A DNA stretch of 51,691 bases, filler included, from Catajapyx aquilonaris (GCA_000934665.2; 2 parts of 2 records of this genome joined end to end with filler, not necessarily neighbours in it), one strand, 5' to 3'. Shown: positions 1-51,691, numbered from the whole stretch's first letter. Notes: generated from the sequence alone by a model not told the origin. Translations and numbers: made by a program.

Positions 1-347
1 AAAGAAACCTGGTTTTATCATATACCAAGCTCGGTGAAACCGGCCCTAAGGCTGCCCGTCAGATGATGGACAAACAAGTGGGATCAACTTTTTCCCGTAA
101 ATACGAAGATATTTTTTTTTCTAAGAATAGCTGCTCGTGCCAGTTGGGGAGGAGAAATTCCTTTAGGCAAAATATGGTAAAAAAATACAATTAAATATCT
201 TTACCGAACCTCATTTATTTGCTTTAGAGTATTTTAATCCTAATTGAGCTCAATTTTAATCAACTTGTCACAGATTTCTCTTCACATTATGACTAGATTA
301 TTTTCTTATTACTCATTTTACTAACGCATAATTATTAATTTTCCAAA

Positions 348-517
348 GCAAATTTCATCCTGCTGGTTGGATAACCCGTTGCACAAGGGTGGCTCACGTG
401 TGGCTCATGACACTCAGGATATGTCATGAAGGGACACAAGATTTATCCTGACTGTCGTGAGCCACACATGAGCCACCCTTGTGCAACGGGTTATCCAACC
501 AGCAGGATGAAATTTGC
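348..517. repeat. Long palindrome (MITE-like), 74-bp arms
   Basis: 348-421 is the reverse complement of 444-517 with 3 mismatches and a 22-nt spacer. Weak extension to 341/524 (ttcca/tggaa). Confidence 0.9.
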
Positions 518-1161
518 AATGGAAGTCATAATGTGTCAAAACAGCCAGCAACAATTTGTTAGTAGTTAATAAGTGCTCTATTAAGGTTTAATGACTGTTG
601 CATGGCCACATGCCAATATTATATCATATTAATTTCATAATTATTAGGATTGGGCAATAAACAACTGATCATGATGGACAACTGCATGTCAATAGCCAAA
701 AGTAATGTGTTGGCTTGTTATTTCTATCCCGAATGTCATAATATTGCCCACTTCAATTATGGTGCGTATATTATAAAACCAGTACACAGTACACAGTAGC
801 TATGAATTAAAGTGATGTGGTTTGGAGATGCTTAAGTATACAGCCCAAAACTGAAAATCGTTATGCGTAATTCGCAACCTTTTTGGCAAATTAGAAACTT
901 ACACCATGTTGCTAAAAGATTTATAAAGCACTTAGTAATTTCTGATGTTGCATAATATGCTCACCCCGTTTCTCAAAACCACAGAAGGTTTTCCAGCTAC
1001 TTCCTGATACCACGCAATCCACATGGCGTTGTTGATAACGAAAGACAGAAACAGGTTTTTGTGAATGGTGATCCTCGGGCATTTGAGCGATCTGGACCGG
1101 AGGGGAAAAAGAGAGAATCGATTAGAAGTATCCGCCCCAAAGTCTCCTCTCTTGCACTTAC

Positions 1162-1253
1162 TTGAAGTAGAAAAAAATAGCCAGACTGATGCACAGAGCT
1201 ATGAGTGATATGGAGTATCCGGATATGCACAGGGCAATGATGAATTGACGTAT
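1162..1253 (-). CDS. GPCR exon G: stalk and TM1 (IRQFIIALCISGYSISLIALCISLAIFFYFK)
   Basis: 92 nt. Acceptor tttctgcag|ATA, donor TTCAA|gtaagt; phase 0 to phase 2. Hydrophobic class B TM1 with the GYSxS motif. Confidence 0.95.
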
Positions 1254-4200
1254 CTGCAGAAATACACAAAGGTTAGTACATTGCACAAGTATAGATGATG
1301 GTTGCTCCTCTTTAAAGGATTTGCCAGTTTGAACAATCTCATAGCTGTACCTTTCATTTACGCCAGTGCATCGTTAGACATCATAGATACATAACTCAAA
1401 ATTTTTATATAAGTTAATGGCAGGTCACCTTGAGGTCTTCCAGATCCACGCAGGTGGTGTAGTTGGACCAGGGCTGCCCGGAAGCTGGATGCTTGAACCA
1501 AGACCCATTCTCCATGCACAATTTATGAGCATATCCTGTAATTGAGAGGAAGGAATTCCGGGTCACTTCCTACCCCTCGAGAGGCTTTTCCAAGTTTAAA
1601 TCCAAGCCCCCCCTTCCGACCTGCACTTTGGCCTTTTTATGAAACCTAAAGGATGCTTCTGGAACTATAATGCTTCAGGGGTGGGAGCGTTGTCTCCTCT
1701 CTTGTTTTTACCCCCCCTCCAGAAAGCTAATGTGCTTTACGGCCCTAATACACAGGAGAAATGCTCCGACATGACTACAGACTCAGGGAAGCCCCTGACT
1801 TGCGTATCAATAACACGTCATTTATTGGCTTAGTAACACCGGTAATGATCCAGGATTAGGAGGCACTAAGGATGCCACCAGCCTTGTTCCAAATGGCCAG
1901 TCGGTCGCAAAGGGATGGTGATGGGCTGATGGTTGGGGAAAAAGGACCCATTCATTTTGGAGGAGGCAGGGGTCCAGAAAGGGCTGGTAAGACAGGTGAT
2001 TATGCATGCTTTTGCTGAACGGTGTCCTGGGAGCTGATTGATTTAGAGCAGAGAAAAGCTGGGAGTCCCTTCCATACTGATGAAGGGATCAAAAGTTTAT
2101 GGGTTTGCAAATCTTAGTGCACGGGGGTTCCTCACGTCCTGTTTTTTTGTTGCTTTGGGTCAATTTCCTGCGGGGTTTAAAAAAGATCGATTGCAAAAGG
2201 CGGTACATTGGCCCAGAGGAGGAGAAAAACAAGGTGGATGGCGATTCGAAAAACGTGCCCAAGAATGTGGATGGAACTGATTGTAATCGGGTTAAAGGAA
2301 ACGTGACGTGCCTGCGGGTTTGGTCTGACGGGTACTTACTGGATGTGTCGAATCCGGTGATGAAGTAAGGGCAGTTGGTCACTGCGATGTTGCCTGCAGG
2401 GGTGTCGTTCCAGCATGACCAACCGTCGAATGTACGAGGGCAGAACAGACCTGTTGGATTTACAAAAATTTGTAAATATCGCGTATAAAGCAAAAATGTG
2501 GGTTGATCCTGTCTAAATTATTTGCTGTGGTAAACAACTCACTACTGTATAGCTGTGTGTGATGCATGTATCCTGCTTGAGGCTATCGGGGCTGCATTTT
2601 TACTCTAGAGGCTAGTAAGGCAATATCTTGAAATATTTATTGTTCACATGCAATTTATCTGATATGCAGAGCAATCGGGAATGTTGACTTTTTAAATGCA
2701 GGACCTGCGTAATCTACCGTCATCACATGTTGGTCTGATGGAGGGAGTATACGACAGTTACACGGTCCAGGGTGCTGTATTATTCAACGCCTCAGTTGGC
2801 GACCTGTAGAGCGAGCAGAGTACAAGTCGATAATGTATCATCTCTGGAGTAATATGCCTTGCACTGCTTTTGTTTGAACAAATGTCTCATCTGACGTGTG
2901 AAAATGTATGGTTCAATACATTGAGCAAAAAGTAGAGGCGTAACCTGCTGATTTTTACTTCTATTTAATGATTGCGGACCAATGTTAGCGTTGATAATAA
3001 TGGGCTATAATAATTCGATCAGGTGTACGTGACATCATGAGTGCCATTTCAAGAGTTTTGTGCCAACATGCGTGAAATGTTCATTAACGAAGACTACCAA
3101 GTTATAATTTCCTCAACAGCAAAAGCAGTAAGTCAACATACTCAGATAAGTAACTTTTCAGTTGAACTTTCAGAATGTCGCTTGAACTTTGCCAATTATA
3201 AACTTCTAACTATCTGCGACTCCCAATTTTTTATTCGTTGTCTCCCGAGTGTAGGAGTATAGAGAAAGGTCATAATGTAAAAAAAAAGGACTTGCATGTG
3301 TAGGTTGCAATATAAAATGAAATTCCACTTAAAGCGTAATAAACGCAAAATTGGACTTAATCGTAAGTTATTGAACTGTATGATCGTTAAATAATTTTTG
3401 TATTATCCAAGCTGAAAGAGTAACAATAATTAAAATAGCCTATCTGTAATATTTAGAGCCCGTTTTATGCTTGGCGGTGGAATAGATTATGACACTTAAA
3501 CTTATACATATAGACACAGTCTCCAATAATACTATCTCTTGAATTTCACTACAATAAAGTATTACTGCGAATTCCAGGACTAATATTTCATCAATATATT
3601 TTATTAACCACATCCTGGTATCCAATCGAACAATATTATTGCATAGAACAGCTTGGTGGCCCTCGAGTTCCAGGAATTCAATTAACACGCACTATAACCC
3701 CGCAGAAAGCACAAACTAAGCATTCCCACAGATAATGAAGTAGTAAAGTGGCGCCGCAACGCGCAATAAAACATTCGCCTCAATTACATAAATTGTTGAT
3801 TCATTTGTCCATTATGCAAAGGGCGGCGCCAAATAATCACAGGCACGCCTGGTTAAAACACCATCATGCTGCTCTTCTCTATGAGCTTGTACAAACAGAG
3901 TAGTGTGTCGGCTATGGGAATGGTTTCGCTGCAAATCTGACGGACATGACCCCATAATGTTTGTGATGATCCGTACAAACCCCTTGCTTTCGCATTGTGT
4001 GAAAACCTGTCTCTTACTTTGTTTCACCGCCATTTTAACGAGCATAGTTTAAGAGGCACTTGAGCTATTGTGTTTGGGACGCAATCAGTGCAATAAAACG
4101 TCTCATAACTGCGGCTACGTGCGATTGTGAACACTCCGCCAACTATGATGTAATTATGATCGGGGTTTCATTGCACGGATAGTGTGTCGCATCACGATGT

Positions 4201-4729
4201 TGCAGGGGAATCTGGAGAGAGATAGATCGCTGATGGCGCCACGGACTAATTCTGGATACGAGAGCCAAGCTGATCAAATTAGAGGGCAGAAAGTGGAATA
4301 AAAAGGGTGACGGATTTGGCAGCCATTGTTTCCATTTGATGGGAGCGAAAGTCTAAATTGGATCACCGTGGCAGTTCAGAACTGTCTCTCTCTCATACAC
4401 ACACACACACCAAAAGCCCGGGTCATGCTACCTATGTCAGACATTTCGGTTGCTTTGGCCTTCCGACCGTTAAAAACCGTTAAGTTCAGGGCGATGGACA
4501 CGCTTTTGTATTGAAACTTTAAAATAAAGGCAGCTCCCGACTTACGCAGATTCTGACTTCCGTAAAAAAATTTCGACATGAGGTATTTATGACGCTAACT
4601 GGTGCGCCGGATTCCGAAACCACAACACTTATTAAGTAGGTCCCAGATATTTTGACTATCTGTAGGGTACAGTAGCCTACAGAATAACACCAATCCCCCA
4701 AAAACGGTTATGCCTTCGCAAGGGGTTAC

Positions 4730-4790
<61 letters not shown>

Positions 4791-7700
4791 TAATAATAAC
4801 AACAACACCGGGACCTGGGACGCAGCAAAAAGTGTTGTGGTTTCGCAATGTTTCATCAGATATGTCACATGGCTCCGAGTTACTGAAAATTCGTCTTACT
4901 CATAATGTTGCGGAACAATATTTTTTCACATAATTAAGTCGGTGGCTCTCTGTACATTGTTTTCGTCGCGTATCCAACCAGCTTGTGTGGTGGCGATTTT
5001 AAAGGCCACTGAGAAGATGAGAGCCATTACATGGCGATGTGTTAGCAGGATTGGCAATGGGATTCTGGAATGATGGAGCCATCTGCCTCAGCAATTCAAA
5101 GTCGGCCATAAACCCCCGGGACTGGACTTTGGCTGCAGCTATACCATTATTCTCCAGACCATTTATGGAGCGTGTAAAAAGCGATTGCATGGAATCCAGG
5201 AAAAGCAAACCGCTCTCTTTCCAAGCGTGTGATGAAAGGTTGTTCCCAAATTCCGCTTCCTTGATTGTCAACTCTTCTTAATTCGTTAAATTAACACTCT
5301 GCTGTATTTAATGAGCAATTTTAAGTTCGGATTATTGCGAGTTTCTGGGTGTGCAAAAGGTCCCTGTAGAGATAAAGATTGACGTCGAGGATGGAAAATC
5401 AGGTGCTGTTGAAAACAGGACGAGGGTGAGGTGTTGGGCTGAGCGGCATTAAGTGTTTGGTGGAGCTCTAATTCCATCCGGGATTAGTCCTCGGGCCTTC
5501 GGATTACCGGTCGTCTCCTTTGAGATTTGCCGAAGCAGATTCATGAGCGAGGGGTTGAAACACCAAACCCGGCGGAGGTATTGTTTCATGCCCTGATGCT
5601 ACGTACAAGTTTCAATTTCGGAAGATCAGGGCGTATAGGGAAAACATGCACACAAAGTCGATTTTATAGCGTAAATTGTAACGATATTGCAAGGGTTAAA
5701 GGTCACCGAGTCGGAAGAAGGTTGGAACCCTGCATGGCCGGAAGGTCACATGGAAGCTTTTCGCTAATTAGAACGAGTCCTTGTAATAAATTGATGTAAG
5801 ACGCAAGTGGAGCGAGATGAACTGGGTCTGGTCCGGAAATTGGAGGCGCTCCAAAGCGCCTCAGGACGCGCCGCGCCGCCCAAAATCCCGCCTATTTGGA
5901 CACCGTCATTTCCAACTGGAAATGCCTGGGCGCTCTAGACAAAAAAAAACCATTGATTGCAAATTAGGCCTCCACAATTTTACTTGACCTTGCCCGCAAT
6001 TTTTTTATATTTGCAAGTTTCAGCCAATCATGCAAATGGCGGAACATTTGAATTCCAAATGGCGGCGGCTGATTAATAATTCCTGACGCAATATAACCAA
6101 AACAGTAGTCGTCACGCGTGCATTTTTTTTTTACAATAGTTCACACCCGGATTATCCTCGGAGCACATTTGCATATGGTCAACAAGGCACGTTTTGCTGG
6201 CTTCCCAATTAGTGCAAATGTCTTATAGATTCATGGCCTCGAGAGCAAATTGTAACCTGCGGAGATGTCGAAGTCGACGGTAATAACGCCCGGTCAGGTG
6301 TTGTCACATCCCCTGAAGCCAAAGATCGATCCGGTTATAAGAACCGGTCTTAGGTGAAGGACGAATTTGTTATTCACCTCCTTTAGTCCGGAGGTTCAAT
6401 TTGAACTCTGGCGGCTACAAATAGACACGGGTTGAATCGAATTCCAAGCAGTTACTCGTATAAGGCTTGATAGGTCGCTGCTAATATGATGACATCTCAG
6501 AATCGCTGCTTATTTTTAACTAGGGGTGAACCAGTTGGGTGAACCCGTTGCCAAAATTTGGCAACAATGGACGTAGTACCATATGCCACTACCAGGTGGC
6601 TCACATGCTCCCTCTCTGCACACTACTGCCAACTCAGGCGCTCAGGGGGGTATTGGTACTACATGCACGTTGGTGATGAGTCACTGTGGACAGAGTCTCG
6701 CATAGCCAATTCTACTGTACATATATGATATTACGAAAAATTGAGTTTGAAAAGGACAGATTGCTACCTTCTTCTGGAGGAGGAACGCTGCTGAGTTCTT
6801 CCATACATTCGTCTCGTCGACGTGAGAGTAGCTCTTCGACTGGGGATGGGGTCGGTGCCGATGGTGACCACTCGTTGAAAGCGGATTTGGTTATCCCTCC
6901 GAAGACTTCAGTCAGGGACTGCAATTTTGCAGTCGTTTCGTTAGACATTCGAGCAGAGTGCAACGCGGGGTTTAGCTTCAAAGGAGCTAGGAGTGGATAT
7001 CGACTACAAGGAAGGGCTTCACCGTGCCTTTAATTTTTAGCATGGCTCGATTACTTTGGCGGGTTTTGTACTGTACGTACCTCCACTTCAGAGTTTTGAA
7101 GACCACAGCCGGAGTAGTTGGCTCCTCTTCCGTCCCATTCGCCGTTGACGTCGCATGATCTCATTGCTTTAAAAGGGGATTACAAGATTGTTAATCTCTC
7201 AGGTGTTTACGGTCGACTCTGAAGCTTCCGTCTCCACAACAAAGGAGAATAAAGCCAGTTCTATCCACCTGTTGTAGCTCTTTGAAGCAACCTGCAAACC
7301 ATGAGAATTTTGCACACTTGTCAAGTCTCACCCCTATAAATTATTAACACTCAAGTTTGACAACAACCTTGCGTCAAATTGTATATACGACTAATGACAT
7401 ACCATGAGCAGTTAATTGACACTTCTGAGTACTGGCCGGTTAATCCCTCGAATTAGGGTTTGAAACGCGATCTGTTTGTTTGGGGTTTAAGCCTGTGCAA
7501 CCTCGAGAGCCGTTTGTTGGGCGTGATCATTACCGGGGTAGAAGAAGCTCTTTCCAGAAATACCTCAACAGGTCAGCCTGTTCAAGCAATTAGCTCCGGA
7601 TACTATGTCTCCGGACCTTGGTTGCAAACAAAAGTTGCGAGGTGATACACCGCTAATGGCTTTTGAGATATCTTCCTGTGACAGGAGCATGTCGGAAGGA

Positions 7701-10700
7701 GAAAGTCTGGACCTTTTTTTTCAACTTCCAACAGGTGGAGTTTCTTGCCTACATGCAAAGGGGGCTGTGGAGAATAAAATCCGGAAGGTTTATGCCCGGA
7801 AGCGTCCCCCGGAACGTAAAATCCCGGAGCGTGTACTTTTATAGTGTGGAGATACGGCCGAGCTGGAGTTAACGACCGTGCTTCTGAACTATCAAAAAGG
7901 GAAAGCATGCTCTCTTCCTATATAATTCGGTCTAAAGTCTTATATTGGAAAACTTTCTCCTTATTGTCATCCAGCTTGAAAAATATGCATCTTGTTATGG
8001 GTATTAACTTAGTCCTGATCTCCATGCAGATTATAGCCAAATGGAGCGAAATTAATGCGATTGAAAGAGAATTAGCAGAAAATTGCGTCGATCCTATTTA
8101 GGCCGACAGGATTGAACTTTGTGAGTTCATGGTATCAGACGATTGAAGAGGCTTTTAAAGAAAATACGTTTCGAAAAATAATATATGCTCAAAGACTTTT
8201 AAAAAAATTAACAATTGGAAATTATGAAAACTATTCATTGAACAGTAATTACGTAAAGATTTTTTTTTAAAGGGATGAAACTGTAGTTATTAAATTTGGT
8301 AAATGTTTACATTTAGTTCGTCGTCTTGAATCCTTCGCTTAACACTAATTGATGATCTGCATCGTAATCCAATAATTTTTAACTGCAGAGTCATCTCACG
8401 TCTGGTCCATTTCTACACTGAACTTTACACAGGAAAGATATTCCGCACACGTTTTAGAATTACAGGGACGGAACTTTGGTACGATGTGAGCTTGCGGTAG
8501 TTGAAATGAATTTTTCATTATGTTAGCTTATCCATGAGCTATTATTATCTTCACAAGGTTGACTAAACATGGCAATGTGACATGAAATAATTTATTTTTT
8601 GAAGACGTAAAATTCACAAAGATCGTCGACACAATGGAGTGACTTTGAGATATGAACTTCACAGATCATTTTGATTCCAGCATTTCTCTAATTAATCCAT
8701 GACAAGCCAACAGATGGGGTGATTCAAGGATTGTATTATGTACAATGCATAATGAAATTATGATTAATGCTCGTTCTGAATATTAGGCCTTCATTTTATT
8801 GCAGTACATTTCTACCAAACAGAGGGCGATCCAAAGAAGTGAATAATATTCCCATCATCTGTTGCATATCCACCTCCATGCAGCCTTTTGCTGAAGCATA
8901 TCCCCCCTTTAAAAGAGAGCCGGGATCAAAAAGATTAATGAGACATTTCAAGTTTCCAAGAGCTACCTCGGGTGGTGGCCGCATTAAAAACTGTGGCACG
9001 TAATCACTCTGGCGCATAATTTCGGCGAACGCGATATGAAACTTTACAGACATTGATTGGAAGTCCGGGTGACATCGACACTACTCGCCCGGGCCATTTA
9101 TCAAAACTGCAGACAAAAAGAGCATTCACATTGACACGGGGAATTTGTCGCCTGGTCATTTGTCACTTGCCTTTGCCACGACTGTTACGACTGTAGGCTG
9201 GACACGAGGCGCTGGGTGTTTCTCCAGCTGCTGTCGGGGGCCAGCATCCGATGCCGTCGAATTTTCCAGGGCAGTGAACTTTACCTGAGGACATCATTAA
9301 TGCATAGTATTAATAATATAAACAGTTATTTCCAGACCTGCCTCAAATTGCTCTTAAATGAGAACGGTTGTGTGATACATTAAAGTCGGTTGGAGTACTG
9401 CTTTAATTGCGTTATAAAAAGTCAAAGCAGGCGTTGTAGATGTACCAGATACACTATATGAAAGAGAAGAGGGCTTCAACCATGTAACTGACAGGCTTCC
9501 TCTTTTATTTGATGGCCATAAGGGGACATGAACAGCTGTGCTCAGGTAAATGGGTCCGCATTAAAAAGGGCGCTTTGTGGAATAAATCCTCGCAGCCGTA
9601 GTAATCAGGTTCCGCAGGTGTGAAAGCATTAACTGAAGAGCAAATTACACGATCATAATCCATTTTGCCACACTTGATGCAGCCGAAGAGTTGTCACCAA
9701 TTACACGACTACCCTGCATGTAATGGATGACAACCATGACATAAAAGGGGGAAGATGATACGTGGAAACATTCCCCTTCAGATTGGGAACGTCGTACCAA
9801 ATGTGTCACATAGATGGCGCACACTACTGATGACTCACCGAGGACAAATATAGAAGGCAATTTACGGTTTCTGCCATTTTGATTTCCCAACCAAATTATG
9901 AGAGGAATCAGGAAGTATGTGTTGCCTCTCCGCCTGCGTTGAGAAGGAAATATGAACATCCTTATTATGGACGTTCCTGATTAGGCTCCATTCACGTAAT
10001 CCCCGGGAATCTTTCGCATTCTAAAGCCGGAAACGGAAATATAAAATGGCGCTCTTCGATTCCCTTTCTCACTCCTTCATTCCTTTTTTTTTCCTTCCTT
10101 GCATTTTGACGGAATGGGAAGGTGAGGGTGTGGATATGACGTGCCCCCATTTTCCAGGAGGTGGCCTGCAAGAGGGGGGGCGAAAAGGGGGGTTAAAGCA
10201 AATAATGCCTGCAGAGTGTGCCCCCGGAAAACTCCGCAAACAGGCACGGTAGGCACACTCGTCTGCAAACACTCCGGAAGTGGGTGTGTGGGCCCCGCCG
10301 GATTTAACACACACAGAAAAAAAAACGTTGGAGTTAATAAAACCCCGATTTCGAAAATGCATAGTCCGGACAATTGTAGTTGGATCGCAATTTATGTAGG
10401 GTACAAATTGGGTGTGATGTTGCGTCTTTTGTGGGTAATTACAGGAATGCTTTTTAAGTACAGTGAAAGTACAGTGTCCGTAGTACTTTGCGGCGGTACT
10501 TGTTGACGGCTTGTTTGTGAGCTGAGAGTGTACACTAAATGCACGGAAGGATTTTGTGGGTGGATGGCAAAATGAGGTGGATCAGTCCGGTGTGAATAAT
10601 TTATCCGGATGCAGCAGTAGTGTCGCTTGATTAATTCATTTTGACTGAGCCGAGTGTAGGTGCTGGAATTGGACGTGTTTTTGTCACACGGACAAGTGGA

Positions 10701-13700
10701 AACGGCTGGAGGAATCGGCCAGTGTCAATAGTGATCCAAAAAAAAATTCTTGTATAGCTGGTATAGGACAGAAATCACGTTAACATGAAGATATGGCACT
10801 GGCAAGATTGCGTAATACACAAAAGGTTTCCGATAACTTCGCCGATATTGCTGTGGACACAGCTGACTTGCAGTTCTGAAAGTGCTTTTGCCAATAGTTT
10901 CTCTCTCCATTGGTGCTGATGACTGCGATGTACGCCTGGGCTGGAGTTATTATTTCGATTTTCCCACACTCGCCAGTGCCACTCAGGTTGCCCTTTGTAC
11001 TTGGCATGACGTTTGAGTTTGACGTGAAATCATTCGCACGTATTTCGCCAAAAGTTGGCTTGAAATCACACATCGATCCAACATGTTTAAGCAAGATATT
11101 TCACTCCGGAGCATACAACAATTACCAGGCTTAAAATTTAAAAATGTGCACTTTGTTGGGCAAGAACAAGAAAGAACTCTCTAGAAAAATTCCCTAGAGT
11201 TGGTATAACTCTCTTTAACGGGTCCTGATCCGGATCATCCATTTCCGGGCCAGTAAGGCAGCAATTCTCCATCGGAGCTGGTGAACCCCAGCCGTCTGTG
11301 TTGCCCCAGGAAACTAACGAAGCTGAGACCAAAACTTTGCCAGGTTTGCAGAGAAACACTCTCCCTTTGAAGTGTATTCCGTGATAGGGAACCGAGAGAG
11401 AAAAATCGCGGAAGATTTTTCTTCCCACGCCCGCATTAATCACCGGATAACTTTTTTTCCTCCCCGTTCACTCTTCTTACCCTTTTCGCGATCTTATTCA
11501 CAGTTTCGGTCATTGCTCGAGATGCAATCAATCTATGTCAGTCGCTTGCAAGACCCGGGCTGAAAAAGGAGAGAAAGAATATTTGACAGGTCTTATTGAT
11601 ACTCGAGTCAGGTCCAATGCATTTTTATAAGAGGAGTTTGCCCTAGCCTATATTCATGAAGCATCCCCGCAGCATTGGAGCTCCACTCTGTTTATGGCGC
11701 TCCTGGGAATTTTTTATACCGGGCCTTTAACACCTCGTTTATCGGCCGTTGGTCAAAGGACGTGTCCTTGTATTTAGAAAGGGGGTTTCTGAACTGAAGG
11801 AGGTGGATAATTTTATTATGGATCACGCAGTACTATTTTTTTGATCACCCAACATGTCGACAACAATTAACCCACATTATTTTGATTATAGCCTCATATG
11901 TACAGTTAGATTTTTAGTCACATTCTTCATTTGCTAATAAAAACATTTATAGATTTTTTTTAAAAATAATTTGGGCATATCTGGATTAAGTCAAAATTGG
12001 CAGTACAACCTCTCGACAAATATTTCAAATATTATAATAACATATGCACATTTGTTTTTGAGCCACAGTGTCCGGTTAAGTTGAAAATCCAGATATACGA
12101 CTGTATGAGCAGGTGGCACAAAAAGGTGATAAAAAGGTGTCTTCCCAAAGAGTGGAAAAGGAACTGCTCGTAAAGCTTGTAAATCCTCTTAGAATGGTTG
12201 GTTCCAGAGCTGGGAAACTTCCTGGTACCGAGTCTATTGAATGGAAACGTGCGATAAGGAAGATCGACCTTTGTTGAATGGACACGGAGCTTTTTTTTAA
12301 ATGCTAGGAATGTTGATGCCAAGTTAGTACAGGGCGGAAATTAAGTGGAAATGAGTGTTCGTAATGAGACCAGTTGATCAGTAACATTATGACTTTGAGT
12401 TTGAAAATTATCTGACCTATTGATGAACCCCTTAAACTTATATAAGTGCCTCAAGCAAGAAAATCAAATAAAAAAAACTTTGCCCAAAGTTAATATCGAA
12501 TGCCGCATTTTTTGGCAGTAATTACGTCGGTAATTGATGAATGGAGGCTCCAGCCAAGGGCAAAGAACGAGTACGAAAAACAAGTGAGACTGGATAACGA
12601 ACCTCCTTTGAAGTTAGGACAATGCCGACAGAAAATTCGCCGTCTTGGAAGCGGTGCTTTAGGAAGTTCTAACTGACTGAAGAGGGCATGCTTGAGCGAG
12701 CAATTAAACGTGTTCAGTAGTGTTATTACGCATGCTTGTTAAGATCATGTAATTATTAAACAGACTAAGCATATATAGGCCCAAAATGTCAGGCATTGTG
12801 AAATATGTCACACTCGAGTCTTGGAATAATCAGCGCTGTTAATATTCCGCCACGTTTTGTCACCTGGAAAGACAAATTCATTGGGGAAATTTGACAACGA
12901 AAATTATTAGCTTTTATGGAATTTAAACTCATGCTGATTTTGTCTTCGTTTCTAAAGAGGAATTGCAAATTAGTCCATTGAAAGGGCTGGAAAGCTAATT
13001 TAATTCCAATAACAATATACCCTAATTTGCAATGTGTACCAAGCTCAAACGAAAACAAAGCCATTCCGCACGTTTTAATGAGACGGTAATGATGGCAGTG
13101 GTGCCGCTGCAGCATCTAAAATTAAACAAATCCCAAGGTTTCAGCTCTTGCCATTTGCCTCATACCACACTCTAAAAACACACACAGGTAACCCAAAACT
13201 GTAGTTTACAAACACTGTACATTTCACGTGAAACTCTATTCAACAGTAAAACACAAGGATTTACTTTTTCTCATTTGCCTCGCTCCAGCATCTAATATTA
13301 GGAGCCTCCAAGACTAGCGGAGAAATTTCCTCGGCACATTTAGAAGGATTATTGCGGATTTTCCACATCCTCGTGAATTGCTAAACCCGCGCAAATGTGG
13401 GGCTTAACTTGGCTAAATCACTGTCAGGTTGCTCTGGAGAAAATAATATTGCCTTCATTTCGCGAAAACCATATTTTGTGCTCACAGGTTCAATATTTTC
13501 CACTGCTTTTTATTTGAAAAACAACTGACCTGATTTTATTCGTATTTATGTACACAATTAAGCTATGCATGCGGCCCTCGTTATAACCATGTAATTGTCC
13601 CTTTGATGTCCCCTCTTCATTCGGGGCTTTGACCTGTACCGAGGCGTTCAGATGTAAAACCGTGTTTTTCTATTGGAAACCAATTTACTAGGAGAAACTT

Positions 13701-14634
13701 GGCCGGGAGCCGACCATTTTGAGGGGGTAATACTGGAAGCCCATGACATCTTCCCATGGGTCACATTTGGGAGGCAACATAAGGGTTCAATTCCTGGGGA
13801 TCTTTCCATTTTCATTCCACCTTGATAGCCATTCAGGGACACGATATTAGCAGAGGCGGTTTTCTTACGTCGCCATCCCTTGGGACACCGATGTTGACAC
13901 AATTTAGCCGCAAAGAAAGGCGACCTTTTAGGAGAATAGAGTAGGGGACAGCACGACAGCCATCGAGACCTCAAGAGATCTCGGAGCAATTTCGCCAGAA
14001 CGAGTTCTTTCCCAAGGTGCGGACATTTTCCCCTGTCACTCGGTTCGTTCTAGATTTATTTTCTGACCAGGTGAGATGGCCAGGACTTTAAAGCTCTCTT
14101 ACAAAAAAAAGTCATTTTTTATAAGTTTATGAGTTTAGAAGAACAAAAAAAAGTTTTAGAAGTTAATGATGCATCGTTTGTTATTTCCACAACTGATTAC
14201 CTGCGCAGTGTCTCGTTATTGCTAACATGTTTTCTTCCCTTTTATTGGACCGTTTTTAAAAAAAATCATCTAAAAATGGTTTAACTGGCCGTTTCTTTTG
14301 ATCGAATTAGAGCTAACGACTCGTCCTTTTCATGTGAACATGCTGCATCATTACGCAGGGAAGTCAGTGCACTAGTGCAATGACTGCTGTATTGCAGGAC
14401 CAATTAAATATTTAAAATTCGGTTTGAAAGGAGCGGGCGCCATAATATCGAACGCCCTTGGAGTCTGAAGGTTTGAGTTCCATGCAAAAATAATTCGGAT
14501 CGGGACTTTGAATGGCCTGGGTACTCACCTGGGAGATGTGGCTGGTGCTGGTGTGCCTGAACGCACAGGCTGTACGCCTCCAGCATTAGAGGAACCATCC
14601 GGTCCTGTTCTGTCAACCAACCAGATGTGGCCAT
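1162..14634 (-). CDS. Class B1 GPCR, calcitonin/DH31-receptor-like, 5' part (7 coding exons, two hormone-binding domains plus TM1); continues beyond the left edge
   Basis: Manually spliced: MATSGWLTEQDRMVPLMLEAYSLCVQAHQHQPHLP/GKVHCPGKFDGIGCWPPTAAGETPSASCPAYSRNSRGK/AMRSCDVNGEWDGRGANYSGCGLQNSEVE/LNPALHSARMSNETT...[124 protein letters not shown]. All junction phases are compatible. [28 protein letters not shown] and GYSISL..IFFYFK are typical of protostome calcitonin/DH31 receptors. The C-to-D junction is the least certain. Confidence 0.9.
1429..1535 (-). CDS. GPCR exon F: HBD2 Cys5-Cys6 ([36 protein letters not shown])
   Basis: 107 nt. Acceptor attacag|GA, donor CTCAAG|gtgacc; phase 1 to 0. 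Carries the CxxNGxW and WSNYTTC motifs. Confidence 0.95.
2340..2450 (-). CDS. GPCR exon E: HBD2 Cys2-Cys4 ([37 protein letters not shown])
   Basis: 111 nt. Acceptor ccaacag|GT, donor TCCA|gtaagt; phase 1 to 1. Hormone-receptor domain signature CxxxxDGxxCW-x12-CP; lies inside ORF 2089..2493. Confidence 0.96.
4730..4806. repeat. (TAA)n microsatellite ending in (AAC)n
   Basis: Directly visible. Confidence 0.97.
6768..6975 (-). CDS. GPCR exon D: linker or alternative N-terminus plus HBD2 helix with Cys1 (...[23 protein letters not shown])
   Basis: Donor GAAG|gtagca is phase 1 and joins exon E to give [18 protein letters not shown], the expected Cys1-Cys2 spacing. The 5' end is uncertain: either a phase-0 acceptor tcctttgaag|CTA at 6975 or an independent ATG at 6948, with an in-frame TAA upstream at 7032-7030. 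Confidence 0.85.
7081..7166 (-). CDS. GPCR exon C: HBD1 Cys5-Cys6 (AMRSCDVNGEWDGRGANYSGCGLQNSEVE)
   Basis: 86 nt. Acceptor ccccttttaaag|CA with a TTAAC branch-like motif upstream; donor GAG|gtacgt; phase 1 to 0, the same as exon F. Contains RxCxxNGxW and NYSxC. Confidence 0.85.
9171..9284 (-). CDS. GPCR exon B: HBD1 Cys2-Cys4 (GKVHCPGKFDGIGCWPPTAAGETPSASCPAYSRNSRGK)
   Basis: 114 nt. Acceptor gtcctcag|GT, non-canonical donor AAG|gcaagt; phase 1 to 1, the same as exon E. CxxxFDGxxCW-x12-CP spacing is identical to exon E. Confidence 0.9.
14529..14634 (-). CDS. GPCR exon A: first coding exon, HBD1 helix with Cys1 (MATSGWLTEQDRMVPLMLEAYSLCVQAHQHQPHLP); exon starts at 14657
   Basis: Strong acceptor ttgtttccttcag| at 14657. 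In-frame TGA two codons before an ATG in AAAATGG context. Consensus donor CAG|gtgagt in phase 1, compatible with exon B. Confidence 0.85.
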
Positions 14635-17600
14635 TTTTCATCCACTCTCTCTGGGGACTGAAGGAAACAAATTGAAACATCATTCGTTTCAAGTACAGCC
14701 TGTTCTATAGGCTACACACTCAAGTGTCACACACACATGGTGTTGCTTTAACTTGTGTAAGAGCAACAACTAGAGGATTAGTAAGATGAAAAATTCACAT
14801 TGAATTTTTCCCGGTTTTTTAGCAAGGTTGATATGAATGATTCAGTGAGGGGAAGGAAAAGATGACGTAAATTCTGAAGCTGCGGTAGTGTAGCTATACC
14901 GCAGCCGGCTGTGCGGTAAGGCGCCGGAAATTCTGTACTGATTTATATATTGCCTGGGTGTTCCGGTGGACAATATTTCACCTGGATCTAGAAGCATAAA
15001 TTTACTGGGCTCGTCGCCGTGAATTAGCCATTTCGCTCGGGCAGGAAATTACCGGCACTGACAGAGACAGAAAAAAATGTTCCCCTGTGACTCCCTGGTC
15101 ATAACGTATGAAATTGAAGAGGATGAAGACACTTGACAGGAAATTAAGCTTCACACACTATATTGACTGAATCTACATGATGGATTAAATTCGGGTTGGG
15201 CAACTGAGCCCATTTCATTGCGAAAATGTTACCCAGCAATATATGCTAAAAATGGCCCGAGTAAAACAATCCGGAGAAGAAAATGAAACCGTTACCTCAC
15301 CACCAGACATGTATGTGTTGCGTTAAGTGAAACTTCAGGCGCAATATTAGATCTCTCAGGCAACGGAAAAGAAAATATATATTTTCCCCCCCTGAAAGCT
15401 GCACCTGACGCCATAACTCTGTTGGCAGCACCAGAAGGCGCCTGCAAATCGACCTTGCAGGCGACCCCAACAATACACCGCCCCATAAAAGAACGCCTTT
15501 TTTTCTTTCTCAAATATCCCACCCCCTCCATCCTCTGAAATTGTTTACCACCACCCTCCAGACCAACACCATCTTTCTTCATTACCCGCAAGTGTCAGCT
15601 GCAATATCCCTTCGGCACCAAACATTCAACACCCCACTTTGCAGGGGAGACTAATTGGATTAAAAAAAGACAAGGTGATAATCTGCAGGAAGGCTTCGGA
15701 TAGTAAATCCAATAGCAACAGGTACGTGGTTATTAGGAAGCCCTGTTCATGCCAATCCTTGCACAGTTAAGCTTCACACAGAAGAGGAAAAGTGTCCCTG
15801 TTTTACCTCATCCTATAGAGAAGATAAATGGCTCGTCAGGTTTGATATTTTCCCGCATGCTAATGTAATACTGTGCAGAATGAAGTTAATTAAGACAAGA
15901 AATGAAAGACTGAACAAGTCGAAAACATGCTAAAAATTAATGTCGGTTTCTGATTAATTTCAGAGTTTCCTATTATACATGAATAGCCTGAAGTCCTGAG
16001 AATCAACAATTCGTAACTTCTGAACTGGTGCCCTATGGACATTAATTAGGAGACATCGTGAAAGCTTGTGAGTCTCCAAATGCAATTGGGACAAATATGA
16101 TTGCGAAAAAAAACCCGGTGGACGAAGTAGAGGGGGCTCATGGATCCGCAGTAATTGTGTTTCCATCCTGCCACGGTTGTTTGGAATAAGAAGCGAGGGT
16201 TATTCCTGCGTGGAAGCACATAAAAGAGTGGGGTTGGAGGTCTCACAAATCACTTTTCTGGAGCCCTCCATAACCTTCGCCGCGAGGCAATTCCAGACCC
16301 AGGATTGGATCCATGCGGAAGGGACAAAGTGCTCGCAAATGCAAGGTAAATGGGCCAATATCTCTTCCAGACCAAGAGAAAAAAAAATATATAGAGAGAG
16401 AGCCAAGCGATTATTCCGTACTGTATTCCGCGAAGAGTTTCAAGGTATAGCTGTGCAGGAATATTTTTGTCTCGCTAGTTACGTGCAATGAACCATTTCC
16501 TGAACATGAGGGAAAAAATAGCTGACTAGAAGATGAGGTTTTATTGGGTGCCCCAATCAAATTTGAGAAGGAGCTGTCATGGCAACCTAATTGGCGAATT
16601 CGTGCTACGCAATAGCGACTTTATTTTTAGCGAGTAGGGTTTTGGCAGTATCGCTTTCTATCCAGGTAATTAAGCTGCTGGCTGGTTAACCTTTGATGTT
16701 GCATAAGAAAAGTTTGTTTTCGAGGCAAAATCTGAGGCTTCAATTTAGCTGAAGATGCGCATCGTTATTACAAGAATTTGATATTGTACGTTAATTATAT
16801 GAACAGAATTCCATCGTTTGCGTTCCCAGATATTGAGATGCACATTGCAGCAATTTTTCGCAATAATTAATTATTTTATATATAGGATTTTTTTTGTAGT
16901 AATTGTTGGACTCTCCACTTCGGCAATGCGCCACCCTGTATGATGTCGAGGATTCTCCTGAGGGATTTATGGAATTTGGAATCGCCAGTTGTATTCCCAA
17001 TCTGGAAACCAATCACTGCGGGTGTTTACTAAAACTTGGTCGGAACCGAAACTGGATCAGTCCTCTTTATACCCAGAAGGGAAATGACCCGCAGCGATTA
17101 ATATCGATCGGTGCCGAGAGCACGTATCCACAAAATTTATTGTTTAGTCCCTCTCCAATAACCCACGAATTTTTGTTTGTTTGTCGACATGTCCATACAC
17201 CTCAAAATCAACTTTGGTTCCCATTGAAATTAGTGGTCTAATCTGATTCGCATCTGGAAACGTTCCAGATGCCTTTTCTTCTCATCAGTGTAGTGTGGGC
17301 TGTAGCAATTTGGAAACTGGCTTTTGGGAGGGGTAATAAATGGGGGCATTTCCATCTGAGGCTTTACGAGGCGAAGGTAATTCGAATGAGATTCCTGTAT
17401 CCGGGGCGACGATTTGGTGCTAGGGTTTTGCAAAGACCGGACTTTGCGGCCAAGGAAGTCGGCCCCAAATATAGCCCAGGCCCGTCAGAGACCAGAAAGC
17501 AATCATCCTCTAGCCGGATTTCGGCTCTTTTCAGACCTATTCCGGACCCATTTGACCTCTCACTCGAGGTTGGAATGTCCTGAGACCTTTGAGGCACGAT

Positions 17601-20600
17601 CTCGACTATTTTGGCAATGGTGGTGATATTGTGCGACATAAGATATCAAATAGTTTTTTTTGCAGGCTTCACCTTTTTTTTCTTTGAATTTTCTAATGTT
17701 AGTTTGAATCTAGGATACATGTAGGGTGAATATTTTTTCTCCATCGCGATTCTGGTCCTGGATCGCTGAAGCAACTTGATGAATAATTTTAAAACGTGTC
17801 TGTTTCCCTGTCAGCAAGACGCAGTCGGAAATAAGAGACCTTCACAAGTCCGCACTCAGTCTCTTAGAAGGAAATGACACGGAAACACACTTTGCGACGT
17901 TACGTTCTCTCTCGATGGAACATCTTGCACACACACACAAAAAAAGTTCTTTCCCTGACAGACTTCTGTACTATAGGAACTAGTCCACAAACTCTCACCT
18001 AACTTTATACCTTCAGATATTACGATAGGTTTGCGACAAAGTAACCTGTAGGGAAATGTGAGGCAGGTAATTTGTTTTGCTCCATCGACAGGTGTTGGAA
18101 ATTCAAATGTCAAAAGATCGTATTTTCTATACATCATTAAGGTTGGATTCAAATAAAACTAGGTGGCGTTAATTAGAATAGACTGTAGTTTCCATGCTTC
18201 CACTAGCAAATTAGGTGTCTTATAAAACTGTTGTGGTCCTTAGTCCAAAAACTAGTCCTTTTAATGGCTCATTAGAACGTGTCAAAATCAGGGGTAACTT
18301 GTGGCTTAATTTCTGTCGACCGAAAATATTTATACGAGCAGCAAGGGCATGGCAATAGGCTCCCTGTTTGAGATTCATAAAATATTTTGGGGTGGTTAAA
18401 ACCCTCTCGGTACTTTATTCCCCTCTACCTAATTATGCAAATGAGCAGCCAAAAATGCGGTCGATGCATTCAATCAATGTAATCACCCTTTAGCCGATTA
18501 AAAAGTAATCCATATTATATCGTATTTGTCGCAGGGTGATTAGAGTGATTACACGCAGCTCAGTGAGCAATGACCAAATCTTGGACGTTTTACACACTTG
18601 TGCTGAAGTCAATGGCAGACTATAAAACTGTAAAAAAAGCATTGTGTCCTATAAATTTTATAGCGCTTTTCGCTACATGTTGGGATGATTTTTTTTGTGA
18701 ATGACAGAAATATGGGGCTGTAAGTTAGAAAATGCCAGGCCAAGCAGTAGAGCAGAGTGTCGGGACTACATTTTCTGTTATCTGATAATTTATTGACCAG
18801 TGATATAAACTACAAAAATATGGGAGTCGTAGTTTATGTAGAATTTACAGGCTACATTGCATTTCTGGTAGCGTCCATTAATTTCGGTTAGTCCTTTTTT
18901 GCATCTTCAGCTAATTTATTTGTAGCACTGTCATCGTTTATAAAGTTATTCCTAAAACCAAGAATAATGGGAAGGAATTATTACTTGTGAGGATATTGCG
19001 GTTGTTTTTTAAAAGTAAGCTCCCCCCGATGATTGTAAGAAAAATTCATAGTTTAATTGATGATTGCAAACCTTCCAATGACTTCAGAAAGAATAATGAT
19101 CTTCGTTGCAGATTTTTTTGGAAAACTGATCAGGCACTGGAGCCACCTGCTTCTCTCCGCATCTCCCTTTTGCGTCAATCACGTCGGACTTTTTAAACTC
19201 TTCTAAACCGGACAGTTCTTTACAAGCCCTCAGATCATGTCAGGGAAAATAACTATCGGAATAGAAAAAAATGAATAATTTGTCACTACATAAAATGCAT
19301 GTTTTTTTGCAGGTTTTGATGGTTGTGAATTTCCTAGCATGTTTTTCCAATTGACTCTTAATATGGTTTGGGACTATGTGGTTCATTTTGCAGTAGCTCA
19401 TCAAAATAATGCATGCTGATTACTAAGCCATCTTTATTTCCATATTAAACAACTTCAGGTGCTGTTTCAAATTATGAGTTTTTAGTTGACAAAACAGGAA
19501 TATATTGTAAAGTTATATAAAAAGTGCGTGAGAATTAATTTTTTTTCTCTTTATGAAAAATCAAAGGAACCAAATGGCAAACACTGCACTGTTGACAACG
19601 GGAATTGTAACTATCATTAGTTTAATAATTATTTCAGGCTAGCTAGACTTTGATAATTATACGGTAGCTTGTACAATGCAACTCTAGCAGAACAAAGCTC
19701 AATGCACGGTAATTGCTTTTGGTACATTTATCATACATTCCAGATTTGTAATGCCCATTATCCAACCAGACCACCATCATTGAATGGCAAAATTTCTCGG
19801 GGAATCATTACAACCACCAGAGAAAATTTAATTAATGTACCTAAATACGTGTATTAAATTAAGCTGGCTTACATTACAATACCAATATTCACAAAAAAGT
19901 ATTATTTCGTAACCTACTAACTAATAGTGTGGTATGAATGTAATGCAATTTAATGACAAATATTTAGACTATTCTTGAATTAAAAAATTTGACCATGACC
20001 GATATGTATCGGTAATACTGTACTTACGTACAGAATATAAATATGTAACATGCATGCGCAACAGCAGTTTTTTTTATTTACAACCCTTCCAATCATCATA
20101 TAGTTATCTCTTTTGGCGACTGATTTGATTGCTTTAATACAATATTAACAAAACACACACGAGCACACGGTATTTCATGCTGTCAGGTCCCCGAAATGGA
20201 AACATATGCTTAAACATGTGCTACGAGCGTGTTATGTAAATTCACGAAATGTTTAATGACCAGTTTAATGAATAAATAGTTTGTTTTGAAAGGTTCGAAC
20301 GTTATCGTGCATAATTATCATCAGCAGGACATGAAAATATTATGACAGTGCCGCAAGTGTAATTAAGCCCTGATGTCTACACGTCCACCGAAATTAATTC
20401 ATACACGAGTAAAATGTCCACGAAAAGGAAGACAGTTTCCGTGCCCAAATACGACGAAATGAAATTTATTCCCAGCGCAACAGATGGAAAAGCCAGAATT
20501 TGTATTTCTCTTTGATGCTTCAAAGTAGTTGACATTCGCATCCGGCTTGTGCATTTTCTACGCGCCTGTTGCTGCAAGTAGAGTATGTAAAGAAATCGCA

Positions 20601-23600
20601 CGCTCTGATTGGATCTGCAAACTTGTCTTTTGTGCCCAGAAAAAAAGCAATATTTTATAGCAATGCCACATATTGTGCACAATGTTTCAAGACTTGTTAA
20701 TCTTGGGGATTTGCACTTACCTTTTTCCGAGTATGATGTAGTCAGTATGTATAGGAGTACACGAATCCAGCTGCCAGATGGGGTCAGAGCGGTCTTTGCT
20801 TTGAAGAGGCCACTCCAAAAAGCCCATCTTTCGGCTCCCCTGAAACCGAGTCTGCGTCGGGGATCCCAGCACTCGGCCACGCCTCGAAACTTGCCCCCCC
20901 ATCCCTTTTCACATATTTCGATATTTCATTAAATTTGCTGATCAATATCATGCCTCACAATTTCTATCAGTTTTTATAATATTATTTATGAATCAGTTAA
21001 TGCGGAATTCATAATCAGAATGTTGCACGTGCCGCCTGAAGGTCATTATCATTTTGGGAACATTAATTCAACTAATGGTCAGTTCATGCCCGTATGAAAT
21101 GGCCGCTTAATTTAACCAACATTTGACAAGATCAAAGCATTCAAATATTTTACTTATTCAAACATGCTGGCTGAAAGATCCAAAAGGTCGACCTTTTCAG
21201 AGCAGATTATGACTTGCAGTGACAGTTGAAATTGTTCATTACCAAGTATAAAAGCGCAACTACATCACTTAATGGCTGTAAGCTGCTATTACAGTACACT
21301 CTATATAATCTTGTTGGCATGGATAACTGATGTAAATGTTTCCACACATTTCCAGATTCCAAAGCAACCAACGTTGCAACATGAGCCAAGTAAATTCTGA
21401 CGATATACACGCTCGCCCGGAGAACAAAAAATGCTTGAAACCCTCTTTTTCTCCTCTAATGAACCAGTCATTCCATCCCCTTGTGACTGTGACCCTTAAG
21501 CCTTCAATTTCCTATGCCCCCTCCATAATCCTCAGCTCGACTCCTCTGTCAGCTCTCTCACTAGACTAGAGACTCTAGCTATCCTGGCTTGCTCTCAGTC
21601 ACACTCTATCTTTCCCTCCTATCTCCAGCAGCATCCCTGGAGTGGAATCTCACTTGCATTGTTTTCCAGACCATTACTTCAATTTTCCCGACGACTTCCC
21701 CTTTGTGATGATGCTTGCTCCGGGCTTACTTTGATATATATTTTTTGTGCCCTCCAACAATTCCTGGCTGACGTCTGGAGCATGCTACAGGTAATTTAGC
21801 TTGCATAGATCGTAGACATGCACTGCCGGATAATAATTAGTAAGTGTGTTTGCTCAGTTTGCCAGTAAATAATCAAGTTGCAACGGAAATTGCATTGGGT
21901 AATCAAGTTGTTGCATAATTGAAGTTATTTAATTGACCTTATTTTAGATCGAGGCGATTGAAAAGATATCGCGGAAAATAACAGCCAGATATTACATACA
22001 AGGCGACTTTTATTGGACTTTTTCCGAGAGAAAAAGAGACTGTCAAGCTACAGTCTTAAATCAAACTGTGGACTACACGTAAAGGGGCCCGTTTATCATG
22101 AGAGATGATGGATGATATTGCTGTGACATCGCACACTGCTCTTTGAAATATTTATTAACAAAATTACAGCTTCAAAAGTGCCTGTCGTCTGGACATGTTC
22201 ATTCACAGCCGTTCAAACACGCAACAAAGGGTATGCGAGAATATATATATATATATATTTTTGCACAAAAGAAGGGGAAACGCCTGGAGGTATTTTTCAA
22301 TGCATTTTGCTTCGAGATTCAGTCAGTGTGCGAAGTTATGTGGGGTTGTCCACACGGCTGGCTCTAGATGGCTGTGTAATCCGGCGTGAAGCATTTCCAA
22401 TGCAGATTGGAACTACAAAGGGTAAAAATGTAATCGTGAAGCTTTGGAAATCCATTTTCCTGGAAGCAACGTTTCACATCAAGGCGCCTGGTGTAATATA
22501 TTACGGCGAGACGAGAAGATTGGTTTGTTTACATTCTAACCAGGCTTAATTTTGAAGCCTGGAGTTTCTTATACAGTTGCTCTTTCACAGGTGCACGGTG
22601 TAGCCTTGTGAAGTTTGTCGCACAATATCATGGTCTGCATCTGAAAATTGTGTATTTGTTAGCGTTTGGTAGATGATAAAAAAGGGCAATAAAAACGATA
22701 ATTCATTACATATCGTTTATTAACACAAAGCAATATTGTCAAATAATTGTAATTAATACCATAAAACATATACCTGCCGACTATAAAAATTTAAGATACA
22801 TTAACATACTCTTGAATCAGTACGCTTTTCTAATTCTGCAATTTTGGGTCCTGACAGTAAAATGTTTCACCTCATCACTCACGCGAATTTTTTTCGCTGC
22901 GCTCTCGGTTCGACGAATTTGTAAAAAGGCTGTAATACAGAATATTAGTACGCTTTACAAAGGGCTTTCCTTACTTGGGGACCTGAAAAAGCTGTCCGAT
23001 TCCGCGTCAGACAAATTCCGATACATGTCTCCGACAAAAATCCGATCCAGACCGGCAAAATATTTCCTGGACAGACTTTCCCATATATGCTGGTCAGATT
23101 TCTCTATACTGTAGGACTTGTTATATTATATTATTTTAATTGCTACAATATTGAAATCAATCTGGATTAGATCAAAGAGGTGCATGTCAAAACAGTGTAG
23201 CTTTCTCCCATGTTGCTTATCAAAGTAAACCACTTTCATTCTATCTAATAAGCACTTATGCCATGCTTTCATAATGGAGAGCTTCACTTGCAGCATCTAA
23301 AAATAGTAACTTAACTAAATATTGAACCTTTTTTTGACATCAATATGTATGCGCTTATCAGACATCCAATTTCACCCTGAAAATGCCAAACTATCGGTTT
23401 TTAATGTATCCTCTATAGCAAGAAATATCGTACAAAGAGAGCTGTAATAGCTCCCTGATTGAATGGCTGCATGCTCTTTTACTTGCAGTTTTTTCAATAA
23501 CTGATATAACAAAAGCCTCGGACTATGTTCACAAAGTTGGCCGTTTATCAAACAGCCCGCGACTAAAGCCGAATAAAAATGGGGGACCGAAATGGCCACG

Positions 23601-23811
23601 AGCGTGGCCACGAGCCACTTCATTGGCAAATAGGACCCGGATAGACGTACGTACGTAACATCTACAGTATTATCAGTGCACTTGTGTTGCCGGAAGGCAA
23701 AATTCGGCGCGGTTGCCTCCGTGGATCTAGTCTATATGTACCCTGAGAGCACTTTGTCCGGAGTTGATGGAGACAAACTTACCTTGAAATCCGGTGGCAA
23801 CTATCGAAATA

Positions 23812-23815
<4 letters not shown>

Positions 23816-23845
<30 letters not shown>
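23816..23845. repeat. (CT/GA)n microsatellite
   Basis: About 15 dinucleotide units, directly visible. Confidence 0.95.
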
Positions 23846-23846
<1 letters not shown>

Positions 23847-24462
23847 AGGACTACTTCCTCTGAATACTGACGAGATGCCTCTTTAGAGACATATGGTCGA
23901 ATCACGGCTCTGGTGCCAGAAGGTGTTTGACAAATGAATAACCATGTAGTGGTGTGTTGCTGTCTCATGAACTTCTAGACTTAATCAGTATTGCCAAAAG
24001 GTGTGGTTTGCAATTCTCTAAACTAAAGAAAGGATATTTATAAAATGAGAAAATTATAAATGATGCCAATAACATACTGCTAAGGTATTGTACTGTGCAT
24101 TAGTTCTTCAATATACTACATGCTCGTAATTTCTGTTCATCGTGTAGTAGTTTTAGTGCTTTCAATGTTATTTTGTGTCTTTTCAGGTGTGGCGGAGGTG
24201 TGAGCTTCAACAAAAATGCAGCTGTTGTATGAAGGAATTAGGAAGCAACAATGACTATCTGAGGTATATGTGTACATAGTGGCCATGGGTGATCGTTTAA
24301 AATGTTAATTGCATCACAAAAAACTATGCTTCGAAGAAAATGTCAAACCGTCCTTAATTAATCCTTAGTCACGCAGCAACTCTTGCAACTTATTGCAACT
24401 CTTGCAGCTTATCTGAAAACCTATAGTGCAATGCGATACCATTAATTGAACACTTGTAAAGT

Positions 24463-25261
24463 AAATTAGATCAAAAACTTTCCCTTCAGTAAAAAAAGAG
24501 AAGTAAGACCTCCGCGGCGGAATGAAGGTACTGAAACAAGGCAGGCGCACGTAAGACCTTCACCAATTGATTTAAGCTGTACCATAGGTCTTACTCAAGC
24601 AATTACCAATTTACTATTCATGAAATCTCCTTTCTGAAAACAAATTTGTGGAATTTCTGTCGTACTACTGGTTACTTCTAACTTAGCAGTACCAGTGTAG
24701 TGCAATGGTACCGCTAAGTTAGCAGTAACTACAGACTTATAGTTAATAGTAATACTAGTAGTAGTACGAAAATTCCACCTATTAATTTTCCATGAGCCAC
24801 TCCATATTAGCGTTTTATTAAATATTAGGAACTTCAATATTAAGCACCTAGAATTTCTATGCGATTGGTGCGAATTATTTCCATGAAACATTCATGCAGA
24901 ATCGGCACCCCTTTTAGATGCTGATTTTAACTCTAACGTTTAATTTTTCACATGTAAACGTTAATTGGAGAATTTTAGAGGGTCTTTTCCGATTGGACAA
25001 GGTCTGTTAGAATGGGTTTAGTTTTTCTCCCATTTTTTTCTTTTCATAATAAAATCCTACCTACTGCTCTGAGTAGTTTGCAGCAGTCATTTTACGAGAC
25101 GTTCCATACCGTACCTGAGAATTGCTTGAGTAAGACCTATGGTACAGCTTAAATCAATTGGTGAAGGTCTTACGTGCGCCTGCCTTGTTTCAGTACCTTC
25201 ATTCCGCCGCGGAGGTCTTACTTCTCTTTTTTTACTGAAGGGAAAGTTTTTGATCTAATTT
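24463..25261. mobile_element. 799-bp segment bounded by perfect 142-bp inverted repeats (foldback/MITE-like, or an inverted duplication)
   Basis: 24463-24604 is the exact reverse complement of 25120-25261. Each arm carries three GTAAGACC motifs (two direct, one inverted). No clear TSD and no transposase. Confidence 0.7.
24648..24778. repeat. Nested palindrome inside the 142-bp inverted-repeat element
   Basis: Inner 24-bp stem at 24671-24729 with 2 mismatches; outer gtggaattt..cgtactact pairs with agtagtacg..aaattccac. Confidence 0.75.
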
Positions 25262-25451
25262 CAGTTCTTTTTTGACAGTAGGACCTACACATAACTTATG
25301 CTCTACACTATGAATCCATTGGAGACGATTTTCGTCGCTTAGAAGTTCCTAAAATTATTTTCACAGAGATAGTCGTAAAAAAACGAAAGTCGAGTGCTAC
25401 CAGCCAACGGTTACTCGGTTAGTCTGATTTAATTAGTCTGGCTTAATAGTA

Positions 25452-25796
25452 CAGTTGAATCCGGATAAAACAAACTTCAAGAGACTGCGAAAAAAGTATG
25501 TTATAACCGAGGTCTGTTATAGCCGAATCGTCACGCAACGAAAACATAAATTTCTGATTTCAATATAGCTGTACTATGCACTATACTAGACAACATACTG
25601 ATTAATGAAATCTGTCACAAATGCAATATTGGCTGACCCGAAAATTATGCAGGACCAAATTATCCGAAATTTCCTTCTGCCGTCTCCTTTTTGCATTGTA
25701 TACCTGGAAAACAGTACTGTATTTTCCCACCGAGGGTTTAAGAAATGGTCTGTCATACCGGAGGTGAGGTGAAAATGAGTCTGTTACATCAGGAGT
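25452..25796. mobile_element. Probable pogo/Tigger-type (Tc1-mariner superfamily) MITE, right end cut by the gap
   Basis: TA followed by CAGTTGAATCCGGATAAAAC, then subterminal GTTATAACCG/GTTATAGCCG-like repeats; similar motifs recur near 25750-25795. Recognised by resemblance to the TA|CAGT terminus pattern; the second TIR is not visible. Confidence 0.5.
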
Positions 25797-25896
25797 NNNN
25801 NNNNNNNNNNNNNNNNNNNNNNNNNNNNNNNNNNNNNNNNTTAATTAATTAANNNNNNNNNNNNNNNNNNNNNNNNNNNNNNNNNNNNNNNNNNNN
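25797..25896. other. Artificial contig-joining spacer
   Basis: 44 N + TTAATTAATTAA (stop codons in all six frames) + 44 N, with 25796 bp to the left and 25795 bp to the right. Confidence 0.97.
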
Positions 25897-28800
25897 TAGG
25901 AAAGCGTAGTCGATGGTTAACGAGCGAGGTCAAAGTTATCCTGGCCAGACTGTAACCCGCATGGCGGGACAATACTTGATTCACTGATGATACCACTCCA
26001 AGGCATGGAAAACAAAATTCTCCGACACACAGCAAATTGTTTGCCAATCAAGGTTATAACATTGAACCGCGTTATCAACTAGTATAAAAGGATGCGTCCC
26101 AAAGTATCGGCGTAAAAAGAAGCCCCTCAGGCCACCATTCACTTCGGACAATAATAATTTTGTTGTAACCCATTATTTTTATTCTAATGCATGTGTATTA
26201 TTTTCCATGATAATATCATAACATTGTAATCAACCAGTTCTGCCGGATGCCAACAGTCGGTGCATGTTGTGCTGTTATTTAATGAGCATGAGGGTCCGCC
26301 ACGCACATTTTTGAGGTGATGCAGCCCTAATATACTGAGAGAGAGACGGTAGAAGATACTCCCAGTCATTTTTCACTTGTCTCAAAAATCCTTACCGGAG
26401 GGATAGTGGAGTTATGCATCGAATGTATCGAACCACACACCAAAAGTCACGAAACTGGGCATATACCCTTTCACTCGAGTCCAAGCCGTTGCTCAACACG
26501 TGGTTGTGACGACTAATATTAATATTATATAGACCAGCTTTGAAACAGAACCTGATTATTAACACAGGCGGAGGCGCTTATTTTGCCACGGGTGTCTGCT
26601 ATATGTGTATCCAACCTATACGGGATATTTTAGCATGGTAAAATTCATGTGCCCGAAGCAATAATATTTCATTCATACCTTATGTATGCCGGTGTTTCAA
26701 TATTATCGGCTACAGGCAGGAGTATAGACCTAATGTATGTTAAGTAAGTTAAATAAGTTAGCCAGAAAGGGAGTGAATAGCGCACAGTGTAGAAGCAACT
26801 TCAGAAATTTCTCCTATATATTATAGCGACGGAATGAACAATACTGCAACATGTTGTCTCATCTTCCACTCCTGCAACCTCGACCGAGAAAATCCCAACT
26901 GATGTCCACTATAGACATCACTGATGGTCTGCCGCTATCCTTCCTGAAATTATATTAATCGTTGATATTTTACTAACAGACTTCAAGATTCGCTCCTTTT
27001 CTCCATCGCCCGAAATCCACAAATTAATACTTCTCCTTGATCGAATAAGCAGAATAATGACGAAAGGGACATGAATGACACAATAATACAAACTCCGCCA
27101 GCAGTTGGAAGAGACCAGAATGTTCCGACGAACATTTCGACACATTGTTATCAGACTTCTCATTCACAAAATGACCATCCCGTAACTAATAGTCTTGGTC
27201 ATCCGATCTGGGGTGATCTCCATCATGGAACCCGCGAGGTTCACGACAGAACTGGACGAGCAAGATGATCCATGCCCAGTGTGCAGGTAGACATCATCAT
27301 CCATTTTAGCATAGGGCCTATATACCATCGTTAACTCTTGAATATTGCACATAAAATAGGTTCAAAATAATTATTTTGGCTATACATTATGGTTGACCAT
27401 GCACTGGATGGACACGTAACTTTCTCTAGATTAAAACAAGTAAAACGTATCCTGCTGGCCCAGTGCATGTGATATGTACACAGACACTTTCCCAACCGGG
27501 TGATTCTACTCTCAATTGTGCAGGAGGCAGATCACAGTGTAAGCCTCCTTTTGATTGGATATTTCAGGCTGTTGGTCACATTTTATCATATTCCTTTATA
27601 CTGGCCATGTATAGTTTGGCTAATGACGATTGGGGCAGCCATCACCGAACAACACCGCTCTTCGCCCAGCAGCAATCAATGCAGAGGATACCTCGCCGAC
27701 GTTTATATGTACGTAGTACTTCATGCACTCCTTTTTTTGTAGGGTGATAAGACGGGAGGAAAATCCTTATTACCTTTTTTTCTGTCAAAATGATGTCATT
27801 ATTTTGGGATTGTAAACTTGAACTTTCAGCTGGATTGTCATCAGGAACGACAGGAACATCACGCATACCAACAGATAATAAGGCCAAATTGGGCAAAAGT
27901 ATATACCCACAACATGCGCACAGAGCACTTAATTCATACTCGACCAAATAAACCCCGCAAGGAGTCAACAATCTGCATCCGGGTCAAAGATGGGTTGGCA
28001 TTTTATCTCAATTCTCCAAATTGAGAATAATAACTTTGCTTATAATGAGGTTATATTATGTATACAATACACTTCAGTGCTTCATTCCTCATAAATGAAT
28101 GCTGATGGTCGTATGGAACCACAGGATTCGTATGAATGATACTTCTTTGGAATTGAAGAGATGCGAATGTAATCAACCATATACAACCCGCCATGAGCAA
28201 CATCAGCAACACTCTAGGGTCAAAGGGCGCCTTTTGTCACCAGCAATGGAAGACATCTATACTGCTGAGATAACCCGAAAGATTGGGATTGACAAAAAGA
28301 TCGACAGGATAGAGGAGCCAGCTGGCGACAGAATAACCCATGGCAACAGACGAACAATAGCTGCACAGAAACATGAAGAAATGTCAACAACAAGCAGAGT
28401 TGCCACTCTGAGGTCATACGATACATTTCAGAGGCCGTTGATAAGCTCTAGCAGGCCAATCCTACACTACAATCATATTGAAGGTGAAGCAAGCGGCATG
28501 AAGAACTCATCATCGCAAGAATAGCGCTCCACACCTGATCTCTCTCCGGCATGGAAACAAACAACTCAAAGTACAGAGCCAGCCGGAATCGAGTCAAAAA
28601 TCACTTCAACTGACAACGCAACTGCCATGCCTGTTGTAGCCAAAAATCAAATGAAGTCAGTCAACTGCTGGTTAAAGAAAACACTCCTCCCATGTGTCGA
28701 TATGTGCATATACGAGCTGACCTCTGACCTGTTTGACCCTTCGAACTCAGGCTGAAGAGTGACCACCATCCTCTCTCTTCTGTCGCTTCCTCCAGACTGT

Positions 28801-31663
28801 TTGGAACAGGTTTGTTGACATTCTATAGGGTCGCCATGTCCACATGCCACAGTGTCAGCAACAACGCCTCAGTGAACATTGCCAACCGGCTATACCTGAC
28901 ACTAGAGCCAACAGGAGAGACAAATCAACTCTCCGATTATATGCCAACAAGGACGAATCATGTTCAACAGACTAGCTCATGTTGGGTTGGCAGTACTGTA
29001 CAATGGTACAGTCTAGAGTATGTCATCTATTGCAGATAAGACTCAAGCCTACTTTGCACTACGCAAATGATTCCATTAAAGCCACGTACAACCCAGTTCG
29101 AACACTTTGTTTACGCAGCCACATGTTAGCCAAGTCCCTCCCTATATTAGTCATGGCATCACTGCGATATCAACAATATTACAGACACTGGATTGCACAT
29201 ATGTCGTCCATTTCCGTCGTATTGCATGTATGGACTCAATTAATCAGCAACAATTGCACAACACTGTATCGACATTACTTGGTGAGTTTTGACTCCGTAA
29301 GATCGTGTAATATGTGGCCACTTCCGACTTCCCTTGTGCTTGACAACCTTATCCTACCTCATCTTACGCCACAACCCCGCCATCAACTCCCAACTTCATC
29401 AGCGGGGGTCAAAAGAAAAAAGAAAGAAAAAGAAAACCTCGATCATCTCGAGATATGGGGAATGAATTCAAACAACGACGGCTATATTCAAGTCTCTAGA
29501 AGTTCTTTGATATGTGATATTTCTTCGATATCATGCCCAACCTCTTCTAATACTTGCTCTAGATCTGTGCCAGTCAATTTCAACAACCTATACCGCCGTC
29601 TTCCAACAGGACCATGCCACAGACTTATCGAAGTACCTTGCAGGAATCATTAAGGACAATGTAGCCCCAGAAAGTCTGCTTAGGTCCAAGCAACAAATTG
29701 TCCAACTTATACAGCACAGGGGTACGCTTATGAGAAAAAAAAACCATTTTATTGTAACATTCCAGTTGGAATGAAGTGTTTTTAAAACTCACAATCAGTA
29801 GTGGGCACTACAGCACGTGTTGCATCAGCCCAGAGCCAGGCGACATCGAGATCAGAGTACGACGGCGGTCAAGAAGACGAACATCCTGGTCCGTCTTGGG
29901 GTCACAGGTCAGTTGTAGTCAGCTGCACGGAGTGGCGTCGCGGAGGTCTGCGAAGATCAGATGTAGTACCAGCCTCCTGACTACTGCAAACTTGACTGCT
30001 CTTGACTACTGCATCGGACCAGCAGAAGCACCTGAACCTGATCAGCTGGTTGAAGAGGAAGCTGGACATTGAACTTTGGGGTTAAAAGATAACGGGAAAG
30101 TGTGATAAGAGTACTGGACACTCTTGTTGTATGATTGAACTGGAAATAATACACAAACGTAACCGAACTATCTGCTTAATTACTATATTTCATCTCTGCA
30201 CCTTATAATTTCCTTACAACATATCAACATTGTAACTTACCGGCAGGTATATTGGTCAAGTATACTATGTACGTCCCACAGAACGGAGCAAGCCGCTTAA
30301 ATAGAAGCTATTTACTGTATGCGTATTTTAATACCGACAGAAAAGACCAATCAAGTAATTGAAATTCATAAGGACCAGAATGCCGTTTCACTGATTTCGA
30401 GATTTCAAGGCTGCATTACTCCATGTAGGATGTCATTTTTTTGTAAATTAATTGCTACACAGGAGGCTCTAATGTTTCTATGAGAAAACTGACTCGACTA
30501 ACAGAAAGCATCTTTCGAGGAACGTATATCACATTATGAGCAGCTCAATTTTCAGAAAACGGTTCAATTAACAATATTGCCTCACTGATGAGTGATGACA
30601 CTTGCGCCATCTGAGAGACGCCTACCAGCAGCAGCACAACGTCAAGTTTTGTCATTTATTCGGTCAACTGTAATGGCACAATAATGTTCACGATATAACT
30701 AAGTCACTGAGGGACTAGGACACCGTCGACCCAGATTGCACTTGGCGGCGGATTCCAGGCCTCGACACAAGTTGTGCACCATCACACTAACAGCATCAGC
30801 CAACTGGAAAAGTAACAAGCAATCTAATGTATTCCACACTATAATACAGTATTGTAACAAAGTGACCAGAGTGGGCTGCTCATTCCTGTAGGCCACAGAC
30901 CTGACAAGCAACAAATGTAAAATAAGACGCGCCCATCAAAATAATATATTTGGTTATTTTCCCGCCAACATGACTCTTATTGAGAGACTTTGTTGACCTC
31001 ATCACGGTCACTCAATGCATTTCCCTCTCTTGACATTGCCCGAAATTTGATTACACCACTAACTTGTTTTTGCCATATTATAACAACTGTTGTCGTCACA
31101 TGAGGTAATCATGTTATTGTTCATTGATATTAAAAATGAATTCATTGGTTAGAGACGAACGCGCTCGGAATGTGGTGATTGTGATTGTGACGGGAGTAAA
31201 ACAGCAGAAAACAATGAGTTCAAAAATCCACTGCTTTATATATATATATTATATTATGACGCCTCAAGTCCTTATTGTCCTTGATAATGCACGACGAGTC
31301 CAACAAGCAACGGGCACAAGAGTATACTGTATAGTGTGTGGCAACTAATTCCGTTTCTTCGTGATACGCAGTCCGTAGCGTCGGATATAATATTGTTGCT
31401 GTGGAGCAGGACACCTGCTGTATACAGACAACAACAACAGTCTGTACAATAATGTGAGTGCTGCACAACGGCTACCATGCACTCGCCGGTGTTAGTGTGT
31501 CACCTCCAATAGATCGTGTCGTATAGTAACACTGCAATTAAATCGAGTTTATTCATGCAAGCCTTTGAACATAATTATGCTCTTTTTTCAGTCGTTATAG
31601 AAGATACCGTGTCTTATTGAATTAAACAGATTATTAGTGTACAACGACTTCTTGATTATGGAT

Positions 31664-31755
<92 letters not shown>
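31664..31755. repeat. Compound (ATC)n(ATT)n microsatellite
   Basis: Directly visible. Confidence 0.97.
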
Positions 31756-31757
<2 letters not shown>

Positions 31758-34700
31758 GTTCTTCTGACGATATCGAATGAGACGCCACGCGACATTATGG
31801 CGCCTCGTGGATTTTCAGTCCGTTCAATGTGTATAGGACGAATAATCGTTCTTTCTTGGTGACATGACGAGAAGCTGGAAGTGGGAGGACGTAAAGGAGA
31901 AGACACATGTGGCCCGTTCTTGCTTCACTCGCCAGTTGTTTATATTGTCATTTTTAATGTTTACATTTACACTGGATGTGTGTGCGTAGGCTATAGTATA
32001 GTATGTGTTTGTTTCGTAAATTCCATCGATCTCATCATCATTATTCCTTTTGTGTACACATGGCCAGTCACCAGAGGATTCACAATTGGATTAACATGTA
32101 TACAGGTCATGTGAGAAGCCAAGGTGTTGTGTTCAGCATCCTGATCATCGCTGGCTACCCCGTCAAGGGATTATGCCATAATAATGAAATGAATGAACGA
32201 TTGAATGAATGTGAACAATATTAATATGATTGTATAGTAATAGGCTATACTTCAGAATTATGTATAGCAGCCGCTTCTCCGTTTGATTCCTATGTTAGAG
32301 GCTTACCACATTTTCCGAAGAAGAACTCGCCATTGCACAGAATGTTACAGACAGTCAAAAGTGGAGGCGCGAGTCACATGTGTCGAAGGAATAATATTGG
32401 CATTGTTGGTGCGTGGAACAGAATCAACCACCCCACAGGTTCAAACCAACCAGAGACGAGTAAAACCAGATGGTGTGGTGGACGAAGCATTTTAAAACCA
32501 CTGCAGTGATCGCCAGTGGAGGAGACGTCATAGAAGATATACCATTATGGCGCGACTGGGTCACCTGACAACATCATCCCATGGACGTACAAAGGCAGTG
32601 GAAGCAGTTAAACAACTTAGATTACAACTTAGGCGGGTGCATCTGACGCCCTCTCTCCATTAATCTGCGAAAATATGTAACTTACCACTTCACGTATAGG
32701 TCTATAACAAGATACATGCAGCCAGCAGGAGCGGACTTTGGTGACACTTGCATTAATTTTTGTCAAGTTGGATAATATACAGTAATAAAATGTCAATGCG
32801 AATACAGGTACACGGGGGGCCATCCTCGGGGCTCGGGTGACTGAATATGTAAACATGTCTGCCATCGTCTTGTAGGCCGGAGCCCGACGTGTGTAATCAA
32901 CATCCGTTATTCCTACTTTGCCGGCATCATTAGGTCTAATAGGTCAGACTGGGCCAGACAGAAATGAGGTGTGGTTACAAACGAGTTTCAACGGAATGGA
33001 TGATACAGAATAGGTGTGATATACGTATGCGACCTGACTTATGAAGTACACGGTATGACCCAGCCATAACTGAGAATCCATATATCTAACGTACAGTCTC
33101 TAACGCATACTCATTAAGAACTGGTCACGCCCTGGGCCGATATTCGAACCCGCTGGTAGATTAACAAATTGGAGTATCTTATACTTCGTGTGACACTCGG
33201 TGTGACATCACTTTAGACAAGAAACAGACACTCCAATATTACAAATGTAATAAGGTAAACCTACCAATATACTGTATATGCGGATTTTGGGTTCTGCACA
33301 CATGACACCCAAAAGAAAAAATAATAATGTTACAGATATGTCTGGATATAGTCCATTTCGTGCTCTATACCTGAATCTGTTTTGCCCTTTTTGTGACACC
33401 TTCAATCCAATTTGTGCCACCTGTTTTTGTCCATTTCATGACACCCCTTTTTCTTTCCGAATTTTCTAATTTTAATTTCTATTGTGAAAACCAGTTTTTC
33501 TGGTATGATGGCAGTTCTCGATTTTGTCCGAGTCTGGCGCACTCTATCACTGATGATTTTATCCCTCTTTCTGACGAGGATGTACATTGCACTCCCTATT
33601 ATCAGTGCATTTGAGAAAGTAATGTTGGACATACTGCACATCTTGGAATGGATTGACTACTCGCACCAGTGGTACATGATATACCACCAGAAAATCCTAT
33701 ATCAACTGCCTATACAAAATAAAGGCCAAATATTTGGTCATGTCAGTGGTAGTTAACGATTAGAAACGACGAGGAAGAGATTGCATTGCACTGTACTGTA
33801 TAACATCCGTTGCAATCTTGGAAACACAGGCACCCATTGCATTGCAAGAGCATTACAGAAGCAGTGGTCGCTTCGAAGCCAACTTTGAGCTTGACCCTCG
33901 GATTAGCGGACACTAAACGGCTTGCCTAAGATGAGAATGACCGATCCTTACAAATGAAGTACAATATTGAAGAGTTTTAAGAGTAAAAACGTCAGGTTGG
34001 CAGAACACGTATAATTTTATATATAGTTGTTCTTATGTGTTCCACTGCTTACTGGGCATGTGTAAGATATATGTAAAAGCACTCATTTGATGGAGACTAC
34101 TACATTATCTTGGAAATGGAATCCCATTGACATCTTCAGCTGAGTCAGAATTTTACAGGTGAGACGGGAAAAAATTGTTAATTTTTATTGTGTCTGAATA
34201 TCGAGTGATCATAACAGCACAGATAAAATCTAGACTGCGCAGGCACTTGAATTGCAGTGTGACACACACCATACAGGCACCACCCTCATACATAAATACT
34301 GGAAATGTAGTGAATTAGACGTGCCTTTTTGAACCATTGCCATCTAATAGACACCTCGGACCTCCCTATACGATATCTCGTATATAGTGAGCTGTCTTAC
34401 TATACCAGCATGAGAAGGGCAATATCACGGGGCCGTAAAAACAAAACAAATTAATAAACCAGCATGAGTAATATTTGTGAGGTATATAGTATTGTTGAAC
34501 CCTGGCAGTGGCTCCGTGGTCCATGATGAGCCTCCATATTGCCTAATATATTTTCTCAGCCTGCTATTTGTTTGGTCGGCCACTCAACATACTGACGAGA
34601 CAACAAAGAACCGTGATCCTGGTTTTGCATGGCATACGGCGAATTTACCGGCGACAAAAATATTGACTAGGCTACGAAGAAGGTCGTGGGTTTGCTATTA

Positions 34701-34774
34701 GAGCGTCACTACTAACAAGTATCAACAAATAATTTATGTATATGATTTGGCCAAGTGTTGGCCGCGAGAAATGC

Positions 34775-34887
34775 CAAAGGCAACAAAGGACAAAGGCAGA
34801 CAAAGGCAACAAAGGACAAAGGCAGACAAAGGCAACAAAGGACAAAGGCAGACAAAGGCAACAAAGGACAAAGGCAGACAAAGGCAA
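34775..34887. repeat. 26-bp minisatellite, 4.3 perfect copies of CAAAGGCAACAAAGGACAAAGGCAGA
   Basis: Units start at 34775, 34801, 34827 and 34853, with a partial unit at 34879. Confidence 0.95.
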
Positions 34888-35165
34888 ATGGCTAAGACTG
34901 ACTAATTTGCCAGTCAGGGATGCTGTATGATGACAAGACTCTCAGAAAATCTTTTTTGTTTCACTATAGGTCTAGTCGGTCAGCGGTTTTTTAAAAATAA
35001 ATTACCGATTTTCCTGCCCAATAATATTTATGTCTAATAATTAATCTCTTCACCTGTCACCTCATTGCAGTATATAGGCTACATACTTATAAAAAATAAT
35101 GCATCATGGGCTATACTCATATGTTGCTGGTTGACATGGTAACATATTATTCCACGCGAAATTCG

Positions 35166-35281
35166 ATGGTCACTTCACTTTGACGTCGAAAAGTAATGAA
35201 GAAAGGCAGGCAGAAATGCCTTTCTGTGCTCTCTGTCTACCTTTCTTCATTACTTTTCGACGTCAAAGTGAAGTGAACCAT
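35166..35281. repeat. Palindrome/hairpin with a 37-bp perfect stem
   Basis: tcacttcactttgacgtcgaaaagtaatgaagaaagg (35170-35206) pairs with 35240-35276; imperfect pairing extends inward and outward. Confidence 0.9.
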
Positions 35282-35792
35282 TGCTATACCCAGCACCCAA
35301 TAATTCTAAGCGTAGCCAATCTCCAATGTACTGCGTCATCCGTCTTTCCTTATTTCAGCAGACAAGAAATCTCGACTATGGGCAATGGAATAGAAATTAT
35401 TAACCAGCATTCACTTTGTTTACCAGTGTTCTAATGTTTGTATTTTTGTACTGCTCCTCAATTTACATAGGCAACCAACATGGCACCTATACCCCCATTA
35501 CCTTTACGAAGATATCGCTCGGAAATAAGTATTCGGAAAAGTCATCTTCAACATGGACGGACATGAGGGCACATTTCAAACTCATGGAAATGTCAAGAGG
35601 AGAGTTAGACAGACTCAGGAATGGGCTCGTCAATGAACATAAAAACATAAGTCACGTCAATGAAAAATACACCCTAACACCTTTGGGTGTTTAGTAGCTG
35701 TTAACCGTTAACTATGTTGGTGGGGGAAACACCTTTAACTATATGTAGGTGGAACATGAGCAGCTCCACCGGTATGTTTAAATCTCTGCTAT

Positions 35793-35836
35793 GTGTTGAC
35801 GTGTGTACTCTTTTTGCAGTGCTACCAAACACACTG
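35793..35836 (+). repeat. 44-bp dispersed direct repeat, copy 1
   Basis: gtgttgacgtgtgtactctttttgcagtgctaccaaacacactg; 43/44 identical to 37276-37319. Confidence 0.9.
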
Positions 35837-36623
35837 GGAGGATTCAGTCTGACTGAATCCTCTAGCTTGGAACAGTCTGTTGATTTCTTGTATCTTCCCC
35901 TGGTAGCCCAAGACAACAATCCGAATGTTGACAACAATCCAGGATTCCAACAGCACAGTAGAGATTATTAGTCTTTCCGTTCCATTTCCACCATTGGAGC
36001 AATCGAACCAAAGATAATCGAGCCACACGCAGCATCACCGATCCAACTGGACCTATAGTCTATAGGCTGGGTCCACTATTTATACCCTATGTAGCCTATG
36101 TGTTGTATACAGTAGTAGACAGTAGCGCCATACGGCCAGGGAGGGGGGGGGGGGAACTAGCCACATGCGTGTTACCACCTCACCACCAGTTGTTAACAAG
36201 TTGTATACCGACGAAGTAAGGACCGAATAAACGAGTGCTACGAGACTGTACTATAGTGTATGTAAGTTTACTAGGCAAAGACTATCTTGTTGAGTCAAGA
36301 TCAGCCTTCTGAAGATTTCATGAACATTTTGATTGCACATCAAGATGTTGATTCGTGTTGTCAAAAAGCAAAACATAATAAATTATTATTATTGTCTGCA
36401 TAACTATTCCAGGTTGTCATTGGTCAAAATCAGCTGGTCAGAATTGTGTGAATCATTATTTAATTCAGGCTATGAATGGTATTTTATTGCGCTTCCGACT
36501 GGGAATGGCCCATTGGAACAATATCGGCATTGAACATCAATGATCTATTGTTGCTTTTTGGCAGACAAGACCGACTTGAAATGGTCCACGCTCATGCAAC
36601 AGGATCTAAATAGGGACTCGTGC

Positions 36624-36624
<1 letters not shown>

Positions 36625-36660
<36 letters not shown>
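36625..36660. repeat. (TAA)n microsatellite
   Basis: Directly visible. Confidence 0.95.
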
Positions 36661-36663
<3 letters not shown>

Positions 36664-37275
36664 TTAAACCATTGCTATAGGTTTTTGTCGCAAAAGCTGC
36701 GAGGTGAATTTGCAGGAACTTATTTGCGACCCAAATCCGACGAGTTCATCGCTGTCAGACTGGTAGTGGCAGTCCGACAAACACTGTTGACAAACCAATG
36801 AAGCGGCAGGAGTTGAGGCTCCATCATGCCTATACAAGGACGACACTGCCTGGACATCTGGATTCTGGCACATCACTGGCTAATAAATTCGGCCACTTTC
36901 CTTCGCCAGTTGCATCATAATACTCTGTCAATAAGGCACCAACTATAATATATGCTTGACCTACTGTCGCTATATTTCGACCAATATAGACCATGATTCA
37001 GGCCCCAGACGGTGGAAATAGTTTTGTAAGAATGTCTAGGACTGTAGGTATTTGGAATAACGGCTTGTATATACACTGTAGCCTACACTTGTACAGTATA
37101 ATAAAAGACATTGAAGGAAGGGCACAGCAGACAGTTTCCCGGAGAAGATCTTCCAATGCGGTTGGTTCGCAACGCCATACACGACAACATATCGTTTTTC
37201 GGAAGGCACCTTCAAACATTTCATTTTCGTTTGGTTAAGGTACGTGTTTACAATAACCTATTTGTTTTATGAAAA

Positions 37276-37319
37276 GTGTTGACGTGTGTACTCTTTTTGG
37301 AGTGCTACCAAACACACTG
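37276..37319 (+). repeat. 44-bp dispersed direct repeat, copy 2
   Basis: One mismatch to 35793-35836. Confidence 0.9.
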
Positions 37320-40300
37320 TGAGTGTGCTTTTACGCAGAATTAATTAAAGAAGCCGACCACATCAAAAGTACTAGTGCCATTATTCCACAGGCTACCGAT
37401 ATACCGATATACCATATATAGATATATTCTCGGAATCATCGTTATACTGATCACACATACTGGCCGAAACATAATCATCCATTGCCTCGGATTGATTATT
37501 GCTGTGTTAAACTCATAATCCCGTGTTATCCTAAGTTTTCGTAGGCTTGTTGCCGGGCACTCTGAAGTAGCTCTGAAGTACTGTAAGTACATCAGAGGAC
37601 ATTTTTACTCATGCACACTGGCTCCCTTCTCGCAGAGGCAGCAACTCTCGGTGCAATGCTATCCTTTCCTTATTCAGGACTTTATCAAGCAAGTATCTAC
37701 TACATCTATACCATTGCCAGCAGTACATGACTGTATATCACGCACATAACTCAACACGTATTAAGTCAAGCCCATTCGTAGAAGACACTCACGCATGTGG
37801 CAATACAGGCGACAGTATCATGTGGGCCACAGAGGTGGGGCACCAAGACCCTATTTATGTCGCAGCCAGTCGTAGTATTGCAATTTTTAGCTACATGCAG
37901 ACCGAGTGAACACGAAATTTATTAATGCTTCAAACCTCCAGTCAAACAACTACTGATACCAAGAGCTAATTATTAGCTCTTGCTGATACTAGACACATTT
38001 TTAAATGTATAGATCGCTCACGGAATATTTAAATATATTAATATTTATATGCCGAGTAACCTAATTATTCTGTGTTCTTGTGACAATACAGCGATGTGGG
38101 GACAGATCGCTGCTGGCTGCTCCTGAGCATTAAAAGGCAGAAAAGCAGGCTGACCAAATCGTGATTATAGGTGCAACTCGGTGCAACTACTGCATTTCAA
38201 CTTGGACGCCAAGAACCTGTACAGCTATACTGTAACAAACATAGCTACTATATACTTGGAACGGACGTTGACTTAACTTCTACTTGACATGCGCGTGTAT
38301 CCAAAGTACTGTGTGACGTATAGATAAAAATGACACTAACAGTAAGAGGTCCCGGAAGGAAACCCCGGGAATGAGGATTTGGGCCACAAACGGTACCCAA
38401 CTCCGCAAATAACGAATAAAACGAGTAACCGAAACTGACCTAAAAACAGTGCAGAAGATGAGATAAATGCGAAACGGAGGGGTGGTCGTCACCCGGTCGG
38501 TCATGATGGTGATTGCTAGAAATTGTTGATATATTAGCCAGTTAAAGTTGATTGGCACCTGATAGGCTGATACGAATAAGGCTCTGGCATAATATCTCCA
38601 TCCAGTCACCAGAGAGTGTGAAAATCGCAAGTGATGCGTGGTGTACTCAATTATTATGCAAGTACCAAGTCCAAGGAGATGCTGCAACAGTGGCCGGGAA
38701 GACTATAATCTGATCTCATAAGACCCCGCAGGCTTCACTGTATTATCAAACGCGGAACCCATTTTTGAAACTTTCGCCCCTCTACGAATCCTTTCAACTA
38801 CCTGCACAATGTGACTATTCTCAATTAAAATCTGGAAAAGACGTCACGTAAATTGACAATGATAAGTGCCCTCTTTATAGTCTTTAGTCCCTCAGCCCAA
38901 GACTGAGCCTCTATGAGTTTGGGTGCAGGCAACAATCTTATTCCATCACAGCAAGGGTAACCTGGAACTTATGCAAAGCTCAAGATATACCGTACCGGTA
39001 AAGGAGGAATAATATTGACCCTGTTATTTTATCAGAACAATCACGCCGGATGTTCAGTCTGCAAAAGACTCCTGCAATAAATTATTCTATAGGATGAACA
39101 TTACATTAACGTCACGCCGTAACATTTTCAGCTCTTCTATAGAATAATTATTTATTGTGGTGAGGAGCGTCCCGGAATAACGGATAAACTGGACAGGACG
39201 GCCGGAAGCCATGCTAATCAGCACATCATTGTGTTTTCGTTTGGCTACAAGCAAGTATGACCTCCCAAGACTCCACTCATTGAGTTCTGTTTTCCATGCC
39301 CACACAATACAGCATTTTCTTAACAATCACAAGATCCTAAAAATCCAAACCAGCTACAATATAAGGCTATATATTTTGTGAAATAACGCCCGAGAGAACA
39401 CTAAAAGCCTATCCCCAGCACCTGGACCAGAATGTTATTACACGTATTAAGAATTATTGTGCCACAAGGCGACAAGTCTTTCACTGCGTTTGAAAGCAGC
39501 TCAATCATGATCATTCGAATCATGATGTCATGGATCCTCATATATAGGCAGAATATAATTACATCAGCAGAATAACGTACGACAACACCCAAGACAACAC
39601 CGTACGGAGTAGACAGAGTGATGCACTGCCAAACGTTCCATGCCAATAATGGGAGACTTGTTAAGAAGTCTGTAAGATCGCCCAGAGAAGCAACCATACC
39701 CCAACTATAGATTGGGAGAAGGAACCAGGTTGGAGTTCAACAATCACACCACCCTCCACCCCTAGTGATTGTTGGATCTCTTCGCAATGGATGCTATAGG
39801 ATGCCACATCGTCTCCCTCCCCTGATTTCTCTTTAGTGTATCCTTGGACACAGAGGATGTGTCAGGGTCTTCATGTTTCCCTCATCACTCCTTATCGCAA
39901 GGGTCAGAATCGAACCAGTTATAGGTATTTATAAGAGGAGGACGTGCCGAACTATATAATGAGTGTTCGTCACTACATACGCGACGGTCGCCTGCAAGCT
40001 GCTCACTCTATTGTCCAGCCAAATAGTATCACTTCCAGCGAGTGAATACTTTATGAAACAGATAGGTCATTTGACACTGTCACAAGTGCTCCTCTATTTG
40101 GTTGGCAAATCAGACCAGCAATATCACTATTGAATACACATCCGTGACAATGATGGCATCCATTGGAAACGTGTTGCTTCGCCAGTCTTTAACCTGCTTC
40201 ATACAAAGGCAGGCTTGCCATGTATACAGTAGTTGTTCAGTGAAAATAACATAACTACTTCTATAGCAGGATTTTCGCAATAGGAAGCGCGGAATAAAGT

Positions 40301-40376
40301 TCACACCCTTGTACAGTATATACGTATCTATAATCTAATGTCGTATAATCTATAGGGACAGATATGGACAAATATC

Positions 40377-40377
<1 letters not shown>

Positions 40378-40454
<77 letters not shown>
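40378..40454. repeat. (ATT)n microsatellite
   Basis: Directly visible. Confidence 0.97.
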
Positions 40455-40456
<2 letters not shown>

Positions 40457-40773
40457 CCACTTAGGGAGCTACTTACTCCTAATATCGTATTATACTGTAG
40501 TCTGCATATTTTTTCAAGACCTCTGCGCCTGTCTGACCCATTCGAGTGTGAAGGACGCGACACCATGAACATTGTTATGGAGAGGTGTAATTGGGGGCGT
40601 GACACAGTCAAGTATCGAGATTATTACACCTGAACAAACACCAAGTTATTTACTGGGTGTCTGCTCTGCATCTAAAAAACGTATATACGATATATTGGCT
40701 TGTAATCATGAAATATTATCATTGTCCCAAAGTACCCTACCTCATGTCCCAATTTGCCCACCAACGTAATTTC

Positions 40774-40836
40774 TAACAACCTTATGCAACGTGTCCCAAT
40801 GTGCCCCACATTGGGACACGTTGCATCAGGTTGTTA
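40774..40836. repeat. 63-nt near-perfect hairpin
   Basis: 30-bp arms (40774-40803 and 40807-40836), 1 mismatch, CCC loop. Confidence 0.9.
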
Positions 40837-41818
40837 TACTTGCTAGAATTTGACTGATATTTTCCAAAGACTCTGTGAGCTTTGTGACACTTATTAGGTG
40901 AATAGGATACGTGTCACTAGTGCGGAGTGAAGGGTAGTCGGAATAACCAATGTATTGACCGAGAATAACCAGTACAAAGTGATTCAAGGGGAGAATAGGC
41001 GTGGGTGATGGAGGTATATACGAGAGGAGAGGAAGAAGACAGGTGTAAACTGGAGGCGGGGACTCAAATTCAGACTCCCTAAAAAGAGCAAGAGAAAGCC
41101 GGAGGATAATATGCTACATAGATAATAATTATTATTGTTTCAGGAGACGACCACCATCGGATAATGATGATGATCAGAAGGATGAAGTCAGCTCCAACCA
41201 ACGACCTGCAGAGGGATACTCCCACGTGTGTTTCAGGAACTGGTATGAACAGGGCGGACGGACGGAAGATCATGGGACTATACCCAGGATCAGCTATGCT
41301 CGAAATCCTCGATTGGAACATAATGATATGTGATCGAAAACGATTAAATGAGGCAACGTACCTGGGTCTGGATGCTCATCACGGTTTCGATCAACCAACG
41401 TCTAATGTTCTGAGTCGCACACATATTCAGCAGGGATTAGGCTAATTTCTGTCTCCACCCACAGAATAGATTAGGTTCAGACGAACGTCTCTGTCGCAAT
41501 CTTTGGGCTGTTGCGGTTGGGATGAACCAACGACAAGGAAGAAATCAAAAATTACCAAAACCCAGCTTGTCAAGCCAACGCAAATGAAATCGCAGCTCAC
41601 CGGAATCTAAAATGTTATTGTTGAGTCGAGGTTCATCACAATGTCACTCCCACCATTCATCAACCCGAATCACGACTCTCCGAAATTAAATACGACATAA
41701 AAATGACATAAAAACGACATTTATTTCGAGTAGGAATATCGTATAAGGAACACATGTCTGAAAGTAAGTGCTTATTCCTGACTATGGTCGAATAAAATCA
41801 TGTCATCCGGCTACCTGC

Positions 41819-41925
<107 letters not shown>

Positions 41926-44900
41926 TCATCCCCATGTCATCCCCTCTCCTTCTACGTGACCCAAGCTCTGTGCTACTATCCGATTCCTTGCAAGCAACTA
42001 CGGATAACAAATTGAGGCTTTAGGAGCGGCTCCATAAGTTTTCCTTGACGACACCGACAACGCCCTATTGCGACAGCGTAGGCCTACTGAAGGAAATACT
42101 CTAACAACAGTGGGCCTACTACGCCAGAAAGGTTATGGCACGGAAGCGTTAAGACGTGCGCAGACTCAGAAGATCTTATCCGATCGAGAGTTAATCGAAA
42201 ACAAGCGGCTGATCCTTGTCATTTGTCGATTGGAATCCTGTCACTGAAGAAAGGACAACTTGTTACTGATTTATTATTGTTTGCTCAATGAAACCCTTCA
42301 GACGCATTACTGGAAGACTGGCTATGACCCCACGACGTCTGCTGCTTCTAGTTCATGTAGAATAAAACACATCAAATTAGTCACCATGGAGTCAGGTGGC
42401 GACTCTTTTCAACTGCTCATGAGCCTACAAACTTTCCAGCAGTATGACAATTTCTGGCCGGCATCAAGTTCACCAGACACGACTTCAAAGTGTTCTGTTG
42501 TTTACTGGCAGGGTATTAAACATTAGGTACATAAAGGAAAAGGGCTCCGGCACTATAACACCTTCGACAATGGCCGAAGAAATGAAACGGGATTTCTTAT
42601 AATCAATCCCGTTTCATCTCTTCGGTGAATAATAATTACGATACTAATCACTCCAGACTGTGTCCATGATAATAGGCCTACATCATGTTTTACCCCCACG
42701 GCTATTGATACACCAAGTACGCTTGCGATAAAAAAAAAATCGCTAAAACCCAACCATCGTGCCACAAGACACCGGGGCCGCACGACGTCTCCAGACGCTG
42801 GGCTACAAGCCCCTCCTAAGGCAATACCTTACCTTCGACGACCTCCAGTGCAATGGGGGAAGAGCCCCCCCAAAACCACAAGTGACCTCAATCAAGTCCT
42901 AGCTCAGAATGTCTTTATTTGGGCTGGGGGCAACCACAGGGTTTGTCACCACGAGTTAGGAAAAGACACTTGGTCTGGCAGCGCAATAAAATATATTAGA
43001 ATGAAGTTCTGATTGCCAGTTTCATCCTGTTCTGAGCTGCCAGTTTAGAGATAACATAACTACACTGCAAATCATGTGCTGGCTATGTGCTGACTCCGAG
43101 GCAGCCCAAAAGTGCTTTTTTTGTGCCGTCTGTTGTGCTGGCTATTGCGCTGACTCTGGTGTCAGCACAGAATCAGAGTCAGCACAGGATACCTACTCCT
43201 CCTCCCTCCCCCCTCCTCCTGCCCCCACCTGCCCCTGCCCCTTCTCCGCCTCCCCCCACCGACTGTCTTTGACTCGTCCTCGCTACAGAAACTACTACCT
43301 TTTAGACTCACGCTAATAAGAACATTGCCCTTTCGGCAACTTTCACATATCCAACTAACTATCGGACCAAACTCATACAGAAGACGTCGCAATTGACCAA
43401 TTAACCAATCCATCGAGAGCCTCGTTTCCATGTGGCTTCAGCTAAGACAATAGACAAGACAAAGGTGTATAGGTATTCAACAAAGGTCGGCAGGGCACAC
43501 AACTCGAGAGAATAAAAGAAAGCGGACAGAAAATGCAACTGTCGACGAATCACTCTGAAAACTTATGACTAAGATATTATATTGCACCAAATAATGAGAT
43601 ATAATTCTTGTGTCAGGCTATACCAGCTACATAATACTTTTTTTCCAGGCCAATAATACAGAAGTCTTTGCTCTCCTGTGACAGAAAGAAGAACACTGAT
43701 ATGTTTTCAAGTTGCAATAAACTTCCTGCAACTTCACACCAGGAGTGTGTGTGTATATATGTGTATTTGTTGGATTGGGTGAAAGACACACACTTAGCGT
43801 TAGCAAAGTACGCATGACGCCTGCTGTCAACACCCAGGACTGACTGCTCTCACAGTCTGCTGCTTTGGATCATCCTAAATCGGAAGGATCACCCCCAGTG
43901 GACTACTGTGATCCGCTCTGGACAGGCTCTGGGAAACAAATCAAACAGTGTAGTGAGGGTACAGACAATGACAGAGGTACAGACGATGTTTTATCATCAC
44001 TCCAGCACAATCAGTGACTTACCAGAAAGCACGACAGGCTGCACACAAGCCGCAAAGATTCCTCTGATTGAGTCTGCTGGATTATTCAGTTCATCTACGA
44101 GGCATGTGGATATCAGTCGAATTAGCCTATATATAGTTTTAAGAAGACGAAATCGTGCTTCATTGGTGCTGCATTCAGTTGTGAATTAATGCGACCAATA
44201 CAATATTTGTGGGTCACAATAATTCCAGTCGCCCGTTCCTCACCAGTGACCGACGACCTTCACCATGCATTTCGAAGAAATCGTCGGACTGCTCAGACCT
44301 AAGGAACCACGTCTCATGAGAACGTCCGACTCACAAAACTTACACATTTGACCGATAAAATAGGTGCCATCCGCACACGCTCTCCCCCACCATGGTCTTC
44401 CATACTTTTCATCAGATTGCTGAGCATCATGCTTTAAACCAAACCTGCAGTAATTCTACAGCTATAATATGATTTTCTCGCTTCAACTATGTTCAAAAAT
44501 TATTATAGGAAACACTTCCTTCACTCATTATCTTCCCTACAAATATGGATGCGACCGATGGATAATGGAGCACAAAAGGCAAACCAGAACATCAGATGAC
44601 ACCACTGTACTTATCACAAAATAATATTAATCAGTGCTGAGATCACACCAGAGTCATGTTTGTCATCCTCCTCGCTGGCTTGTTAAATTATTTTATTAAA
44701 TTTTGCAGGCTTCATTTTAATAGCCCTTATCCAACAGCCACCTATGACATAGAGCCCGAAATTCGACCTACAGGACCACTAAAAAGTGTCCAGTCTATCA
44801 CCGAGTCTGACCTTCCACCTACAGTACCACCAAAAACTAGTCAGAAAGTGCAGATGTGGCCTGATTCGCAACCAGCAAAATTACGAGAGTCTGATTGCTT

Positions 44901-46729
44901 GTTTGGTTTGTTCCAGCATGAAAAGGTGTCCCAATGTCAGACTTGTTATTTGTGGGCCATCCAATGCAACAAGTCTCTTCCGCCCATTTATGACACTTGG
45001 TGGTCGCCAACAGTGTGACAAAAGAGACCTAGAGAGAAACAGAGAGATCTACCTACTGGCAGATCAATTGTTGCTGTGTGTAGGCCCTATTGTATATGTG
45101 AGGCGACTCTGAACCCGCAAGGTTCTCTGCGGATGAGCGCCGAAGACAGAGCCGGACCTATAACAGATGGACCTGTCAAAATCAGCTTGCTGGTGCTCAA
45201 AAATAACACATCATTATTTTCTTCTCGTTCAAATCTCAAGGTTGCGGTCTAGTCGGTTGAGCTACGACCATGCACTGATTGTCCACCGCGACACAGAAAG
45301 AGAAGGAATCAGTGGAATTCGCTTGTCATCCACGCATCATGGAAGCCGCCAAGGTAGCAGATAGAACACCCCCAGCGACTCCTGAAAACTCTGCCTTTCC
45401 GAGTTGCCCATAACGGCATCCTTGTCGCAGACCACTTCTATATTATGAGTATTACACGAGTAATATTCTTGACGACTGCTTCTGTAGCGAAAACAACATT
45501 GGTAATCCCTTCGGCATACCGCCGTACTCTTCCCTCTCACACTTCCGCACCACCAGCAGTGTGCTTCTGCATGAAAGATGCAACTATAGAGTGACAATTG
45601 GTGTATCATCATCATTATCATCAGACAGGTACAGTGACGCATGTCTACGTCATACTCTTGCAATCATTGAGAATGAAAGTGCCCCATATGTCCACCACAG
45701 CATGATGATATGCCACCAGAGAGACGTCGATCGTCAGGCGTCCCTTGTAGCCACGTCTTCAACATATCATGATGATTAAAAGGTACGAGTCATCACAATC
45801 ATGTACTGTATTTTGTACTCTACGAACTTCATGTGCAGGGCCCCAATAATATTAACACAAATTGAGAAATACCCAGGACACTATTCTTGACAGGATCCAA
45901 CCTGAACAGAAACAATATTATTAATTATTGAACTGTTGGATGAGGAGCGCGGAGGGCAAAGAACTGGAAATATTAAGTAAGTGTGCCAAAGTTTCTTCCG
46001 ACAAATTAATATATTGGACACACAGCACAAGTAGTAGCTAGCATAACAAAGTAGGCTAGATGTCAGACATCGCAGTCTGTCTTGTAGAAGAGTAATTCAT
46101 CACACCAGCTCCGTATTATACTGGGCGCCACATTACTGATTACATTTACTAATCACGCAGTACAACCTGATCACGCCAGTGCAACATGATTATTAGTCGA
46201 GTGGGAAGGAAACAAAGCAATGTACAGGGGGGAATGGAAACTTCTGCAATGATCGGTCGAGACCAAAGACGACAATGGCACCGATGTAAGTCACTCATGG
46301 TCGAAGAGTATAGTCAAAATGAACAGCCATCCCGCATCCTGACTCGAGCACAAAACATCCCGTAGCAGATTCTGTGTTTGCACTCTACAAGTTTCAGAAC
46401 CAATATTCAGAGACAGTAAACTGTAATGCGAGGCTTACTATACTATTTATAAATAGGTATATACAAGTATATAGATTTTCATCCGAATTCCACTACTTCA
46501 CAAACCATATTTTGCAAGACATGCGACGCATTTCTTTCAATAGTGGAGAGCACTCTATAATTATTTCACAATGCAATCGAGGTGAAGCTCTCCGTGACCT
46601 TATGAAAGTGACGACGACGACTTCTGAACCCTAGTTTTTGTCGACCTGGTGTCACGTAATGCCCGCCATCAATCGCAGTACTGCTCAAACTGGATGCGGG
46701 TCTGGGTGCAGAATACTTATACCTATATA

Positions 46730-47327
46730 GGGGGCGGATAGTTATGTTTTTGCATAGTTTTTTCCTCTGTCTGCACGAGGGCGTGATTTGTACGAAAATC
46801 CTAATCATGACATCAGGAGTCCAAGAAAGTGCGGGTCTTATTTTGCATATAAAAGAGAATATTTCACGGTTTTTTACATCGTCAATCCTGTTATCCACCT
46901 TTTTCTGTATTTTATCTATTACGTTGCAAACCTTGGGACAATAGCTTACCTTTTTGAAACGCACCAATAACGACATGTGGTGTGGAGCGGTCATTTTCAA
47001 TACTCAAGGCCACTCTGAGTGAGACAAGGCAGCGAATAACTGAATCCAATTTGGGAAAAAATTATTGTCTCTCATTGTCACTTCATTAGTGAAACTGAAG
47101 ACAATTGATGAAAATGATCAAGATGTGTAAGAAATAAACCTCTTGTGTGAGAAAAAGCCTCAAGTCCATGGCACATAATTTGCATGTACTTATTTTTCAG
47201 GGTAACGCAAGAATAAATCGCGAATTAAATGCAAGTTTTAGAGAATATTTGAGAGAATATTTCGCTATTTTGGGGGAATATTTGCATACATATTTCGACC
47301 TTTTTAAGAGCATAACTATCCGCCCCC
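46730..47327. mobile_element. 598-bp non-autonomous DNA transposon (MITE), 17-bp TIRs, TA target-site duplication
   Basis: TA|GGGGGCGGATAGTTATG ... CATAACTATCCGCCCCC|TA form perfect inverted termini around an AT-rich non-coding interior. Confidence 0.75.
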
Positions 47328-47793
47328 TAGTCTACAATTACAAATGAACCCAAATCAAGCCAGCTGGGCGATTACACAGGCGGTGCCATGGAACAGCGCA
47401 CTATGGGAAAAAGAACCAGAAACATTGGGCCTAAAGAAGAAAATAGACGTCCATTACGTCCAGGGAACTATTGCCCAACACCTTCTTCCGGAAGGAGTTT
47501 CCACTAAGAGGATCCCACCTCTACAACCGCTGTTGTCACCGAACCGGACAACGTCAATGATGACCTCCCAGAAAGGATTACCGCTAGACGGATTTGGTCT
47601 ATGGTCTCGTTGACGCCGCGGACCAATCATGTACTCTTGACTTAGGCTGCAACTGTGTGCCGTACGCCAAAGGCAGCAATGTACCTGACCTGCAACGTTC
47701 CAGTCAGACCTTGCTGCGTCAAGCACATGATAAATGAACAATGATTGCTACAGAGTAAAACTGGAAATGTAGGCTTTACTCGTCAGCGAAAGG

Positions 47794-47794
<1 letters not shown>

Positions 47795-47872
<78 letters not shown>
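47795..47872. repeat. (ATT)n microsatellite
   Basis: Directly visible. Confidence 0.97.
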
Positions 47873-48647
47873 GCCTAATATACATGCGACGTCGCGTTGT
47901 ATACGTTATTAGGCATACCATACACTCACCATTCCAAATGCAGCTAAACTTTGCAAGTATACCGCGTAGAACACTGAGCCAGAAATGACACCCATCGGGT
48001 CGCGCAGAGATTGAAGACCATCCAAATCCACCGGCAACCTACGCCCGTCTATTTGGAACAGTGTCTTGTGATTTCTCACTATTTTCTTCTCCCCACCATC
48101 TTGGTTTGTCGCCCGTGGAGGCTGACAACAATACAGGCTTGGGAACAACGCAGATGGCTGGATCAGGCCAATAATAACAAACACCAAGGGCAATTTCAAC
48201 GACGCCAGTGATGAAAATAGTGTATAGCCGCATTATTCTTCTAGTTTCGCTTGATTGCGAAAGAGTCAAAGAAATTGATGCTACCTGGCTACTATAAAAC
48301 ATACAAAAATGTGACTAGAGGATGAGACATATAATTATGATTCACTCATGCAGAGACGTGATGATAGACAGACGAAAAGAAAATGGTCATCAAAAATAAA
48401 TATCATTCCCACGATCCCACCATCTAAAAAGAATCATAATGTGATTTCGATTGCTATTGAAAGGGAGCACATGCTTGTGACATCTGCAACAACAATGAAA
48501 CCTATAGTGTTACTAACTTATCAAATTTTTTTTCGTCTTTGTAGTTTTACTGCCAGGGAGGGAGTTTTCATCAGGCAATATGGGCAACTGACTGGATTAA
48601 TATTGCTCTTATCGCCGTTATCGATATTGTTGGCCTACTTCGCTAAC

Positions 48648-48680
<33 letters not shown>

Positions 48681-48681
48681 C

Positions 48682-48716
<35 letters not shown>
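48648..48716. repeat. (TAG)n microsatellite with one CAG interruption
   Basis: Directly visible. Confidence 0.97.
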
Positions 48717-50222
48717 CTTGAACTGAGTTATGGATTGCTTGCCGTGATGCATGTGATATATTAGTCTTCTTAAAATACGTATAACTCTCAGCCTGTAACG
48801 GTGACAATGATGACATGTAATAACAAAATGCGACAAAATGTCTCCCTTTAGAAAAATGCGAAAGAGAGCCAGACTTGCCAAAGAGTTAACTAGTGATAGT
48901 AGCGAACGCCGATGTGGAGAGGACTGGAGACCCCATCATCCATTAGCACAGCACGATGCGTAAACAAAAAATACTATTCTTCGTGTCTTTCCAAGAGGAC
49001 GGATGCAACCGATGAACGATGGACAAGCAGGAGAACAGACAGCGTCGAGGACCACCAGTAATCATCTGAGGTGATCAACACTATACTCTTAGTATTATAA
49101 TATAGTGAGACACTCTTCATTAGATTACACTTCTTACCCTCTACAGACTGCATGGAGCGACTCGATGACCTACTCCCTGATGAAGAGCCGCCACTTCTCA
49201 GTCCAACCATGAAAGACATGTTCGTGGACACACACAATTGACACCAAATTATCTACGTATTATACTAAAGTCTCCTTCCTATATACAGTCTGTTTCTAAT
49301 AGTTGTTTTTTTCATTCCTTGTCTCTACATACCCCTGGTTGACCAGGAGAACATCAAAATGAAATCGACAATCAAATGCCGACAACATTACAGAGGCGCT
49401 TAGTCTCTTCGTTTCATTATCGCCACTGCAATGCTCTATGGGCCACAACAATGGTCGTGCCACTTACAGGTCACCGAGTAAACTGGGACAAAAGCAGAAT
49501 AATATTATAATTATTATATAGGCTACGACGAGGCCCACTGTTTGACTGCAACTAAAGAATGTTACGCTGACGTAACAATTAAAATATATATACTGACGTC
49601 AGTGCCATCATCTGGTTCGACAAACAATAGCCTTATTCTGAAGGCATAATGAGCATTTCATTTTATATCAACTCTGAACTCTGCAGAAACTCCGTCGTCA
49701 CCAAACATGGCGCACCGACATGACTGTAATGACACATAATGACACCGGCCATGGCCAAGTAAAAAAGTGCCAAACTTGGCACGGAATGCCTCATAATATT
49801 CGTATAATGTGCAATATACACACGTTACGTAACTTACAATAACAATGTACGGCAGAGCTGGATAAGGGATGTATACTCAAGTGCTACATCTTTGCTCTGG
49901 ACCTTCTCGAAACCAGTTGTTAGTACTTGGTATGCCGATGACATTGCATCTACACTGTAAGTACATAAGACAGAATCTCTGTGACGCGTAAAACCATTTC
50001 ATGCATGGTGCTATGAGGTTTCCAAAGGTTGCAGCCATACTAATGTCATAGTACAGTGCTGGTATACTTCCGCAGGAAGAGGGAGACTATACGCAGCAAA
50101 GAGGCCGAAAGTACAGGAATAGCGACGACTCAGGCGCGTTTGGGGACAGGCGAGTTGTTCGATAAACTGTGACTCCATCTATACATCTGCTATACACACA
50201 AACATCATCCCCACACACAGTC

Positions 50223-50225
<3 letters not shown>

Positions 50226-50303
<78 letters not shown>
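50226..50303. repeat. (ATT)n microsatellite
   Basis: Directly visible. Confidence 0.97.
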
Positions 50304-50306
<3 letters not shown>

Positions 50307-51505
50307 GCTGCCTTTGCTTGCCCATAGGAAATGTCGTGGAAATGGTCCTGCTATGAGTTTATGAGAAGCATGCACACCATCCCATCATTGCTGAACATTT
50401 TCTGGTAGCATTACTACACTGGAACGCTAGCCACGCCTATTTTCTTACAAACAATTTTAAGTTCCTTGTCATTAGCAATAGTACCGGTACTCATCAAAAG
50501 AGTCTACTCGAGTTACAAACACATTAAGAATGGCCTGGAGAAGGAGAGAGCGAGAGGAGTGAATATAGAGAAGGAAAACTAAGTGAAGAACTATGTAAGT
50601 GACTGATTATCCAGGGGAGAATGTAACATTACTAGGACGCTATCTCTTTTATTTGATTCACTCGATCATTTGATTGCGAGATCACTGATGTCGTGATTCC
50701 ACCCCCTCATTATTAACATTCCCAAACTGGAACTACACAACTCATTATAGGTGAGTGGTGATCAATCGCCGTAGGAGTCCGGGCCATGTCATGCGGATCT
50801 AATCACTGGCAGCTGTCTCCCAGCAGTGTCCCAGCAGACAAGCACATAGAGTCAATCCCAGAAGGCGACGAATGTTGACAGATACTATCCCGTCACTCGA
50901 GTCACATATGCAGCTAGAACATGCGACTCCGCGGCAGAAAGGGTGAAAAAAAACCTAGTCTAAGGCCCGGGTGCTCGAAAAATTATTGCATGTCGCACCG
51001 TGAGTTGACAAGAGGCCATAATTATATATCATGGCCGCTCCAGCATATTCAAGGCTTTCTCCAGCAGACTCTACCGCTGAAGTTCCATATACTTATATGA
51101 TACTGCCAGCGCGTTTCAAATCGGTTTTACTGACAGTTCGAGGAAAGAGCTTGAAGCGTTATTCCGTGGTGATTCCGACCTGATTGGGACGTATCAGAAA
51201 CTTTCTGCCGCGTAATGGTGCGCACATTGCACAAGACAGCATTGCATATTATTTTTATATCAATGGTCTCAGCAAAAATTAACCGTCATGAAAATTGGCT
51301 CATGGGTCCAGTTGCAGTAATCCAACGAACAATATTGTTGACCTCATCAGTCACACTGAAGTGACTTTTTATGACCATGACTTTTTATAAACATATATGC
51401 CGTTGCAATTATTCAGACGCTACTAATTTTGAACCGGATAGTAATGGCCATTGTCAGGTATAGTCCAGGTGCTAAGGGACAAATTTGACCCAAACTTTGC
51501 ATTTT

Positions 51506-51691
51506 GTGACAAAAGTATGAAACTCGGTACACTTGTCCTTTGGACACTTCTGATCATATCTGGACGTGGAGCCACGATGACCCACCCCGGTGGCGGTCCA
51601 TTTCGCAGGGTTGCCATAACTACCAGATGCAGCATCCTTTTAGGACCTTGTATTGGGTGACAAAAACATGAAACTCGCCACAATTGGTCTT
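51506..51691 (+). repeat. Diverged direct repeat with 151-bp spacing, probably internal to a repeat element running off the window
   Basis: gtgacaaaagtatgaaactcggtacacttgtcct (51506) resembles gtgacaaaaacatgaaactcgccacaattggtct (51657). Confidence 0.55.

Follow-up and report, generated by a model that had tools for sequence, protein, structure and literature searches.

The window, that is, the whole stretch of 51,691 nucleotides analysed here, carries on its minus strand what is probably the 5' half of a predicted-functional class B1 GPCR gene of the calcitonin-receptor/DH31-receptor group, with two tandem HRM domains and orthologous to the two-HRM receptors of arthropods. The gene is real and adds a new example of a receptor type that is already present among predicted arthropod proteins. 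The six-exon signal of the two HRM domains is far beyond chance. The domain next to the membrane resembles the ectodomains of the human calcitonin and calcitonin-like receptors (CTR and CLR), whereas the distal one has diverged strongly and is still intact.

Results

Gene model

Splicing in silico of 14634-14529, 9284-9171, 7166-7081, 6975-6768, 2450-2340 and 1535-1429 on the minus strand gives a single open frame of 244 codons with usable splice sites; these are the exons A to F of the preliminary description. Every one of the six exons has an AG acceptor, and the donors are, in order, GTGAGT, GCAAGT, GTACGT, GTAGCA, GTAAGT and GTGACC. The donor of exon B, the sole GC donor of the gene model, defines a GC-AG intron; in the context AAG/GCAAGT (slash, exon end) such introns form a functional minor class. 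Because the exons measure 106, 114 and 86 nt (A, B, C) and 208, 111 and 107 nt (D, E, F), the phases run 1, 1, 0 in both triplets, and the shared pattern noted earlier thus agrees with both exon lengths and splice sites. The features of the gene are as follows.

14529..14634, minus strand: exon A, putative start Met, N-terminal helix and Cys1 of the distal HRM (HBD1), ending in phase 1; donor CAG/gtgagt; aligns to the helix-plus-Cys1 part of other distal domains
9171..9284, minus strand: exon B, HBD1 core (Cys2-Cys4, FDGIGCW, CP), phase 1 to 1, GC donor; Pfam HRM 37.7 bits
7081..7166, minus strand: exon C, HBD1 end (Cys5, NGEW, NYSGC, Cys6) and start of the linker, ending in phase 0; Pfam HRM 14.9 bits; tblastn matches to decapod distal domains
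6976..7080, minus strand: intron of 105 nt between the two domain cassettes; read-through gives VRTVQNPPK and then a stop, so that retention ends the frame after 9 codons
6768..6975, minus strand: exon D, Ser/Thr/Pro-rich linker with a NETT sequon, then helix and Cys1 of the proximal HRM (HBD2), ending in phase 1; tblastn matches to the helix of Palaemon and Procambarus
2340..2450, minus strand: exon E, HBD2 core (CPRTFDGWSCWNDTPAG...CPYF); Pfam HRM 45.0 bits
1429..1535, minus strand: exon F, HBD2 end with the WFKHPASGQPWSNYTTC loop, ending in phase 0; Pfam HRM 25.5 bits; aligns to human CLR (E 1.6e-7)
1162..1253, minus strand: exon G, transmembrane helix 1 (TM1); supported by splice sites and by alignment with TM1 of the orthologues
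965..1091, minus strand: exon H, first intracellular loop and TM2 (KSLKCPRITIHKNLF...), 3' end placed to within a few bases; 7tm_2 match and tblastn to orthologues

The linker with its NETT sequon, predicted from the unspliced DNA, is present in the spliced translation. TM1 and TM2 are encoded within the window, and the gene continues past the left edge, TM3-TM7 lying outside. The ORF of exon H matches 7tm_2 (PF00002) with 25.2 bits against a cut-off of 20.6, over profile positions 29-78 of 250 only, and is 56-67% identical to the orthologues by tblastn.

The translation of exon A begins at M, with a stop codon two codons upstream. We found no hydrophobic signal segment in exon A, and a tblastn search for an upstream signal-peptide exon, made without composition correction and with the N-termini of 25 two-HRM proteins as queries, produced no convincing candidate. 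The best minus-strand match, at 20815-20738 (E 0.002), was rejected for this role, since its donor is in phase 2 and does not fit exon B. A signal peptide is equally absent from the five insect models, whereas it is present in most decapod, tick, scorpion and horseshoe-crab models.

Two hormone-receptor domains

The exons were scored singly against the Pfam HRM profile (PF02793, cut-off 26.2 bits), and exons B (E 2.8e-9, profile positions 3-33) and E each exceed the cut-off by themselves; the match of exon C covers positions 43-64. A check set beforehand had expected two HRM matches, and both three-exon sets do score as Pfam HRM. In the alignment each half displays all the residues attributed to it, namely six Cys together with FDG, CW, CP, NG.W and NY..C. 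A six-frame scan of the 51.7-kb window returned two HRM core motifs only, both already reported; a second pattern, aimed at the Cys5-Cys6 part, had no match even in the known exons and is therefore uninformative. The two domains of the window protein share 38% identity, which, together with the common phases, fits the internal three-exon duplication put forward in the preliminary description.

The proximal domain bears out its earlier assignment as canonical for calcitonin/DH31 receptors. Its best matches among solved structures are the human CTR and CLR ectodomains (PDB 5II0, 3N7P/3N7S, 6E3Y), with E 1.6e-7 for each of exons E and F, the exon E hits being CTR 5II0 and CLR 3N7P. Exon E is 82-85% identical to its decapod orthologues. 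The loop WF[KR]HPAS..W.NYT.C is common to human CTR/CLR and to the proximal domain, whose copy can be aligned to that of human CLR position by position. In the database the closest proteins are receptors of arthropods annotated as CGRP type 1 receptor-like, calcitonin receptor or DH31 receptor. Membership of the calcitonin/DH31 group is thus indicated by a proximal ectodomain that is nearest to CTR/CLR and keeps the WF[KR]HP...W.NY..C loop.

The distal domain shows little similarity to CLR (E 0.2); for exon B, the PDB entries that match best by sequence are the ectodomains of PAC1R, GHRHR and VIPR2 (E 2e-4 to 1e-3). A full HMMER search with the exon B ORF gave 13 matches at E <= 0.001, none of them below 1e-10, and a word search with this ORF against longer proteins gave no candidate. 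The WFKHP loop is absent from the distal domains of all species compared, and the window copy in addition carries Ile where DGW has its tryptophan. Mean pairwise identity among 14 sequences is 38.9% for the distal domain versus 64.4% for the proximal one. Nevertheless, with 22 other distal domains as reference, the window copy conserves all 10 invariant columns and all 3 near-invariant ones. As far as an alignment can tell, the distal domain is fast-evolving yet retains every one of the 13 conserved positions, and its earlier description as diverged but intact (no WFKHP loop, FDGIGCW) therefore holds.

Relatives among arthropods and age of the duplication

Predicted receptors with two HRM domains and 7tm_2 occur in 18 named arthropod species, and the taxa with such models comprise decapods, mayflies, a damselfly, a termite, a cockroach, a scorpion, a horseshoe crab, mites and ticks. 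At least two HRM stretches precede 7tm_2 in 6 of 17 decapod-type proteins, in proteins of Ischnura, Cloeon and Centruroides, and in 18 of 51 further proteins (arthropod or unnamed). Examples are Cloeon dipterum P0029, Ischnura elegans P0027, Penaeus indicus P0006, Centruroides vittatus P0033, Rhipicephalus microplus P0050 and Tachypleus tridentatus P0038. These orthologue proteins are mostly automatic gene models and not cloned cDNAs. No published description of the two-HRM layout of arthropod receptors was found in a literature search.

The order in these proteins, called 'calcitonin gene-related peptide type 1 receptor-like', is that of the window: distal HRM, linker, proximal HRM, 7tm_2. 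Their conserved residues are also the same, and the WFKHP loop is missing from every distal domain. Identity to the window is 27-40% in the region of the distal domain and 37-63% in that of the proximal one, and the linker of the window is longer than in most of them. An alignment of the spliced window protein with these models extends over both domains and the linker, so the in-frame joining of exon C to exon D into a tandem ectodomain, as first suggested, matches the way in which the orthologues are modelled. In an AlphaFold2 model of the Cloeon orthologue, residues 6-95 form a helix plus strands (block pLDDT 79-91), followed by a hinge at 111-116 with pLDDT < 50 and then by the second domain. 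A predicted complex of the Cloeon proximal and distal domains, run without controls, scored 0.00 against a mark of 0.34 and gives no answer either way.

In a tree of single domains, 19 distal domains, that of the window included, form together with the Oppia distal domain one clade of 20 rows (SH-aLRT 98), the proximal and single HRM domains falling on the opposite side. The distal HRM of the window can be taken as an orthologue of these other arthropod distal HRMs. The existence of one distal-domain clade makes the duplication look old; on the sequences compared it is common to arthropods and not peculiar to this genome, and the duplication of the three-exon cassette probably predates the split between chelicerates and mandibulates. 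In the whole-receptor tree the window, with 41% of the columns of its row filled, lies in a broad clade of 48 rows (SH-aLRT 84, no starred set) that contains every two-HRM arthropod receptor, and inside none of the decapod, insect and chelicerate subclades. Decapods appear in this tree with two clades, one of one-HRM and one of two-HRM receptors.

Other readings of exons A-C

The two cassettes could be mainly alternative, most mRNAs carrying one HRM and the tandem form being minor or absent, a reading that we regard as unlikely. One HRM would result from a start in or just upstream of exon D at the linker Met (…ARMSNETT…), as in the Homarus model P0012 (583 aa), which begins there and has one HRM, or from skipping of exons D-F by a C-to-G join. 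The C-to-G and F-to-G joins are indeed both in frame, because each cassette ends, and exon G begins, in phase 0, and isoforms are listed for several orthologue genes. However, the tandem form is the one modelled in 18 named species, and a distal domain that was rarely translated would not keep 13 of 13 positions. Moreover, the single-HRM entries of Homarus and Procambarus may be truncated models, Procambarus P0011 being labelled partial and beginning within the distal domain.

That exons A-C are decaying pseudo-exons of an old duplication, the real gene starting at exon D, is very improbable, and we rejected this reading. It would account for the lack of a signal peptide ahead of exon A, for the fast divergence of the distal domain (35-46% identity to orthologues) and for the non-GT donor at exon B; but the three exons are free of stops and frameshifts across 7.5 kb, they retain all 13 conserved positions, exon B alone is over the Pfam HRM cut-off, and the context of its donor is that of the functional GC-AG class mentioned above. 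Very improbable too, and likewise rejected, is that exons A-C form an upstream gene of their own, coding for a small soluble protein with an HRM domain that acts as decoy or binding protein. Two-HRM fragments without 7tm_2 do occur among the database matches (P0022, P0026, P0031), but they look like truncated receptor models, and P0022 runs on into the proximal domain; in addition there is no secretion signal, the frame meets no stop where exon C ends, save by retention of the 105-nt intron, and the orthologues join both domains to the 7TM. A chance ORF was dismissed as well.

Discussion

Proposed mechanism

Class B1 receptors follow a two-domain model, in which docking of the peptide by the ectodomain precedes activation of the 7TM core. 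In human CLR and CTR the DGW motif and the WF[KR]HP...W.NY loop make up the pocket for the C-terminal end of the peptide, and the residues of the CLR ectodomain site bind the peptide C-terminus. Both the motif and the loop are retained in the proximal domain of the window protein. Docking has placed D70, G71, W72, R119, T120, W121, T122 and Y124 of CLR at the ectodomain ligand site, according to the part of PMC11494111 used here. We propose that the proximal domain most likely docks an amidated peptide of the DH31/calcitonin type, with activation of the 7TM core as the following step. The distal domain lacks the WFKHP loop and in this gene has Ile for the Trp of DGW; canonical binding of such a peptide by it is therefore improbable. 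It would more likely be an accessory module on a flexible hinge, which may either tune the access to, or the selectivity of, the proximal domain or bind something else.

A wider and more tentative reading, possible in our view but rather doubtful, is that the two-HRM form represents the ancestral arthropod calcitonin/DH31-type receptor, in which the distal pocket was lost and the domain became a built-in accessory module or the sensor of a second ligand, the one-HRM receptors on which current knowledge is based, those of flies, mosquitoes, moths and bugs, being secondarily simplified. If the two-HRM form is ancestral, the distal module could act in cis on the proximal domain and set its ligand selectivity or gating, as separate RAMPs do for vertebrate CTR and CLR; alternatively, the distal domain might sense a different ligand, for instance the arthropod calcitonin-A/B peptides.

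Functional papers on DH31/calcitonin-like receptors, in the portions considered here, treat the arthropod ectodomain as a single six-Cys domain, whereas a conserved second HRM domain is present in much of Arthropoda, ticks, shrimps and basal insects among them. If ligand choice or trafficking depends on this domain, it matters for the deorphanisation of the arthropod calcitonin-A/B peptides, for the tuning of selectivity in receptors without RAMP partners, and for receptor-targeted tick control and the physiology of crustaceans in aquaculture. As regards this window by itself, what is gained is a correct gene model.

Comparison with characterised receptors

The arthropod DH31 (CT/DH) receptors considered were Carcinus maenas DH31R, Rhodnius prolixus CT/DH-R1 and R2, and Drosophila DH31-R and hector. 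The excerpt used of PMC3961327 relates the DH31-R/Hec-R group to vertebrate CALCR, and the window gene appears to belong to this same group as the deorphanised arthropod DH31 receptors. DH31 receptors have an N-terminal domain with six conserved Cys, the Carcinus receptor measuring 438 aa, and in the excerpts used of these two reports (PMC6039563; PMC3843727) a second HRM goes unmentioned for the deorphanised receptors. The proximal domain of the window shares the six Cys and the NG.W and NYTT sites described for DH31Rs in the excerpt of PMC6039563. Human CTR and CLR have one HRM only, against two in the window gene, and the vertebrate receptors work with RAMP partners, as stated in the part of PMC6283891 used.

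Repeated HRM domains before a single 7TM are also found in other class B1 receptors of the calcitonin family, those of teleosts, where the calcitonin receptors of Tetraodon (P0082), Channa (P0046) and Siniperca (P0039) have 4-5 HRM ahead of one 7TM; teleost calcitonin receptors with multiple HBDs were reportedly the subject of Nag et al. 2007. The four HRMs of Tetraodon form a clade of their own in the domain tree (SH-aLRT 99), separate from the arthropod distal clade. The fish repeats therefore arose independently, and the tree does not support an origin of the arthropod and fish repeats from the same duplication. Three of the four Tetraodon repeat branches are short (0.08-0.22) and the first is long (4.15). 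The teleost-like P0025 keeps the WF.HP loop in 3 of its 4 repeats, whereas the distal domain of arthropods is old, diverged and loop-less.

Gene structure and domain identity

The receptor exons on the minus strand are the following.

14634-14529, minus strand, exon A (106 nt), distal HRM
9284-9171, minus strand, exon B (114 nt), distal HRM
7166-7081, minus strand, exon C (86 nt), distal HRM
6975-6768, minus strand, exon D (208 nt), proximal HRM
2450-2340, minus strand, exon E (111 nt), proximal HRM
1535-1429, minus strand, exon F (107 nt), proximal HRM
1253-1162, minus strand, exon G, TM1, downstream of exon F
1091 to about 965, minus strand, exon H, first loop and TM2

The intervals proposed for exons A-F in the preliminary description join in frame, giving a single open frame of 244 codons with usable donors, and the acceptors are AG throughout the receptor exons. 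The donor of exon B (window 9171) reads AAG/GCAAGT and belongs to a GC-AG intron, GT being present at the 7 other donors examined. The exon lengths imply intron phases of 1, 1, 0 in both triplets, thus reproducing the pattern previously reported. From A to F the introns measure 5244, 2004, 105, 4317 and 804 nt; the 105-nt intron separating the two cassettes carries in-frame stops and its removal is therefore required for a tandem product. The gene continues past the window edge after exon H, TM3-TM7 lying outside the window. Inside the D-E intron, at about 4595-4933, long single-residue runs (N, I, Y, L) in all six frames point to a long trinucleotide microsatellite.

The Pfam scan was run exon by exon and not on the spliced protein, with a cut-off of 26.2 bits for the hormone receptor domain (HRM, PF02793). 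Exon B alone scored 37.7 bits (profile positions 3-33), exon C 14.9 bits (positions 43-64), exon E 45.0 bits and exon F 25.5 bits, so that both triplets match HRM, as had been expected, with B and E above the cut-off singly. The ORF containing exon H scored 25.2 bits for 7tm_2 (PF00002), for which the cut-off is 20.6. Among solved structures, exons E and F were closest to the human calcitonin receptor and CLR ectodomains (E 1.6e-7) and exon B to those of PAC1R, GHRHR and VIPR2 (E 2e-4 to 1e-3), the latter exon reaching only E 0.2 with the CLR ectodomain. On sequence grounds both halves are hormone receptor domains, and scanning all six frames of the window for the motif showed no HRM core outside these two places.

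Tandem layout in orthologues

No RNA run is listed for this genome, and the case for a tandem layout rests on orthologues. With exon E as query, a word search gave 17 proteins, six of them with two HRM stretches followed by 7tm_2 (Palaemon, two Penaeus, Macrobrachium, Panulirus and one without name). When exon B was searched by full HMMER against 1.84 billion representatives, 13 matches reached E <= 0.001, including Ischnura elegans, Cloeon dipterum and Centruroides vittatus; at least two HRM stretches were found in 11 of the 13, and 5 of those 11 also carried 7tm_2. A profile built from six two-HRM proteins retrieved 381 proteins at E <= 1e-30, and 57 among the 120 listed were scanned with Pfam. 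Among these listed matches, the 51 arthropod or unnamed proteins scanned had at least two HRM stretches in 18 cases, one in 32 and none in 1. Over all the searches, the tandem form was seen in named species of five decapods, five insects (Ischnura, Cloeon, Neocloeon, Cryptotermes, Blattella) and eight chelicerates (Centruroides, Tachypleus, Oppia, Brevipalpus, Rhipicephalus, Haemaphysalis, Dermacentor, Ornithodoros).

The window protein, once spliced, can be aligned to the two-HRM proteins along both domains with the linker between them and on into TM1-2, and tblastn of those proteins on the window matched exactly the reported exons. The earlier interpretation as a receptor with a tandem ectodomain is thereby supported by orthologues carrying two HRMs and 7tm_2, and the window receptor is an orthologue of a widespread arthropod receptor type that has already been modelled.

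Public gene models show this layout for many species. No published account of an arthropod tandem-HRM layout was found, subscription journals and supplements being outside the search. The available text of Christie 2015 (PMC4696782), Zandawala 2013 (PMC3843727) and Alexander 2018 (PMC6039563) speaks of one hormone receptor domain or of six Cys in the N-terminal domain, and a second HRM goes unmentioned in the available parts of Cardoso 2014 (PMC3961327) and Veenstra 2014 (PMC4237046).

Two observations concern other repeated models. Tachypleus tridentatus P0035 (isoform X3) contains four HRM stretches in which distal and proximal types alternate, a distal one coming first, and the two pairs are nearly identical; it may be a genuine four-domain receptor or else a model in which two tandem paralogues have been merged. 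Three exon B HMMER matches (P0023, P0024, P0028; 300-722 aa) have 4-6 HRM-like repeats and no 7tm_2 match, P0023 being composed of five near-identical 53-residue units.

Age of the duplication

In a quick tree search with 55 HRM domains and 63 columns, all 19 domains labelled distal and situated ahead of the last one, including that of the window, fell in one clade with SH-aLRT 98, with proximal and single domains on the opposite side. This clade contains both distal-type copies of the four-HRM Tachypleus model and also the Oppia distal domain, labelled single because the pattern used missed its proximal partner. The one HRM of an Anopheles receptor joins the distal clade at its stem on a zero-length branch (support 86; midpoint rooting), a placement that we do not trust. 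HRMs are repeated in teleost calcitonin receptors as well (4-5 stretches in 6/6 named fish proteins scanned), and in a Tetraodon receptor the four HRMs group together in a separate clade (SH-aLRT 99). Such teleost repeats were reportedly described by Nag et al. in 2007.

In a second tree, of the proximal domain plus 7TM (60 rows; the database proteins P0113, P0124 and P0131, missed by the cutting pattern, were left out), the window and all two-HRM arthropod receptors fall in a 48-row clade with SH-aLRT 84, together with receptors from Daphnia, bugs, moths and one mosquito that carry one HRM. One-HRM malacostracan receptors form a separate 10-row clade. The window row, with only 41% of columns filled, falls within none of the starred subclades. 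The most parsimonious account would be a single old cassette duplication before the chelicerate/mandibulate split with later losses, the number of which is unsure because many one-HRM rows are partial models.

The distal domain and a proposed mechanism

Across 14 sequences the mean pairwise identity is 38.9% for the distal domain vs 64.4% for the proximal one, so by this measure the distal domain is the faster evolving; within the window the two share 38% identity. Compared with 22 other distal domains, that of the window keeps 10/10 invariant and 3/3 near-invariant columns (five Cys, DG, CW, G, CP, G.W, Y..C), and helix Cys1 is present too. The domain had been described as diverged yet intact, which holds: it is fast-evolving, but all 13 conserved columns are retained.

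The ten-residue WF[KR]HP...W loop is absent from every distal domain compared. In CLR and CTR crystal structures the ligand-site residues hold the amidated peptide end. By alignment the human CLR counterpart of the loop bears R119, T120, W121, T122 and Y124, and the available text of PMC11494111 describes the CLR ectodomain ligand site as lined by D70, G71, W72, R119, T120, W121, T122 and Y124. The position of the DGW tryptophan is Ile in the window distal domain and Trp in the window proximal domain and CLR; chelicerate distal domains retain Trp. The Cloeon orthologue, a relative and not the window protein itself, was modelled with AlphaFold2 (23-row alignment; mean pLDDT 80.6). In the model, residues 6-95 form a long helix and then strands (block pLDDT 79-91), pLDDT falls below 50 in a hinge at 111-116, and a second helix-plus-strand domain comes next.

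We propose, by analogy with the family, that a DH31/calcitonin-type peptide would dock on the proximal domain through its C-terminal part and activate the 7TM core through its N-terminal part. For the distal domain, which has lost the pocket loop yet appears to be constrained across arthropods, the role of an accessory module is likelier than that of a duplicate of the proximal binding site. It may modulate the proximal domain in cis, bind a different ligand or partner, or take part in folding and trafficking. The interest of the finding lies in the putative role of this conserved domain more than in the locus itself.

Protein start and upstream region

Exon A opens with Met, a stop lying two codons upstream, and contains no hydrophobic signal segment; a signal exon upstream of it was not found within the window. 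The five insect models likewise start just ahead of the first helix with no signal segment, and most decapod, scorpion, horseshoe-crab and tick models have a hydrophobic segment at the start. A signal exon may be missing from all signal-less models, or TM1 may act as a signal anchor.

Between 14700 and 51691 no stop-free frame of at least 130 aa was gene-like on reading alone, and the 37 kb upstream of the first receptor exon may be gene-poor. The minus strand at 20738-20815 holds a short frame similar to the beginning and helix part of exon A and to the Neocloeon orthologue N-terminus (tblastn E 0.002, composition correction off), with Met ahead and a GTAAGT donor after. As an upstream exon of the receptor it was rejected, its phase 2 donor being mismatched to exon B; it may be a decayed exon A copy or a chance match. 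Two N runs of 44 each, at 25797-25840 and 25853-25896 with 12 bases between them, are presumably assembly gaps.
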